A stretch of 64,000 nucleotides of DNA from an uncultured Rickettsiales bacterium (GTDB lineage: Bacteria; Pseudomonadota; Alphaproteobacteria; Rickettsiales; UBA8987), in the NCBI GenBank assembly GCA_964588995.1, contig CAZPQM010000003.1, forward strand, positions 120,187-184,186, in the 5' to 3' direction. The position numbers and the translations under genes were made by a program. Shown piece by piece: positions 1 through 64,000 of the stretch. Under the pieces are notes generated by a model that saw nothing but the letters and a program-made list of their open reading frames with translations, did not search any database and had not been told where the DNA came from. The stretch's first letter is position 1. Each line of letters opens with the position of its first letter.

Positions 1-75
1 AACGCGCGAGGCCGATGTGGCGATTGGCCGGAGCGTCATTGACGATTGAACGGTTTTCCGCGTATAACGCTAGCC

Positions 76-1371
76 ATGTATACTTCCCTCTATCGTTTCT
101 TATCCTATGCCGGTGGTCCGTTGATTGATTTTTACCTGATGCGGCGTAAGCAGGTGGGCAAGGAAGATCCGAAACGCTATACCGAGCGGCTCGGGCATCC
201 CGGTTTTCCGCGTATGAGCGGGCCGTTGGTCTGGGTGCATGCGGCCAGCGTAGGCGAGGGGGTGTCGGTTTTGCCGCTCATCAAGGCGGTCGTGAATAAA
301 TACCGTGATGTCAATGTGCTGCTGACTACGGGCACGGTCACCTCCGCTAAAGTGCTGGAATCAAGGCTACCCAAGCGAGCGTTCCATCAATATGCTCCGA
401 TAGATAAGCTGGTAACGGTGCGGCGGTTTCTGGATCACTGGCGGCCCGATCTGGCGCTCTGGGTTGAATCTGAGTTGTGGCCGAATATGATCATTGAAAC
501 GCATCGCCGTGGATGCCCGCTTATTCAGATTAATGCGCGTTTATCGCCCAATTCCTATGAAAAATGGCAGAAATATAACAGTCTGGCGCGTGATATGCTT
601 ATCTGCTTTAGCCTAAGTCTGGCGCAGAGCGAGGAAGATGTCACCCGGCTGAAAAAACTGGGTGCGCCGAACGCAAAATGCCTCGGTAACCTGAAATTTG
701 ATGCACCTGCGCTTCCCGCAGATCCGAAAGAAACGGGTAAATTGGTTACTGCCACCGGTGAGCGCCCCATGTGGGTGGCGGCAAGTACGCATCCCGGTGA
801 GGATGAATTGATAGCTGATGCGCATATAAAACTGAAGTTGGCGCATGATAAAATACTGACGGTTATTATCCCGCGTCACCCGGAACGAGGCGAAGATATT
901 GAGCGGATGCTTAAAGAGAAAAAACTCACTGTCGCCCGGCGTAGTCAAAAGCAGGATATCGAGGAGAATACCGATATATATATTGCAGATACGATCGGCG
1001 AGCTTGGCATTTTTTATCGTATGGCGGGTATTACCTTTATGGGTGGTTCGCTGGTCGAGCATGGCGGACAGAATCCGCTCGAAGCGGCGAGGCTTGAATG
1101 CGCACTGCTGGTGGGCCCGCATACCGCTAGCTTTACCGATATTTATAACGAGCTGGAAAAGGAACATGCTGTTATCCGTGTGCGTGATAGCGATGCGCTC
1201 GCAGAGAAGGTTGGTGTGTTACTAAGTGACCATGAAAAGCAGGAGGATTTTGCCAGCCGCGCGATGAAATTGATGGCCTCGAAAAGCGGTATTCTGGAAC
1301 ATTATATGGACGCGCTCAGCCCTTACCTTAAGCCGATTTCGCGCGATATTGCCCCGGATGAGGACGCCTGA
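76..1371 (+). CDS. waaA: 3-deoxy-D-manno-octulosonic acid (Kdo) transferase
   Basis: ORF 46..1371. The N-terminal anchor MYTSLYRFLSYAGGPLIDFYLMRR and the block LVWVHAASVGEGVSVLPLI are WaaA/KdtA-like. It is followed by lpxK and a late acyltransferase with overlapping stop/start codons. ATG at 76 is preferred to the TTG at 46. Confidence 0.85.
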   Translation: MYTSLYRFLSYAGGPLIDFYLMRRKQVGKEDPKRYTERLGHPGFPRMSGPLVWVHAASVGEGVSVLPLIKAVVNKYRDVNVLLTTGTVTSAKVLESRLPKRAFHQYAPIDKLVTVRRFLDHWRPDLALWVESELWPNMIIETHRRGCPLIQINARLSPNSYEKWQKYNSLARDMLICFSLSLAQSEEDVTRLKKLGAPNAKCLGNLKFDAPALPADPKETGKLVTATGERPMWVAASTHPGEDELIADAHIKLKLAHDKILTVIIPRHPERGEDIERMLKEKKLTVARRSQKQDIEENTDIYIADTIGELGIFYRMAGITFMGGSLVEHGGQNPLEAARLECALLVGPHTASFTDIYNELEKEHAVIRVRDSDALAEKVGVLLSDHEKQEDFASRAMKLMASKSGILEHYMDALSPYLKPISRDIAPDEDA

Positions 1372-2431
1372 TTTCTGGCGGTTCAATGGCTTTCGGGCGA
1401 ATGCGCTGCTGCCGCTTTCGGTCCTTTACTATATCACGCATCGCCTGTCTCAATGCTGGAAACGCGGTAAAATGCCTTATGATGCAGGCGTACCGGTTAT
1501 TTGCGTCGGCAATATGACAGCAGGCGGTGCAGGTAAAACGCCAACGGTGCTCGCGCTGGCACGGCGTTTGAAAAAGCGGGGCAAAAAGCCTGCCATTCTA
1601 AGCCGGGGCTATAAACGGGCTGTGGCTGATTTGATCAAGGTCGATCCGGCGGAGCATACGCCGGAGCAGGTCGGGGACGAGCCGTTGTTGATCGCCAGGC
1701 AGTTCCCCTGCTATGTATCAGCTAATCGTGCGGAGGCGGCTAGGCAGGCGGTCACCGACGGCGCGGATATCCTCCTGATGGATGACGGATTGCAGCATCA
1801 CAGCCTGAAAAAAGATAAGCAGCTGCTGGTGATTGATGGCGGATATGGTTTTGGCAACGAGATGCTGCTTCCGGCCGGGCCACTGCGCGATAAACCGGGT
1901 AATATCCTGCCGCAGGTAGACGCTGTCCTTATTATTCGGAGTCCGCAGGCAGATGTTGAAAAATATCTGTCACGGCATCTCATGCTCCCTCGCCCTAGCC
2001 CTCTCCCCGAGGGAGAGGGGATAAAGAAAATAAGCTCCCCCTCTGAACGAGAGCAAGATGGTGTAGCTGGCGAGGGTAAGGAAATGACTTGTTACCATGC
2101 CAGCATGCAACCCCTGTCGTTGCCGGACAAGCAGCAAAACTACGTAGCCTTTGCCGGGCTGGGCAGGCCGGAAAAGTTTTTTGATATGCTGGTCGAGCAT
2201 GGGCTCACACTGGCCAAAGCGATACGCTATCCGGATCATCACGCTTATGCGGAAAGCGACAGGGAGCGGCTAATACGTGAAGCGGAAGAGGCTAACGCCA
2301 CGCTGATCACAACGCGAAAAGATGCGGTTAAACTGCCCGAGGATTTCAGAGAGCAGGTGGCGGTGGTCGATATAGAGCTCGTTATAGAAAATGAAGAGCA
2401 ATTCATCGATAGATTACTGGATTCTACATGA
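1358..2431 (+). CDS. lpxK: tetraacyldisaccharide 4'-kinase, carrying a 30-codon in-frame repeat insertion
   Basis: P-loop GNMTAGGAGKTP, GDEPLL and AFAGLGRPEKFF blocks are typical of LpxK. ATG 1358 (MRTPDFW) overlaps the waaA stop. The stop overlaps the next start (ATGA at 2428). Confidence 0.85.
   Translation: MRTPDFWRFNGFRANALLPLSVLYYITHRLSQCWKRGKMPYDAGVPVICVGNMTAGGAGKTPTVLALARRLKKRGKKPAILSRGYKRAVADLIKVDPAEHTPEQVGDEPLLIARQFPCYVSANRAEAARQAVTDGADILLMDDGLQHHSLKKDKQLLVIDGGYGFGNEMLLPAGPLRDKPGNILPQVDAVLIIRSPQADVEKYLSRHLMLPRPSPLPEGEGIKKISSPSEREQDGVAGEGKEMTCYHASMQPLSLPDKQQNYVAFAGLGRPEKFFDMLVEHGLTLAKAIRYPDHHAYAESDRERLIREAEEANATLITTRKDAVKLPEDFREQVAVVDIELVIENEEQFIDRLLDST
1987..2076. repeat. 90-bp nested palindromic element inside the lpxK reading frame
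   Basis: Outer inverted 8-mers CCCTCGCC (1987-1994) and GGCGAGGG (2069-2076). Inner perfect stem CCCTCTCCC-cga-GGGAGAGGG (1999-2019). The length is exactly 30 codons and translates to the low-complexity ...PSPLPEGEGIKKISSPSEREQDGVAGEG... Confidence 0.7.
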
Positions 2432-3282
2432 AACACGTCAGGTATTTACTGGAATATATCATGGTGAGGGCGGTATTTCTCCTTTTTCGCCTGATGCCAT
2501 TCGATACGGCGTCCAAAACCGGCGGGCAGCTCGCGCGCTTTATTGGCCCCAAAACCGGGGCGCACCGGACGGCATGGCGTAATTTACGGCGCATTTATCC
2601 GGATAAATCGGATGCGGAACTGGAAACGATCGCGCTTGGTGTCTGGGAGAATCTTGGCCGAACGGTAGGTGAGTTTCCGCATTTGCCGCACCTGAAGGGG
2701 GCCGCTTTTGCCAAACGGGTGAAAGTGAAAGGAAAAGAAAAAATCGATGCGCTGCAAACAAAAAAGTTTTTCTTTTTTTCCGCTCATATCGGCAATTGGG
2801 AACTAGCGGCACATACGGGTGCAGTGATGGGCTACCCAATGATGCTGATTTACCGTCCGGCGAATAATCCCTATGTCGAGAAGCTGATTCAAACATCGCG
2901 CCGGGAGACCTTAAGCGCGATGTTTCCTAAAGGAAAAGAAGCGGCGCGTGCGATGATCAAAAGCCTACGTGACGGCGAGACGATTGGCATGTTAATGGAC
3001 CAGAAAATGAATGAAGGCATGCCGATACCGTTTTTAGGGCATGATGCCATGACGGCCACGGCGATCGCAGAATGTGCGGTCAAATTTGATGTGCCGCTCG
3101 TGCCGGTGCATTTAGTACGGAGGGAGGGTGCGTATTTCGAAGTAATCGTCGGTGATGTGATGTACCCGGCGCAGAAAGATGTGAAAACTCTGCTGACTGA
3201 AATCAATGCGATTATCGGAGGATGGGTAGAGGCGCATCCCGAGCAGTGGTTTTGGGTGCATAATCGCTGGCCGAAAGGGTAG
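2428..3282 (+). CDS. lipid A late acyltransferase (LpxL/HtrB lysophospholipid acyltransferase family)
   Basis: 284 aa. The HX4D/E-type motif SAHIGNWEL and PANNPYVEKL are typical of the family. Third gene of the waaA-lpxK operon. Confidence 0.7.
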   Translation: MKHVRYLLEYIMVRAVFLLFRLMPFDTASKTGGQLARFIGPKTGAHRTAWRNLRRIYPDKSDAELETIALGVWENLGRTVGEFPHLPHLKGAAFAKRVKVKGKEKIDALQTKKFFFFSAHIGNWELAAHTGAVMGYPMMLIYRPANNPYVEKLIQTSRRETLSAMFPKGKEAARAMIKSLRDGETIGMLMDQKMNEGMPIPFLGHDAMTATAIAECAVKFDVPLVPVHLVRREGAYFEVIVGDVMYPAQKDVKTLLTEINAIIGGWVEAHPEQWFWVHNRWPKG

Positions 3283-3323
3283 GGCATGTCATCACAGGAA
3301 GCTAAATAACGAAGCAAACAGCG

Positions 3324-4814
3324 TTATAATAACGTGCCCTGTGGATCGCTGCCCTGCGGAAAGGTTTTCACCGTACCGTCCTTGAACTGCACATTCAGCT
3401 CAGGCTGATTTTCGGCAATGCTGGCGGAGGTGACCAGTTGGCCGTCCGCGCTGCGTACGAGCGCAAAGCCGCGATCGAGGATTTTTTGATAATGATAGCT
3501 ATCCAGTAATTTAGTAAGGTTTTCGAGTTGTTCTGCCTTACGCGCCATCATCTGCTGGGTCGCAGCCGGGCTTAGTCGCCCGCGATAGGCGAGCGCATCC
3601 CGCCGCTGGTCGATCTGCCGAGTCAGTAGCTCCGGCCTCAACCCACTACGGACCGTTTCTAATTTCTGGGTCTTGCGTTCTATAGCGAGCGGCAAAGCCT
3701 GCTGTAGCCGGTCGCTACGCACCGCCAGCCGCTCACTTAACTGCTCACAGAGCGCCAGAATTGCTTGCGGTTTCAGGCTGGACAATAGCAGATTGAGCTG
3801 TTGCTGCTTTTTCTCAAGCACGGTGGGCAGGCCAGTGCTTAATCGTTCCGCATAATCATCGAAACGCTGTATCGCATTTTGCAGCAGGCTTTGCGGGCTG
3901 ATGATGCCTCGCGCCAAAGCAGCCATAAAGGTGCGCTTATCGTTGAGGTATTTTTGCATTGCTGAAAGCTTGCGGCTTTGCAAATCGTAGACCAGCGCGA
4001 GCAATTCCTCCCGCACGGGAACCGCCATCTCCGCAGCCGCCGTGGGAGTGGGCGCACGCCGATCCGCCACATAGTCAATCAGCGTGGTGTCCGTCTCATG
4101 CCCCACCGCAGAAATGAGGGGTATGTCGGATTCAGCAGCGGCAAGCACGACCTCTTCCTCGTTGAAACACCAGAGATCCTCCAGCGAGCCACCCCCGCGC
4201 GCGACAATCAAGACATCCGGCTTATCCGGCATTCGGTTAAAACCACGAATGGCGCGCGCGATCTGCTCCTTCGCGCCTTCACCCTGCACCAACACCGGCC
4301 AGACCTGCACATGCACAGGGAAACGGTCCGTCAGGCGGTGCAGAATGTCGCGGATGACGGCTCCGGTGGGTGAGGTAACAACTCCGATTTTGCGCGGTAG
4401 AAACGGCAGCGGCTTTTTGCGTGCTTCATCAAATAACCCTTTGGCGGCGAGTTCTTTTTTGCGCTTTTCTAAGAGCGCCATCAATGCGCCTTCGCCGGCA
4501 ATTTCCATCGAATCAATAATGATCTGGTAGTTCGAGCGCCCGGCATAGGTCGAGATTTTGCCGGTAGCAACGACTTCCAGCCCATCTTCCGGCGCGAAGG
4601 TCAGCCGGCCGGAAACACCGCGCCAGATAATCGCGTTCAGCACGGATTTATCATCCTTCAGCGAAAAATAGAGATGCCCGCTGGCGGCGCGCTTGAACCC
4701 CGAAATCTCGCCGCGCACTCGCACATGCGCAAAGCGCTCCTCCACGGTTTGCTTCAGCAGGCCAGAGAGTTCCGTTACCGAAAATTCCGGCTGGTTATGG
4801 GTGCGATCGGTCAT
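3324..4814 (-). CDS. xseA: exodeoxyribonuclease VII large subunit
   Basis: 496 aa. N-terminal OB-fold region ([41 protein letters not shown]), catalytic core [29 protein letters not shown], and a long helical C-terminus. Confidence 0.9.
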
Positions 4815-4828
4815 AAATGCTCTAATTC

Positions 4829-4900
4829 GTCATACCGTGGCTTGATCAAGGTATCTAGTGCATATATAAACTAAGTTTCGCGGTCAAGCCGTGGAATGAC
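4829..4900. repeat. imperfect palindromic element (GTCAT-NCC-NN-GGCTTGAYC arms) in the xseA/purD divergent intergenic region
   Basis: Arms 4829-4847 (gtcataccgtggcttgatc) and 4882-4900 (ggtcaagccgtggaatgac) are inverted repeats, 15/19 complementary. A related copy with cccgggcttgaccc...gtatctag...ggtcaagcccgagg lies at 6907-6972. Confidence 0.6.
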
Positions 4901-4912
4901 AAGGATAGGATT

Positions 4913-6199
4913 ATGAACATACTGATTATCGGTTCAGGCGGGCGGGAGCACGCGCTTATTCATGCGGCGAAGCGCTCCCCCATGGTGAAGCAGGTATTTG
5001 CCGCTCCGGGCAATGGCGGCATACTTCAGGATGCAACGCTGGCGCCGATAGAGGTAAACGACCATCAGGCTGTAGTGGCGTGGTGCAAGGAGCAGGCGAT
5101 TGATCTGGTGATTGTTGGGCCCGAAGCGCCGCTGGTCGATGGAATTGCCGATGCTTTGCGCGATGCGAAGATTCCGGTGTTCGGCCCCTCTAAAGCGGCG
5201 AGTGAGCTGGAAGGCTCCAAAGCGTTTATGAAGCGCATCGCGAAGGACTATAACGTGCCGACCGCTGCCTATGAGGTCTTTACCGAAAAGGCGGAAGCGC
5301 TGGCCTATGTGAAAAAGCAGGGCGCGCCGATTGTGGTCAAAACGGATGGACTGGCTGCCGGAAAGGGCGTGACCGTTGCCATGGATGAGGAAACCGCGCT
5401 GCATGCCGTGGAGGAATTTTTTGACGGTAAGTTCGGCGATGCCGGTAAAACGGTTGTCATTGAGGAGTTTCTGGACGGGGAAGAGGCGAGCTTCTTCGCG
5501 ATTTGTGATGGCGCTAAGGCGGTTGCCTGTGGGTCCGCCCAAGACCATAAACGCGCTTATGACGGTGATCAGGGGCCTAACACCGGCGGCATGGGCACCT
5601 ATTCCCCCACGCCAATTGTCACGCAGGCTATGGAAGACGAGATCATGCAGACGATCATTCAGCCGACGCTTGACGGACTCGCGAAAGAGGGTAAGCCCTA
5701 TAGCGGGTTTTTATTTGCCGGGTTGATGATCAAAGACGGAGCTATCAAGCTGCTGGAGTTTAATATCCGCTTTGGCGATCCTGAAGCGCAGTCGATTCTG
5801 CCGCGCCTGAAGACCGATATTGTGCCGCTATTGCTGGATGCCGCGAAGGGGCAGCTGGATGCGAATAGCACGGTTGAGTTCGCTAGCGAGACTGCACTCT
5901 GTGTGGTGATGGCGGCTAAAGGTTACCCAGCATCTTATAAAAAGGGTACGGAGATAAGGAGCCTCGTGAATGCGGCCAGCGAGTCGGATGTGACGATTTT
6001 CCACGCCGGAACGAAACAGGAAGGTGATAAGCTTCTTGCCGTGGGCGGGCGTGTGCTCGGCGTGACTGCGCTGGGTACAACGGTGGCCGAGGCACAGGCC
6101 AAAGCGTACGAAGCGGTGGATAAAATCGACTGGCCGGAAGGGTTCTGCCGCCGTGATATTGGCTGGCGGGCAATTGAACGACTTAAATTAGCCTCTTGA
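4913..6199 (+). CDS. purD: phosphoribosylamine--glycine ligase
   Basis: 428 aa. [15 protein letters not shown]..., the ATP-grasp core and the [10 protein letters not shown] motif. AAGGA Shine-Dalgarno upstream. Confidence 0.95.
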
Positions 6200-6216
6200 A
6201 AGAAAAGGAACACAAC

Positions 6217-6846
6217 ATGAACAAAACTTTATTTATTATCATTGTCATAGCCGTTGCGGTGCTCGTGCTGCTGAATGTCGGGTTGGATCAATCCCGTAAG
6301 GCATCTACGCAGCAGACGACGGAAAATGTGAATGCAATAGCTGATGCCGGTGAAGTCAAAACCAAAGGGGAGGCAGCGATTGGCGGTAAATTCACGCTGA
6401 TGAATACTGCGGGTGAGGAAGTCACTGAAGCGGCGCTACAGGAAAACTATTCGCTCGTGTTTTTCGGTTTTACTAACTGCCCGGCTATTTGCCCGACCGG
6501 GCTAACGACGGTAACGAACGTGATGGAAGCGCTGAACAGCCCGGATAATCTGCAAGGGGTGTTCATCACGGTGGATGTTGAGCGCGATACGCAGGAGGTT
6601 ATCAAGGCCTATCTGGAGAATTTCCACCCAAATATGATTGGCCTCACCGGTTCGGAAAAGCAACTCAAAACCGCACAGGAAGCCTATAAAGTCTATGCGA
6701 AGAAAATGGATACGCCGATGGGTGTGATGTATGACCACAGCGCGTTTATCTACCTGATGGGGCCGGACGGAAAATATATCACCCATTTCCGCCATAATCA
6801 GGCGACCGAGGAAGTGGTAGCGAAGCTGAACGAGGTGATGGGGTAG
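6217..6846 (+). CDS. SCO1/SenC family copper chaperone (cytochrome oxidase assembly)
   Basis: N-terminal TM helix, thioredoxin-fold CxxxC motif FGFTNCPAICPT and DHSAFIYLMGPDG. ATG 6217 has an AAGGA SD; the TTG at 6196 overlaps the purD stop and is disfavoured. Confidence 0.85.
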   Translation: MNKTLFIIIVIAVAVLVLLNVGLDQSRKASTQQTTENVNAIADAGEVKTKGEAAIGGKFTLMNTAGEEVTEAALQENYSLVFFGFTNCPAICPTGLTTVTNVMEALNSPDNLQGVFITVDVERDTQEVIKAYLENFHPNMIGLTGSEKQLKTAQEAYKVYAKKMDTPMGVMYDHSAFIYLMGPDGKYITHFRHNQATEEVVAKLNEVMG

Positions 6847-6850
6847 GTTC

Positions 6851-7212
6851 GTCATGGCGAAGTACAACGTGCTGAAGCCATCTCGTGCATGCTTTCCTCT
6901 ATTTTACCCGGGCTTGACCCGGGTATCTAGCTCAGTTTGAGGCGGTGAAGACCCTCTGGTCAAGCCCGAGGGAGGCAGGATGGCACGTCATTGCGAGGCG
7001 TGAAACGACGAAGCAATCTGGTTCGGCTCGGTATTTGTGGCCTGAGATGACGTCGCCTTCGGCTCGTCATGACGATGCTATTTTCCCGTCATTGCGAGCG
7101 ACCAGAGGGAGCGCGGCAATCTTGTGCCACTTGCCTGAGACGGCTACGGCGTTTACACGCCTCGCCGTGACGATACCAGATGCCTGAGATCGCTACACGA
7201 CGCTCGCGATGT
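6851..7212. repeat. array of six GTCAT...ATCTC hairpin units plus one GGCTTGACC palindrome between the convergent sco1 and aat 3' ends
   Basis: Units at 6851-6884(+), 6987-7019(+), 7044-7073(-), 7088-7122(+), 7137-7171(-) and 7186-7211(-). GGCTTGACC element at 6907-6972. The array starts 5 nt after the sco1 stop and ends 10 nt before the aat stop. Confidence 0.8.
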
Positions 7213-7221
7213 TAGGTTCCC

Positions 7222-7803
7222 TTAGACCAGAGCCGCTTTCAGCAAGATCATATATTCCTCATGGCTGATTTCAACAGCGCCGAACTGGGTTAAATGCGGG
7301 TTGATAAACTGCGTATCCAGCAGGGTATAGCCACGTGCTTCCAGCCATTCCACCAGCGCAATCAGCGCGATTTTGCTCGCGTTACTGACATGTGAGAACA
7401 TACTCTCGCCGAAATAAGCGCGGCCAAGTGTTACGCCGTATAAACCGCCAACAAGCCTGTTGTCTTTATAGCACTCAACCGAATGCGCATGCCCCATCTG
7501 ATGCAGCGCGCTATAAGCCTCGATAATCTCCGCGTTGATCCAGGTGTCACGCCGTTCCGGGCGACTAGCCGCACAGGCCTCGATCACCTGCCGAAAGGCC
7601 GTATCGTAGCGAATTTCAAAAGTGCCCTTACGGTATAGCCGAGCCAGTTTCTTTGGGATGTGAAACGCATCCAGCGGGATGATGCCTCGCCGTTTCGGCA
7701 GGTAGAAATGAACCTCGCTCGCATCTGCACTATCGGCCATGGGAAAGGCACCCTGCGCATAGGCGTGCAGTAATAGCTCAGTTGTGAGTGCGGGTGAGGA
7801 CAT
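7222..7803 (-). CDS. aat: leucyl/phenylalanyl-tRNA--protein transferase
   Basis: 193 aa. LLLHAYAQGAFPM, WINAEIIEAYSALHQMGHAHSVE and GGLYGVTLGRAYFGESMF are Aat signatures. Confidence 0.9.
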   Translation of the reverse strand: MSSPALTTELLLHAYAQGAFPMADSADASEVHFYLPKRRGIIPLDAFHIPKKLARLYRKGTFEIRYDTAFRQVIEACAASRPERRDTWINAEIIEAYSALHQMGHAHSVECYKDNRLVGGLYGVTLGRAYFGESMFSHVSNASKIALIALVEWLEARGYTLLDTQFINPHLTQFGAVEISHEEYMILLKAALV

Positions 7804-7920
7804 AGGCTAATTATTTACAGTATTGTAGGGTGTATCTGGGAGTTTTTTTCCAAGGTAAAGGGTACCCTGCCATAGTTCAGTAAAATACCTGTGGTAGCAG
7901 TGTCCTTCATGGGGAATGTT

Positions 7921-8041
7921 GTGATGACGTCGCCTTCGGCTCGTCATGACGATGTTATTTTCCCGTCATTGCGAGCGACCAGAGGGAGCGCGGCAATCTT
8001 TTGTAACTTGGCAGAGATCGCTTCACTTCGTTCGCGATGAC
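7921..8041. repeat. array of three GTCAT...ATCTC hairpin units downstream of the phosphodiesterase gene
   Basis: Units at 7921-7950(-), 7965-7999(+) and 8014-8041(-). Bases 7923-8000 are a 78-nt near-identical copy of 7046-7123. The array ends 9 nt from the stop codon at 8051. Confidence 0.8.
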
Positions 8042-8050
8042 GATGTTTTT

Positions 8051-8716
8051 TTACTCCTTCAGCATGCGCACATCATCGGTCATGATGCCGGTAGCGTGGC
8101 ATTTTTTAGCATGCTTGATCTGATTGATAGTATTGGCTGTCCAGACAAAGACATCCAGTTCCAGTTCAGTAGCGAGCGCCGTCATAGCGGGGGTCACGAT
8201 GTCGACTTGAGGGTTGATGGCGCTTAAGCGCAAATCGAGCTGCGCTTCCTCAATATCGATCGGTTGTTTGAAGCTAAGCCCAACCGGAATATGAAAGTCA
8301 TAATCTTTCACCGCGCGCAGTATATCCGCTTCAAAACTGATAATGACCAGCTGTTCATATAGCGATTCGGCCGCGTACTTCTTCAGCAATTCACAGGTGG
8401 GTAGGGTGGCGTCGACGGACTTCACTTCGATTAGCAGGAGCGCTTTGCCGTAAAACGCCTGCAGCACCTCCCCCAGAGAGGGTATATGCTTTTTCACATC
8501 GTTCCAGTGAGCGTCGGCAACCGCGCCTTTCAATGGAGTCGTTCGGTTGAGGTCATCATCATGCAAAATAACCGGTACGCCATCTTTAGTCGTTCGAACA
8601 TCAAATTCCAGCCCGTTAGCCCCATACTCGACAGCAGCATGAAAGCTATCCATCGTATTTTCAGCATGTAATGCAGGAATGCCGCGGTGACCTATTTTAT
8701 AGCGTGTACTTTCCAT
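8051..8716 (-). CDS. glycerophosphodiester phosphodiesterase
   Basis: 221 aa. GHRGIPALHAENTMDSF...GLEFDVRTTKDGVPVILHDDDLNRTT is the GDPD-domain signature. Confidence 0.8.
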   Translation of the reverse strand: MESTRYKIGHRGIPALHAENTMDSFHAAVEYGANGLEFDVRTTKDGVPVILHDDDLNRTTPLKGAVADAHWNDVKKHIPSLGEVLQAFYGKALLLIEVKSVDATLPTCELLKKYAAESLYEQLVIISFEADILRAVKDYDFHIPVGLSFKQPIDIEEAQLDLRLSAINPQVDIVTPAMTALATELELDVFVWTANTINQIKHAKKCHATGIMTDDVRMLKE

Positions 8717-8734
8717 GGCGTGCTCGTTAATCCG

Positions 8735-9166
8735 TCAGAGTAAATCCTTCATCGCATAAAGGGCGTGCTTATAGCCGTTAATCCCCAGTCCGCAGATAAT
8801 GCCCGTAGCCACCGGCGATACGTAGGAAGTGTGGCGGAAGGGCTCCCGGTTATAGATATTGGATATATGCAGCTCGATAATGGGTAGCTGCAAAGTTTTT
8901 AGGGCATCGTGAATCGCGATTGAGGTGTGGGTATAGGCTGCAGCGTTGAGAATCAGCCCGTCATAGCTGCCATCGGCCTGCTGAATAGCCTCGATTAACT
9001 CACTTTCCGCATTGCTTTGCTGACAGGTAACGGTAATCCCCAGCTCGCCCGCCGTGTCGTTGCAGAGCGTCTCAATATCCTGCAGGCTGGCCGAGCCGTA
9101 AATCTCCGGCTCACGCTTGCCCAGCATGTTGAGATTCGGGCCATTCAGTACGAGAATATGTGCCAT
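8735..9166 (-). CDS. aroQ: type II 3-dehydroquinate dehydratase
   Basis: 143 aa. ILVLNGPNLNMLGKREPEIYG...QSNAESELIEAIQ...LNAAAYTHTSIAIHDAL. Confidence 0.92.
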   Translation of the reverse strand: MAHILVLNGPNLNMLGKREPEIYGSASLQDIETLCNDTAGELGITVTCQQSNAESELIEAIQQADGSYDGLILNAAAYTHTSIAIHDALKTLQLPIIELHISNIYNREPFRHTSYVSPVATGIICGLGINGYKHALYAMKDLL

Positions 9167-9247
9167 CTGTCCTTGTATATATCGCCTGTTATGCGTATCT
9201 TATAGTACACGCTGAATCGCGTTATACAACTTAATTTAGGCTTAGTT

Positions 9248-9451
9248 ATGGTAACTATCACCTTAAATGGCGAGAAAAAGATATTACAGCAACCCATCAC
9301 CGTGCAGGAGCTGGTGGAAGAGTTAAAACTCGATGTCAGGAAAATTGCGATTGAACGTAATCTTGAGATTGTCAGCCGCCCGGTATACGACCAAACGGCA
9401 CTGCAAGACGGCGACGAAGTTGAGATCGTGCATTTTATCGGCGGCGGATGA
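9248..9451 (+). CDS. thiS: thiamine biosynthesis sulfur carrier protein
   Basis: 67 aa, ubiquitin-like, ends in ...HFIGGG (C-terminal GG). Immediately upstream of thiG. Confidence 0.8.
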
Positions 9452-9497
9452 TGGGGAGTTCAGCCCGTACGAACCAAAAAACAGGATTTTAAGCACC

Positions 9498-10376
9498 ATG
9501 CCGAAAGACGATTCGAAAGTGATTAATATTCATCGACCAAACAAGGATGAGGATCAATTCCTCCCCATGTTGTCGGGTGCACAATTGCCGGTTCCGGTGC
9601 ATGAAGGCGACTATTTTACGCTGGCCGGGCGCGCCTTTTATTCCCGCCTGCTGGTCGGCACGGGTAAGTACCGCGACTTTGGAGAAACGCAACGTGCGAT
9701 TGAGGCCTCCGGCGCGGAGATCGTCACTGTGGCCGTGCGCCGGGTAAATCTTGGAGACGGGGATGGCGAGATGCTGCAGGATTACATCGATCCTGAAAAA
9801 TACACCTACCTCCCGAATACGGCCGGATGCTATACGGCGGAAGAAGCGGTCCGTACCCTGCGCCTCGCAAGGGAAGCGGGGGGCTGGAACCTCGTGAAGC
9901 TGGAAGTGATCGGTGATAAACATACGCTCTATCCGGATGTGATAGAAACGGTGAAGGCGGCGCGTATTCTGGTCGAAGAAGGGTTTGATGTGATGGCCTA
10001 CACCACCGATGACCCGCTGATTGCCAGGGAGCTCGAGGATATTGGCTGCTGCGCGATTATGCCGCTCGGCGCACCGATTGGTTCTGGTCTAGGTATTCAG
10101 AATCCGCTCAATATCCGCCTGATCGTCGAGCAATCCAACGTGCCGGTGCTGGTCGATGCCGGTGTGGGAACGGCGTCCGATGCGGCGATTGCGATGGAGC
10201 TTGGCTGCGATGCCGTGTTGATCAATACGGCGATTGCCGAAGCGCGCGAGCCGGTGTTGATGGCGCATGCGATGCGTGCAGCGGTTGAAGCGGGCAGGGC
10301 GGCCTACCTGGCCGGGCGGATGCCGAAAAAAATGTCGGCGGATCCGTCTTCGCCAATCGATGGCGTTATAGGATAG
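9498..10376 (+). CDS. thiG: thiazole synthase
   Basis: [15 protein letters not shown]...[10 protein letters not shown]...[12 protein letters not shown]...[14 protein letters not shown]. The ORF opens at 9333 but that part overlaps thiS. ATG 9498 (or 9567) is the likely start. Confidence 0.88.
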
Positions 10377-10463
10377 TGTGACTTTTCAGCATGGTGCGGC
10401 AATGATTTGCTTGCAGCTACATTCTTAGCTTCGCAGCACTACCATTTTCTGTATAGTTATCCC

Positions 10464-11978
10464 ATGAACCGGATATTTCAGGCTTTATTTACCGAATGGT
10501 CGCGCTTCAATAAGCGTGTTATGTTTCTGACGCTGCTGGGGATAGCACTGTTTCGCTTTTATTTTATCTCTTCCGGTAGCTATGCGACCACGTTCCCGAT
10601 AACCTTTGATGAAGCGAAATTCTGGATCTGGTCGCACTATTGGGATTGGGGTTATTTCTCACGTCCGCCGATGACGGCCTGGCTGCTCGGCCTCTTCACG
10701 GAAGTTTGCGGCCATGCGCTCTTCTGTATTAAAAGCCCCGCCGTTATCGCACACGGGGTGACGGCTTATATCGTTTACCTGATTACGAACCACCTTGCAG
10801 GCGACGATCGGACCGCTTTCTGGGCCGGGGTGGTCTACATGACGTTACCTGGCGTATCGCTCTCGTCCACCTTTTTAACCACCGATGTGTTTCTTCTGAT
10901 GTTCTGGGCGTTGGCACTGCATGCGTTTATCCATGCGTTGAATGATGATGAGGACCGCTGGTGGCTTCTTTTAGGGGTGTGGACGGGGCTGGGACTGCTC
11001 TCCAAATATACGATGGTGCTGTTCCCCCTCTCCTGCATCGTCTACATGGCGCTCTCCCGTATGAACCGAATTGAGCTGGTGCGTCCGCGTTTTTGGATTG
11101 CGATGACACTGGCCATCGTGATTTTCTCACCGAATTACATGTGGAATGCGCTTTATGCCTATTCCAGTTTGGAACGTGTCTTCACCGTCGTGTTTTCCGG
11201 AGAGATTACGATGCATCTGAATTCGCTGGGGAATTTCTTGCTGACGCAATTCGCCCTGTTCGGCCCGGCCACCTTTACGCTGCTTATTCTTGTGATCGGC
11301 CGCTTTTTTCGTACGCATGAAGATTCATTTGTTAAGGTGGGTTTCAGTTTTGTGGTCCCTCTGCTGCTTGTTGCCCTGACTATCGGCTTGCTCTACGGGG
11401 CGAAAGCGCACTGGGCGGCACCAGTCTATATCGCAGCGACCTTCTGGATAGTTTCATTGGCATTTAAAGAAGACAGGGTATGGATTATCAAATTATCCGT
11501 TATGTTGCACGTCATTATCATGCTGCTATATCTGCATATTCATCTGTTAATTGTTGCGTTTAATTTTCCGAATCCGTTTGCGCGCTATTACCCATGGGCT
11601 GCGCTGCAACCGCTAGCGCTGGAATCTCTGACGCAACATCCGAACTCGGTGTTGATTGCCGATGATTACCGTACCATTTCCATGCTGGCCTATAGCTTAC
11701 GTCAGCCCGACGGCACACCGTACCCGGTACAGAAATGGTTTATCGATGGGGAGCCGCAGGATCATTTTGACCTTACCACCCAGATTGATCTTTACCGTAA
11801 TTTCAATATGATTCTGATCACCGAGTCGTCGGATCTCACCGAGTATCAACCTTATTTTGCCTCGATAGAACCGATCGCCTCTCGCGATTTGTTTGGCAGG
11901 CGTTTTACCAGCTACCATTTAGTAGATTTTGCCGGTTTCGGAGAGGAGACTCCGCCGGAGCTGGAAGAAAATGAATGA
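10464..11978 (+). CDS. ArnT/PMT-like membrane glycosyltransferase (GT39/GT83 type)
   Basis: Polytopic membrane protein. N-terminal loop FDEAKFWIWSHYWDWGYFSRPPMTAWLLG resembles the DE..(Y/F)W...GY(F)S.PP motif of ArnT-like enzymes. ATG 10464 is chosen within ORF 10407..11978. Confidence 0.6.
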   Translation: MNRIFQALFTEWSRFNKRVMFLTLLGIALFRFYFISSGSYATTFPITFDEAKFWIWSHYWDWGYFSRPPMTAWLLGLFTEVCGHALFCIKSPAVIAHGVTAYIVYLITNHLAGDDRTAFWAGVVYMTLPGVSLSSTFLTTDVFLLMFWALALHAFIHALNDDEDRWWLLLGVWTGLGLLSKYTMVLFPLSCIVYMALSRMNRIELVRPRFWIAMTLAIVIFSPNYMWNALYAYSSLERVFTVVFSGEITMHLNSLGNFLLTQFALFGPATFTLLILVIGRFFRTHEDSFVKVGFSFVVPLLLVALTIGLLYGAKAHWAAPVYIAATFWIVSLAFKEDRVWIIKLSVMLHVIIMLLYLHIHLLIVAFNFPNPFARYYPWAALQPLALESLTQHPNSVLIADDYRTISMLAYSLRQPDGTPYPVQKWFIDGEPQDHFDLTTQIDLYRNFNMILITESSDLTEYQPYFASIEPIASRDLFGRRFTSYHLVDFAGFGEETPPELEENE

Positions 11979-11986
11979 AAGCGCAG

Positions 11987-12640
11987 CTAAAACTCATCGC
12001 GAATGGTTTTGATAAGTACGGCGCGGATTTTACTGAACTCAATATCAGGCGACCATTTGGTCAGTATATATTGCGTTTCGAGGTGCTCCAGATGCGGTTC
12101 AGCCGTTATGATGTGATGCTGCTTACCTAAGGAATCCGGCAATCCCGTAGCTAGCGGTTCAATTTCACTAAAAATGAGCTCGCTGCCAATAGGAAATTTA
12201 TAACGGTTAGCGGCTTCAACCCGAATAGCAAATAAACGCTTACTCAGTGTCTGGTTGGGGCGGCCCACAATAAGAGGGTAGCTCTCCGACTGTTCTAACC
12301 ATTCAATCCGTTTTCCGCGTTGTAACCGCCCTACTACTTTAGTTCGGCAGGTCGAGGCAGCTTTTTTTTGGCTGGCGTTATCCGGCATGAGATCGACAAT
12401 TTCGCATTGCAGGGCATCGCTCAGCTTTTGCAACCATTCAATGGTCAGGCGGCGCTTACCCTTTTCCAGCCGGTCGATTTGCTGTTGAGAAGTGCCCACT
12501 TCTTCAGCAAGTGCCTGCATCGTTAAACCACGCAACTTGCGATAATAACGAAGCCTTTCATGGATATGCTTAAAACTGCTATCCGGGCCGATCGGCCTCT
12601 GATTCGGGGAGGATTCAGCTGATGCTATATTCTGACTCAT
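11987..12640 (-). CDS. XRE-family HTH regulator with CI/LexA-like (S24-like) C-terminal domain
   Basis: HTH_3 region LRYYRKLRGLTMQALAEEVGTSQQQIDRLEKGKRRLTIEWLQKLSDAL. The C-terminal LFAIRVEAANRYKFPIGSELIFSE aligns by eye to the FA.RV.GDSM.P....GD block, but the Ser position is not conserved. Confidence 0.65.
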   Translation of the reverse strand: MSQNIASAESSPNQRPIGPDSSFKHIHERLRYYRKLRGLTMQALAEEVGTSQQQIDRLEKGKRRLTIEWLQKLSDALQCEIVDLMPDNASQKKAASTCRTKVVGRLQRGKRIEWLEQSESYPLIVGRPNQTLSKRLFAIRVEAANRYKFPIGSELIFSEIEPLATGLPDSLGKQHHIITAEPHLEHLETQYILTKWSPDIEFSKIRAVLIKTIRDEF

Positions 12641-12731
12641 GCAATTCCTCTCATCTGCTATGGTGTATTTAGATTACTCAGAACCATTCGCATTTCAACT
12701 GTAAAATGTACCCTAAACCAAATAAAAATCC

Positions 12732-14240
12732 TTATAGGTTGTATTTATCCCACTTTTGGTCGACAAGCTGTTTTATTTCTGCGGTCATATCGATCGGCTG
12801 TCCCCACTCGCGCTTCGTTTCAGGGGGTATTTTCGCCGTGGCATCTATACCCAGCTTTCCGCCCAAACCGTCTTCGACCGAAGCAAAATCAAGGTAGTCA
12901 ATCGGGGTATGTTCCGTGATCATCAGGTCACGTGCGGCATCAACATTGGTGGAAATCGCCCACATGACTTCTTTCCAATCGCGCGCATCGATGTGCTCAT
13001 CCACCACGATAATAAATTTGGTGTAGAGAAACTGCCGTAGGAAGCTCCATACGCCCATCATGACGCGGCGCGCATGGCCGGCATAGGTTTTTTTCATGCT
13101 GACTACGGCGATACGGTAGGAACAGCCTTCCGGCGGTAACCAGAAATCCGTGATTTCAGGAAATTGCTGCTGCAGAAGCGGTATAAAGATTTCATTGAGC
13201 GCTTCGCCTAAAATAGCGGGCTCATCGGGCGGTTTGCCCGTATAGGTGCTTAAATAGATTGGGTTTTTGCGCATGGTAATTGCGGAAACGGTAAAGACTG
13301 GAAACGGCTCTTTCGCATTGTAATAGCCGGTATGATCGCCGAATGGGCCTTCGTCCTGATAATCATCGAGGCTGACATGGCCCTCAATGACGATTTCCGC
13401 ATTTGCCGGCACTTTAAGCGGCACGGTTTTACACGCGACAAGCTCTACTTTTTTTCCGCGCAGCAGTCCGGCAAATTCATATTCAGATAGCGTATCGGGT
13501 ACAGGAGTCACGGCGGCAAGTGTCGTGCCCGGGTCTGCCCCTATGACCGCTGCCGCTGGGAGCGGTTCTGATTTCTCCGCTTTCCATTTATGATGATGCT
13601 GCGCGCCACCGCGGTGCTTAAGCCATCGCATCAGCGTTTTATCCTTCCTTATCAACTGCATACGATATATACCGAGATTAAAACTATCGGTTTTATCCTT
13701 AGTTTTACCGCGCGCATTTGGCCCCTCGGTTACCACCAGAGGCCAGGTAATTAAAGGCCCGGCATCGCCCGGCCAACAGGTTTGAATAGGAAGCTGATTT
13801 AAATCTATATCTTCGCCGGTTAGCACAACTTGCTGACATGGTGCCTTAGCAATAGTCTTCGGCTTCATGGTCAGTGCCGTCTTTACCAGCGGCAGCATGG
13901 AAACGGCTTCCTTAAAGCTCCCCGGGGGTTCCGGTTGCCGCAAAAAGGCGAGCACTTCTCCGACTTCGCGTAATGCTTCCGGTTTGCGATTGATCGCGCG
14001 GGCGACACGTTCTACCGTTCCGAATAAATTGACGAGCACCGGCATGGTTGATGGGTTCTTTTTGCCATCTCCTTTATCCATCACTACGTTTTCAAACAGG
14101 ATCATCGGCCCCCCCTGATGCAGTACGCGGCGGTGGATTTCAGTCATTTCCAGATAGGTAGATACGGGCTCTTTTATTCGCACCAGATCACCTTCTTTCT
14201 CTAATTGCTTGATAAAGCTTCGTAAATCGTCAAATATCAT
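12732..14240 (-). CDS. ubiD: UbiD-family decarboxylase (4-hydroxy-3-polyprenylbenzoate decarboxylase)
   Basis: 502 aa. [27 protein letters not shown]..., [11 protein letters not shown]. Full-length UbiD architecture. Confidence 0.9.
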
Positions 14241-14285
14241 TTATTGTCATTTCGTGGTTTATTAATGTTATAAATTGAGATTCTG

Positions 14286-14308
14286 TGTTACCATGAACGT
14301 GGTTAACA
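14286..14308. promoter_or_regulatory. inverted repeat TGTTACCA-N6-TGGTTAACA, candidate ParD operator
   Basis: Near-perfect palindrome 20 nt upstream of the parD Shine-Dalgarno (AGGAGG). Type II antitoxins commonly autoregulate through such repeats. Confidence 0.3.
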
Positions 14309-14327
14309 ACATACAGGAGGAACCATA

Positions 14328-14606
14328 ATGCATATTTCCTTACCTGAACAGCTTGAAAACATGGTTAAAGAGCGCGTAAAAAGCGGCATGTATGGTAGTG
14401 CGAGCGAAGTGGTACGCGAGGCACTTCGCGAATTTTTCGGCGTATCGCGCCCAGAATCCCCCGTATCACCGGAAGAGGCAGCTGCCATCAAAGACATCGT
14501 CTCGCCGCGGCTGGAAGCGGTGCGTAACGGTACGGCAGAGTTGATTCCATTTGAAGAGGCCATGGAGCAGATTCACGCCGAAGTATTCGATAATGATAAG
14601 GTATAG
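14328..14606 (+). CDS. parD: ParD/CC2985-family type II antitoxin
   Basis: 92 aa. MHISLPEQLENMVKERVKSGMYGSASEVVREALREF matches the ribbon-helix-helix antidote family. Strong SD. Confidence 0.75.
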   Translation: MHISLPEQLENMVKERVKSGMYGSASEVVREALREFFGVSRPESPVSPEEAAAIKDIVSPRLEAVRNGTAELIPFEEAMEQIHAEVFDNDKV

Positions 14607-14919
14607 CATAGAATATCACGCAGAAGCGCAGTTTGAAGTAACGTCTGAACTGATGTATTCACGGAAGCAGTGGGGTGATCAACATGCGTTAGCTTACGAA
14701 CGGGAATTGATTCATTCGCTTGAATTATTAAGAACACTTCCTCTCCTTTATCCTACCCAGCCGCAGATTGATGAAGAGGTTCGCATTAAACCGTTCAAAG
14801 GTAATCGCATTGTGTATATGGTAGAGGAGGAAAATACGCGTATCATTATTCTCGCTTTTTTGAGTATCCACCGTGAGCTCAGTCCCGAAGTGATTCGGAA
14901 ACGGAAGAAAAACGCATGA
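14593..14919 (+). CDS. parE: ParE/RelE-family type II toxin
   Basis: 108 aa from ATG 14593, overlapping the parD 3' end by 14 nt. Size, position and the ...NRIVYMVEEENTRIIILAFL block fit ParE/RelE. The stop overlaps the panE start (ATGA). Confidence 0.6.
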   Translation: MIRYSIEYHAEAQFEVTSELMYSRKQWGDQHALAYERELIHSLELLRTLPLLYPTQPQIDEEVRIKPFKGNRIVYMVEEENTRIIILAFLSIHRELSPEVIRKRKKNA

Positions 14920-15881
14920 AAATCTTGATATACGGCGCCGGTGCGGCAGGCTGTACGCTGGCTGTGCCTCTGATCAAGCAGGGAGAGGATGTAACACTCA
15001 TCGCACGTGGTGCCCATCTGCAGGCAATGCAACGGAGTGGATTGCGCTATACGCACGACACGGGTGAGGAAATCATCCCGGTTAGCGCATATGCGCAGGA
15101 GGAGGCGGACACAAGGTTTGACGTGATTTTTATCACTGCAAAGGCCTATAGCCTGCCGGAGATTGCTCCGCATATTCCGCGACTCAGCCATGCGTCCACC
15201 GTAATCGTCCCGTGCTGCAATGGTGTTCCGTGGTGGTTTCTAAAGGATTTACAGCGCTTTGAAGGCAATGATGCGATCGATTGTTTAGATAAAGATCGTG
15301 CATTATCGCAACATTTGCCGACTGCATCGCTTTTAGGCGCGCTGTTCTATATGGGTGCGACCTATGAAGGACCGGGGCATGTCAGCCATTATAACCGCTA
15401 TCCGAAGATAGTGATCGGTGAGATTGACGGTAGCATGAGTAACCGGCTTGAGCGTGTAGGAGCACGGCTGGAGCAGGCGGGCTTTCGTTCACCTTTGACA
15501 CGTCAGATACGCAGCGATATCCTCATCAAACTGGCATGGAACATTGCCTTCAACCCGCTCAGCGTGATAACGGGCATGGATTCCGGTCAGATGGTAGAGG
15601 ATGAAGCGATTTGCGTACGCGCACGAGCGGTGATGCGTGAGCTAAAAGGTTTCTCGGATGCGATTAATATCCCGTTTGAGTTTGATATTGAACAGCATAT
15701 CGCGCTTTCGCACAAAGCCAAAAGGCATAAACCTTCCATGTTGCAGGATTATGAGGCCGGTAAACCGTTGGAAATCGATGCGATTTTGACTTCCGTGCTC
15801 GAAATTGCAGGTAAAATAAACCTCGAATTACCGGAAATACAGCGGCAAAAAAACGACTTGCTAGTGGCTTTGAAGCGCTAA
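14916..15881 (+). CDS. panE: 2-dehydropantoate 2-reductase
   Basis: 321 aa. N-terminal Rossmann MKILIYGAGAAGCTLA and C-terminal ApbA/PanE block KPSMLQDYEAGKPLEIDAI. Confidence 0.8.
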   Translation: MKILIYGAGAAGCTLAVPLIKQGEDVTLIARGAHLQAMQRSGLRYTHDTGEEIIPVSAYAQEEADTRFDVIFITAKAYSLPEIAPHIPRLSHASTVIVPCCNGVPWWFLKDLQRFEGNDAIDCLDKDRALSQHLPTASLLGALFYMGATYEGPGHVSHYNRYPKIVIGEIDGSMSNRLERVGARLEQAGFRSPLTRQIRSDILIKLAWNIAFNPLSVITGMDSGQMVEDEAICVRARAVMRELKGFSDAINIPFEFDIEQHIALSHKAKRHKPSMLQDYEAGKPLEIDAILTSVLEIAGKINLELPEIQRQKNDLLVALKR

Positions 15882-15947
15882 GCTATTAAAATCGCATCGT
15901 AAATTATCTGCCCATCTCCACTTTATTATGGCAAAATCAATCCGATA

Positions 15948-15956
15948 TGTTATAAT
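15948..15956 (+). promoter_or_regulatory. extended -10 promoter element TGtTATAAT
   Basis: TG-n-TATAAT lies 32 nt upstream of ATG 15988. The -35 is weak. Confidence 0.3.
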
Positions 15957-15987
15957 GATGTGAGGGAAGACAATCTGGAGGTTCATC

Positions 15988-16404
15988 ATGGTTGATGGTG
16001 TACAAAGCGCATCCGCGCAAATTTCGCAAGTGTCACGGCTGCGTGCTGCAGCAGGTGATGGTACACTGACTGCAGAAACATTAGAGGCTATTCAAAACGG
16101 TGCCATACCGCCAACGGTATCAGAAAGTACCGAGCTGAACAATGCGGCTTCTGAAGTGGCGGAAACGCCGCAAACGCCGTTACGCGATGCGGTTCAGCAG
16201 GCGCGTACGGAGCCGTTTGACATCGTAGAGCTTTCGCCCGAAGCGGTGAGTGCGGTCGAGAATGCACCGGAAGCTGTGCCGCTAGAAACAACAGTTGAAG
16301 AGGCGGAAGAGCAGGGGCTGGAAACCTCGCAAACCGTAACGCAGCAGAATAATCAGGATACGGCGACCGTTGCGCTTGGCAATGCAGTGGATATTGAAAC
16401 CTAG
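15988..16404 (+). CDS. hypothetical acidic protein
   Basis: 138-aa ORF with SD GGAGG. Ala/Glu/Thr-rich, no recognisable domain. Confidence 0.45.
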   Translation: MVDGVQSASAQISQVSRLRAAAGDGTLTAETLEAIQNGAIPPTVSESTELNNAASEVAETPQTPLRDAVQQARTEPFDIVELSPEAVSAVENAPEAVPLETTVEEAEEQGLETSQTVTQQNNQDTATVALGNAVDIET

Positions 16405-16471
16405 ACACTGTTAGCTAATTCATTTTCCAATTTCCCTTGAAGCCACGGCGTAAAATGCCTATATCCTTATT

Positions 16472-16699
16472 ATGCCTATTTCCGAATCCGATCTCCGTGC
16501 CGTGCTTGAGCAATCCTTTCCTGAAGCAGACATTACAATTCAGGATCTTGCGGGTGACAACGATCACTGGGCGGCAACCATTGCCAGTAACAATTTTGAA
16601 GGCAAAAGTCGCATTGAGCAGCATCGTATGGTGCAGGAGGCGGTAAAAGGCCACGATATTCACGCATTACAAATCATAACGAAGGTCAAAACAGCATGA
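16472..16699 (+). CDS. BolA family protein
   Basis: 75 aa. ...DHWAATIASNNFEGKSRIEQHRMVQEAVKG..IHALQI. Overlaps the downstream monothiol glutaredoxin start (ATGA), the classical BolA-Grx pair. Confidence 0.85.
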   Translation: MPISESDLRAVLEQSFPEADITIQDLAGDNDHWAATIASNNFEGKSRIEQHRMVQEAVKGHDIHALQIITKVKTA

Positions 16700-17028
16700 G
16701 TGAGAAGCCGATTTTTCAACAGATCGAATCCGATATTCAGGGCAACGACGTGGTGCTATACATGAAAGGCACGAAAGACTTTCCCATGTGCGGATTTTCC
16801 AGTGTAGTCGTGCAAATTTTGCAACGTGAGAATGTTGAATTTCTCGACAGGAACGTGCTGGATGATAATGATCTGCGTGAAGGCATTAAGGAATTTACCA
16901 ACTGGCCAACCATTCCACAGCTTTATGTCAAAGGCGAGTTTATCGGTGGCGCGGATATTGTTCGTGAAATGTTTGAATCCGGTGAGTTGAATAGTTTGCT
17001 GACCGATAAAGGCGTCAAAGCGGCCTGA
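16696..17028 (+). CDS. grxD: monothiol glutaredoxin (Grx4 family)
   Basis: 110 aa. VVLYMKGTKDFPMCGFS active site, WPTIPQLYVKGEFIGGADI. Confidence 0.92.
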   Translation: MSEKPIFQQIESDIQGNDVVLYMKGTKDFPMCGFSSVVVQILQRENVEFLDRNVLDDNDLREGIKEFTNWPTIPQLYVKGEFIGGADIVREMFESGELNSLLTDKGVKAA

Positions 17029-17474
17029 TGCCGGGTCTGGGCCGTGTTTTCCTGTGCTGTCTGTTGCTGATGCCGTTAAAAGCCTGTGCTGATAGCAGCC
17101 TGGATGGCTGGCTGGAGCAGTTTTTATGGACGCATAGACCAGTCGTGCTCTTTACCCCTTCTGCAAATAACCCGACCTATCAATCGCAACTGCAAGTATT
17201 GAACGCCCACCGTGAGGGCGTGCGTGAACGCGATGTGGTGCTCATCGAAGTGATCGGGCAGGATTTCGTCAAACTCAACGGTGAAGCGCAGCTGGATCTG
17301 ACCTCGAACCGCTTTCGGCGGCATTTTGCGGTAGGAGCGGAGTTTACTTTCCTGCTCATTGGGAAGGACGGCACCGAAAAGTTGCGTGAAAATAGCCTTG
17401 TTTCGGTAGATACCCTGTTCAGCACCATTGATGCGATGCCGATGCGCCAGCGGGAAATGCAGCGCGGTGAGTAA
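17028..17474 (+). CDS. DUF4174-like secreted protein
   Basis: Signal peptide. HRPVVLFTPSANNPTYQSQLQVLNAHREGVRERDVVLIEV resembles the DUF4174 pattern. Confidence 0.55.
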   Translation: MPGLGRVFLCCLLLMPLKACADSSLDGWLEQFLWTHRPVVLFTPSANNPTYQSQLQVLNAHREGVRERDVVLIEVIGQDFVKLNGEAQLDLTSNRFRRHFAVGAEFTFLLIGKDGTEKLRENSLVSVDTLFSTIDAMPMRQREMQRGE

Positions 17475-18021
17475 GCGGATCGGCCTGTTGGGGGGTAGTT
17501 TCAATCCGCCCCATATGGGACATGTTGCGCTCAGTATAGAAGCGCAGAAGCGGCTTGAGTTGGAGGAAGTCTGGTGGCTGTTTACGCCCGGTAATCCCCT
17601 CAAGGATACGCGTGATCTGCCCGATATCGAAGAACGCATCCGGCTGGCTAAGCCGCTTACCGCACAACATGAGTTCATTCACCTTAGCGCGATTGAGACA
17701 GAGCTCGGCACGACTTATACAATTGATACGCTGAAAGCCCTGCGGGATCGTTACCCGGAGCCGCATTTCATATGGTTGATGGGAGCGGATAACCTCGCGC
17801 AGTTTCACCAGTGGAAGGGTTGGCAGGACATCACAGAAATTATGCCCTTCGCCGTGTTCGCGCGGGAGCCTTACAGCGAGGAAGCATTGACGTCCAAGGC
17901 GGCGAACATGCTGGCGGATCAACGCTCCACACCGGAAGAAATTGCACACGGCGGACAAGGCTGGTGTTTTGTTGCCATGCCGCCGGTGGATATCTCTTCC
18001 TCCGAGCTGCGGGATGGCTGA
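17467..18021 (+). CDS. nadD: nicotinate-nucleotide adenylyltransferase
   Basis: IGLLGGSFNPPHMGH (HxGH motif), WLMGADNL, ISSSELR. GTG 17467 overlaps the upstream stop. The ORF opens at 17428. Confidence 0.85.
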   Translation: MSKRIGLLGGSFNPPHMGHVALSIEAQKRLELEEVWWLFTPGNPLKDTRDLPDIEERIRLAKPLTAQHEFIHLSAIETELGTTYTIDTLKALRDRYPEPHFIWLMGADNLAQFHQWKGWQDITEIMPFAVFAREPYSEEALTSKAANMLADQRSTPEEIAHGGQGWCFVAMPPVDISSSELRDG

Positions 18022-18023
18022 AG

Positions 18024-18308
18024 CTAACTGATATCTCCGCTATCCTGCTGCTTCAAAACAGCCATGATTTCAATACCGTCAGCTACTTAACGGAAATAGA
18101 TTGACTCCCTGCCGCAAACGCTACGCCGGTAGCCTGGCCTTATATTATCGACGCGGGGATAACGGCGCGGCGCCGCTGCAATGCTGTCAAAGTGCTCAAT
18201 TAGCTTGAAATAATAGCGATCTGCCTGGGTCTGGCCAAATTGTTCCAACCCCCACCTATAGAGGTTGCTTAGTTGCTGGTCGGCCATTTCAGATAGAATA
18301 TAGCTCAT
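18024..18308 (-). pseudogene. parE: ParE-family toxin interrupted by an in-frame TAA
   Basis: The 73-aa ORF ends ...RESIYFR at TAA 18087-18089. The same frame continues VADGIEIMAVLKQQDSGDIS to TAG 18024-18026, restoring a roughly 94-aa ParE with the canonical C-terminal ..IEI..VL.. block. Confidence 0.7.
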
Positions 18309-18553
18309 AGCGGGTTTTGCATACTTGCAAGTATATCCTTACGAATTTGTTCGGGTGTTCTTTTACTCACACCACTCTGCTCTGCCTGCTCCAGAATATT
18401 GCGGATGCGGAGAATTTCCTGCTCCTCGCGTTGCCTCGCATGGCGGATCAGCTCGTTAATAATTTCGCTTTTGCTGCGATATTCTTTGCTGTCCAGTTGT
18501 GCCTTGAGCCAGTCATCATTCGGTTCGGTGAGTGAAATACTTTGACGGGTCAT
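18305..18553 (-). CDS. parD: ParD-family type II antitoxin
   Basis: MTRQSISLTEPNDDWLKAQLDSKEYRSKSEIINELIRHARQRE. ATG 18553 is preceded by AAGGAGG at 5-nt spacing. The stop overlaps the parE start. Confidence 0.75.
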   Translation of the reverse strand: MTRQSISLTEPNDDWLKAQLDSKEYRSKSEIINELIRHARQREEQEILRIRNILEQAEQSGVSKRTPEQIRKDILASMQNPL

Positions 18554-18573
18554 AATAGCCTCCTTATGGTGCA

Positions 18574-18579
18574 ATTATA
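18574..18579 (-). promoter_or_regulatory. perfect TATAAT -10 hexamer upstream of parD
   Basis: The minus strand reads ggtgTATAATtgcaccatAAGGAGGctattATG. The hexamer is embedded in a short palindrome, tggtg-N8-cacca. Confidence 0.3.
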
Positions 18580-18674
18580 CACCAAAAATGCATCATTTTG
18601 CCAGCCGATTTTTGCATTACGTTCTTGCGTCTGCAGGTAAGTCGCGCCATGATACAAGAAAAATGGAGTGTGCC

Positions 18675-19349
18675 ATGACCAAAGTAGCAGTGGTTTTATC
18701 AGGATGTGGATATTTAGACGGAGCGGAAGTGCGGGAAGCCGTGCTCGCGCTGCTGGCGCTGGATAAAGCGGGCGCCGAGGTGAGCATATTTGCGCCTGAT
18801 ATTGATCAACACCATGTCGTGAATCATCTGACCGGTGAAGAAACCAAAGAAACGCGGAACGTGTTGGTAGAGTCGGCACGGATTGCGCGCGGAGACGTTA
18901 AGCCCTTATCGGAAGCCAAGGAAGAGGCGTTTGATGCGCTTGTGCTGCCAGGTGGCTTTGGCGTAGCGAAGAATTTATCGGATATTGCCTTTAAGGGACC
19001 GGAAGGCGAGGTTATGCCCGAATTTGCGCAGCTGATTCAGGCTTTTTACCGTGCCGGAAAGCCGATTGGGGCGATTTGTATTGCTCCGGCAGCGCTGGTT
19101 AAAGCCCTTGCAGGTGAAACTAAAGCGCATGTGACAATCGGGGAAGATGCAGACGGCCTGATCGCCGGCCTTGGTGGTGAACATCAGGATTGTGCGACGC
19201 GCGGCATGGTGATTGATGATACCAACCATCTGGTATCCTGCTCGGCCTATATGCGCGATGATGCGCCGCTCGCGGATGTGGCATCCGGGATTTTTAACGT
19301 GGTAGAAGCAGTGCTGAACCAAGCTGAAGCACAGAAAAAAGCGGCGTAA
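18675..19349 (+). CDS. elbB: isoprenoid biosynthesis glyoxalase ElbB (DJ-1/PfpI superfamily)
   Basis: MTKVAVVLSGCGYLDGAEVREAVLALLALDKAGAEV..FAPD...VNHLTGE...NVL.E.ARIARG is collinear with E. coli ElbB. ATG 18675 lies within ORF 18588..19349. Confidence 0.85.
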   Translation: MTKVAVVLSGCGYLDGAEVREAVLALLALDKAGAEVSIFAPDIDQHHVVNHLTGEETKETRNVLVESARIARGDVKPLSEAKEEAFDALVLPGGFGVAKNLSDIAFKGPEGEVMPEFAQLIQAFYRAGKPIGAICIAPAALVKALAGETKAHVTIGEDADGLIAGLGGEHQDCATRGMVIDDTNHLVSCSAYMRDDAPLADVASGIFNVVEAVLNQAEAQKKAA

Positions 19350-19769
19350 CTATTCCGTCAATTCAGCGCGTTTTTCGTCAGCTTCGTGGTCTTCCTGAGC
19401 CTGTACGGTCATGGTGGCGATTGGGCGCGCTTCAAGGCGCTTGATACCAATTGGCTCGCCGGTGACTTCGCAATAGCCGAATTCACCCTCGTCAATACGG
19501 CGGATCGCGGCATCGATCTTATTGATCAGCTTGCGGTAACGGTCGCGTGTGCGAAGCTCGAGACTCGTATCGGTTTCCACGGTAGCGCGGTCAGCAATAT
19601 CGGCTTCCTGAAAATTCTCTTCCTTGAGGTGAGAGAGCGTCGAATTGGATTCCTGTAATAACTCCTCTTTCCAGTCTTCCAGTTTTTTGCGGAAATAGGC
19701 GAGCTGTTTCTCATTCATGTATTTTTCTTTTTCGCTCGGCTTGTACTTAGGATCGAGTTTTGCTGTCAT
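19350..19769 (-). CDS. dksA: RNA polymerase-binding transcription factor DksA
   Basis: 139 aa. Coiled-coil N-terminal part with DxxDxA-type tip (ADIADRAT) and C-terminal GYCEVTGEPIGIKRLEARP zinc-finger-like region. Confidence 0.9.
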   Translation of the reverse strand: MTAKLDPKYKPSEKEKYMNEKQLAYFRKKLEDWKEELLQESNSTLSHLKEENFQEADIADRATVETDTSLELRTRDRYRKLINKIDAAIRRIDEGEFGYCEVTGEPIGIKRLEARPIATMTVQAQEDHEADEKRAELTE

Positions 19770-19845
19770 CGCACGATGCTCCTTTGTTCAGAACGTTTAA
19801 GCGGGCAAGGTTATGTCGAATTTGTGTATAAAAAGCAAGTCTTAT

Positions 19846-20277
19846 TTATAAGGCTCCGGCCTTTTCCAGCTTAGCGATTTCAACTTCTGCGCGGAGTTCA
19901 ATGTCCTGAAGGATGCTTTCCAGAGCGGCATCATGCGTTTCTTCCTGCTCTTCACGCACCGTTTCAACCAATTGCTTAGCGGTTTCGGGCGCGATATTTC
20001 CATCCAGCATTTCAATCCGCAGTTGCTCCAGATCATCCAGTAAGGTGCGGCCATGCCTGACGCGCGCCTGAATATCTCCCTGCGAGGTCACGGGCGGAAC
20101 ATCATTGATGGCCAGTAATCCTCCAAGCTGTACGGCTGGGGCGCTCGCCTGTGTACTGTCGACGTTACCGCTATCGCCGCTATCAATCAGAGATGAAAAA
20201 TCGCCTGACGCCTCGGTTTTACGAGGCTTCTTAGACGAACCCGGACCTTTTGGCCCTCCGATATCGGATATACGCAT
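19846..20277 (-). CDS. fliX: flagellar assembly regulator FliX
   Basis: 143 aa from MRISDIGGPKGPGSSKK. The C-terminal LESILQDIELRAEVEIAKLEKAG matches the conserved FliX C-terminus. Divergent from flgI as in Caulobacter. Confidence 0.7.
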   Translation of the reverse strand: MRISDIGGPKGPGSSKKPRKTEASGDFSSLIDSGDSGNVDSTQASAPAVQLGGLLAINDVPPVTSQGDIQARVRHGRTLLDDLEQLRIEMLDGNIAPETAKQLVETVREEQEETHDAALESILQDIELRAEVEIAKLEKAGAL

Positions 20278-20435
20278 GATTGCACCATAGCAGAAATTCA
20301 TAATACCGGCAAATAGTTAGCGTAAGAAGCCTGTAGCCTAGGAAAAACTTGCCTGTCAACGGCGGAAAGAGCCTGCCACCCGATCAAATTAATCGTAATA
20401 GGCTGAAAAACAATATTATTTCCAGTGGTGATAAT

Positions 20436-20451
20436 TGGCACGTTCCTTGCA
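20436..20451 (+). promoter_or_regulatory. sigma-54 (-24/-12) promoter of the flgI operon
   Basis: TGGCAC-gttcc-TTGCA is a perfect match to TGGCAC-N5-TTGCW. It ends 38 nt upstream of the flgI ATG. Confidence 0.7.
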
Positions 20452-20488
20452 TGTAATGTAGGTGGAAAGGGAATATTGAGAGGGTATT

Positions 20489-21667
20489 ATGAATAAATTA
20501 CGCACGGGAAAATTATTTCTCACCTGCTTATTAAGCCCAAAGGGCATGCAATTACTGGGCTATATTGCGCTATTGTTGAGCAGCATATTAGTTATTTTCG
20601 CGATGATGGTTTCAAGCGGCCACGCAAGCTCGCGCATTAAGGATATTGTTACCTTTGAAGGGATTCGCGACAACATCCTGATCGGCTACGGGCTGGTGGT
20701 CGGGCTGGACGGTACCGGTGACCGGTTGCAGAACTCCCCATTTACCGAGAAAAGCTTGGAAGCGTTTTTGAGCCGGCTGGGTGTAAACACCATGGATATG
20801 AACCTGAATGCACGAAATGTGGCGGCGGTGACGGTGACCGGTACATTGCCGCCCTTTTCCCGCTCAGGTAGCCGGATCGACGTCACGGTGAGTACGCTCG
20901 GCGATGCACGAAGCCTGTCCGGTGGTACGCTGGTAGCCACCCCGCTGATGGGGCCGGATGGCAATTTATATGCAGTCGCGCAGGGTGCGGTAGCGATTGG
21001 CGGTTTCAAGGCGCTGGGTGATTCGGGCAGTACGGTGCAAGAGGGGGTTACCACTTCTGGCTACATCTCCAACGGTGCGATTGTTGAGCGTGAAATCGAT
21101 TTTGATCTGGATTCACTGGATACGGTGAATCTGGCGTTACGCAACCCTGATGTATCTACCGCTAAGCAGATCGCACAGGCGATCAATCAGGAAATGAATA
21201 TGGGGCTCGCTAAGGCACTGGATTCCGGCACGGTACAAATGGAAGTGCCTGAGCAGTACGAGGATCAGGTCGCCATGCTCATCGCCGAGATTGAACAATT
21301 GCAGATCATCCCCGATCAGCCTGCACGCATCCTCATTGATGAAGCGAGCGGCACTATCGTCATGAATGAAAATGTACGTATTGATACAGTTGCAATTGCA
21401 CAGGGCAATCTGCTGATTCAAATCGCGGAAGGGTTTGATGTGAACCAGCCGAATGTGCTCGCTGACGGGCAGACCGTGGTAACGCCCGCTACGGCGGTGG
21501 GCGTGACGGAGCGAGGTATGCAGATGGCCGTGTTGGAAGAAGCGGGTAATCTGAACGAGCTGGTAGACGGGTTAAACACGCTTGGGGTCTCTCCGCGCGA
21601 CTTAATCACGATTTTACAGTCGATTAAGGCCGCGGGTGCGCTGCAGGCCGATATTGAGATGAGGTAA
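20489..21667 (+). CDS. flgI: flagellar P-ring protein
   Basis: 392 aa. Signal sequence followed by RIKDIVTFEGIRDNILIGYGLVVGLDGTGD and C-terminal LITILQSIKAAGALQADIE. Confidence 0.95.
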   Translation: MNKLRTGKLFLTCLLSPKGMQLLGYIALLLSSILVIFAMMVSSGHASSRIKDIVTFEGIRDNILIGYGLVVGLDGTGDRLQNSPFTEKSLEAFLSRLGVNTMDMNLNARNVAAVTVTGTLPPFSRSGSRIDVTVSTLGDARSLSGGTLVATPLMGPDGNLYAVAQGAVAIGGFKALGDSGSTVQEGVTTSGYISNGAIVEREIDFDLDSLDTVNLALRNPDVSTAKQIAQAINQEMNMGLAKALDSGTVQMEVPEQYEDQVAMLIAEIEQLQIIPDQPARILIDEASGTIVMNENVRIDTVAIAQGNLLIQIAEGFDVNQPNVLADGQTVVTPATAVGVTERGMQMAVLEEAGNLNELVDGLNTLGVSPRDLITILQSIKAAGALQADIEMR

Positions 21668-21672
21668 TCTAG

Positions 21673-22023
21673 ATGACGGATATATTTACCAAAGGTATCG
21701 GCACGTTTACCCGCGAACAGGCAGCTTCCGCAAATACGCAGCAAACATTGCAAAAGCTGCAGGCGATGCAAAATCAGCGTTCGGAGGCTGAGGTCAGGGA
21801 GATAACGCAAGAGTTTGAGGCCATATTTATCTCGCAGATGCTGCGCAATATGTATGGCGGCATTGAAGTAGACCCTGTTTTTGGTGGCGGTTATGCCGAA
21901 GAAGTGTTCCGCGATGTATTGCTGGATGAATATGGTCGTGTGATGGCCAAATCCGGCGGTGTGGGTATTTCCGATATGGTGCAAAAAGAATTACTGCAAA
22001 TGCAGATGCAGGCAGGGAGGTAA
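21673..22023 (+). CDS. rod-binding protein (FlgJ N-terminal domain only; CheL-like)
   Basis: 116 aa. EFEAIFISQMLRNMYGG...GGGYAEEVFRDVLLDEYGRVMAKSGGVGISD is a Rod_binding domain. No muramidase domain. Confidence 0.8.
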   Translation: MTDIFTKGIGTFTREQAASANTQQTLQKLQAMQNQRSEAEVREITQEFEAIFISQMLRNMYGGIEVDPVFGGGYAEEVFRDVLLDEYGRVMAKSGGVGISDMVQKELLQMQMQAGR

Positions 22024-22025
22024 TT

Positions 22026-22541
22026 ATGCCGATATATCATAATGATGTCGTGTCACTGACCGAAGAAGATCCCAAAAAGGCAACGATCAGCGCCGAGGAC
22101 GGGCTTTCGTTCAAAGACATTATACAGGAAGTGGTAGCCTTGAAGTCCTTGCTCCAAACGGAAAACGAGCTGTTGAAAAAGCGCCAGTATGAGGCGGTGA
22201 AAGGACTCCAGGATCGCAAAAATCAACTGATCCGCAAGCTGGAAATCCGCAAGGAGCTGCTCAAGCGCGGAGTAGGTTACGGCCGCTCGCTCAGCGAGGC
22301 GGAGAAAAAGGCGTTTCAGCAGGCGAATGACGGACTGAATACGTTGCTGACAGAAAATTACAACGAGGCGCTGATCGCCAAGGAAATTAACCGTAAAGTG
22401 GTGGATGCGGTAGTGCGTGCGGTGAAACAGCATGAAAACGCAGTCGGTGGGTACAACGCAGGTGGGTATAACATGAATAGCACCACGGGGCGCAATGTCT
22501 ATAAAGATACGACCTCGCTTGCAGTGAACGAGTCGATTTAG
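22026..22541 (+). CDS. putative FlgN-like flagellar export chaperone
   Basis: 171 aa, helical. Sits between flgJ-like and flgK. LLQTENELLKKRQYEAVKGLQDRKNQLIRKLE resembles FlgN. The call rests on context and weak similarity only. Confidence 0.4.
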   Translation: MPIYHNDVVSLTEEDPKKATISAEDGLSFKDIIQEVVALKSLLQTENELLKKRQYEAVKGLQDRKNQLIRKLEIRKELLKRGVGYGRSLSEAEKKAFQQANDGLNTLLTENYNEALIAKEINRKVVDAVVRAVKQHENAVGGYNAGGYNMNSTTGRNVYKDTTSLAVNESI

Positions 22542-22562
22542 CGGGGTAGAGCAGGAGGGTAT

Positions 22563-25382
22563 ATGTCACTTAATTTAGCACTCGACAGCGCGGTCAGTTC
22601 GCTAAGGGCGAATCAGGAATCAATTAATGTCCTGACACAGAATATCGCTAATGCGAATTCGGAAAACTATACGCGGCAAGTAGCGCAACGACAGGCGTTG
22701 GTAACGGCAGGAATTGCATCAGGTGTTCAGATTTCCGAAGTAAGCCGGCAAGTCGATGAGTTTCTCCTGCAAACGGCGCGTAAGCAGGTTTCGATTGTTT
22801 CCTCTGCAGAAAAGAAGACCGAAATCTATGATCAGCTGGAGCTGTTCTTTGGTGATCCTGCGAGCGGCAACAGCTTTAACACCTATGTAGATGGTTTTTT
22901 TGGCGCCATTACAGAGCTTTCCAACAATGCCGATCAGGTGCAGTTGCGTGGTAATGTGCTGGAGCAGGCGGAACGGCTTACGACCTATACCGCAAGTCTT
23001 GCGAATAATCTGGAAGAACTGCGCTTTGATGTGGATCGTGAAATCAAGCAGGAAATTGATGGGTTAAACAACCTCATTCTTGAACTCGATCAGGTCAATG
23101 AAGCGATTCTGGAAAACCGGCGCAACAATACGAACCTGAATGCGAATTTTGATGAACGCGACCGGATTCTGGATGAGATTGTGCAGATTGTGGATGTGCG
23201 GATTAATATCGACTCCAACGGTGCGGCCAATGTTTTTTTCAATCAAGGTGAATTGATTAATGCGACCGAGCCGTTTTTTGTAGAATATATTCCGGCCGTT
23301 TCTAAGCAGGTTTTTATCGATAGCGAACGGATCGACGCGATTGAGGTGCGGGGCTATAAACGCGATGGCTCGGTTGACATGGATCGTGCGCCGGTTACCT
23401 ATGTGTCTGCCAGCAATGATGCTAATCAGGTAAATGGTATTAATGCCGGGCGGATTGCGGCGCTAATGGAAATGCGCGATACGGATATTCCGAAAATACT
23501 GGATCAGTTAGATGAATTTGCGGAGAACCTGCAAAACGCCTTCAATGCGATTCACAATGACGGGGTTGGTTATCCCCCAGCCAACCAGCTGACGGGTACC
23601 AAACTGATTGACCCGAATGACATCTATGATTTAAGCGGTGAGTGGCGTCTGACCGTGCTGAACGAAGACGGTAGCCCGGTCGATGATCCCTATCCTACCG
23701 GAGACGCGCTGAATCCGTTAACCCTGAACCTGGATACGCTGGTCAGTACCGCCAACGGCCCGGGACAGGTCACGATGGATACCATCATTAAGGAAATCAA
23801 TAACTACTTTGGCCCGCCTGTGCCGAAGGCCTCAGTTGGTCCGCTGGATGATATCAAGCTCGCGTCGGTGAATGATACGGTGAATATATCTGCTGCAACT
23901 TCGACTATGACGGTAACGGGCATTCCGACCCCGGGCGATCAGATTACACTGGATGATGGCATTAATCCGCCGCTGACCTTTACGTTTGCGAACGCACCTG
24001 CCGGGCCGGGGCAAATTGAAATTAAGCAGACGTTCTCGGAGCAGGCGCAGGAAATTGCCAAGGTGTTGAATCAGCAGAGCAGCCCACCCACTAACATTCC
24101 GACCTATGAGGTCTCTGGCCTGACCATCGTGGCGACAGCGCGCACGTCCGGCTCAAATGCTAACGGTTCATTAAACATTATTACGGGTGCGGCGCCTACC
24201 GTTGCAGGAGGCGGATTGCTGGCTGGTGGTGCTGATGCAACTGGCCAGATCACGCTCGATATAGAGGCGACTAATATCGGTAAGTTCGATAATGTACGGC
24301 TGGAAATTCAGCCATCGCCGCCTTCTGCCGGGGTAACGACCAGCCTTCCAGCACCAGGGAATGTACCGGATCCGCTGTCAAGTTTTACCCAGTTTAATCT
24401 GGACGCTGGAGTGCGGGCGCGCTCAAGCGATAGCAGCGGCGGTAATAATTTTGTCTTTAACCTCCCTGCGGGAGCGAACCTGCAAGAAGGAGACCGGTTT
24501 GATATAGTTGTACCTGTGCTGGTTACTGAAGTCGATAATACGCAGTTCCCGGCGGTTACCACCACCTATCAGGATACGATTCGGTACGAATATATCGTGC
24601 CCGGGGACGGAGAAGACGTTCGCAATGAACGCTATCGGGCGTTAAGTGCGAGCACGGATAATTACTTTCAGAACGATACAAACGAGCCCTATATCCGTGC
24701 TGAACTGGTGGATAGCGAAGGCAGGGTTGTTGCAGATGGGGAGCCCGGCTATTTGCGATTGACAGCCAGCCGCGCGCGTACAGGCATTGCTATTGCAGAG
24801 TTGAACAGCAGCGAGAATGGGAATTTGACGCAGGATGTAGACGCAACGAGTCGGGGACTTTCTCATTTCCTTGGCCTCAACGACTTTTTCATCAGCGATG
24901 AGGGAAAGAAGAATTCAGCGATCTCGTTGGATGTGCGTGATGACTACCTCAACAATACCAACAAATTGTCGTTAGGTGCGCTCAGCCGGTCCAAGCAGCC
25001 TTCGGACCCGGATGCAAACCCGCTTTATACTTATGAAGTCGGGCGTGGAAGTGATCAGACGGCGCAACGGCTGAATGATTTACAGCGTGACCTGGTCAAT
25101 TTTGATGCAGCAGGTGATATTCCGGCACTGACGACGACCTTCAGCTCATATACGGCGGAAATTACCAGCTTTACGGCAAGGCGGGTCAATCTGGCTACTG
25201 CTACCTTCTCGCAGGAGTCGGCCTTGGGAGATGCGTTCATCAAACGTATTGAGGCGGTAGGAGGCGTAAATATTGACGAAGAACTCGCCAATACCGTGTT
25301 ATTTCAAAATAACTATCAGGCATCAGCGCGGCTCATCACAGTTGTAGACGAGCTATTTGCCGCATTGATTGATGCGTTTTAG
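22563..25382 (+). CDS. flgK: flagellar hook-associated protein 1 (long form)
   Basis: N-terminus MSLNLALDSAVSSLRANQESINVLTQNIANANSENYTRQ and C-terminus IDEELANTVLFQNNYQASARLITVVDELFAALI are canonical FlgK. The central variable region of about 600 aa gives 939 aa in total. Confidence 0.92.
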   Translation: MSLNLALDSAVSSLRANQESINVLTQNIANANSENYTRQVAQRQALVTAGIASGVQISEVSRQVDEFLLQTARKQVSIVSSAEKKTEIYDQLELFFGDPASGNSFNTYVDGFFGAITELSNNADQVQLRGNVLEQAERLTTYTASLANNLEELRFDVDREIKQEIDGLNNLILELDQVNEAILENRRNNTNLNANFDERDRILDEIVQIVDVRINIDSNGAANVFFNQGELINATEPFFVEYIPAVSKQVFIDSERIDAIEVRGYKRDGSVDMDRAPVTYVSASNDANQVNGINAGRIAALMEMRDTDIPKILDQLDEFAENLQNAFNAIHNDGVGYPPANQLTGTKLIDPNDIYDLSGEWRLTVLNEDGSPVDDPYPTGDALNPLTLNLDTLVSTANGPGQVTMDTIIKEINNYFGPPVPKASVGPLDDIKLASVNDTVNISAATSTMTVTGIPTPGDQITLDDGINPPLTFTFANAPAGPGQIEIKQTFSEQAQEIAKVLNQQSSPPTNIPTYEVSGLTIVATARTSGSNANGSLNIITGAAPTVAGGGLLAGGADATGQITLDIEATNIGKFDNVRLEIQPSPPSAGVTTSLPAPGNVPDPLSSFTQFNLDAGVRARSSDSSGGNNFVFNLPAGANLQEGDRFDIVVPVLVTEVDNTQFPAVTTTYQDTIRYEYIVPGDGEDVRNERYRALSASTDNYFQNDTNEPYIRAELVDSEGRVVADGEPGYLRLTASRARTGIAIAELNSSENGNLTQDVDATSRGLSHFLGLNDFFISDEGKKNSAISLDVRDDYLNNTNKLSLGALSRSKQPSDPDANPLYTYEVGRGSDQTAQRLNDLQRDLVNFDAAGDIPALTTTFSSYTAEITSFTARRVNLATATFSQESALGDAFIKRIEAVGGVNIDEELANTVLFQNNYQASARLITVVDELFAALIDAF

Positions 25383-25396
25383 AAAAGGGGGACATT

Positions 25397-26320
25397 ATGC
25401 TTACACGGGTTAGTACACAAGCGGTTTACACTACGGCAATCAGTGACATTAACGCGACACAGACGCGACTTGCCAAATTGCAGGAGCAGATTTCCAGCGG
25501 ACGCGATGCTTCGACATTTTCCGAGTTGGGAAGCCGTACGCTACGTACGCTCGATCTGGAAGAAGAAATCGCAGGAACAGAAAAATACGTTCGTAATAAC
25601 GACGTTATTGTTTCGCGCTTGCGCCAGCAGGATATTAGCATCTCTCTGTTGGAAGATGTGGCGTCGGAGATTCGTTCACAAATTGCGCTCAAACGCTCAC
25701 CTTCCGGCAATGCGGTTGATTTAACGAATTTTGTGGACAACACGCTGGAGCGGATGAAGGATGCGCTCAATATCGAGCAGGCCGGGCGGTTTCTGTTCTC
25801 AGGTTCAAAAACCGAGCGTCCGCCTATTGCCGAAACAGGATTTGCTACCAGCAATCTGATCAATGAAGAGCCAACCGACAGTTATTATCAGGGTGATTAT
25901 GTGCGTTTTGGCGTTCAGGCCTCGGATAATCTCGAGATCGAATATGGCGTTACGGCGGGCGAGCCGGCTATTCAAAAGCTGATTGGTTCCTTGTTCTTTG
26001 TCAAAGAAGCGGAGACCTATGATAATTACAGTGATGATCAGGAAGCATTTCTCTTAAAAGCGCTGGATAATGTCAACCAGTCGATCCAGGAGCTGGCCGG
26101 AGTACGCAATAAGATAGGTAATGATATTGTTAGTCTGGAAGATACCAATGACACCCATGCGCGATTGAAGGAAGAACTGACAATCGTCTTGAATGACCTG
26201 ACGGGTACGGATGTCGTGGATGCGTCCATACAAATTTCATTGTCAGAATCCGTTTTACAGGCAACGCTGCAAACCTTTGCCCGCATCAGCGATTTAAAAT
26301 TGTCCGATTTCTTACGATAA
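25397..26320 (+). CDS. flgL: flagellar hook-associated protein 3
   Basis: 307 aa. MLTRVSTQAVYTTAISDINATQTRLAKLQEQISSG is a flagellin-type N-terminus. Follows flgK. Confidence 0.88.
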   Translation: MLTRVSTQAVYTTAISDINATQTRLAKLQEQISSGRDASTFSELGSRTLRTLDLEEEIAGTEKYVRNNDVIVSRLRQQDISISLLEDVASEIRSQIALKRSPSGNAVDLTNFVDNTLERMKDALNIEQAGRFLFSGSKTERPPIAETGFATSNLINEEPTDSYYQGDYVRFGVQASDNLEIEYGVTAGEPAIQKLIGSLFFVKEAETYDNYSDDQEAFLLKALDNVNQSIQELAGVRNKIGNDIVSLEDTNDTHARLKEELTIVLNDLTGTDVVDASIQISLSESVLQATLQTFARISDLKLSDFLR

Positions 26321-26359
26321 GCTTTTTTACAATTTGCTAACCAGGAGGGAGATGATACA

Positions 26360-26878
26360 ATGCATGTACAAACGCACGAGTTAGAGGAGGCAACCGCCCA
26401 ACCTATGAGTGAAAGCCCTGCAAAACTGGAAGACGAAAAAACAAAAGAGCTACGTATAGATAGCCGCTTTGGTGCTATAACAGTGGATTTGGAAAATGCA
26501 GTCTATTTCCCGCAAGGGTTGCTGGGGCTGAAAAATGACATTCACTTCGCCATTACGGATTTTCCACAAGGCATGGGGCAGTTTAAATTGCTGCAGTGCC
26601 TCAACGATCATGCAATGTCCTTTATTGTGCTGCCGCTCAATATCGATAATAAACTGATTGCGCGCAAAGATATGGAAGATGCCGCCCGGGTGCTGAATAT
26701 CGAGCTGAAGCATCTGGTGTGCCTGCTGATCGTATCCGTCAAGCGTACCCCGGAAGGGAGCGACATCACGGCGAATGTACGTGCCCCCGTTCTGATTGAT
26801 ACGAACGATAAGGCGGGTATTCAATATGTGTTCCCGCATAATAAATACGATATCCGCACGCCGCTCGGCAGTATTTAA
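26360..26878 (+). CDS. fliW: flagellar assembly factor FliW
   Basis: IDSRFGAITVDLENAVYFPQGLLGL...FKLLQ...FIVLP...ANVRAPVLID follows the FliW pattern. An alternative start at 26405 is possible. Confidence 0.8.
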   Translation: MHVQTHELEEATAQPMSESPAKLEDEKTKELRIDSRFGAITVDLENAVYFPQGLLGLKNDIHFAITDFPQGMGQFKLLQCLNDHAMSFIVLPLNIDNKLIARKDMEDAARVLNIELKHLVCLLIVSVKRTPEGSDITANVRAPVLIDTNDKAGIQYVFPHNKYDIRTPLGSI

Positions 26879-26899
26879 CCCGCACTTTACGGGGATTTC

Positions 26900-28072
26900 A
26901 TGAAGCAATATGCCTATGTCAACCGGTTCAGCTGTTTAGGCGATACGTGTGAAGATACGTGCTGCAAGGGTTGGGGCATGCAGGTGGATGCCGATACGGT
27001 CAAAAAATACGAGCGGGAAGCCCCGGAATTGCTGGAAGCCGTTACCAGCGGTGAAGCCGAGCATATCATGAAGCGCGACCCGGAGACGGATTATTGCGTT
27101 AAATTTCAGGACGGGTTGTGCAGCATTCATGCGAGTAGGGGGGAGGGGTTTCTCGGTGATGCCTGTCATTTTTTTCCGCGGATTACGCGCGCGTTCGGTG
27201 AAGTGCGGACCATGGCGGCCTCGCTTTCCTGCCCGGAAATTGCCCGCCTGACTCTGCTGGAGGAGGATGCCTTTGAGCGGGTGGAAGAGGATATAGAACG
27301 GCTGCCTTATAGCTTGAAAAATTATTTGCCGGAAGGCATGGCTCCCGAGGACGCACTGACGATACAGGATCAGCTGGTGCAGTTTGCGCTGGATACGGAC
27401 CGCACGCCGGAGCGCGCAGCCGCCAGCCTCATATTGCTACTGTTTACGTTAGAGGGGCGGAAAGAGGCCGACTGGCCGATGACGGTGAAGATGTATCTCA
27501 GTATGGTCGAAAATATGCTGCCTACGCCGCAGAGCAAGCAGGAACTGGACTACTATTTTCTGCTGCAAACCTTGCGCGGGCTAATCTTCGCATCGAAGAA
27601 AACCGCGCGACCACGTCTGGAGGCGACCTTCACACGGATGGAGAAAGCGCTCGGCATGGAGATTGATCGCAACACGCTGGATATTCTGCTCAACCCGCAA
27701 GCGGAAGGGGCAGTCAAACGGCTGGAGGAAGGCTGGAAAAACCATTCTCAGCACGCGCTATTTGCTAACGTGTTGCGGCGTTGGCTAGCCACGCAGTTAA
27801 CCGCAACCAGCCTCCCGTTTTCCGGGTTTGGTCGGGATATGAAGGAAAAGGCGGTGATTCTCGCCGTCCGTTTTGCAACCGTGCGGCTGGCGCTGATGGC
27901 GCTCGCTACCGAGCAGGAAACCGTCGAAGAAAGCGCGATGATTGAAACCGTGCAAAGCCTCGCGCGCTTTATGGATCATTTAAGCGATCCGGAACTCTCG
28001 ATGAATCTTTACCGTGACGCCGAGTGGCTGACTGAAGCACGTCTGCGCGCGCTGGTCGGGGATTTGGCTTAG
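26900..28072 (+). CDS. fliB: FliB-family flagellin lysine-N-methylase
   Basis: N-terminal FSCLGDTCEDTCCKGWGMQVD Cys cluster as in Salmonella FliB (FSC.G..C.D.CCKGW). 390 aa. Confidence 0.7.
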   Translation: MKQYAYVNRFSCLGDTCEDTCCKGWGMQVDADTVKKYEREAPELLEAVTSGEAEHIMKRDPETDYCVKFQDGLCSIHASRGEGFLGDACHFFPRITRAFGEVRTMAASLSCPEIARLTLLEEDAFERVEEDIERLPYSLKNYLPEGMAPEDALTIQDQLVQFALDTDRTPERAAASLILLLFTLEGRKEADWPMTVKMYLSMVENMLPTPQSKQELDYYFLLQTLRGLIFASKKTARPRLEATFTRMEKALGMEIDRNTLDILLNPQAEGAVKRLEEGWKNHSQHALFANVLRRWLATQLTATSLPFSGFGRDMKEKAVILAVRFATVRLALMALATEQETVEESAMIETVQSLARFMDHLSDPELSMNLYRDAEWLTEARLRALVGDLA

Positions 28073-28641
28073 GCGTTGATGCCAAGGCCTTCGCCGCGGG
28101 TAAGGTCGGGTGTGTTACTTGGCGCGAGGTAGCCAAGATTATCGGTAAGTGCCTCACCAGCATAGACAATACCAGCAAACCCTACTACAGCACTCATCAT
28201 TTCCGCGTAATAAGCCGGACGGTCCTGCTCTGCCTCTTCCTGCTGCTTTCTTTGTTCTTCTGCTGCAAGTTTTTGTTGTTGTTCAGTTTCAGCTTGCTGT
28301 TGCGTCTGCTGCGCTGCGTAGGCGGCTTCCTGTGTGGGATTCACATTGGTGCTTCGCTCCTCGAATAAGGCTTTTTCCAGAGCCATGCGATCATCCACAG
28401 GTAACTTTTCAATAAGCTTTTCCGCATTCGGGTGGCTGCGTAAATACTGGTCGAGCTGTTCAATAGCTTGCTGGGCTTCAGGAGTTCCTGCATATTGCTG
28501 AATGTAATTGGCCATCTGCATAAGCCAAATTTCAGTTGCATGATCCTGCTGTGCCTGCAATGCATCATATTCGGCATCACCAGCCGACTGGCCTGTCATC
28601 AGCGCCTCAACCTCGGATCTGTCCTGCACCTGCTGTATCAT
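28069..28641 (-). CDS. hypothetical Gln/Glu-rich protein with C-terminal hydrophobic segment
   Basis: 190-aa ORF, convergent with fliB with 4 nt overlap. No recognisable domain. Confidence 0.45.
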   Translation of the reverse strand: MIQQVQDRSEVEALMTGQSAGDAEYDALQAQQDHATEIWLMQMANYIQQYAGTPEAQQAIEQLDQYLRSHPNAEKLIEKLPVDDRMALEKALFEERSTNVNPTQEAAYAAQQTQQQAETEQQQKLAAEEQRKQQEEAEQDRPAYYAEMMSAVVGFAGIVYAGEALTDNLGYLAPSNTPDLTRGEGLGINA

Positions 28642-28730
28642 CCTGTTTCCTTCAATTTGAATTAAATTATACCATAAAAAGGTGAAGAAAAGGTTAATTG
28701 AATGGCGATCAGTGCATTATTACAAAAGTC

Positions 28731-28949
28731 GTCATTGCGAGCGGCGTAGCCGCGCGGCAATCTGGTGTAGGGGGCAACTAGCCTGAGACGGCCACGGCGT
28801 TAAAACGCCTCGCCGTGACGGAGCCAGCTGCCTGAGATTATGTCGCCTTCGGCTCGTAATGACGGGCATATGGCCTGAGATCACCACGTCGGGCTAAAGC
28901 CCTCCTCGTGATGACGGGCAAGCGATCCTTCGCTTTCGCTCAGGATGAC
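28731..28949. repeat. array of five GTCAT...ATCTC hairpin units downstream of rfbA
   Basis: Units at 28731-28763(+), 28784-28818(-), 28833-28862(-), 28877-28915(-) and 28922-28949(-, the CCTGAGCG...GGATC variant). The array ends 4 nt from the rfbA stop codon. Confidence 0.8.
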
Positions 28950-28953
28950 GGTG

Positions 28954-29838
28954 TTATGACTCCGCTTCAGCGGCTACGAGTCGCAGATAGTCGCCGTAGC
29001 TGTTTTTTCCCGGTTTACCAAAGCGATCGGCGATGTTGAGCAGGTGAGTCTGATCGACCCAGCCTTTGCGGTAAGCGACTTCTTCCGGGCACGAGATTTT
29101 AAGCCCCTGCCGTGCCTCTAACGTTGCGATGAACGCACCCGCTTCGCGCAAAGAGCGCGGCGTGCCCGTATCCAGCCAGGCCGTGCCACGCGCCATTTTT
29201 TGGACCTGCAAGTTGCCCGCATCCATATAATGCTGAATCACATCGACAATTTCCGTTTCTCCGCGTGCGGACGGTTTGACCGCCTTCGCCACGTCCGGCA
29301 CCGTGGCATCAAACATATAGAGCCCTGTCACCGCCCACTTCGAGGTAGGTTGTTGCGGCTTTTCGACAATGGAAGCTGGTTTGCCCGCTTTATCAAACGT
29401 CACCACGCCATAACGCTCCGGATCGGTCACATGGTAGGCGAAAATACTCGCCCCTTCAGTGAGCCCAGCCGCCTCTGTCAGGTTGCCCGTGAGGCCTTGT
29501 CCGTAGAAAATATTGTCACCCAGACACAAGCACACCGGGTCGTTACCTATAAATTCCTCGCCGATAATGAAGGCCTGCGGTAGCCCGTCCGGCGTGGGTT
29601 GCTCGGCATAATGCAGTGAGATGCCGAACTGCGTGCCATCTCCTAGCAGTTGCCGAATCAGCGGTAAGTCGCGCGGTGTGGAGATGATGAGGATATCCTG
29701 AATATCTGCGAGCATCAGTGTTGACAGCGGATAGTAGATCATCGGCTTGTCATAAACCGGCAGCAATTGCTTGCTGATAACCTGCGTCATCGGCCAAAGC
29801 CGCGTACCCGAACCGCCTGCGAGAATAATACCTTTCAT
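28954..29838 (-). CDS. rfbA: glucose-1-phosphate thymidylyltransferase
   Basis: [18 protein letters not shown]...[21 protein letters not shown] 29838 gives the canonical N-terminus. The ORF extends to a GTG at 29886. Confidence 0.92.
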
Positions 29839-29882
29839 GATTGCTTTATAACGCGAGTATATTGCGGAGTCGAGTGGGTATA

Positions 29883-30521
29883 TCACCCGCCCGGTGACAA
29901 TATGATGTTCAGGTTGCGCTGATAAGAGCCATTATCCTGCTCAGGTCCGCCTCCAATAGGAACATTGCGGGGAGGCATCTGCGCGCTTTGGGTTTGATCC
30001 AGCAGCTTAACCACAGCCGGGCCAATGGCACGCGCCGCCTCCAGCAGGCTGTTAGCATCTTCAGCCTTACCCACCAGGTTTGCCTCACGGACGATTTCCC
30101 ACGTACTAGCGTCCATCAGCCGCAGGCGTACAACGACGTCCTTACTCATAAACCCATCATCGGCGTGGATGATAAACCCGTCCATGTAGAGCGGCATTTG
30201 ACCGTTTAGGCGGAAGTTACGATTACGTAACTGGGTAGAAATGGATTCGTTCGTGATACGAACTACATCCCTCCCAGCGGAATCGCCGATCATGCTTTGC
30301 ACCGGTGTAAACAAGACACTGTCATAAGGGGGAACTGTACCCGTGTCTGAGACGATATAAAAATCGGAATATCCACCGGCAACGGTTTTGGCGGCTTCGG
30401 AGAATGCCGTGAAATAACAACCGGTTAGATTGAAAGAAAGTGCGATTAATAGGAAAAGGCGGCTAAGGCAGGCCTTGGGACTCTGCTTGTTTCTTGAGAA
30501 CCGTTTCACACCAGTCTCCAT
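29883..30521 (-). CDS. hypothetical lipoprotein
   Basis: 212 aa. Lipobox LSFNLTG-C preceded by a basic n-region. The only canonical start (30521) overlaps the rfbB 3' end by 59 nt. Confidence 0.55.
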
Positions 30522-31509
30522 TATCCAGATACCACTCTACTGTTTGTTTTAACCCATGATTGAATGAAAGGGAAGGATTATAGTGCAATGCATCACGGGT
30601 TTTCGTATCGTCAATAGCATAGCGGCGGTCATGTCCGGGGCGATCCTTCACGAAGGAAATCTGAGCCTTATAGGATGTTTCGTCTGTTTTGGGGTGCAGC
30701 GCATCGAGATGCCTGCATAACAGCTCGACTAACTCCAGGTTGGTCATCTCGGCCCGGCCGCCAAAGTCGTATGCCTCGCCGGGGGCACCTTTAGTGCCGG
30801 CCAGCCAGACACCCCGCGCGTGGTCCTCGACGTAAATCCAGTCGCGCACATTTTGCCCGTCACCATAAACGGGAAGGGGTTTTCCGGCGAGCGCACAGGT
30901 GATCATATGCGGAATCAGCTTTTCCGGGTGCTGACGCGGCCCGTAATTATTGGTGCAGTGGGTCGTGATCGTCGGCAGGCCATAGGTATGGTGCCATGCG
31001 CGCACTAGCAGGTCACCGGCTGCCTTGGATGCGGAATAGGGAGAATTCGGCGCAAGCGGCGAGGCTTCGGTGAACGCGCCTTCTTCGCCAAGTGAGCCAT
31101 AGACCTCATCGGTGGAGACATAAACAAAGCGAAAACCATCGTCCAGCGTTTCAGTCAAATAGCGGCGTGCGGCCTCCAGCAGGCTGTAGGTACCGTTGAT
31201 ATTGGTATCGATAAACGCGCCCGGCCCGGTGATAGAATTATCGACATGGCTCTCGGCGGCGAAATGGAACAGCAGCTTGACCTGATGCGCGTGCAATAAC
31301 TCCAGCACGCCTTCACCATCGCGAATATCACCTTCAATGAAAGTAAGCTTATCCTGATCTTCAATATAATCCAGATTTTCGCGATGCCCGGCATAGGTAA
31401 GCGCATCGAGCACAACGACAGGATAGCCCTCGGCAATGCGCGCACCTACGAAGGCGCTTCCGATAAAGCCGGCACCGCCGGTGACGAGTAGGGTCGGTAA
31501 GGATGACAT
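30463..31509 (-). CDS. rfbB: dTDP-glucose 4,6-dehydratase
   Basis: 348 aa. LVTGGAGFIGSAF, YSASKAAGDLLV (YxxxK), C-terminal TVEWYLDN. Confidence 0.93.
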   Translation of the reverse strand: MSSLPTLLVTGGAGFIGSAFVGARIAEGYPVVVLDALTYAGHRENLDYIEDQDKLTFIEGDIRDGEGVLELLHAHQVKLLFHFAAESHVDNSITGPGAFIDTNINGTYSLLEAARRYLTETLDDGFRFVYVSTDEVYGSLGEEGAFTEASPLAPNSPYSASKAAGDLLVRAWHHTYGLPTITTHCTNNYGPRQHPEKLIPHMITCALAGKPLPVYGDGQNVRDWIYVEDHARGVWLAGTKGAPGEAYDFGGRAEMTNLELVELLCRHLDALHPKTDETSYKAQISFVKDRPGHDRRYAIDDTKTRDALHYNPSLSFNHGLKQTVEWYLDNGDWCETVLKKQAESQGLP

Positions 31510-31535
31510 AGGGTGCTTTTACCGGGCTTCCGAGC

Positions 31536-32534
31536 TTACTTCAAGCAGATGTATTCCGGGTGCGATTTATCGCGGTAATCAAAGCAAATCGGAAACAGGA
31601 ATGCGGTGCTCGATTCCACCTCCGGAATAGCGGGGAACGGGTTAGCCCGGCGCACGGTCGCTTCCATCGCGTCATCAAGAATCGTATGGCCGGTTTTTTT
31701 CACCACTTCCATTGAGCGCACATAGCCGCTGCGGGAGAGTTCGACCTTGATAATGCCTTTGCCGATAATCTGGTTTTTAACGGCTTCGGGCGGATAAATA
31801 CGGAACTGGCGTAAATATTTCGATAGCTCCTGCCCGTAATTTTCCAAAAGTTCCTGCTCCGCCTTCTTATATTCCCCGAGTGTTTCACCTCGCGCGCCCT
31901 GCTTCAATGCGAGATCGCTCATAGCGCGGGCGGGCTGCGCGGTATGATATTGCGGTGATGTGTTGGGCTGATTTCCAGGCGGGGTCTTACGTTGATAGGC
32001 AGGGTGCGTCATCGAAGCTGGTTTGCGCGGCGGCGCTTGCGGGGTAGGCGCAGAAGTGGGGGCTGCCTGATGCGCCGGTTTGGATAGCGCAGGCATCGGG
32101 CTGACAGTCTTAGGAACGTCAACCGGAGGGGATGGTTCAGCCGCTTGCGGCTTCGGCTGCGACGGCTGAGGGATAGGTTGCTGAATATCCGGCAGGCGAT
32201 TCGGTGCTGTATCCCCACGCTTGGCAGGCGGCGAAGGGCTTGGTGGTTCGGGCGTAACAGGACGGGCCGGTGCCGGAGGTTGCGGCGTAGCCGGCAGGCT
32301 GATTTCCTCCTTCTCATGCGGGGTGATACGGCTCGGAAGATGCACCTCGCCCAGCTTGATATTAAGCTCCTTGAATTCAACTTTGACCACCTCCGGCTTT
32401 TCGCGCACCGCCCAGGCGATGAGCAGCAGAAGATGAAGCAGCAGGGCGATTAATACGGCCTGACGAAAGGTAAAGCGATAGGTACTGCGGGCGCGCATAC
32501 GTTCATTAAAGGTGGCGGCAAATCCGGCATTCAT
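31536..32534 (-). CDS. tonB: TonB family energy transducer
   Basis: N-terminal TM anchor, long Pro-rich spacer (PQPPAPARPVTPEPPSPSPP...), and C-terminal TonB domain (YPPEAVKNQIIGKGIIKVELSRSGYV...). Confidence 0.8.
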   Translation of the reverse strand: MNAGFAATFNERMRARSTYRFTFRQAVLIALLLHLLLLIAWAVREKPEVVKVEFKELNIKLGEVHLPSRITPHEKEEISLPATPQPPAPARPVTPEPPSPSPPAKRGDTAPNRLPDIQQPIPQPSQPKPQAAEPSPPVDVPKTVSPMPALSKPAHQAAPTSAPTPQAPPRKPASMTHPAYQRKTPPGNQPNTSPQYHTAQPARAMSDLALKQGARGETLGEYKKAEQELLENYGQELSKYLRQFRIYPPEAVKNQIIGKGIIKVELSRSGYVRSMEVVKKTGHTILDDAMEATVRRANPFPAIPEVESSTAFLFPICFDYRDKSHPEYICLK

Positions 32535-32941
32535 CGGTTTAAATCCATTTGCGTGATAAGCCGGACATCCGACACATCCTCTAGTTTAAGCAATTTCATC
32601 ACCCGTAACAGCTGATCGGCATTAGCTGCCCCATCCGCCTTGACGGAGACGGAGAGCAGCCCTTCCTGCCGTTTGGCATCCTGCAGCATGAGCGTAATTG
32701 CCTTCATATCTGCAGCCGGGCTGTTATTAAACAGAAGCTGGTTATCGCGGGTAATGGCTATTTCAATCAGCGTGGGTGAGAGCGCCTCGCCAGTGCTTGC
32801 GAGCGGTACATCCACTTCCGCTTCATTCGGGTTGATTGCCGTGCCGGAGACCATGAAGAATATCAGCAGCAGAAAAACCACATTGATCAGCGGTACGATA
32901 CTGATTTCCGTCGTTTTTTTCTGTTGATCTTCAAGGGTCAC
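32531..32941 (-). CDS. exbD: biopolymer transport protein ExbD/TolR
   Basis: 136 aa. ISIVPLINVVFLLLIFFMV TM segment and periplasmic domain. Overlaps neighbouring genes by 4 nt. Confidence 0.85.
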   Translation of the reverse strand: MTLEDQQKKTTEISIVPLINVVFLLLIFFMVSGTAINPNEAEVDVPLASTGEALSPTLIEIAITRDNQLLFNNSPAADMKAITLMLQDAKRQEGLLSVSVKADGAANADQLLRVMKLLKLEDVSDVRLITQMDLNR

Positions 32942-33336
32942 TGTTTCGTCTCTACCAGTGTAATATTGCTCGCGCCCAGTTGTCGCACCGTATCCAGCGT
33001 GATGATCATGTCCTGCACAGTGGTGCTGCTCAGATTGGAGAGCGCGATCCTGCTGCTCGGGTTTTGCTCTAACTGCTCGGCAAGCGTTTCCCGAAAGGTG
33101 GCTAGCGACATTTTCTCTCCCTGTAGCATCACCTCATCCGCATTGATACTGATCACGCGAATCAAGGGCTCTTTGCCCTGCTTCGTGCCTTCCGGCGGCA
33201 GGCCAAAATTCAGTTCAATGCCATCATTTCGTTGAAAAGTGGTTGTCAGCATAAAAAACACCAGCAGCAAAAACACCATGTCGATCATCGGGGTCAGGCT
33301 GACTTTGCGCGTATTACGGGTTTCTTTGGAAAACAC
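32938..33336 (-). CDS. exbD: biopolymer transport protein ExbD/TolR (second copy)
   Basis: 132 aa. LTPMIDMVFLLLVFFML. GTG start. Confidence 0.85.
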   Translation of the reverse strand: MFSKETRNTRKVSLTPMIDMVFLLLVFFMLTTTFQRNDGIELNFGLPPEGTKQGKEPLIRVISINADEVMLQGEKMSLATFRETLAEQLEQNPSSRIALSNLSSTTVQDMIITLDTVRQLGASNITLVETKQ

Positions 33337-33469
33337 AGGCTAGCTCGCGCTTGACAGTTTGCAGTGTGCCGCTAAACCGTAGCCACCAGAGCAGTACGCG
33401 CCCTTTAGCCGCGTTAGCATCAGGCGCGTGTGAAAATACCCTCGTATTTTCAAGAAGCGCATCATGGCA

Positions 33470-34156
33470 TTATCCCACCGCATCGGCATCCGGGTTGTAG
33501 CGTGTGCGGCCTTTGAGGTTTACGTCTTCCGAGGTTAGGTTCAGGATGCGTACCGACACATCACGCATATCACCGCGAATACGGTCGATCTTACCGTCAA
33601 AAATATAATGCGCGGCGAGCGCCGGTACGGCCACGGCAAGGCCGGCTACGGTCGTAATAAGCGCGGTCCAGATACCGCCTGCGAGCTCGGACGGATCAAC
33701 CCGCGCGCCCGATTGTTCCAACACGGCAAAAGCGCCGACCATCCCGATAACGGTGCCGAGCAGACCAAGCAGCGGGGCAATATTTGCGACCATTTCCAGC
33801 CCGCGCATATGCGATTCCAGATAGCGCAGCTGGGCGGAACCGGCGCGGTTTATTTCTTCCCGTGCGAGGTCGACCGCGGCCGCAGTGGAGACGCCGGAAC
33901 GTTCGATTGCTTTGAGTGCAGAGAGCATCACCTGCGCGACCGGGTTTTGATCCAGATGGGCGGAGGTCAAATGCTCTTTCAGTTTGTCCCGGTCAATCTT
34001 ACTTTCCAGCTGAGCGAGAAAGAGCGGGTTCAGCGTTTGCATTCGGTAAAACTGGTAGATTTTATAGACAATCACCGCGAGCGTATAGACGGAAAGCAGG
34101 GAGATGATCACCATGACGATCCCACCGCGGTCAAACAGGTCAAATATGGCTTCCAT
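33470..34156 (-). CDS. exbB: MotA/TolQ/ExbB proton channel protein
   Basis: 228 aa, three TM segments. IAPLLGLLGTVIGMVGAF signature. Confidence 0.88.
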   Translation of the reverse strand: MEAIFDLFDRGGIVMVIISLLSVYTLAVIVYKIYQFYRMQTLNPLFLAQLESKIDRDKLKEHLTSAHLDQNPVAQVMLSALKAIERSGVSTAAAVDLAREEINRAGSAQLRYLESHMRGLEMVANIAPLLGLLGTVIGMVGAFAVLEQSGARVDPSELAGGIWTALITTVAGLAVAVPALAAHYIFDGKIDRIRGDMRDVSVRILNLTSEDVNLKGRTRYNPDADAVG

Positions 34157-34295
34157 AATGTTGATTGGCTCCTCTGGCTATTCCCAAACGCACATGAAGG
34201 GTTGAAGTTTTTTGTATAGCCATCTTGCAAAAGACGCAAGCCTTCTCCCGTTGTAAGTTGTTAGGTGGAAGATGCCTATTATCCTTGCGGAGAGT

Positions 34296-34427
34296 GCTAG
34301 GGTGAGGGCGTCATTGCGAGGAGTGAAACGACGAAGCATCTCGTGCGGCTGGGTATATGAGCCTGAGATCGCTTCACTGCGTTCGCGATGACGGGGCAAG
34401 AGATCCTTCGACTTCGCTCAGAATGAC
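34296..34427. repeat. array of three hairpin units downstream of lysA, preceded by a GCTAGGGTGAGGG motif
   Basis: Units at 34310-34343(+), 34364-34391(-) and 34401-34427(-). The array ends 9 nt from the lysA stop. Bases 34296-34308 match the terminal 13-mer of the lpxK element (reverse strand) with one mismatch. Confidence 0.75.
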
Positions 34428-34436
34428 ACTGTAATA

Positions 34437-35690
34437 TCACCAGTCCGGAATAAGATCCTGCCCCAGCAGTTCCTCATAGCTTTGCCGGGGGCGTACGACG
34501 GCAAATAGATCCCCCTTGACCATGACTTCGGCTATCAGCGGGCGGGTGTTGTACGTATTACTCATGACCGCGCCATAGGCCCCTGCGGTGCGGAATGCAA
34601 GCAAATCACCGGCAGCGAGCGGTGGCAGCGCGACATCTTTGCGGAAAATATCAGTTGTTTCACACACGGGGCCGACGATATCGGAAATAACGTGCTCATC
34701 ACTTTGCGCATTTTCAACGGGGATAATATCATGATACGCATCATACAGTGCGGCGCGCATCAGGTCGTTCATGGCGGCATCGACCACCGTGAAGCGCCGG
34801 TGTGAGGTTTCCTTGACCATAATTACTTCCGTTACGAGCAGCCCGGCATTACCGCAGATCATACGCCCCGGCTCCAGCCCCAGCTCGCAGTCCAGCCCTT
34901 GCGTACAGCCAATAACAATCTCTGCATATTCATGTGGCAACGGCGGCGATTCCTTCAGATACGGAATACCAAGCCCACCGCCCACATCAATCCGTTCGAT
35001 CGGATAGCCTTGCTGCTTCAGTTCGGCCACAAGGTTCGCTACCCGCTGGAAGGCGGTCTGAAACGGGGTAAGATCGGTCAGTTGTGAGCCGATATGCGTC
35101 GTGATGCCAACAATCTCGATATGCTCAAGCTTAGCAGCGAGCGCGTAAGCCGAGCGAATATCATCGTAAGGAATACCGAATTTATCATCTTTCCGGCCCG
35201 TTGTGATTTTCTCGTGCGTAATCGCATCGACATCCGGATTGACACGGAGCGCAACGGGCGCCTTTTGCCCGCGTGAACCGGCGACCTCGTTCAGCCGCTC
35301 GAGTTCTTGCACAGATTCGACGTTGAACTGGTAAATACCCACTTCGAGCCCGTAAGCCATTTCCGCTTCGGTTTTCCCTACGCCGGAAAAGACGATATCC
35401 TGCGGTTTGATTCCGGCTGCGAGAGCCCGGCGGATTTCCCCTTCGGACACCGTATCTGCACCGGCGCCCTGTCCGGCAAGTGTTTTAAGCACGGCAAGGT
35501 TGCTGTTGGCTTTGACCGCGAAAAACACCTTTGCGTTGACGCGCGCAAAACTCTCGGCGAATACGGTATAGTGCCGGACGAGCGTCGCATCGGAATAGAC
35601 GTAAAACGGGGTACCGACTGCTTTCGCAATTGCCCGAAGATCAACGCCTTCCGCGTGCAATATATCATTGTGGTAGGTGAAGTGATCCAT
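34437..35690 (-). CDS. lysA: diaminopimelate decarboxylase
   Basis: 417 aa. FFAVKANSNLAVL (PLP Lys), GGGLGIPY, CETTD. Confidence 0.93.
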   Translation of the reverse strand: MDHFTYHNDILHAEGVDLRAIAKAVGTPFYVYSDATLVRHYTVFAESFARVNAKVFFAVKANSNLAVLKTLAGQGAGADTVSEGEIRRALAAGIKPQDIVFSGVGKTEAEMAYGLEVGIYQFNVESVQELERLNEVAGSRGQKAPVALRVNPDVDAITHEKITTGRKDDKFGIPYDDIRSAYALAAKLEHIEIVGITTHIGSQLTDLTPFQTAFQRVANLVAELKQQGYPIERIDVGGGLGIPYLKESPPLPHEYAEIVIGCTQGLDCELGLEPGRMICGNAGLLVTEVIMVKETSHRRFTVVDAAMNDLMRAALYDAYHDIIPVENAQSDEHVISDIVGPVCETTDIFRKDVALPPLAAGDLLAFRTAGAYGAVMSNTYNTRPLIAEVMVKGDLFAVVRPRQSYEELLGQDLIPDW

Positions 35691-35707
35691 GCCGGCGTTG
35701 TTAGCAC

Positions 35708-36793
35708 TTATTGTGGTGTATAGCCAAGTTTTTTTGCTGTTTTACTGGTGGTTTCTTCTATGATACGTTGCTCAGCATCGGAAAAATCGTTTTGATAATA
35801 ATCAGGTGCCTGAATCTTTTCATGGTAATGATCCAACACTGTTTGCTGCACCGGTAAATCACAAAACTGGTTGACAGAGGTTAAAATATCCTCGGTCGCG
35901 CTGCATAATTGTTCGTAGTGTATCAGATGAAGATGAGGCTCCAGCGACTTATCCGCTAACATTGAGAGCACATACTGATATGCCTCGTTCCAGTAAGTGG
36001 CCCACCCATGAACACGATCCATTCGTTCACTGCTTTGCAGGAGTGCGGCAACTTCCTTTTGCTTAGCGTTATCACCGAAAGAGATGATGCGCTTGTTTAG
36101 GCCGAATTCGAAATGCTGTGTGCTGTTTGTATGCAATAAACGACTTGGATGGTTGTGTTGTTCCTCGCTGAATAGTCGATCCTGTTTCAGGCAGGAGGCA
36201 ACAAAATGTGAGGGGTTTCGCACCATAATGATAAATCGTGCATCGGGGAATATAGTATGGAGATAGCGGATACGCGTCAGGCAGTAATTCGCTTTGCTGG
36301 CGTAACGGGTACCCTTTCGGCTGACCAGCAATTTTCTAATATGCTGCCGGTAAAAAGTTTCAAACGCAGTGTCCGAAAAATGCTGATCAAGAACGCGATC
36401 TTGTAGCGGTTCATATTCCGCTAAAAAATATGCCCAGAGGATTTCTTCCATCGATTCGGGACTCTCAGCATTGACTAAAAGGCGATCCCTATGCGCGCGT
36501 TCTTTTAAGGCACCCTGCTTCGTAAAGCGGCATGACAGCTTCTGCCAGAAATAAGGAATGTAGATATAAGGAAAATCGCGGTAGCGGTGGGTCACAACTT
36601 CAGGATGCTGGGCAATATATTCCAGCAGGATAGTGGTTCCGGAGCGTGCGAGCCCTGTGATATATAGGGGTTTTTGTATGAGGGTATGATGCAGTTTCTT
36701 TCGAAGCAGCCTATCTTCAAGACGGCTTAGCGCCAGTAAGATGTCGGGATGGCGTGAAAGATAATGGTTAAGCTTCGCCGTTGTCATCAGCAC
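35708..36793 (-). CDS. PAPS-type sulfotransferase family protein
   Basis: 361 aa. 5'-PSB-like loop YITGLARSGTTILLEYI and 3'-PB-like IIMVRNPSHFVAS. Confidence 0.65.
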   Translation of the reverse strand: MLMTTAKLNHYLSRHPDILLALSRLEDRLLRKKLHHTLIQKPLYITGLARSGTTILLEYIAQHPEVVTHRYRDFPYIYIPYFWQKLSCRFTKQGALKERAHRDRLLVNAESPESMEEILWAYFLAEYEPLQDRVLDQHFSDTAFETFYRQHIRKLLVSRKGTRYASKANYCLTRIRYLHTIFPDARFIIMVRNPSHFVASCLKQDRLFSEEQHNHPSRLLHTNSTQHFEFGLNKRIISFGDNAKQKEVAALLQSSERMDRVHGWATYWNEAYQYVLSMLADKSLEPHLHLIHYEQLCSATEDILTSVNQFCDLPVQQTVLDHYHEKIQAPDYYQNDFSDAEQRIIEETTSKTAKKLGYTPQ

Positions 36794-37022
36794 CGGGCTT
36801 ATCCCTATCAGACAGGGATGATTTTTTGCGCTTTTCTTTCAGCTTGATCATATGCAGCCAGATGAAGGTTGCCCCGGCGACAACAAAGCCGAGGATAATC
36901 GCGATCAACCAAGCGAGGCCCCCTATCACCGGCACCAGATAGGCATAAGCGGGTTGGGGAAACAGCACGATAAGCGCTACGGAAAGAGCACTAATCCAAA
37001 AAGTTAATCGCGTCTTTCGCAT
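36768..37022 (-). CDS. small membrane protein (signal peptide plus one TM helix)
   Basis: 84 aa. ...PAYAYLVPVIGGLAWLIAIILGFVVAGATFIWL followed by a Lys-rich tail. Overlaps both neighbours (32 and 26 nt). Confidence 0.45.
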   Translation of the reverse strand: MRKTRLTFWISALSVALIVLFPQPAYAYLVPVIGGLAWLIAIILGFVVAGATFIWLHMIKLKEKRKKSSLSDRDKPGADDNGEA

Positions 37023-38340
37023 AATATTTTACCGAGTTCAATTTCTGAGTGTACAGCACGCGCGGATTATTTCTATCCTTTATCGTACGCAACTCCCAAA
37101 TAGTATTACCTTCCTCATCCACCTGTAAGACGGTTCCGGTTTCAGACGAAGAAACTATCATTGTGCCATCCGCTAAGCGCTTAGAATATCCGCGCCAATA
37201 GCTATATAGGTCTTTACCCAGCGGAGGTACGTAGATGTTACGCGTAATTTCAGTGCGCGGGTTATATTCCAGAATGCGTATATTTGGCACGGCAGCGGCA
37301 TGCTCACCTTTATCTGCAATGATCTGATAGCCGTCATTATCATAGATAACGATGTTGCCCTCATTATTCATGCGGACATGATGCTGATGTTTCCATGGAC
37401 CTTTACGCGCCCACACGACTTTTTGTGTAGAGGGGCGGACTATTGCAATGGTACTGTTGCCACGCAAGGAAACCAGCAGATCCCCTGCCTCAACAAAAGG
37501 CAGCGTACTAGCTTGTTCTGCGGTAATATAATCAATGGAATTCAGATGAATCGGATCATATACGGCTTCGTTGTGCCAAACAGTTTCCTGCGGGGTAATG
37601 TCAATGGCGAAGCTGTTCAGGTAAATAGCGTAATCGGAATCGCGAAACATCTTTTCCACGGGTATGGAGTCAAGCATCACCCCATCCGTAGAGACAATTT
37701 GAATCAGGCCGGTTATAACACTCGCATTGGTCGCACGCGTCTGGTCAATTTCCTCGAAGCTCTCTTCCAAGGCTGAACCGACCGAATAGATATTGCCGTC
37801 CTCCGCCAGGATCATATCATGATGGAAAAGTCCCGGTATTTCCCACAATATTTCACCATCCTTATTCATTCGGGCGATACGTTGCCCACGGTAATTATTC
37901 ATTTCCATAATGGACTCGGAGAAAATGACATCACCGTTGGGAAATAATACGGCATCTTCCACTGTAAATACGGCGCGTTTCGTGTCAAGGTTCTGTAGTT
38001 GATGTTTCTCCAGCGTAATAGGATTAGAAATTTTTTTATCAATATGCCATTCATGAACAACTTCGCCCTGATGATCAACCAGCGCGAGCGCAGGATTATT
38101 GATATAGAGCGGGCTTAGCAAAACGTACCCATTATGAACGCGTTTCGGGTCGTCCGTCCAGCTTGTAAGTTCCGTTGTAATATTCTTGGAGGTCTCGGCC
38201 TGCAGGGCAGAAGATAGCATCTGATCAAACTTTACGAAATAAAACGACGCTTTAGGGTGTTGCCCGAGCATAAGCCCAATGCCAAATGCAATCAGGCAAT
38301 AAAACAGAACGAGTAAAATGGTAGCAATTTTATAAAGCAT
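36991..38340 (-). CDS. membrane-anchored arylsulfotransferase (ASST, Arylsulfotran_2)-like beta-propeller protein
   Basis: 449 aa. N-terminal TM anchor. Blocks GLFHHDMILAEDGNIY, DPIHLNSIDYI, LLVSLRGNSTIAIV and HQHHVRMNNEGNIVIYDNDG resemble the ASST family pattern, recognised by eye. Confidence 0.5.
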   Translation of the reverse strand: MLYKIATILLVLFYCLIAFGIGLMLGQHPKASFYFVKFDQMLSSALQAETSKNITTELTSWTDDPKRVHNGYVLLSPLYINNPALALVDHQGEVVHEWHIDKKISNPITLEKHQLQNLDTKRAVFTVEDAVLFPNGDVIFSESIMEMNNYRGQRIARMNKDGEILWEIPGLFHHDMILAEDGNIYSVGSALEESFEEIDQTRATNASVITGLIQIVSTDGVMLDSIPVEKMFRDSDYAIYLNSFAIDITPQETVWHNEAVYDPIHLNSIDYITAEQASTLPFVEAGDLLVSLRGNSTIAIVRPSTQKVVWARKGPWKHQHHVRMNNEGNIVIYDNDGYQIIADKGEHAAAVPNIRILEYNPRTEITRNIYVPPLGKDLYSYWRGYSKRLADGTMIVSSSETGTVLQVDEEGNTIWELRTIKDRNNPRVLYTQKLNSVKYYAKDAINFLD

Positions 38341-38348
38341 AACGCATT

Positions 38349-38471
38349 TTAAGGCTGGATGGCATCAGGGGTGGTGCGATCGGGAATATACAGATCGTCC
38401 TTCACTCCGCAGGCGGATAGCAAAAGCCCGCTACAAAGGGCCAGAGTCATGAGTGTACTTAAACGTAACAT
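38349..38471 (-). CDS. LptM/YifL/LppL-like small lipoprotein (below the ORF-track size cutoff)
   Basis: Own translation: MLRLSTLMTLALCSGLLLSACGVKDDLYIPDRTTPDAIQP. The lipobox LSAC followed by G-x-K-x-x-LY-x-P matches the LptM motif CGLKGPLYFP. Confidence 0.6.
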   Translation of the reverse strand: MLRLSTLMTLALCSGLLLSACGVKDDLYIPDRTTPDAIQP

Positions 38472-38481
38472 GTTAGGTCTC

Positions 38482-38832
38482 CTAATAATTCGGTATTCGC
38501 GAGTGAGGGGCTAGCTGAAATTCTTTTCGGCTGCTTTGCGAGCGCACGAAGAAGGCCCGGAGTCGTGCCTGACGTGCCGCTTCCATCTCTTCCTCTGTCA
38601 TCTGTTCCTCCTCGTCATCGTCGTCATTATTATTCTGATCGTTGCCTTGCGGTAACTTGCAGAAGCCGGTTATCTCATCACAAAAAAAACCATCTGCCGT
38701 GCCACCACAGGCGGATAGTAGAGACATAGAGGCAAGCGTCATCACGAGGAGACACAGCCGATGAAGTGATCTCGTGACGCGACTGCTTCCAAAGATTGCT
38801 TCGCTATGCTCGCAATGACTAATATCACTCAT
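38482..38832 (-). CDS. putative acidic lipoprotein; the 5' part of the ORF is built from hairpin repeat units
   Basis: 116-aa ORF. Internal [14 protein letters not shown] lipobox (ATG 38742). Mature part contains [21 protein letters not shown]. Residues 1-30 are translated repeat ([11 protein letters not shown]...). The true start is uncertain. Confidence 0.4.
38738..38823. repeat. two GTCAT...ATCTC hairpin units directly downstream of argH
   Basis: Units at 38738-38773(+, gtcatcacgagg...gtgatctc) and 38796-38823(-, aagattgcttcgctatgctcgcaatgac). The second ends 5 nt from the argH stop. Confidence 0.7.
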
Positions 38833-40232
38833 GCCGTCAACCCATAGGCTTTTGCAGCGCGGCTTAGCGCATCTTTCACCTGTTCTGGTGCCGTACCGCC
38901 ATAACTCGTGCGGCTGCTGACGGAGGCTTCTACGCTCAGCACGGAAAAAACATCCTCCGTAATCCGCGGTTCAATTGACTGCATTTCATCTAATGACAAC
39001 GCATCCAGCCGTACGCCTTTTTCGGCAGCTTTATTGACGATACGGCCTGTAATATGGTGGCATTCACGAAAAGGTAAACCCAGTACGCGTACGAGCCAAT
39101 CAGCCAGATCGGTTGCGGTAGAAAAGCCTTGCTGCGCTGCAGCATGCATCGCATCTTTCTGCACGGTGATGTCTTCGAACATACCTTTCATAGCATTGAG
39201 ACAGAGTTCCATATTGGCCGCAGCGGCAAACACACATTCTTTATCTTCCTGCATGTCCTTGCTGTAGGCAAGTGGCAAGCCTTTCATCACGGTAAGCAGC
39301 TGCATCAGACTACCATTAAACCGCCCGGTTTTGGCGCGTATCAATTCCGCTGCATCCGGGTTGCGCTTCTGTGGCATGATGGAAGAACCGGTTGTATAGC
39401 GCTCGGAGAGTGTAATAAACTGAAATCCGCTGGAAACAAACAGGACGAGCTCTTCCGACAAACGTGAAAGATGGGTGCCCAGAATGGCTGACGTCGAAAG
39501 ATACTCCAGCGCAAAATCCCGCGCGGAGACGGAATCGAGTGAATTTTCCGTGGGCTTATGGAATCCGAGCGTTTCCGCTGTTTGATGTCGATCAATCGGG
39601 AAAGAGGTGCCGGCAAGCGCGGCGGCGCCGAGCGGGCATTCATTTGCGCGTTCTTTGCAATCAGTAAGGCGACCCCGATCACGCCCGAACATCTCGATAT
39701 AAGCGTGCAGATGGTGGCCAAAGGTAACGGGTTGCGCCGTTTGCAGGTGGGTGTAGCCCGGCATAACCGTGTCGGTATGGTCCTTAGCGATATCATAGAG
39801 CGCCTGCTGCAGGCCGTGCAGTAGGCCATCCAGCCGGGCGCAGCTATCCAGCAGCCAGAGGCGGAAATCGGTAGCCACCTGATCGTTTCGGGAACGCGCG
39901 GTATGGAGTTTACCGGCCACCTCGCCAATCTTTTCTTTGAGTGCAGCTTCGATATTCATATGAATATCCTCAAGCGCGGCACGGAAGCTAAAATGACCGG
40001 CCTCAATATCCTGCTCAATGGCGGAAAGCCCTCGGGTAATCTGCTCGGCTTCCTCTTCCGTTAAAATATTTTGCTTTGCCAGCATGGAAACATGTGCTTT
40101 CGAGCCCGAAATATCCTGTCGGTAGAGCGCTTTATCGACCTCGATTGATTGATTGATCGCTTCCATCACCTCAGATGGGCCGCCGGAAAAATGGCCTCCC
40201 CACATCGGGTTCGCTGAAGCTTTTCTTGTCAT
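38829..40232 (-). CDS. argH: argininosuccinate lyase
   Basis: 467 aa. [11 protein letters not shown]..., [27 protein letters not shown] signature. Confidence 0.95.
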
Positions 40233-40287
40233 ATGCCATGCAACGTGTAATAGTTATAAACAGCAGAATTGATACTGGATTTGTACC

Positions 40288-40836
40288 ATGATGAAAACCA
40301 CAAAATGGCTTTTTAGCATAGGATTACTGCTTTTTTCGCTTCCGCTGCAGGCGCAAGAGGGGGGCGCTGCAACTGATTTGCAAACCCGCCTCGATAAAGT
40401 TTTGCAAGAAGCGGGTAAGGGGGATCAGCCGGCGCCATCGATTCCCTTTACGGCAGCTGAAGGCGAGAAAACCCTGCATGATTTTAACGGTAAGGTGGTT
40501 CTTGTTAATTTCTGGGCGACTTGGTGCCCGCCCTGCATCAAGGAAATGCCGATGTTAGAACAGTTGTCCGAGGACTATGCCGATGAGGGATTTGAAGTGG
40601 TAGCGATATCCATTGACTTTAAAGGGTTTGAAACCGCGAATAAGTTCTTGAAACGGCATAATATCGATCTAGCTACCTATGCTGACCGGAAAACGCGTTT
40701 ATATGATGCGTTTGCAGCGGATGGATTGCCCTTTAGTGTGTTGATTGACCGGAAAGGAAACATGATAGAGCGGTTTCACGGTTTTTTTGACTGGGGTGCA
40801 ACTGAAATGCGTGCAAAAATCGACAAGTTATTGTAA
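40288..40836 (+). CDS. tlpA: TlpA-like periplasmic thiol:disulfide oxidoreductase
   Basis: Signal peptide. VLVNFWATWCPPCIKEMP thioredoxin motif. Divergent from argH. Confidence 0.8.
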   Translation: MMKTTKWLFSIGLLLFSLPLQAQEGGAATDLQTRLDKVLQEAGKGDQPAPSIPFTAAEGEKTLHDFNGKVVLVNFWATWCPPCIKEMPMLEQLSEDYADEGFEVVAISIDFKGFETANKFLKRHNIDLATYADRKTRLYDAFAADGLPFSVLIDRKGNMIERFHGFFDWGATEMRAKIDKLL

Positions 40837-40881
40837 AATCATAGTATTGTTAATAAGGGGTAAAGAAGAGTGGTTCTCTAC

Positions 40882-41382
40882 ATGCAGGATGCACTTGCAA
40901 ATAATCCGCTAAAATCATTTAACGTATTGATCGTTGATAATGATGTAAAACTGGTACGTTTACTTCGAAATATCCTGCATGCGTTCGGTTTTACTTCGAT
41001 TGACGTGGCCTCTGACGGTTCTGAGGCCTTTGAAAAAATGGAAGAGAGCAAGTATGATATTATCGTACTTGACTGGGTAATGGAGCCGATGGACGGGTTG
41101 TCATTTGTGCAAAAATTACGTGATGATGAAACAAACAAAAATATTTTTGCTCATGTGATTATGCTAAGTGGTAGAGCTGAGCGTGAAAATATTATGAAAG
41201 CGCGCGATGCCGGCGTGACGGAGTTTATGGCTAAGCCGTTCTCGATTGCTGGTTTTCGGGAGCGGATTATTTCGGTGATAGAATCGCCTCGTGAGTTTGT
41301 GATAGCGCCGACCTATGCTGGTCCTTCTCGCAGGCGGCGTAATCTACCCCCTCCGGATGGGGTAGATCGGAGAGAAGTATGA
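40882..41382 (+). CDS. single-domain CheY-like response regulator with Arg-rich C-terminal tail
   Basis: Receiver residues are present (VDND, IVLDWVMEPMDG, VIMLSG, AKPF). A 20-aa tail GPSRRRRNLPPPDGVDRREV follows. ATG 40882 lies within ORF 40870..41382. Confidence 0.8.
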   Translation: MQDALANNPLKSFNVLIVDNDVKLVRLLRNILHAFGFTSIDVASDGSEAFEKMEESKYDIIVLDWVMEPMDGLSFVQKLRDDETNKNIFAHVIMLSGRAERENIMKARDAGVTEFMAKPFSIAGFRERIISVIESPREFVIAPTYAGPSRRRRNLPPPDGVDRREV

Positions 41383-41885
41383 TTCGCGAACCTAAAATTA
41401 AGCAGGTCAAAGACGATGTCTATATCCGCGAAAAGGATATGGAGCTGATTTCGCGTCTGGGGGGTGCTAATCTGCGTAACCTCATAGGTGAGAAGCAGAT
41501 GCGCAATGCCAGCGAAAAAGTAGAGAATATGGGTAATGAATATGTGGATGAGGCGTGTCTTGAAGTAGCGGCACTTTTTGCGGCCTATGAATCCTTTACG
41601 CTCGGTCAGGATAAGGCGGCCTATAGTTTTCATGATTTCATTGATAGGGTGCTGAATATTAAAAGCATGGCAGGCATGTTCGGTTATCCACTGGCAACGA
41701 CTATTGCGCATTCACTCTATATTTTTTGTGAAAAAAGTTTATTCGATGATCAGCGGGAGTTGGATGTAATTCGGCTGCACATCGTGATGTTGGAGCGCAT
41801 TTTTATGGATCGCGTGCAGGATGATGGTGGAGAGCTGGGACGTGAAATAGTCAAGCAGCTCAGGCAGGTTACGAGCCATCTATGA
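41379..41885 (+). CDS. hypothetical helical protein, possibly Hpt-like without the phospho-accepting His
   Basis: 168 aa. Start overlaps the regulator stop (ATGA). FIDRVLNIKSMAGMFGYPLATTIAHSLY resembles the Hpt helix (H-x-L-K-G-x-A-x-x-x-G) but has Asn at the His position. Confidence 0.35.
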   Translation: MIREPKIKQVKDDVYIREKDMELISRLGGANLRNLIGEKQMRNASEKVENMGNEYVDEACLEVAALFAAYESFTLGQDKAAYSFHDFIDRVLNIKSMAGMFGYPLATTIAHSLYIFCEKSLFDDQRELDVIRLHIVMLERIFMDRVQDDGGELGREIVKQLRQVTSHL

Positions 41886-42676
41886 CAAAGGTGACTCCTG
41901 ACGCCATTGCGGTCATCGCCGATAAAGATCCGAGTGCGCAAGAGGCTCAGGAAGTGCTTGCCGGTAAATACGGGTTTGAGGAATTACCCCGGCTCGGCTG
42001 TCCCACCGAGGCCAAACTGATTATTGTGCTCGGTGGCGATGGCTTTATGCTCCACACGCTGCATCAATGTATGAGCAAGGGGCTGAACATGTTCGGTATG
42101 AATACCGGCACGGTTGGGTTCCTGATGAATGAATACGATCCCGAGAATTTACTTGAGCGCATTGAAAAAGCACAGCTAACTGAAATTCACCCTCTACGTA
42201 TGCGGGCTATTACCGAATCGGGCGAAGTGCATGAGAAGCTTGCCATTAATGAAGTTTCGTTGCTGCGAAGCAGCGGCCAGGCCGCGAAAATCCGGGTCAC
42301 GGTGGATGATGCCGTCGTGATGGAGGAGTTGGTGGCAGATGGAGTGCTGGTGGCAACGCCGGCAGGCTCGAGCGCGTATAATTTTTCCGTAGGCGGTCCG
42401 ATTATGCCGCTCAAAAGCAACCTGATCGCGCTAACGCCGATTGCGCCGTTTCGTCCGAGGCGCTGGCGTGGAGCGTTGTTGCCCCATAACAGCATCATTC
42501 AGTTCGATATTCTAAAGCATTATAAGCGGCCCGTGAACGCGGTAGCGGATTTCAAAGAGGTAGGGAGCATAACTTCGGTCACGGTAGAGGAGTTTCACGA
42601 TGTAAAAATTCGTATGTTGTTTGATAAAGGCCACTCGCTGGAAGAACGCATCCTGCGCGAGCAATTTACCGCATAA
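41882..42676 (+). CDS. nadK: NAD kinase
   Basis: 264 aa. IIVLGGDGFMLH, ATPAGSSAYNFSVGGPI. Start overlaps the upstream stop. Confidence 0.9.
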   Translation: MTKVTPDAIAVIADKDPSAQEAQEVLAGKYGFEELPRLGCPTEAKLIIVLGGDGFMLHTLHQCMSKGLNMFGMNTGTVGFLMNEYDPENLLERIEKAQLTEIHPLRMRAITESGEVHEKLAINEVSLLRSSGQAAKIRVTVDDAVVMEELVADGVLVATPAGSSAYNFSVGGPIMPLKSNLIALTPIAPFRPRRWRGALLPHNSIIQFDILKHYKRPVNAVADFKEVGSITSVTVEEFHDVKIRMLFDKGHSLEERILREQFTA

Positions 42677-42708
42677 AAAAACCCCGCCCTGCACGGATGC
42701 AAGGCGGG
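42675..42708 (-). terminator. rho-independent terminator (minus-strand sense)
   Basis: The minus strand reads CCCGCCTTGCA-tccg-TGCAGGGCGGG followed by g and a run of T. The stem is 11 bp with one G-U. It lies downstream of the small ORF 42828-42968 and directly after the nadK stop. There is no T-tract on the plus strand. Confidence 0.6.
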
Positions 42709-42827
42709 TGATTCTCCCTCTAAGCGTCAATCATGTTGCAAATAACCTATCCTATAGGGCAGTTTGCTGCTATCCGGCTTCCGGCCATCCCCTGTCAATT
42801 TCCAGCCTGCCAGATAGCAACGCTGTA

Positions 42828-42968
42828 TTAGAAATTATATGAACGAAGGACGTCGCTCATTTGATTCGACTTATTAAAGCCTTCATATTCATGCTTGAAC
42901 ATCACATCCAGATCGGCAAATAAGTCGTCCTCATGCATGTCATTCAGTTTTACTTCATATTCTTCCAT
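42828..42968 (-). CDS. candidate small acidic protein (46 aa, below the ORF-track cutoff)
   Basis: Own translation: MEEYEVKLNDMHEDDLFADLDVMFKHEYEGFNKSNQMSDVLRSYNF. GAGGAG SD 8 nt upstream, a terminator downstream and a TTAA-N7-TTAAC box upstream. Confidence 0.4.
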   Translation of the reverse strand: MEEYEVKLNDMHEDDLFADLDVMFKHEYEGFNKSNQMSDVLRSYNF

Positions 42969-43029
42969 GGTGTTACTCCTCAAAAAATGTTTCATCACAA
43001 CAACGAAAAGCCAGTATACGGAGTAATGT

Positions 43030-43045
43030 TTAAGAAAGATTTAAC
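43030..43045. promoter_or_regulatory. CtrA-box-like motif TTAA-gaaagat-TTAAC
   Basis: Perfect match to TTAA-N7-TTAAC, 62-77 nt upstream of the small ORF start at 42968. It could occur by chance in AT-rich DNA. Confidence 0.3.
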
Positions 43046-43190
43046 GGGATGCATTTTTATGCGGCATTTTCAGCACAAAATGCACACTGTTTATTAACGT
43101 TTGAGGCAGCATACGGCTCAAAGCCCTAGAAAAGCAGGATAAAAGGTTAAGAAATAAAGGTATGATAAAAAGCAGAAAAAAAGGGTTTTT

Positions 43191-44579
43191 CTATATTTCA
43201 GCTGCCTTTCCGCCTTTGGAAACCTCTTTTTCGATACATTCGATCATCAATGCGGCAATATCTTTACCGGTGGCGGTCTCGACGCCCTCCAACCCGGGTG
43301 AGGAGTTAACCTCGAGAATTTTGGGCCCATCATCGGAACGAATGATATCAACACCCGCCACTTTCAGCCCGACGACCTTGGCCGCCTTAATCGCAAGCTT
43401 ACGTTCGGCAGCGGTGAGTTTCACATTTTCCGCATGGCCCCCGAGATGTAGATTAGCACGGAATTCTCCGGGCGCTGCTACACGCTGAATGGAGGCGACC
43501 ACCTTCCCGTCAATTACAAAACAGCGTATGTCTTTACCACCGGCTTCTTTAATAAACTCCTGAGCAAGAATATGCGCATCCAGGCTTTTAAACGCGTTAA
43601 TGACCGATTCAGCTGCTTTCGCCGTTTCCGCCAGCACCACTCCACGTCCTTGCGCGCCTTCCAGCAATTTCACAACGACCGGAGCGCCGCCGACATGTTG
43701 CACGAGGTCTTTCGTATCCTCAATGGAGTGCGCGAAGCTGGTCACCGGCATATTCACACCTTTCCGCGCCATCATCTGCAGGGTGCGGAGCTTATCCCGG
43801 CTGCGCGCAATCGCAACCGAATCATTCAGGCAATAGGCGCCCATCGTCTGAAACTGTCGTACCACCGCGCAACCATAAAAGGTCATGGACGGGCGGATGC
43901 GTGGAATAACGGCTTCCACATCACCAAGCTCTTCTCCCCCGCGGTAATATACCATGGGATTATTGGCCGTAATGTTCATATAGCAGTTCTGCACACGGAT
44001 GAATTGCATCTCATGGCCGCGCTGTTTCCCCGCTTCGATAATGCGCTTATTCGAATAGAGGTCTGGATTATTCGCAAGCAAGGCAATCGAAAGCGGATTA
44101 TGGTGTTTTTGCGTCGTACGGTAATAGCCGCGCGCTTCCTGTTCGCTGATGCGGCCCAGCTTGAAAGCTTCTTCAGGGTCAACCATAAGGCGGCCTTTCA
44201 TGGCTTCGCGGCCGATCAGCATACGATACCCCATGGAATCCCGGTTGGTCAGCGTGATTTCGATGGGCCAGCTTTCTCCGCCCAGCTGGAGTTGCGTTAG
44301 AATGACATGCCGTTTTTCGCTCTCGCCGCTCGAACTCTTAACCATGCGCCGGTCAATTACTTCGGCCTCACACCGCTTTACGATTTCCCGGTTACCCTGA
44401 ATAGGATGGACGCGAAAACGTACATGGGGCTTGCCGTCCCGTTCAAAGGGCTGGATCTGATAAGCATGCAGCGCAGAGGTTTTGGCACCGGAATCCACCC
44501 TGGCCTTAACCGCCGGCAGGTTTAGTTCCGGCAGATTGCACCATTCTTCGCGGCCGATAACGGTTTTTTCAGACATCAC
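43191..44579 (-). CDS. rimK: RimK-family alpha-L-glutamate ligase fused to an N-terminal RimB-like (ATP-dependent zinc protease / retropepsin-like) domain
   Basis: The N-terminal ~140 aa [41 protein letters not shown] form a Zn_protease-type domain. The C-terminal ~300 aa form an ATP-grasp domain ([25 protein letters not shown]). Confidence 0.8.
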
Positions 44580-44607
44580 ACATCCCTTTCGCTCATGCCC
44601 TCGCTGC

Positions 44608-45567
44608 TTAATCGTTTAAGAGGAAGAGTGCAAGCACCGTTTTCTGGAACGCTTTGAAATTATTGTCCGACAGGGTGAGTAGGTAGGTTCGGCCATCGCG
44701 TTGAAAGCTCGCGAGCCCTTCGGCATTGTCGATATTCATATCGTTGTCCAGAAAGGCGAGCTCTTCCGCATCCAAAGTGCTGCCGGGGAATATTTCCGGA
44801 TCGGAAACGCGCAGGATGCGATGTTTCAGCCCGCTGAAAATGCCGAAGGAACGCTCAAGAAACAGTAGGTCGCCGCTAGGAAGGCGGGTGGCATCAGTCA
44901 GCGCAAAATCTTTGTAATGCGGGTAGTTGATCGGCTCCGGCGGGCTGTCATTGGAAAAACGCCAGCCGATAATCTGGTTTTTTTCGTTGAGGCTGTCTTC
45001 CGCAAAGATCAGCAAGGAACCATCGGGCTGCAATATGATCGACTCAATGCCGCCATTATGATTGAGCTGATCGCTGATGTGCGCATCGAACACCATGGCA
45101 TTCGTTGTATAGCGGTTCGTTTCAGGATGTTTGAACATACGTTCAAGCCGGTGAATGCGCTCATAGGCGATGAAAAACGCATCTTCAGCGTACTTTACGA
45201 TCGCTTCGGCATCTTTATGCATCGACTCTTTGTAGGAAGTCGGGATGGGGCCAAAAACATTCACGTCGATCGCCCGCAGGCGGTGTTGATCCCAGTGAAG
45301 CGTCGCATCCAGAAAGAACCCGCGATCGGTCACCGCGTAGAGCCGTTCTCCGTCCCCGGTGACATCCAGGCCGGATAGTCCGCCAAAGCGGGGGTTTTCC
45401 GCCGTAAGCTCCCACGCACCCAACAGGGTGAGGTCATCGACCGGGCAGGGCAGGCTTTCACAGCGATCGGAAATGATATGCGGCTTAATCTGAATGGAAA
45501 GCGGAGAAGCGAAAGCATTGCTGATGATCAGGCCACAAAACAGCCCGGTAATAAGGTGTCGAATCAC
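44608..45567 (-). CDS. secreted phytase-like esterase family protein
   Basis: [24 protein letters not shown] resembles the esterase-like-activity-of-phytase domain. GTG 45567 overlaps the upstream stop (GTGA) and gives the signal peptide [20 protein letters not shown]. The ORF opens at 45597. Confidence 0.5.
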
Positions 45568-45902
45568 AGGCTTTCCTGTAAAACTTGCTTCCGGCAATAG
45601 GTAAAGGCGTCCTTCCAGCCGCGGTGATATTCATCGTTTTGCGCAAGGCGCCAGTCCTGCTCGAACAGGCGTCGATATTGAAATACGTTATTGGCCGAGG
45701 ACGCAGCACCGGTCTGACAGCCATGTTGCCAACCCTGAATGTAAAGCGGGGAATAATTGCCGCGTGATGGCGGGCCGTCATACATGGTATAGCCCGGTTT
45801 GGAGGCGCAGGCGGATAACAGCATCATCAGCGTTCCAATCTGAATCAAGGTTAAGCATCCCGCCCAAGCAGAACAACGTGATGTAAGTCGTATCCGTATC
45901 AT
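45564..45902 (-). CDS. small lipoprotein, paralogue B (GW..GC..G / Y..GW.DA..YC family)
   Basis: 112 aa. Lipobox LLSAC. Shares motifs with the upstream gene. ATGA start/stop overlap. Confidence 0.6.
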   Translation of the reverse strand: MIRIRLTSRCSAWAGCLTLIQIGTLMMLLSACASKPGYTMYDGPPSRGNYSPLYIQGWQHGCQTGAASSANNVFQYRRLFEQDWRLAQNDEYHRGWKDAFTYCRKQVLQESL

Positions 45903-46258
45903 ATGTTGCTATTATGTCGCATGAGCGTGAGCATTGTAAAGGCGCAGTAATCATAGGCGTCCTGCCAGACGCGATAATACATAGCATCCTGCGCCAAAGT
46001 GCGGTCCAACCGGTAAACATGGGTACGAAATTGCGGCTGCACCAACTCGTTGGTGGAGGAGAGCCCGGACTCGCACCCGTCCATCCAGCCTTTCTGGTAT
46101 TTCGGCGGTCCCTGCGGCGGGCGCAGCTCCATGCTGGTCGGCGTGTATTCCTCCTTCGCCATGCCACGATCGAGCGCGCGCGGTATCATACTGGTGCAAG
46201 CGGTTAAGGTAAATGATAGCAATATTATGGTAAATATTCGGCCAACCATGTACGTCAT
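45899..46258 (-). CDS. small lipoprotein, paralogue A (GW..GC..G / Y..VW.DA..YC family)
   Basis: 119 aa. Lipobox LTAC. YQKGWMDGCESG ... LAQDAMYYRVWQDAYDYC. Confidence 0.6.
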   Translation of the reverse strand: MTYMVGRIFTIILLSFTLTACTSMIPRALDRGMAKEEYTPTSMELRPPQGPPKYQKGWMDGCESGLSSTNELVQPQFRTHVYRLDRTLAQDAMYYRVWQDAYDYCAFTMLTLMRHNSNI

Positions 46259-46527
46259 GTAGCACGAAATTTGGCCGCTGGCTAGTACCTGCTGACAGGA
46301 ATAATCGTGTAGGAAAGAGCACGCAGTATGGTTTTTTTGTCAAAAATCGATTCTACCACCATGGAAATAAATATTTTATAAATATGATAAAATACTGATA
46401 TATAACAAATAACTGGAATGTAGGTTTATAACATTTCCATCATACCAAAAGTGTAAATTGGTGTTGACGTGGCGGTGAGAATATGGATTATGCACACAAC
46501 ATTAACAACATCTTGTAGGGATACAGA

Positions 46528-46872
46528 ATGAGACATACTAAAATCGCCATATCATTTTTCATAACCGCTCTCTTCAGTGTGACAAATGTGCAAGCGCAAG
46601 GGTATCAGGCCGTTCCAAAGGCATATTACAGTCAGCAAAGCACCTCCGGGCTGGATGTTGCGGCAATTGACCGCATGTTGCAGCAGGATACGATGATCGA
46701 TTATCGCCGTATTGTCGTGCCGGCTCCGGCTGAGCAGCCACGCTTTGTCGTTCCAGTACAGCCCCAGCAGGTCGTACAGGCGCAGCCACAAATTCAGGCG
46801 CAGCCACAAATTCAGGCGCAAAACTATTATGCACCGCAGGCAGCCCAGCCGTATCAGCGCTACGGTTGGTAA
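46528..46872 (+). CDS. secreted Gln/Pro-rich repeat protein
   Basis: 114 aa. Signal peptide ending VQA-QG. QPQQVVQAQPQIQAQPQIQAQ repeat. A terminator follows. Confidence 0.55.
   Translation: MRHTKIAISFFITALFSVTNVQAQGYQAVPKAYYSQQSTSGLDVAAIDRMLQQDTMIDYRRIVVPAPAEQPRFVVPVQPQQVVQAQPQIQAQPQIQAQNYYAPQAAQPYQRYGW
46777..46821 (+). repeat. 18-bp tandem repeat (2.5 copies) CAGGCGCAGCCACAAATT
   Basis: Two perfect copies at 46777-46794 and 46795-46812 plus a partial third. They encode QAQPQI units. Confidence 0.85.
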
Positions 46873-46911
46873 GAATGCGTCCATTGCGTTAATCTGAGAC
46901 ATTCTATATGA

Positions 46912-46944
46912 GCGTCCCGAAAAATGCCTTCGGGGCGCTTTTTT
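46912..46944 (+). terminator. rho-independent terminator
   Basis: GCGTCCCGAA-aaatgcc-TTCGGGGCGC (10-bp stem with one G-U) followed by TTTTTT. Confidence 0.7.
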
Positions 46945-46991
46945 ATGTGATTTAAGGCGGAAAAACTGTTACACTAAGTTTCGGAGGGATC

Positions 46992-47390
46992 ATGATCAAC
47001 AACGCTACATCTGTTCCGTTATCGGGATTGCAGGCGGCAAATAAGCAGCTAGCCGCATCGGCGAGTAACACCGCGAATCAGCTTTCGACCACGTCGAACG
47101 TGAATGGTGAATTGAAAGCGGAGCCGTATCGCGCGGTTGAAGTGGTCAATCAATCATTAGACTCACGCGGGGTGCGGAGTGACTTTCGTGAATCTGCCCG
47201 GCCGAACCCGGTTATTTTTCAGCCGGACAATATTGCTGCCGACGAAAACGGGCTGGTTACCCTGCCTAATACTGATCAGGTCAGTGATACGGTCACGCGT
47301 TTGCAGGCTGAGCAATCCTTCCGCGCAAATTTGCAGGTTTTCTCTGCAATTGATGACACTCTGGGTTCGCTGCTCGATCGTAGTGAATAA
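46992..47390 (+). CDS. divergent FlgC-like flagellar rod protein, solitary
   Basis: 132 aa. SGLQAANKQLAASASNTANQLST (cf. FlgC S..RL.V.S.NIANA.ST), EPYRAVEVV (cf. PYRRK.V.F), ADENGLVTLPNTDQVSDTVTRLQAEQSFRANLQVF (cf. AD..G.V..PNVN...EM.....A.R.YEAN). GGAGGG SD. Confidence 0.6.
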   Translation: MINNATSVPLSGLQAANKQLAASASNTANQLSTTSNVNGELKAEPYRAVEVVNQSLDSRGVRSDFRESARPNPVIFQPDNIAADENGLVTLPNTDQVSDTVTRLQAEQSFRANLQVFSAIDDTLGSLLDRSE

Positions 47391-47466
47391 CCACTAAATC
47401 CTTGCCTTTTGGCTCTATAACTCTATACATACACGCAATATTTTAACGTTTAGAACGGGTGTCGCT

Positions 47467-47754
47467 ATGTCTCTTACACAGGCAGACGTGCTGAAAATTG
47501 CGAAATTATCACGTCTTAAAATCGATGATCGGCAAACCAGCGCGATAACAAATGACCTGAACAGTATTTTCAATTGGATTGAGCAGCTTCAGGAAGTCGA
47601 TGTGGAAGACGTACCGGCGATGGCGGGCGTTGGTGATAATATTCAGCGTTTGCGGCATGACGAAGTAACCGATGGTAATATTAAAGACAAAGTGCTTTCC
47701 AACGCGCCAAAATCTGCGTTCGACTGTTATGTTGTGCCGAAAGTGGTGGAGTAA
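47467..47754 (+). CDS. gatC: Asp-tRNA(Asn)/Glu-tRNA(Gln) amidotransferase subunit C
   Basis: 95 aa. DVLKIAKLSRLKIDD...L..IFNWIEQLQEVDV. Confidence 0.9.
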   Translation: MSLTQADVLKIAKLSRLKIDDRQTSAITNDLNSIFNWIEQLQEVDVEDVPAMAGVGDNIQRLRHDEVTDGNIKDKVLSNAPKSAFDCYVVPKVVE

Positions 47755-47757
47755 GTC

Positions 47758-49272
47758 ATGACCGAACTCACGAAACTGACGATTAGCGAGGCCAAGAAAG
47801 GCCTGAAGGCAAATACATTTTCTGCGACTGAACTGACGGAAAGCTACATCGCCGCGATGGAAGCGAATAGAGGCCTCAATGCCTATATCACCGAAACGCC
47901 GGACATCGCGCTGAGTCAGGCAAAACAGGCGGATGAACGCTACGCGAAAGGCGAGGCGAATGGCTTGCTGGACGGTATCCCCATCGCGGTGAAGGATTTA
48001 TTCTGCACGGAGGGCGTCAAAACCACGGCGGCTTCGAAAATACTGGATCATTTCATCCCCCCTTACGAATCGACCGTAACGCAGAATATGTTTGCCGAAG
48101 GCGCGGTGATGCTGGGTAAAACCAACCTCGACCAGTTCGCTATGGGTTCGGGTAATGTGACTTCCTATCACGGCAATGTCATTAACCCTTGGAAAGCGAA
48201 TGACTCCGATAAAGACCTTGTGCCGGGCGGTTCCTCTGGTGGTTCATCGGCTGCTGTCGCGGCGCGCATCGCAGCGGCGGCGCTTGGCACAGATACGGGC
48301 GGCTCAATCCGCCAGCCTGCGGCGTTTACTGGAACCGTGGGCGTCAAACCAACTTATGGGCGCTGCTCACGATTCGGTACGATTGCCTTTGCAAGCTCGC
48401 TCGATCAGGCAGGGCCGATTGCGCGCGATGTGAAAGACGCCGCAACGCTACTTCAGGCGATTAGCGGGTTCGACCCGAACGACTCGACCTCGGCGGATGT
48501 GCCCGTACCACATTGGAGCGAAGAACTCGCGCCCAATGTAAAAGGACTCAAAATCGGTATTCCAAAGGAATATCAAGCGGATGGTATGCCTGCTGAAATT
48601 ACCGAAATGTGGGAAAAATCTGCTGAATGGTTAAAAGAAGCAGGGGCAGAAATTGTCGATATCTCGCTTCCGCATACAAAATACGCACTGGCGACGTATT
48701 ATATTGTTGCGCCGGCAGAGGCCTCCTCCAACCTCGCGCGCTATGACGGGGTGCGCTATGGCCACCGTACGGCAGAAGCGGTGAAAAGCCTTGATGAAAT
48801 GTATGAACTCACCCGCGCGGAAGGGTTTGGCGATGAAGTCAAGCGCCGGATTATGATCGGTACATATGTGCTCTCAGCCGGATATTATGACGCCTATTAC
48901 CGCCGCGCGCAAAAAATCCGCACGCTGATCGCGCGAGATTTTACAAGCGCGTACGAGCAGGTGGATGCGATATTAACGCCGACGACCCCGTCTTCCGCCT
49001 TCGCCATTGGTGAAAATGAAGATGATCCGGTCAAAATGTACTTAAATGACCTCTTTACCGTACCCACCTCGTTGGCAGGCTTGCCCGGCATGAGCGTACC
49101 GGTAGGGCTGGACGCGCGCGGCCTTCCACTAGGCGTGCAAATCATCGGCAAGGCCTTTGATGAGCAAACGATGCTGAATGTCGGTAAGGTAGTGGAAGAG
49201 GCGGCAGGGTTTGCAGCAGTGCCGCAGATAAATGGATTATTAGATGATTCGATGATTAGACAACATGGCTAG
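47758..49272 (+). CDS. gatA: Asp-tRNA(Asn)/Glu-tRNA(Gln) amidotransferase subunit A
   Basis: 504 aa. Amidase signature [13 protein letters not shown]...[12 protein letters not shown]. The last ~16 codons are AT-rich and merge into the inserted gene. Confidence 0.95.
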
Positions 49273-49648
49273 TTTTGTATCATCTGCTATGGACCTGGAG
49301 GTGTTTAAGCTGGCGTATGACGTATCGTTGAAAATACATACATTATGTTTACAGTTTCCAAAAGCAGAACAATTTGCACTTTCGAGTCAGATGCGGCGCG
49401 CAAGTAAAGGAATTTGTACAAATATCCTAGAAGGGTTTGCCAAGCAGCCTCATTCCAAAGCCGAGTTTAAACGATTTTTAGTGATTGCCATTGGTAGCGC
49501 AAACGAGATGGTGCTATGGCTTAAATATTGTAAAGACCTGAATTACATAGAAGCTTCTAATGCGGATAGATTATCAAATCAGTATGGACAAATTGCCGCA
49601 ATGCTTCAAAATCTACATCAACGTTCTAGTGAGCAGGTGCCCGCATGA
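49265..49648 (+). CDS. four-helix-bundle protein (23S rRNA intervening-sequence protein family)
   Basis: 127 aa. [46 protein letters not shown]...[10 protein letters not shown] matches the TIGR02436-type family by eye. Overlaps the gatA end (8 nt) and the gatB start (4 nt). Confidence 0.7.
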
Positions 49649-51135
49649 CTTTATCCAATCATTCAACAATCGAATCATCTAACTATCTAACAGGTAATAC
49701 CGGCGAGTGGGAGGTTGTGATCGGCCTCGAAATACACGCGCAGGTGACCTCAAATTCTAAGCTTTTTTCCGGTGCAGGGGTGGGGTTTGGCGCAGAGCCG
49801 AATCAGAATGTAAGCCTTATAGATGCAGCGATGCCAGGCATGCTGCCGGTGCTAAACGAATATTGCGTAGAACAGGCAGTGCGCACGGGGCTCGGGCTAA
49901 ATGCAAAAATTAACCTCCGCAGCGTCTTTGACCGCAAAAACTATTTTTACGCAGATTTGCCACAAGGCTACCAGATTTCGCAATTTTCTGACCCGATTGT
50001 GGGTGAAGGACTCGTGAAGGTCGATATGCCCGATGGTAGTGTGATTGATTGCGGGATCGAGCGGATTCACCTAGAGCAGGATGCTGGGAAATCAATGCAT
50101 GATCAGTCGCCAACCGAGAGTTATATTGACCTTAACCGTTCAGGCGTGGCGCTGATGGAAATTGTGACCAAGCCGGATCTACGTTCGGCGGAGCAGGCGG
50201 GTGAATTTATGAAAAAACTCCGTTCAATTTTGCGCTATCTCGGCACGTGTGATGCGGATATGGAAAAGGGAAATATGCGCTGTGATGCAAATATTTCGGT
50301 GCGTAAACCGGGTGGAGAGCTTGGAACGCGCAATGAAATCAAAAACTTAAATTCGATTCGCTTCATCATCGCCGCTATAAATTATGAAGCACGACGGCAA
50401 ATTGAGCTGATTGAATCGGGCGGAACGGTTGAACAGGCGACGCGGCTTTATGATACGAGCACAGGCGAAACACGAGTCATGCGCACGAAAGAAGATGCGC
50501 ATGATTACCGCTATTTTCCGGATCCTGATTTGTATCCGCTGGTGATCGAGCAAGCATTTGTCGATGCGATTAACGATAACCTGCCGGAATTACCGGACGA
50601 AAAGCGCGCGCGTTATATGCAGGATTTTGGACTTTCGGCCTATGATGCAAGCGTGTTGGTCGCGGAGCAGGAATCGGCGGCCTATTTCGAACAAGTGGCA
50701 GAAGGAAATGATCCAAAACTTGCGGCAAACTGGGTGACTGCGGAGCTATTTGGAAGGTTAAATAAGGAAAACCTCTCAATTGCGGAAAGTCCAATATCGG
50801 AAGAGCAGCTTTCGGGCATAGTGACACTCATTAGTAACGACACAATTTCGGGCAAAATCGGTAAACAGGTACTCGATTTGATGCTGACGGATGACTTTAA
50901 AGGGCAATCTGCTGAAGCAATCGTGGAGGCGAAAGGCCTTAAGCAGGTAACCGATATGGGTGAGATCGAGAAAATAGTCGATGAAGTGCTCGCGCAAAAT
51001 CATGGTCAGGTAGAAGCCTATAAACAGGGTAAAACCAACCTGCTTGGCTTCTTTGTCGGTCAGGTGATGAAAGCAACCGGCGGTAAGGCCAATCCGAAAG
51101 CGGTAAACGAGCTGCTGCAGCAAAAATTACAATAG
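49645..51135 (+). CDS. gatB: Asp-tRNA(Asn)/Glu-tRNA(Gln) amidotransferase subunit B
   Basis: 496 aa. [39 protein letters not shown], and a YqeY-like C-terminus. Confidence 0.95.
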
Positions 51136-51171
51136 CCGGATTGCGCGCCATAATAATAAACTAGGATAGGC

Positions 51172-51462
51172 ATGAATTCATCGCAGCCGACGAAAACCGA
51201 ACCGCCAAAACTGTACCAACTGCTGGGTATGGTGGCGTCTCTGATCGCGTGGGTGACGGCCTTTGCAACCTTGCACTTGGCGCATGAAGATAAGCTCGCG
51301 GCCCTGACAGCTTGGGTTGTGGTGCTGGGGTGCTATGGGCTATCTATTATATTTCATAATATTGTTTCGCACTTAAAACTGCTCACCTTTTCACATAAAG
51401 GTATTATGGTAAGTACGGCCTTTATGTATATCCCTATGATGCTGTTTTATGCACTATGGTAG
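51172..51462 (+). CDS. hypothetical membrane protein
   Basis: 96 aa with three predicted hydrophobic helices. No recognisable family. Confidence 0.4.
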   Translation: MNSSQPTKTEPPKLYQLLGMVASLIAWVTAFATLHLAHEDKLAALTAWVVVLGCYGLSIIFHNIVSHLKLLTFSHKGIMVSTAFMYIPMMLFYALW

Positions 51463-51536
51463 CGATTGAACGGTGATCATAAAATAAAAGATGAGTATAA
51501 ACAACAGGTTAATACTAAAACGTTTCGCTGATAGTT

Positions 51537-51878
51537 ATGAAAAATAAAGAGGGGACCATAAAGCGGGTATTTCAGGGCCATATGCCCCTAATCCGCATTT
51601 TCTGGTGGGGTGGCATCGTGCTACACTGGCTAGTGCCCATTGCTGCTGCCGCGCTTATGCTCCTGCTGTTCCTGCCGGGTGAGAATGAACTGGTCTATTT
51701 CTATACCGGCATCTACATCCTGTTTTTCCATGCCATCTATATCGTGCTGGTGATGAAAAATCGTCATAATCGCAGCGCACGGGGGATGCCTGCTTTCTCA
51801 GCTATTGTGCTGGTGGGCTGGCCGATCTACTGTGTGCTTGCCGGATTAACCTATTATTTTACCCGAGGGGCCGCCTGA
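51537..51878 (+). CDS. hypothetical membrane protein
   Basis: 113 aa with three hydrophobic helices. No recognisable family. Confidence 0.4.
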   Translation: MKNKEGTIKRVFQGHMPLIRIFWWGGIVLHWLVPIAAAALMLLLFLPGENELVYFYTGIYILFFHAIYIVLVMKNRHNRSARGMPAFSAIVLVGWPIYCVLAGLTYYFTRGAA

Positions 51879-51879
51879 T

Positions 51880-52794
51880 ATGACCTACCAACTGATAAGC
51901 GCGATGTCTGAAATTGCGGACCGCTATGATGCCTATATCATTGATTTATGGGGTGTATTGCACGATGGTATGCAGCCTTATCCGGGAGCAAAAGAGGCGC
52001 TTGAAGCGTTACGCCAGCAGAATAAGGAAGTGATTTTATTGTCGAATGCGCCCAGACGCGCAGTGAAAGCCGAACAGCGGCTGAATGAGCTGGGATTTGG
52101 CACAGAGTTATATGACTATGTTGTCACGAGTGGAGAATTGACTTACCGCTACCTGACCGAAGAGTATAAGCAGGCGCTGTCACAGGTGCTGAACGCTACC
52201 ACCGGGCAGGCGGAAGGTAAGTATGGCCTGAATTATTTTTATATTGGCCCGGAAAAGGACCTCGATTTACTGCATGGGGGCGGCTTTAACCGGGTGGAAA
52301 CGGCGATGGAAGCGGATTTCGCGCTGGTTACCGGGTTTGATGCCTTCGGGGATGAGATGGAGACAAAACTGCCTTTTATGCAGGAGGCGCTTGCGGCAAA
52401 ATTAACGTTATATTGCGCTAATCCGGATATGAAAGTGGTCAATCAGCAAGGACAGACGATGCTTTGCGCCGGGCGTCTCGGTGAATGGTACCAGCAGCAG
52501 GATGGTAAGGTCGAGTTTTTCGGCAAACCGCATAGTGGTGCTTACCGTGCCTGTATGGAGTTGCTTCATGTGACGGATTCTGCCCGGATGGTGGCGGTTG
52601 GTGACTCCTTACACACGGATGTTGCAGGTGCACGAGGCGCTGGGATCGACAGTGTGTTCTGCGCCGCGGGAATCCATCTGGATGAAGTTGTTATGGGTGC
52701 ATGGGGTGATAACCCATCGGCAGAGAGGCTGGAGGCGTTATTCAACGAATACCGTATCACACCAACCTACGTTATGCCATCATTTTCTATTTGA
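51880..52794 (+). CDS. HAD-superfamily hydrolase, subfamily IIA
   Basis: YDAYIIDLWGVLHDG (DxxG-type motif I), LLSNAPR, VGDSLHTDVAGA. Confidence 0.75.
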   Translation: MTYQLISAMSEIADRYDAYIIDLWGVLHDGMQPYPGAKEALEALRQQNKEVILLSNAPRRAVKAEQRLNELGFGTELYDYVVTSGELTYRYLTEEYKQALSQVLNATTGQAEGKYGLNYFYIGPEKDLDLLHGGGFNRVETAMEADFALVTGFDAFGDEMETKLPFMQEALAAKLTLYCANPDMKVVNQQGQTMLCAGRLGEWYQQQDGKVEFFGKPHSGAYRACMELLHVTDSARMVAVGDSLHTDVAGARGAGIDSVFCAAGIHLDEVVMGAWGDNPSAERLEALFNEYRITPTYVMPSFSI

Positions 52795-52816
52795 AACAGT
52801 GAGTTAACAGCCCATT

Positions 52817-53410
52817 TTAGCGTAGCGCATCCTCCAGCATCGCAGGCGTAATCGCGCCTTCACGCAGGATCGTAAACCGATCCCCTTCGAGCCGAACCAC
52901 CGTCGAGGGTTGCTCCGAAAAGGGCCGTGTGACGGGGGCAATAGCGGCCAACCCATCGCCAAATTCTTCCGCTATGGCCTCTGCCGTCAGGAGAGGCGAC
53001 TTGCCAGCCCGGTTGGCGCTGCTCGCAGCTACCGGCTTACCGTATTTTTGCAATAGTTCCGCCAGCTCCGGATAGTCGGGAATGCGGATGCCGACCGTTC
53101 CACCTTCGCCGATCAGCCTTGCGTCGAGATTCGCCTCCTTTTTGACCGGCAAAATCAATGTCAAAGGGCCGGGGAAAAACTGTTCGGCAATACGCTCGGC
53201 CTCGGATGAAAAAACGGCGATTTCCTTGGCATTTTCGACGGTATCGACCATAATCTGCGAGGGCTTATTATCGCGTTCTTTCAACTTGTAGAGATGGTCT
53301 ATAGCATCTTTGGACGCTGCATCGGCCATCAACCCATATACCGTCTCGGTCGGATGGGCAATAACCTTCTGATATGTAAGCGCTTTAAGATAATCTATCA
53401 TCATGTGCAT
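52817..53410 (-). CDS. tsaC: L-threonylcarbamoyladenylate synthase (YrdC/TsaC type)
   Basis: 197 aa. IAHPTETVYGLMADA, KERDNKPSQIMV, FFPGPLTLIL, RIP..P, SSANRAG. Confidence 0.85.
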   Translation of the reverse strand: MHMMIDYLKALTYQKVIAHPTETVYGLMADAASKDAIDHLYKLKERDNKPSQIMVDTVENAKEIAVFSSEAERIAEQFFPGPLTLILPVKKEANLDARLIGEGGTVGIRIPDYPELAELLQKYGKPVAASSANRAGKSPLLTAEAIAEEFGDGLAAIAPVTRPFSEQPSTVVRLEGDRFTILREGAITPAMLEDALR

Positions 53411-53424
53411 ATTTATAGCACCCC

Positions 53425-53439
53425 TTAACGATTTATTAA
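53425..53439. promoter_or_regulatory. CtrA-box-like motif TTAA-cgattta-TTAA(ac)
   Basis: Perfect TTAA-N7-TTAA in the divergent tsaC / giant-ORF intergenic region, 77-91 nt upstream of ATG 53516. A chance match in AT-rich DNA is possible. Confidence 0.3.
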
Positions 53440-53515
53440 ACCTTTAGTGGTACACTGTAGCTATGAGGCAAGAGATATACGTTAATAGCATTAATTTTAG
53501 ACAAGTTGTAGATTT

Positions 53516-56500
53516 ATGAACGCTCCAACGACCGCACAACTCTTTAAAGCCCAGAAACGTCAGGCGGAAAATATATTCGAGGACGTTATGAACCGCTCGA
53601 AAGGGGTGGATGTCGATGCTGAGCATAAAGCGTTCATGGAACGGTTTTTTAATCAAACGGATCGTATCTCACACGCCAGTGGTTTAGGTTTTCAGCGGGA
53701 TAAATGGTTTGCTAACAGTGGGATGGGTGCAGTCACCGGCGCTGATCAGTATGACGTCGTTCCACTTGCACAAAAATTCCCTTCCATGCACCGAGATGCG
53801 ACAAGGAACTATTACACATATGCGCCTGTGGCGGGCGATCTAATTGAACGTTATAAAGAAATGTACGTTACCGCGCCGGCGGAAGGGCTGATTGACGCAC
53901 GGAAAGAAGGTCGCGCTTCACAGCGCCATTTCCGCCTGGGGGTGGAAAGTGTGCCGGAGGGTGTATATGCAAACTCTTATTTAATGAATATGAACTTGGT
54001 GAAGCTGGCAGCAGATGGCAAGCAGTTTACCGTTAAATATGAGCGGGATGAATGGGGCAACCAGTTGAAAGTGCAAAAAAAGCTGGCTTTTACAGAACAG
54101 GAAGCGGCAGAGGCGGTAGCAGAGGCGATGCAAACCGCAGACTTTTTATTGGAAAACTATAAGAGCATTTTTTCGGACGTTCGCGTCGATGGCCAGGCAC
54201 TGCCGGATCGGATTGAAAATCTCGATCAGTTACAGGCAATGGTGGATAAGGCAAAAAAAGAGGTGAAGAATAGTGAGTTTGCTAACGATTCGGATAACTA
54301 TAAAAAGGCTATGAAGGCCTTAGCTCAGGTCGAAGTGCCCTGGAGTAAGGTGGTGCATTATTGGAAGAAGGTAAAACCGGAGCGAAATGCAACGATAGTC
54401 GCCGGTGTAACCTCGACCGGAGACATGGAGGCGCATATTGAGAAATATGGAACGTCAGCCTATCAGGAAATTCCCCGTTCTAATCTGCTTGCCCCGCAAT
54501 CTGTGGTGCGTAACTCGGAGAGAGCGTTTACCCGTTCGATTGTGGAGCAGTTGGCGGACGTAAGACAAAAAAGTAATGAGGAATTTGAAAAAAAGTTAGC
54601 AGAATTAGGCGGCAAAGTTACCTATAATGATCAAAAGAATCTCTATACGGTACGTCTGCGAGGTGGAAAGCTGTTAATGGATGTATATGCAGAACCACTT
54701 GCGAAAGATTTTATACAAAACTCAGAGGACGATACTGAAACAAAATACAAAAGAGGTAAAGATCATCGGACCGAGATTGTCAGTATCCGCGAGCTCAAAG
54801 CCGAAATAGCCCGTTCAATGCCGAAGTTTCAGCATGGGCAAAATGCGAATAGCACCACGGAGATCGTACACTCGCAGCGTTCCTGGGATATTTACGAGGT
54901 AGCAAGAGACGAAGCAGGTAAGTGGGGTATGCAGGCAAAGGACTGGGTGCATGTAGCCGGGTTGCCGATGGATCCGGCAGCGCGTGAACGGCTGCGTTTT
55001 GATCCGTATGCCGGGCTGGAATTCCGTATGGAGGCGCTTAAGCATGCGGAAGGCACGAAAGAATATAAACACAACATGGAACGCTATAAACAGGCCTTTT
55101 TACGGAAAAATCTCGGGTTTCTTACCAATTTTAAAGACGAACAAACCGGCGAATTATCCAACGATCACAACGATTTCCCTAAGACAAAAAAAGAAGCGGT
55201 ACGCTTAAAAAAGCAAGGCGAACTTCCGAAAGATTACGATGAAGAGCTCAACAACGCGGATTTACAAAAGAAATTATGGAATAAGTGGCAGGAGATGACG
55301 CAGGATGTCGATTTTTCACAGGATAAGGAGGAAGTGAAAAAGGCATTGAAAGGGCGTGCCTTTGGCCCGAATCCGAATGAAACCTATCAGCCTGGTGATC
55401 AAGTGGACCTATACCCTACCTATTACCACGATTATTTGCTTCATGTCTGGAACCATCCCATGAACGCCAAGCTGAGTTTGACCCACTATGGTGAGATCTC
55501 GCTTAGTAATAATCCTCCGTTGGTAGTTAATCGACATGGCGAGATGAAGCAGGCAAAGCCGATGCAGGAGGTCCGGCTGTACCATCCCAGCTTTGGCAAC
55601 TACCTATATGAACACTCAACGGGCGATGTAACCCACTCGTCCATGGGAGGAAGGGCGTTTGGCGGTGGCAATATCAAGGCGTTTGGTACATTTGGGCATG
55701 CTTATATTCACGACAAGTATATGATGGATTATATTAAACAATACAATCCTTTTAAAAATAAACGTGCTAAAGATTATTTTACCGACCACGAGCGCTGGGC
55801 GCCGGAGACTTTTACGGATGCTTCCGAAAATCTGAATACCAGACTGATTGAAGAAGCGACCAAGCTCAGTAGATATATTTTCAAGTATGAGTTGGCCAGT
55901 ACGACGGCAGATGACGCATTACCTCGAATAAGGGCGGCTAAAATCATGGCTGACACTCATCGGGAGCTCACCCTTTCGTTTAAAAATATGGGGTCGGCCG
56001 TTGCGCGTTTTGTAGGTGGCGGTGTGCTAGGTGCCGGGTTGACTGTCGGAGCGTCCGTAGTGGGCGGGTTTGCGCTGACCACGGTCGGCTTTGCGGCGAC
56101 GGCAGTGGTAGCACCTATAGCGGGCGTGATTGCCGGTGCCAAGATGATGAAAAATTATGCGGAAACCCGGTTTGTCGACTTACATGATTTCGAACGGCAA
56201 TCGAAGAGTGATGTATGGCAGATATATGAGAACCGGGTACGGGACGGAGGCCTTTTCGGTCTGGAGGCGCTTAAACAGGATGCATCACTTTTTTTAAGAG
56301 CGCTCAGGAAACTAGCGTATCAGCATAACTATATGCGGACCGGTATTGAGAGTACGGACACCGTTGGGCGTTTAAGCTTATTAGCAGGTGGAGTGTTTTT
56401 CGCCGGAGCAATTACGGCTGCAGCTACCTCCTACCTGGCGGTAGCCGCCGTACCTATTTTGCTGGCGGCAGGTGTAGTATCTTCAGCGGTTGGTGCTACG

Positions 56501-64000: not shown

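Follow-up and report, generated by a model that had tools for sequence, protein, structure and literature searches.

A segment of 90 nt lying in frame within lpxK is most probably (we put the probability at roughly 0.8) a copy of the BoxC/PIT/TM repeat, most likely in its inverted-pair form, which became fixed in the gene as a passenger. The gene was found in the window described here, that is, the whole stretch of 64,000 nucleotides. The BoxC/PIT/TM repeat was already known in the 1990s and is conserved across phyla; to our knowledge it has no accepted function, no known mobility mechanism and no parent insertion sequence. The genes for LpxK, LigA and PriA are indispensable in model bacteria, and the copies described below indicate that the module can become fixed in frame within such genes. 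The original prediction proposed that a dispersed palindromic repeat had been absorbed in frame and is tolerated as a loop, and it is upheld by the match to this repeat family, by 112 homologues that lack the segment and by a low-confidence coil in the structure model.

The identification of the gene as lpxK was confirmed by a full-length match to Pfam PF02606 (E = 7.6e-87, residues 15-355). The product keeps all the residues that are invariant across 113 sequences, including the P-loop (G56-T61) and the acidic residues of D142-D143-G144, and its model adopts the LpxK fold. A TTG codon at 1349, upstream of the ATG, is also a possible start. The gene row is waaA-lpxK-lpxL-like, with intact waaA and lpxL-like neighbours, and the frame remains open through 357 codons despite the 30 extra ones. 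The databases contain no closely related lpxK with a vacant site, the next LpxK being 49% identical to this protein. A scan of the whole window against Rfam gave no family above threshold, a tRNA/tmRNA scan of the window gave no hits, and a search for tandem repeats returned only two short arrays, neither of them related to the insert.

Features of the lpxK insert and of related elements in the window
Feature	Position	Strand	Remarks
lpxK (tetraacyldisaccharide 4'-kinase)	1358..2431	+	357 aa counted from ATG
Whole insert	1987..2076	+	90 nt, 30 codons, residues 210-240; outer 8-bp stem over perfect and imperfect inner hairpins
Left inverted 8-mer CCCTCGCC	1987-1994		pairs with 2069-2076
BoxC / PIT / triplex-motif module, complete	1987..2019	-	CCCTCTCCC-TCG-GGGAGAGGG-CTA-GGGCGAGGG
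Perfect 9-bp hairpin CCCTCTCCC-CGA-GGGAGAGGG	1999-2019		
A/T-rich spacer GATAAAGAAAATA	2020..2032	+	separates inner hairpins; no pairing in either predicted fold
Imperfect second hairpin AGCTCCCCCTCT...GGTGTAGCT	2033..2068	+	seen in predicted fold; possibly the hairpin of a decayed partner
Right terminal inverted 8-mer GGCGAGGG	2069..2076	+	pairs with 1987-1994
Predicted tryptic peptides HLMLPRPSPLPEGEGIK and ISSPSEREQDGVAGEGK			in or over the insert
Truncated second module copy CCCTCACCCTAGCACTCTCC	34289..34308	-	intergenic repeat cluster; same CTAG linker; far hairpin arm missing

The inverted 8-mers and the perfect 9-bp stem-loop were all present where they had been predicted, and the length of exactly 30 codons leaves a 357-aa open reading frame. 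The insert is translated as LPRPSPLPEGEGIKKISSPSEREQDGVAGEG in the sole stop-free sense frame, each of the other two containing a stop codon. A hairpin of this kind has a chance expectation of 0.01 per window with 3 mismatches permitted. The predicted RNA fold of the insert (-41.3 kcal/mol) is more stable than that of shuffled sequences (-32.7 +/- 3.5, z = -2.46), and so is the fold of the minus-strand DNA (-21.2 vs -13.2 +/- 2.2, z = -3.67). Compared with the canonical blocks, the outer stem has a change on each side and still pairs. The sequences flanking the insert (...CATGCT / TAAGGA...) have no direct repeat in common, and the absence of such a target-site duplication argues against a classical DDE-type MITE.

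Judged from its sequence, the left module is a member of the BoxC/PIT/intrastrand triplex motif family (Holder 2015), and the left 33-34 nt are the only securely repeat-derived portion of the insert. The module (1987-2019) fits CCCTCNCCCNNNCCCTCTCCCN{3,5}GGGAGAGGG, the 26-base pattern of the family, without a mismatch, and the calculated chance expectation for this pattern is ~1e-10 per window. In a scan of a genome collection this pattern matched at least 120 genome stretches from many phyla, including Pseudomonas, Enterobacteriaceae, Planctomycetota, Chloroflexota, cyanobacteria, Acidobacteriota and others, and 147 module copies were sampled from these stretches. The structure is likewise that of the family, with three 9-nt blocks, loops of 3-6 nt and the consensus sequence. 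On the minus strand the hairpin arm, loop, purine arm, linker and third-strand block follow one another, the order of blocks in a TM being pyrimidine arm, purine arm and G-rich third block. Compared with E. coli TM no. 17 (Table 1 of PMC4666352), the arrangement is 9-3-9-3-9 in both and 26 of the 27 block bases are the same. The difference from the canonical sequence lies at position 4 of the third-strand block, which is C instead of T and leaves one mismatched triad; by inspection, 8 of 9 purine-motif triads (G*G:C, A*A:T, T*A:T) are canonical in the module. This mismatch makes a triplex less likely than in canonical copies, and TM types with one mismatch are common in E. coli (PMC4666352).

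About 68 kb of the source genome were examined, in which one full module copy, that of lpxK, and one truncated copy were detected. Neither of the two outcomes that the original prediction had named as refuting it was found: distant orthologues lack the segment, and the genome has another copy, albeit a partial one. The original prediction pointed to the recurrence of a terminal 13-mer at 34296-34308, next to an array of hairpin repeats; the 13-mer is present there and is not significant by itself (1.45 occurrences expected with <=2 mismatches). Over a longer stretch 18 of 20 bases agree, and none of 100 shuffles gave such a match with <=3 mismatches. The repeats of the array that the second site adjoins are hairpins of the GTCATTGCGAG type. 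Further module copies were absent from the 4.2 kb upstream of the window that were reached by means of Logan contigs, which extended the sequence hardly at all downstream. The source genome is dense in repeats. A GTCATTGCGAG-type repeat at 38792-38820 seemed at first to be intragenic; most likely, however, it precedes the actual start codon of a small lipoprotein gene (lipobox at MSLLSACGG), and it was left out of the count of in-frame insertions.

The alignment with orthologues that had been suggested as a check supports a lineage-specific insertion. The linker that holds the segment varies in length more than any other part of LpxK. It measures 69 aa in this protein, whereas the median for 112 homologues is 35.5 and the longest of them has 52; the segment is missing from all of these, distant orthologues included, so that the whole 30-33 residues are extra. 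In the alignment to LpxK sequences of the PDB, residues 193-257 remain unaligned between two matched domains. The insertion point falls in an interdomain region of the AlphaFold2 model, where the insert is a low-confidence coil linking the N-terminal P-loop domain and the C-terminal domain. Mean pLDDT is 89.9 for the model, ~49-53 for insert residues 211-240 and >=91 for the flanking blocks; the best PDB matches are the Aquifex aeolicus LpxK structures, on which the remainder of the model superposes. As modelled, the insert is probably tolerated as a disordered loop of 30 residues rich in Pro, Gly, Glu and Ser. The lpxK of the nearest relative (49-52% identity) carries another palindromic repeat, GTCATTGCGAG...CTCGCGATGAC, in frame and in the same linker, starting ~14 residues earlier in the aligned linker than the insert of the window. 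The occurrence of two unrelated palindromic repeats in one LpxK linker in two lineages indicates that this site is permissive, and knowing this is of use for protein engineering and for spotting such inserts in annotation.

In-frame modules were also detected in other phyla, in Pfam-confirmed genes for LigA, a YgiQ-type radical SAM protein, PriA and UDP-galactopyranose mutase (Glf). The module's standard translation product is P-x-P-S-P-L-P-E-G-E-G, a peptide found both in LpxK and in the YgiQ-type gene of Polaromonas; a full-text search of the literature for the encoded peptides (PLPEGEG and similar) returned nothing. Long open frames around modules at four high-GC loci (L009, L034, L042 and L112) were read as antisense or spurious and were excluded. 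The BoxC/TM copies of E. coli have been reported to be always intergenic (PMC4666352), whereas the copy of the window lies inside lpxK. The copies in LigA, YgiQ, PriA and Glf indicate that intergenic location is not universal for BoxC/PIT/TM, and the phenomenon best documented for the palindromic elements of Rickettsia (RPEs) thus extends to a cross-phylum repeat.

How much of the segment derives from the repeat has to be weighed separately. The original prediction treated the whole 90 nt as one element, which is secure for the left 33-34 nt and weak for the right 56 nt (p ~0.03). The latter may be unrelated, having arisen by loop expansion or in a separate event, with the inverted 8-mer as a coincidence. 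Local alignment of the left half to the reverse complement of the right half is in line with this possibility, as it recovers the 8-mer only, with a score that was equalled in 79 of 2000 shuffles and in 69 of 4568 genomic windows. The edit distance of 10 between the right half and the module consensus was likewise equalled by 35 of 1040 control windows (3.4%), and no exact match to GGGAGAGGGGATAAAGAAAATAAGC, which comprises the spacer and its junctions, turned up when metagenome contigs were searched. In a gapped alignment to the consensus, the right half retains the order of the blocks. Several observations argue against such a restricted origin. All of the 30-33 residues are extra with respect to the 112 homologues. 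TMs occur as inverted pairs in E. coli (PMC4666352), and an inverted partner was found within 120 nt of 27 of the 147 sampled modules. These pairs span 73-147 nt (median 97 nt), a range that includes the 90 nt of the insert. Both ends of the insert carry a G:C variant of the third-strand block that is seen in none of the other 147 sampled copies (A in 129, T in 16 and C in 2 at this position), which is an argument for regarding the ends as parts of a single unit. Moreover, GGCGAGGG is so scarce on the plus strand of the window, with only 2 occurrences, that the chance of finding one within 100 nt and in the correct orientation is estimated at ~0.3%. An origin of the module alone from the repeat is therefore considered unlikely, and the right 56 nt, ending in the inverted 8-mer, are suggestive of a decayed inverted partner module.

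The remaining explanations are less probable still. That the insert was recruited, as a flexible hinge or membrane-facing loop or as an mRNA or DNA structure which slows translation or transcription and so tunes expression or co-translational folding, would fit its position at the boundary of two domains, the stability of the mRNA fold, the pairing of the outer stem through two-sided change and the fact that a second lineage keeps a hairpin repeat of another kind in this linker; it is nevertheless improbable, given that the peptide is of low complexity and modelled as disordered and that PIT/TM sequences had no promoter, terminator or polymerase-blocking activity in published in vivo tests (PMC4666352). 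It is very improbable that lpxK is decaying or inactive or that the insert is an assembly artefact. The genome is repeat-dense and has no close sequenced relatives, but the 357 codons are open, the invariant residues and the neighbouring genes are intact, the structure model is confident, and lpxK is base-for-base identical in the separately built Logan assembly of run SRR7048223, although both assemblies may share reads. Least credible is an ordinary variable surface loop that is palindromic by accident and has no origin in a repeat. The site is indeed the most length-variable region of LpxK and the window contains a single full copy, but all 26 specified bases fit a family present in many phyla, by which this explanation is effectively refuted; the truncated second copy in an intergenic repeat cluster and the peptide shared with Polaromonas also speak against it.

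According to the preferred reading, a BoxC/PIT/TM copy in inverted-pair form, the unit would comprise the intact module (1987-2019) and, beyond a short spacer, a decayed inverted partner extending to 2076, and it would have landed in the variable linker between the two LpxK domains. The element is presumably mobile, and its entry may have proceeded by hairpin- or single-strand-based insertion or by break repair, possibly aided by a DUF559 endonuclease. The stop-free frame, the linker site and the length argue for its translation as a 30-residue loop which, on the evidence of the model, would leave the fold and the catalytic residues intact. The insert would have survived because the linker is variable, its length is a multiple of three and it entered in the only stop-free sense frame, and LpxK bearing it is expected to be made and active. 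We regard the insert as selfish or neutral DNA that has passed the filter of selection rather than as an adaptive domain.

Published searches found no transposase near the TMs of E. coli. Among 80 DUF559 loci that were chosen from metagenomes by protein similarity alone, 59 had a module within 200 nt, on both sides in 23, bearing in mind that both of the DUF559 proteins used as queries had been discovered beside modules and that the sample may represent one subfamily only. Module density is ~17 times higher near the DUF559 gene (at least 82 in 31 kb vs 22 in 139 kb), while a permuted control pattern occurred 2 times near and once far from it at these loci. In E. coli, TM no. 9 is located at 167 nt from the stop codon of ycjD, a DUF559 gene, and at another locus (L107) a module-DUF559-module unit lies in frame within priA; no DUF559 gene was found in the window. 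As modules flank DUF559 genes, DUF559 is a candidate for the missing mobility partner of the BoxC family, the link between the two being statistical. A broader proposal can be advanced tentatively and with more doubt than conviction: BoxC/PIT/TM modules may be the ends or homing targets of a selfish unit that, when autonomous, encodes a DUF559 (Vsr-like PD-(D/E)XK) endonuclease, pairs of modules with short spacers, such as E. coli BoxC and the lpxK insert, being non-autonomous derivatives, and such units may be able to settle in frame within essential genes across phyla, those for LpxK, LigA and PriA among them. If true, the DUF559 unit would supply the mobility partner reported missing in earlier work on BoxC/PIT/TM, and the movement of these repeats would become directly testable.

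With regard to known repeat systems, the presence of DUF559 endonuclease genes flanked by BoxC modules recalls selfish elements of the homing-endonuclease type, from which the lpxK insert differs in having no endonuclease, either in itself or in the window, and no intein or intron splicing. Intragenic ERIC and other MITEs with in-frame fusions (Delihas 2007, as cited in PMC10969869) are, to the extent that they are covered there, similarly small, open in frame and located inside genes; the insert departs from MITEs in that its terminal inverted repeat measures only 8 nt and is not accompanied by a target-site duplication.

The precedent of the Rickettsia elements, which the original prediction had invoked, holds for the manner of insertion and not for the identity of the element, since the insert belongs to BoxC/PIT/TM and is related to RPEs by analogy, not by membership. 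RPEs (Ogata et al. 2000, 2002) are repeats of ~100-150 bp described in Rickettsia genomes, according to the account in PMC10969869. As far as that account goes, they share with the insert the condition of an open-frame palindromic repeat that lies in frame in a housekeeping gene and is tolerated at a position compatible with the fold, and their description sets them apart from the lpxK module, which is 33 nt long and cross-phylum. The host also differs, as it is a deep-branching alphaproteobacterium and not a Rickettsia (GatA identity <=74%, with Rhodospirillales-type MAGs as the nearest).

The closest likeness is to BoxC/PIT/TM itself (Bachellier et al.; Hoyne and Maher 2000; Holder et al. 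2015, PMC4666352), with which the module shares the three-block 9-3-9-3-9 architecture. The TMs of E. coli show the same tendency to form inverted pairs, with spans of ~85-130 nt, and they also include truncated copies (PMC4666352). Unlike the E. coli BoxC copies, the one in lpxK lies in frame within an essential-type gene, carries C for T in block three and has a degraded partner.

The 90-nt insert in the lipid A kinase gene lpxK (positions 1987-2076) is assigned by its sequence to BoxC/PIT/TM rather than to the families of Rickettsia palindromic elements (RPE). Its inverted terminal 8-mers, its perfect hairpin and its open frame in phase with lpxK were confirmed where the original prediction had placed them. 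A hairpin of the form CCCTCTCCC-CGA-GGGAGAGGG is expected by chance 0.01 times per window, three mismatches permitted. One of the three sense frames of the insert is free of stop codons, and this is the frame used by lpxK, which reads it as LPRPSPLPEGEGIKKISSPSEREQDGVAGEG (LpxK residues 210-240). The predicted single-strand fold has an outer 8-bp stem around the perfect and imperfect hairpins, with -41.3 kcal/mol for the RNA (z = -2.46 versus shuffles) and -21.2 kcal/mol for the minus-strand DNA (z = -3.67). The lpxK region is identical over 7,075 nt in the separately built Logan assembly of SRR7048223.

Coordinates of genes and repeat features in the window and, where prefixed by a locus, in sampled loci
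Feature	Position	Remarks
waaA	46-1371	first of three consecutive genes at the window start
lpxK	1358-2431	357 aa; middle gene of the three
lipid A acyltransferase gene	2428-3282	third gene of the three
inverted 8-mers CCCTCGCC / GGCGAGGG	two ends of 1987-2076	inside lpxK
perfect hairpin CCCTCTCCC-CGA-GGGAGAGGG	1999-2019	within the 90-nt insert
second, imperfect hairpin	2033-2068	enclosed by the outer stem of the insert fold
GTCATTGCGAG...CTCGCGATGAC family arrays	6847-7221, 7804-8050, 28642-28953, 34157-34436	intergenic
truncated module copy	34289-34308	18/20 bases matched; CTAG linker shared with the lpxK copy
in-frame palindromic repeat	L002:957-1037	lpxK inter-domain linker of homologue P0002; GTCATTGCGAG family
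DUF559 domain in priA	L107:2407-2850	Pfam E = 3.8e-37; in frame, between two inverted modules

The insert is specific to its lineage and occupies a permissive linker of LpxK. Searching about 5.8 billion sequences with this LpxK recovered the same gene as the sole near-identical match, the next LpxK being 49% identical. Alignments against 25 and then 112 homologues placed about 33 extra residues at one site: between conserved anchors at residues 194 and 264 the linker measures 69 residues, compared with a median of 35.5 in the 112 homologues (95th percentile 38, maximum 52); the segment is lineage-specific. In the AlphaFold2 model built on the homologue alignment (mean pLDDT 89.9), residues 211-240 are modelled as a coil at pLDDT of about 49-53 between a helix (200-208) and a strand (244-252); over the following ten-residue block, 241-250, pLDDT is again 91. 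The best PDB matches of the model are Aquifex aeolicus LpxK structures, whose sequence alignment spans residues 15-192 and 258-349. Since the insert stretch falls between the two matched parts, it lies in the inter-domain connection, off the conserved cores, and the surface loop of the original prediction corresponds to this low-confidence coil. All positions invariant among 113 LpxK sequences, including the P-loop and the DDG motif, are retained; we infer that the insert-bearing LpxK is made and active.

The family was identified by scanning one genome per bacterial species with the pattern CCCTCNCCCNNNCCCTCTCCCN{3,5}GGGAGAGGG (26 specified bases), which positions 1987-2019 match exactly and which was found in at least 120 genome stretches. 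Hosts among the matches listed include Pseudomonas, Enterobacteriaceae, Acinetobacter, Azospirillum, Planctomycetota, Chloroflexota, cyanobacteria, Acidobacteriota, Verrucomicrobiota, Omnitrophota and others; re-reading these loci gave 147 copies of the module, i.e., the single repeat, with flanks that are repeated within a genome and different between taxa. A full-text literature search with both hairpin arms led to the E. coli BoxC repeat, renamed PIT (potential intrastrand triplex) and later triplex motif, TM (Holder et al., 2015; PMC4666352). The window module reads CCCTCTCCC-TCG-GGGAGAGGG-CTA-GGGCGAGGG on the minus strand, and E. coli TM no. 17 is CCCTCTCCC-TGA-GGGAGAGGG-TTA-GGGTGAGGG (PMC4666352). 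The block layout is equal and 26 of 27 block bases agree; the sole difference is a C in place of the T that would form a T*A:T triad. The TM forms a stable triplex in vitro, without clear evidence in vivo; genomic variability is elevated near its copies, no transposase or integrase occurs near them, and earlier work, as relayed in that paper, had found neither promoter nor terminator activity (PMC4666352). All 23 copies of E. coli K-12 are intergenic, and five pairs are in inverted configuration (PMC4666352).

The earlier interpretation, absorption of a putatively mobile palindromic repeat into the gene, is supported, with a right half that is only probably repeat-derived. The left 33-34 nt are securely assigned to BoxC/PIT/TM by sequence, and the remaining 56 nt are likewise extra relative to LpxK orthologues. 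In favour of a single unit, inverted partners lie within 120 nt of 27 of the 147 modules among the matches listed, with the third blocks outward as in the window; these pairs span a median of 97 nt (range 73-147), a range that includes 90 nt. At the third block's variable position, moreover, both terminal 8-mers of the insert have G:C, a variant absent from the other 147 copies listed, which show A (129), T (16) or C (2). The case is weak in that the right half has an edit distance of 10 to the module consensus, equalled by 35 of 1040 control windows, and that local alignment of the two halves recovers the 8-mer alone. The right half is best read as a putative decayed inverted partner module.

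One further module copy, truncated, occurs in the window; its match level was reached in 0 of 100 shuffles, and it lies within an intergenic cluster of GTCATTGCGAG...CTCGCGATGAC-type hairpin repeats. No module copy was found upstream of the window in 4.2 kb of sequence. The hairpin arrays are dense and comprise several short families (GTCATTGCGAG..., GATGACGTCGCCTTCGGCTCGTCATGACG, GCCTGAGA...), also present at 38792-38820, and a 103-nt unit occurs in them twice (7043-7145 and 7920-8022; 91% identity). A 20-nt inverted repeat adjoining the arrays at 6909-6968 (CGGGCTTGACCCGGGTATCT / AGACCCTCTGGTCAAGCCCG) presumably resembles another widely dispersed repeat type. After argH, a small lipoprotein gene (38482-38832, minus strand) has its longest open reading frame starting within a repeat of the GTCATTGCGAG type; translation probably begins at a Met further on, ahead of the lipobox, so that automatic annotation may make the gene too long. 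At E <= 1e-8, a 1155-aa open reading frame (53516-56983) matches no Pfam family. By GatA, whose best matches are at 73-74% identity, the host groups with uncultured Alphaproteobacteria.

The nearest LpxK relative (P0002, from Logan SRR24236059) has the second-longest linker, and its lpxK carries an in-frame repeat of the family that forms the intergenic arrays of the window (CGTCATTGCGAGCGAAACGAAGCAATCC...GGATTGC...TCGCTCGCGATGACGG; palindrome CGTCATTGCGAG...GCAATCC...GGATTGC...CTCGCGATGACGG). This repeat encodes AVIASETKQSGPMPAGLPRSLDSLAMT and starts about 14 residues before the window insert in the aligned linker. Since one linker holds a GTCATTGCGAG-family repeat and the other a BoxC element, two unrelated repeats were absorbed independently into this linker of LpxK. 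In two further homologues (P0074 and P0028), C-terminal extensions resemble translations of BoxC-type modules (e.g., PIPLPGGERERAAP...PSPLGEREGPAAQRREGEG), pointing to other lpxK genes whose 3' ends extend into repeats of this kind.

In-frame modules were also found in four Pfam-confirmed genes (loci L046, L080, L116 and L107) drawn from the 147 copies among the matches listed. They occur in the NAD-dependent DNA ligase LigA of a Planctomycetota MAG, with the module dividing the adenylation domain, in a Polaromonas YgiQ-type radical SAM protein, with the same peptide SPHPSPLPEGEG as in the LpxK insert, in a UDP-galactopyranose mutase gene, and in PriA, where the frame runs through an entire DUF559 (Vsr-like endonuclease) domain flanked by two modules. 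These cases make in-frame fixation of BoxC/PIT/TM recurrent (at least 4 of the 147 copies among the matches listed), and no description of it was found in PMC4666352 or in the literature searched. At another locus (L057:~1521-1554), a molybdopterin oxidoreductase-like and a cytochrome c-like protein, tentatively assigned from the translation, share one frame across linking peptides derived from modules (PPLPPGEGWGEG), a possible case of gene fusion by repeats.

Besides the priA case, the 865 kb of module loci among the matches listed contain one other DUF559 gene (L011:890-1470, Acinetobacter), and modules bracket it too. In 80 metagenome loci (L124-L203) chosen by protein similarity alone, a module (<=4 mismatches in 26 bases) lies within 200 nt of the DUF559 gene in 59 and on both sides in 23. 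Near flanks hold at least 82 matches in 31 kb, versus 22 in 139 kb of far flanks and 2 near and 1 far for a permuted control pattern; the query proteins were originally found beside modules, so this enrichment may hold for one subfamily only. Usually a first module ends about 30 nt ahead of where the coding match was detected to start, and a second overlaps the stop codon. The DUF559 gene ycjD of E. coli K-12 (L204:1706-2261), 43-44% identical to the query proteins, has its stop codon 167 nt from TM no. 9. At L141, near-identical 79-nt module pairs (1382-1460 and 1817-1895) form direct repeats flanking a DUF559 gene, each with a plus module, a 10-nt spacer and a minus module, the layout also proposed for the window's 90-nt insert. 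Titles and abstracts of the literature on DUF559 yielded no description of a link to BoxC/TM. DUF559 may supply the mobility partner so far missing for this family, or a homing target; no DUF559 gene occurs in the 64-kb window, and we hypothesize DUF559-assisted arrival of the lpxK insert.

The lpxK insert shows an old and unexplained repeat cleanly placed at an unusual site, a linker colonised by a second repeat family as well, and the DUF559 association gives a testable lead on how BoxC/PIT/TM might move. The RPE precedent initially invoked for it stands for in-frame behaviour, in which the insert also matches intragenic ERIC and MITE cases as these are summarised in PMC10969869, whereas its sequence is BoxC/PIT/TM and not RPE. 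Unlike a MITE, it shows no target-site duplication when the bases flanking 1987-2076 are compared, and unlike E. coli BoxC, whose reported habit is intergenic, it is intragenic. It is a known repeat family showing a behaviour known from other families.

Follow-up and report, generated by a model that had tools for sequence, protein, structure and literature searches.

Sulfation in two steps has been described for caprazamycin in Streptomyces sp. MK730-62F2, where the PAPS-dependent sulfotransferase Cpz8 and the ASST-type enzyme Cpz4 are linked by a phenolic sulfate carrier, a triketide pyrone made by the type III PKS Cpz6 (PMC4257720). A second ASST-type enzyme, EcAST (AssT of uropathogenic E. 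coli, UPEC, with DsbL/DsbI; PDB 3ELQ), is a soluble, extracytoplasmic, six-bladed propeller whose natural donor is not known; His436 is its sulfo-histidine nucleophile, and the residues listed for its site include His252 and His356-x-Asn358, which coordinate sulfate (PMC13426309). Tyrosine-containing peptides are among the known substrates of ASTs (PMC13426309, Table 1). RaxST of Xanthomonas and the eukaryotic TPST1/2 are PAPS-dependent enzymes of the Sulfotransfer_3 type, and raxST adjoins raxX, the gene for a small Tyr-bearing protein (PMC6637879).

Here, we compare with these systems a cassette of three tightly packed genes, which lies between lptM and lysA in the window (the whole 64-kb stretch of DNA that was analyzed) and is a minimal copy of a widespread, undescribed operon. 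It encodes an ASST-type propeller, a Tyr-bearing mini-protein, and a P-loop sulfotransferase (ST) (Table 1). Like the caprazamycin cluster, it unites a P-loop sulfotransferase that uses PAPS with a propeller of the Arylsulfotran_2 type that is predicted to do without it, and the propeller and Cpz4 have the motifs LLxSxR, QH(D/H), and (F/Y)DN in common. This precedent runs counter to an earlier note on the same DNA, which knew of no described system with such a composition; for the operon itself, no description in a paper or family model is known. Unlike the caprazamycin cluster, the cassette has no gene for a type III PKS or for any other enzyme that makes a phenol, and the Tyr mini-protein (often together with a 3-TM protein) stands in place of the carrier-making enzyme. 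Further differences are a Gram-negative host, a predicted placement of the enzymes on either side of the inner membrane, a membrane anchor at the N terminus of the propeller, a partner ST that resembles TPSTs, and surroundings free of any antibiotic gene cluster.

Table 1. Features of the cassette and of the genes around it (window coordinates)
Feature	Coordinates	Strand	Description
argH (argininosuccinate lyase)	38829-40232	minus	TIGR00838, 603.6 bits (cut-off 279.5); first of co-oriented string
Extra lipoprotein-like ORF	38482-38832	minus	116 aa, in argH/lptM interval; context, outside cassette
LptM-type lipoprotein gene	38349-38471	minus	40 aa, lipobox LLSAC/G; directly upstream of cassette
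Propeller gene	36991-38340	minus	449 aa; membrane-anchored, predicted periplasmic Cpz4-like aryl-sulfotransferase, six-bladed beta-propeller
His265-Leu-Asn267 codons	37540-37548	minus	H-x-N pattern as in EcAST His356-x-Asn358
Arg293 codon	37462-37464	minus	Motif GDLLVSLR; corresponds to EcAST Arg374
His320 codon	37381-37383	minus	Predicted sulfo-histidine nucleophile of propeller
Mini-protein gene	36768-37022	minus	84 aa
Tyr28 codon	36939-36941	minus	Invariant Tyr of mini-protein
ST gene	35708-36793	minus	361 aa from GTG; predicted cytoplasmic, PAPS-type, TPST-like
5'-Phosphosulfate-binding loop GLARSGTT	36632-36655	minus	Of ST; aligned with TPST GVPRSGTT
3'-Phosphate-binding motif region VRNPSHFVAS	36194-36223	minus	Of ST; aligned with TPST MVRDGRASVHS
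lysA (diaminopimelate decarboxylase)	34437-35690	minus	TIGR01048, 489.8 bits (cut-off 297.9); directly downstream of cassette

Our gene calls for the cassette agree with the public calls on the identical contig and reproduce the three overlapping genes, including the 84-aa signal-peptide/TM protein, and the junctions given in the earlier note: the overlap between neighboring cassette genes is 32 nt in one case and 20 or 26 nt in the other (an ATG at 36787, used in the public call, would give a 359-aa ST), 8 nt separate the end of the LptM-type gene from the start of the propeller gene, and 17 nt separate the ST stop from the lysA start. The housekeeping context that it proposed also stands. 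Both lysA and argH score above the NCBIfam equivalog cut-offs, and the 40-aa lipoprotein has a weak precomputed match to PF13627 (LptM_cons). In what we consider the best explanation, the cassette would be read through together with argH-lptM-lysA.

Relatives of the ST were found in at least 481 species genomes. In 7 of 7 close relatives, the three genes sit at unrelated loci and retain their order, and together they are widespread in the broad family. Genomes closer to this organism include the sources of P0271 and P0026, whose cassette proteins are 82% and 74% identical. A propeller gene lies directly upstream of the ST gene at 58 of the 75 loci with enough upstream sequence and is rearranged at about 6 more, and an intact ASST-type enzyme is kept at around 80% of loci. 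A mini-protein of the form SP-AxA-Y-[VIL]-x-P is encoded at 57 of the 58 propeller-upstream loci and at 68 of the 80 loci overall, ST plus mini-protein being the most constant pairing. Many versions of the operon have four genes and add a polytopic 3-TM protein, which the window version lacks. That the cassette is a pared-down version of an operon of three to four genes with a very wide distribution is a point that the earlier note missed. Every other gene family recurs in six or fewer of the 80 neighborhoods. Genes for APS kinase or CysN-like/CysC proteins adjoin the operon at eight loci, which supports the use of PAPS; the 64-kb window itself contains no PAPS-synthesis gene.

Adjacency of lptM and lysA is broadly conserved. 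In the one syntenic relative to which the window could be compared (L096), which is distant (63% LysA identity) but has the thioredoxin/argH/lptM/lysA/tonB-exbBD neighborhood in common, the cassette is absent and a 38-aa lptM homologue directly abuts lysA, with a gap of 4 nt. This arrangement supports a probable insertion of the cassette between lptM and lysA in this deep-branching alphaproteobacterium. The window resembles the known lptM(yifL/lppL)-lysA/dapF arrangement in its 40-aa lipoprotein and its argH-lptM-lysA string, as in L096, but departs from it in that 2.6 kb of sulfotransferase genes split lptM from lysA and a 116-aa ORF, also missing from L096, splits argH from lptM. The base composition is less eloquent than the earlier note had it. 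There, the cassette was called AT-rich, with 30 to 40% G+C in the ASST-like gene as opposed to about 62% in lysA; by our measurements, the values are 45.1% and 55.1%, with 45.8% for the ST gene, 46.0% for the whole cassette, 53.1% for argH, and a mean of 51.4 ± 3.7% for the genes of the window. The dip is real, since the cassette ranks second lowest in G+C among 246 intervals of its size (-2.1 SD), but it is modest, so that "AT-rich" is an overstatement, and three further regions of the window match it. The tetranucleotide distance of the cassette is +1.7 SD; by codon usage, the ST gene is atypical (rank 2 of 33) and the propeller gene typical (rank 29 of 33). Insertion of the cassette, as first proposed, draws its support from the contiguity of lptM and lysA in L096 and from the unrelated loci occupied elsewhere; the compositional argument of the earlier note was overstated. 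It seems to us quite unlikely that the cassette is instead ancestral at this locus and was lost in L096, the G+C dip being a product of amino-acid and codon usage. Such a history would be in keeping with the single, distant relative, with the codon usage of the propeller gene, with the finding that in other hosts the G+C of the cassette equals the local G+C, and with the lack of mobility genes or an integrase, a tRNA target, and flanking repeats at the cassette. Against it stand the 4-nt gap in L096 and the general adjacency of the two genes, and the sites at which the cassette is found elsewhere (behind alaS in four other lineages, beside a T4SS, beside APS kinase, and on a plasmid) would demand several independent relocations anyway.

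Its sequence marks the propeller as an intact enzyme of the ASST type, in line with the assignment in the earlier note. It matches PF14269 (Arylsulfotran_2) at 96.1 bits (E = 3e-27; gathering score 27) over model positions 6 to 299 of 301 and, unlike EcAST, has its best family there and not in PF05935 (Arylsulfotrans; 41.7 bits, E = 1e-10). In the AF2 model (pLDDT 88.2, pTM 0.85), a TM helix (approximately residues 5 to 23) leads into a long helix, after which comes the propeller, for which the best Foldseek match was Cpz4 (9kf6/9kf4; E = 2e-14, TM 0.55), followed by 3no2 and EcAST (3elq/4p07). Cpz4 is also the best match by sequence profile (E = 8e-12). The pair Q319-H320 occurs without exception in 21 family members and aligned with Q435-H436 of EcAST and the QHD motif of Cpz4, the H436 column being the one mutated in PDB 4p04-4p06; R293 is likewise invariant and aligned with EcAST IILSSR (which ends at residue 374) and Cpz4 LLLSGR. 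H265 and N267 are invariant and resemble EcAST His356-x-Asn358 by pattern and order alone (PMC13426309), and the order of the invariant H173/H174 fits EcAST His252, a match made without residue alignment. D334-N335 is also invariant. We consider it very improbable that this protein is a binding propeller of the lectin or NHL kind, or some other enzyme, associated with the ST gene but taking no part in a sulfate relay. Its identity to Cpz4 and EcAST is just 13 to 17%, and its model has Foldseek matches to many propellers, as such a reading would have it, but the Pfam ASST models score far above their cut-offs, the catalytic His, Arg, and H-x-N are invariant in the family (with the His and Arg aligning to EcAST and Cpz4), and its coupling to a PAPS sulfotransferase is persistent.

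The propeller resembles EcAST in its six blades, in its predicted extracytoplasmic location, and in having genes for small, membrane-associated partners encoded alongside it. In contrast to EcAST, it lacks the N-terminal beta-sandwich dimerization domain and is membrane anchored, where EcAST has a signal peptide that is cleaved off; it is encoded with a PAPS sulfotransferase and a Tyr mini-protein rather than with a disulfide-bond pair (there are no adjacent dsb genes); and the operon encodes a plausible donor-making route. Around the anchor, the family carries 86 K/R in the N-flank versus 39 after the TM segment, a trend from which we infer an N-in anchor and a periplasmic domain; the anchor of the window propeller is itself charge neutral (+2/+2), so that its predicted orientation rests on the family trend. 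With an ST that has neither a TM nor any other hydrophobic segment, this agrees with the division into a cytoplasmic and an extracytoplasmic enzyme made in the earlier note.

The same note had assigned the ST to the PAPS type, and this is borne out by its matches to PF13469 (Sulfotransfer_3; 71.4 bits, E = 2e-19, cut-off 27) and PF00685 (Sulfotransfer_1; 37.8 bits, E = 2e-9) and by intact PAPS motifs: G-L-A-R-S-G-x-T is invariant in 16 family members, as is R..P....AS of the 3'-phosphate-binding region in 16 relatives. The acidic surface SPEAFEE is also invariant. All 31 Foldseek matches of the AF2 model (pLDDT 86.7) at E ≤ 1e-3 were PAPS sulfotransferases, with TPST2/TPST1, Stf9, Stf1, and CurM-ST at the top, and the nearest PDB sequences were TPST1/2 (E about 6e-7). 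The fold scores of Stf9, Stf1, and CurM-ST equal those of the TPSTs (TM-scores 0.46 to 0.54), which weighs against reading the enzyme as specifically of the TPST type. Moreover, the position of the TPST catalytic base is aligned with His67/Arg68 of the ST, not Glu, and, in a further difference from RaxST and the TPSTs, the operon contains a second, ASST-type enzyme.

The most informative feature of the cassette, which the earlier note overlooked, is an invariant Tyr at the predicted signal-peptidase site of the mini-protein. This protein starts with a signal peptide (residues 1 to 27, ending in A25-Y26-A27); Tyr28-Leu-x-Pro and a TM helix come next, and a K/R cluster precedes the acidic tail. 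It has no family match in Pfam, NCBIfam, or PADLOC. Tyr28 is predicted to be position +1 after signal-peptidase cleavage, at the periplasmic face of the membrane. Beyond the alignment of seven syntenic homologues, an unbiased exhaustive phmmer search found A-x-A-Y-L-x-P kept in 13 of 13 matches, and the Tyr is retained even where the AxA site is lost. Its surroundings are hydrophobic (PAYA-Y-LVPVIGG in the window; AxA-Y-VGPGAGL in the broad family), and this differs from the acidic, unstructured context of the Tyr in RaxX and in TPST substrates. The flanks of the mini-protein are basic at both ends, and its AxA-Y loop carries no charge. Also unlike RaxX, which is secreted via a RaxAB-type exporter, the mini-protein is predicted to be membrane anchored.

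Our best explanation, which we regard as about as likely as not, is that the operon encodes a two-step relay across the inner membrane, from PAPS via the ST to an aryl sulfate and then to the ASST-type enzyme. We infer the steps as follows, including the topologies and the direction of transfer. In the cytoplasm, the P-loop enzyme would transfer sulfate from PAPS to form an aryl sulfate ester, which would then arrive at the outer face of the inner membrane. There, the membrane-tethered, Cpz4-like propeller would load the sulfuryl group onto His320, by a ping-pong mechanism as in EcAST and Cpz4, and would hand it to a periplasmic or envelope acceptor. In favor of a relay are the intact ASST-type propeller, the intact motifs of the ST, the overlapping and conserved genes, and the two-step precedent of Cpz4. 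The predicted topologies, the APS-kinase or CysN-like/CysC genes at eight loci, the constancy of the Tyr, and the action of ASTs on peptides with tyrosine are in its favor as well. No phenol-making enzyme (e.g., a type III PKS) is among the recurrent families of the 80 neighborhoods, which leaves this Tyr as the one conserved phenol that the operon itself encodes. Tyr28 is the operon-encoded phenol likeliest to bear the sulfate and, more tentatively, could be its carrier or target: the TPST-like enzyme would sulfate it on the cytoplasmic precursor, and membrane insertion followed by cleavage at A-x-A would place sulfated Tyr28 at the periplasmic membrane surface. Several considerations count against such a carrier. 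One ribosomally made protein would be spent per sulfate, which is costly; there would be no route to re-sulfation once the Tyr is outside; and the hydrophobic surroundings of Tyr28 are unlike those of the acidic TPST and RaxST substrates. The lack of a PAPS-synthesis gene in the window likewise counts against the relay as a whole.

Some genomes (L079 and L090) have genes for an ST, a mini-protein, and a 3-TM protein but no propeller gene within 8 kb. The propeller is therefore not obligatory, which speaks against a relay, and the role of the mini-protein might be that of an adaptor or an end product. As an end product, it would be a membrane-anchored peptide with an N-terminal sulfotyrosine, along the lines of RaxX and RaxST. 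Its sulfate would come either from the TPST-like ST before export or from the periplasmic propeller using an exported aryl sulfate, and the second enzyme would serve as an editor, eraser, or donor generator. We think this unlikely to be the case, even though the constancy of the ST and mini-protein pairing, the TPST-like nature of the ST, and the adjoining genes of RaxST and its small Tyr substrate (PMC6637879) fit it well, as does one locus (L002) where the cassette is followed by an ABC transporter and an HlyD-type gene. The intact ASST-type enzyme at most loci would be left unexplained, the Tyr context is hydrophobic rather than acidic, no dedicated peptidase-exporter is conserved among the 80 neighborhoods, and the mature peptide would remain in the membrane with no evident function.

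Alternatively, the target of a two-step or dual sulfation may be something other than a protein, for instance a lipid, an envelope glycan, or a small phenol such as a membrane quinol. Only the role of a membrane scaffold, adaptor, or flippase partner would then fall to the mini-protein (and to the 3-TM protein, where present), and the invariant Tyr would be structural or involved in binding. There is precedent for this in caprazamycin, whose carrier is a small molecule (PMC4257720), and in the sugar hydroxyl that Cpz4 sulfates (PMC13426309). The polytopic protein of the four-gene versions could move a small carrier, and the basic juxtamembrane cluster of the mini-protein might dock on the acidic SPEAFEE surface of the ST. 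Nevertheless, we doubt this explanation: across the 80 neighborhoods, the operon has no conserved company of genes for carrier biosynthesis or for a glycan or lipid pathway, the three-gene form in the window lacks any polytopic protein, and a single Tyr that is invariant across phyla, right after the signal-peptidase site, goes beyond the needs of a scaffold.

The most novel form of the relay, which we hold less likely than not, is that the mini-protein would act as a sulfate shuttle: its Tyr would be O-sulfated from PAPS in the cytoplasm, carried through the inner membrane as the protein inserts, and laid bare by signal-peptidase cleavage, to become the natural aryl-sulfate donor for the membrane-tethered propeller acting on envelope or extracellular targets. 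If this is true, the mini-protein would be the first protein-borne sulfuryl carrier, and the operon would provide the first account of how activated sulfate is supplied to PAPS-independent aryl-sulfotransferases in the periplasm, a compartment without PAPS.

The cassette between lptM and lysA comprises three overlapping minus-strand genes, called as open reading frames at the positions that the earlier note had given. They encode a Cpz4-like enzyme of the PAPS-independent aryl-sulfotransferase class (AST or ASST; here the propeller), which is predicted to be periplasmic, an 84-aa mini-protein carrying a conserved tyrosine (Tyr28), and a cytoplasmic PAPS-type P-loop sulfotransferase (ST). Successive genes overlap by 32 nt and 20-26 nt, and the junctions with the flanking genes are short (8 nt from the lptM end to the propeller gene, 17 nt from the ST gene to the lysA start). 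ArgH and LysA both score above their NCBIfam equivalog cut-offs. Since nothing separates the cassette from argH-lptM or lysA, the simplest reading is that it is cotranscribed with argH-lptM upstream and lysA downstream; we found no convincing terminator within this string, and promoter-like and terminator-like sites were near chance (12 and 10 found, 7.7 +/- 2.7 and 7.1 +/- 2.4 expected). A defense-system reading of the cassette was rejected, with zero PADLOC matches.

Coordinates of the cassette and of related features in the window and at loci fetched from other genomes (L-numbers)
Feature	Locus	Coordinates	Strand	Details
Propeller gene	window	36991-38340	-	449 aa
Mini-protein gene	window	36768-37022	-	84 aa
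ST gene	window	35708-36793	-	361 aa from GTG; 359 aa from ATG at 36787 (public gene call, identical contig)
lptM-type lipoprotein gene	window	38349-38471	-	40 aa; lipobox LLSAC|G; weak LptM_cons match
116-aa ORF	window	38482-38832	-	between argH and lptM
27-nt repeat, 74% identical	window	38394-38420; 38692-38718		in lptM; in 116-aa ORF
Low-G+C stretches (37-47%)	window	40.3-41.9, 49.0-49.6, 53.0-56.0, 57.8-59.8 kb		as low as cassette
Response-regulator gene + unknown partner	window	40870-41885		low G+C
1155-aa ORF	window	53516-56983		low G+C
3-TM gene	L013	5534-6004		
3-TM gene	L014	5283-5999		
3-TM gene	L098	4246-4965		
APS-kinase-containing neighbor	L046	9094-10596		
APS-kinase-containing neighbor	L054	9108-10601		
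APS-kinase-containing neighbor	L058	9085-10839		
APS-kinase-containing neighbor	L005	7310-7852		
APS-kinase-containing neighbors	L028, L049, L072			
Operon without propeller	L079	6869-12107		
Operon without propeller	L090	6699-9062		
Sulfatase-like ORFs	L066	6184-7806; 9844-11310		
Sulfatase-like ORF	L094	1486-2991		
Cassette beside trb/virB genes	L009	1-7182		
Cassette with possible export genes	L002	177-10262		
Leucine-rich-repeat protein gene	L005	10708-11874		388 aa

Assignment of the propeller to the ASST class, as the earlier note had proposed, was upheld by Pfam, where it scores 96 bits with Arylsulfotran_2 (cut-off 27) and 42 bits with Arylsulfotrans. In its AlphaFold model, computed with 21 relatives (pLDDT 88, pTM 0.85), the N-terminal TM helix leads into a long helix and then the beta-propeller; the soluble domain spans about residues 55-449. 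When this model was compared with the PDB by Foldseek, Cpz4 of the caprazamycin pathway came out on top (9kf6/9kf4, E=2e-14), ahead of a Bacteroides protein of unassigned function and of AssT, the periplasmic arylsulfate sulfotransferase of E. coli; an independent sequence-profile search also found Cpz4 (E about 1e-12) and AssT. Cpz4 shares motifs with the propeller, in the forms LLLSGR, QHD and FDN. Ten polar residues are invariant in the family alignment (H173, H174, H265, N267, D287, S291, R293, Q319, H320 and N335). In the profile alignment, R293 corresponds to AssT R374 and Q319-H320 to AssT Q435-H436; H436, whose column is altered in AssT mutant entries, is the sulfuryl-carrying residue of the ping-pong mechanism (PMC13426309). 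H265-x-N267 mirrors AssT His356-x-Asn358, a match made by pattern, not by explicit alignment. The alternative that the propeller has some other activity is rated very unlikely. Across 23 family members, 86 K/R residues lie in the N-terminal flank of the anchor versus 39 in the 15 residues past the TM segment, which points to an N-in anchor with the propeller domain probably outside; the anchor of the window propeller itself is charge-neutral.

The ST matches both Sulfotransfer_3 and Sulfotransfer_1, in keeping with the PAPS-type assignment made previously, and its 5'-PSB loop (GLARSGTT) and 3'-PB motif (R-N-P...A-S) are invariant. It contains no hydrophobic segments and is presumably soluble. 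The closest solved structures by sequence are tyrosylprotein sulfotransferases, which align in three colinear stretches (E about 6e-7), and these are also closest by fold, with mycobacterial Stf9/Stf1 and CurM-ST similar at moderate TM-scores. The family is large, with more than 2,000 database matches, many of them 40-45% identical over the full length.

The mini-protein has no family above threshold in Pfam or NCBIfam, and none in PADLOC. It runs from a basic N terminus through a hydrophobic, signal-like segment to A25-Y26-A27 and Tyr28-Leu-Val-Pro; a TM helix comes next, and after it a cluster of K/R residues and a tail of acidic ones. A candidate ST substrate peptide would be PQPAYAYLVPVIGG. 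In the broader family the consensus is a signal peptide, A-x-A, Y-[VI]-G-P-G-A-G-L-S-L-L-G-A-L-W-G, a TM segment and W-P-[LI]-R-R. A small protein matching the regular expression for this motif occurs at 54 of the 58 loci where the propeller lies directly upstream of the ST, and at three more the gap gene keeps Tyr-[VI]-Gly-Pro-Gly (two of these without a canonical A-x-A), giving 57/58. The expression itself required the tyrosine, so that a count of 73/73 is circular, and conservation was therefore retested on ORFs chosen by position only and by an exhaustive phmmer search. At regex-free positions, the 73 distinct mini-proteins have Ala at -3 in 71 cases and at -1 in all 73. The phmmer search (HMMER) with the window protein, against 1.84 billion representatives, returned 13 matches, every one with A-x-A-Y-L-x-P-x-x-[GA]-G. 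Because the N- and C-flanks are basic and the A-x-A-Y loop is uncharged, the tyrosine should face the periplasm.

A word-indexed search gave some 10 relatives of the propeller at full length, with identities of 37-48%. The rarity of the module inferred from this number was rejected as a sensitivity artifact; the ST search, a genome scan and local HMMs show that it is common. The scan used the ST alignment, as no part of the 21-sequence propeller alignment was sufficiently conserved to derive a pattern from, and found ST relatives in at least 481 genomes (one genome per species) from Alpha- and Gammaproteobacteria, Planctomycetota, Acidobacteriota, Rokubacteria, Binatia and Sumerlaeota. Culturable, genetically tractable hosts include Marinobacter, Halomonas, Pseudomonas indica, Stutzerimonas azotifigens, Mesorhizobium, Inquilinus and Thalassospira. 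A metagenome scan for the three-gene clade gave three loci, one of them new (a partial locus). All seven contexts fetched carry the three genes with their order conserved, at unrelated sites. In a survey with local HMMs of the neighborhoods of the best 80 ST loci, the propeller lies directly upstream of the ST on the same strand at 58 of the 75 with enough upstream sequence, and about six more are rearranged. A fourth gene, present at many loci and missing from the window, stands between those for the mini-protein and the ST and encodes a protein of 156-260 aa with about three TM segments (3-TM), conserved motifs LYR..SPQ and YLPVGP.W.RSW, no match above threshold in Pfam or NCBIfam, and the RefSeq label "hypothetical." A complete four-gene copy resides on the 289-kb plasmid pD4M1B of Paroceanicella profunda (L098), labeled in RefSeq as arylsulfotransferase family protein, hypothetical, hypothetical and sulfotransferase. 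Native hosts of the four-gene form also include Marinobacter, Halomonas and Stutzerimonas azotifigens DSM 17556. The plasmid copy, and another whose neighbors in a marine alphaproteobacterial metagenome-assembled genome (MAG) are trb/virB type IV secretion genes, fit a portable unit. In a few genomes the mini-protein, 3-TM and ST genes occur with no propeller within 8 kb; one of these, L079, has downstream two additional ORFs that resemble P-loop sulfotransferases, along with a secreted protein of 388 aa.

APS-kinase or CysN-like/CysC genes adjoin the operon at eight loci, as though it had a PAPS supply of its own. Those of Pseudomonas indica, Pseudomonas sp. PIC25 and Stutzerimonas azotifigens come immediately after the ST gene, and there the APS-kinase part is fused to a CysN-like domain. 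Of the PAPS-synthesis genes that the earlier note had proposed to look for, APS-kinase and CysN-like/CysC genes were probed for in the 64-kb window and none was found. Clustering of neighboring ORFs gave no other family at more than 6 of the 80 loci. Individual neighborhoods are varied. In four loci of one subclade (L004, L007, L012 and L100) the cassette stands directly behind alaS in recA-(marR)-alaS strings, with at most about 35 nt from the alaS stop to the start of the propeller gene, a tight housekeeping embedding like that between lptM and lysA. At L002 a DUF6538 gene precedes the cassette, and there follow a 589-aa DCC1-like polytopic membrane protein and an ABC transporter and HlyD/AprE-type protein resembling the RaxA/RaxB-style export genes beside raxST. 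At L005, from a marine alphaproteobacterial MAG of 39% G+C, the cassette adjoins a divergent APS kinase and is followed by a gene for a protein with eukaryote-like leucine-rich repeats (LRR_TMOD-LMOD), which suggests that some carriers are host associated. In Wenzhouxiangellaceae (L066 and L094), the genes for the ST and the mini-protein have sulfatase-like ORFs nearby, recognized by motifs of the alkaline phosphatase superfamily.

The insertion claimed by the earlier note is supported by one relative. LysA searches found no close sequenced relative of the window organism; the best match is 64% identical, and the matches are named as Alphaproteobacteria and Rickettsiales MAGs. Two cassette proteins from other sources, P0271 and P0026, are 82% and 74% identical. 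Among three LysA-relative contexts, one (L096; LysA 63% identical) is syntenic, with a divergent thioredoxin-like gene, argH, lptM and lysA, then tonB-exbD-exbB, and two are not. In L096 a gap of 4 nt separates lptM from lysA and the cassette is absent, and elsewhere the cassette is sited differently; together these findings support insertion in the lineage of the window over the alternative of an ancestral cassette at this position. Composition contributes less than had been claimed. The cassette measures 45-46% G+C rather than 30-40%, and lysA 55% rather than 62%, where 60 ORFs of the window average 51.4 +/- 3.7%. A sliding window of cassette size ranks second lowest of 246 (-2.1 SD), the tetranucleotide distance is +1.7 SD, and ST codon usage is unusual (rank 2 of 33). 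However, three other regions are equally low, propeller codon usage is ordinary (rank 29 of 33), and the G+C of the cassette in other hosts is that of its surroundings; what stands is a modest dip. The junctions show no mobility genes, tRNA, tmRNA or Rfam match, and only short, chance-level repeats, and given also the modest compositional signal, no claim that the insertion is recent is supported. The 116-aa ORF, also missing from L096, has no family match; it contains an internal lipobox (MSLLSAC|GG) and an 11-letter run, and the repeat that its lipobox-coding stretch shares with lptM hints at a partial duplication.

The enzymes of the cassette belong to known families, and a relay from a PAPS-dependent sulfotransferase to an ASST is already known. 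The earlier note knew of no described system with such a composition; in caprazamycin biosynthesis (PMC4257720, citing Tang et al. 2013), however, Cpz8 uses PAPS to sulfate a phenolic pyrone, which the type III PKS Cpz6 supplies, and the sulfate then passes to the product through the action of Cpz4. Caprazamycin sulfation is the only described system known to have both enzyme classes, and because Cpz4 is also the protein most like the propeller, we propose that the cassette may work by this two-step logic too, with the inner membrane lying between the steps. The operon is portable and no recurrent neighbor family is a phenol-making enzyme, so that the invariant tyrosine of the mini-protein is the obvious candidate for the phenol. 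The likeness of the ST to tyrosylprotein sulfotransferases is compatible with this idea, as are the RaxX/RaxST precedent of a sulfotransferase encoded beside its small tyrosine substrate (PMC6637879) and the activity of ASTs on tyrosine peptides (PMC13426309). Counting against it are the cost of a carrier that spends one protein per sulfate, the hydrophobic, not acidic, surroundings of the tyrosine, an ST fold ranking that does not discriminate, and the propeller-less variants. Less probably, the mini-protein may itself be the end product, or a mere scaffold for sulfating a small molecule, glycan or lipid.

Full-text searches found no description of the operon, its two middle proteins have no Pfam or NCBIfam model, and their RefSeq label is "hypothetical." Not described in the literature searched are the conserved coupling to the Tyr mini-protein and 3-TM protein, the predicted split of the enzymes across the membrane, and the breadth of distribution. 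The operon defines two unnamed families. In hundreds of species it brings together a PAPS-dependent and an ASST-type enzyme with an invariant tyrosine predicted to sit at the membrane surface, touching on the open problem of how activated sulfate is delivered to the Gram-negative periplasm. For bacterial PAPS-independent ASTs, neither the natural donors nor the roles are established, a gap that the literature acknowledges (PMC13426309); the operon offers a concrete candidate answer that its culturable hosts make directly testable. The two-step logic of Cpz8 and Cpz4, described for a single antibiotic pathway in Streptomyces, would become that of a general module in bacteria and, if the acceptor is an envelope component, the operon would represent an unrecognized modification of the cell surface.
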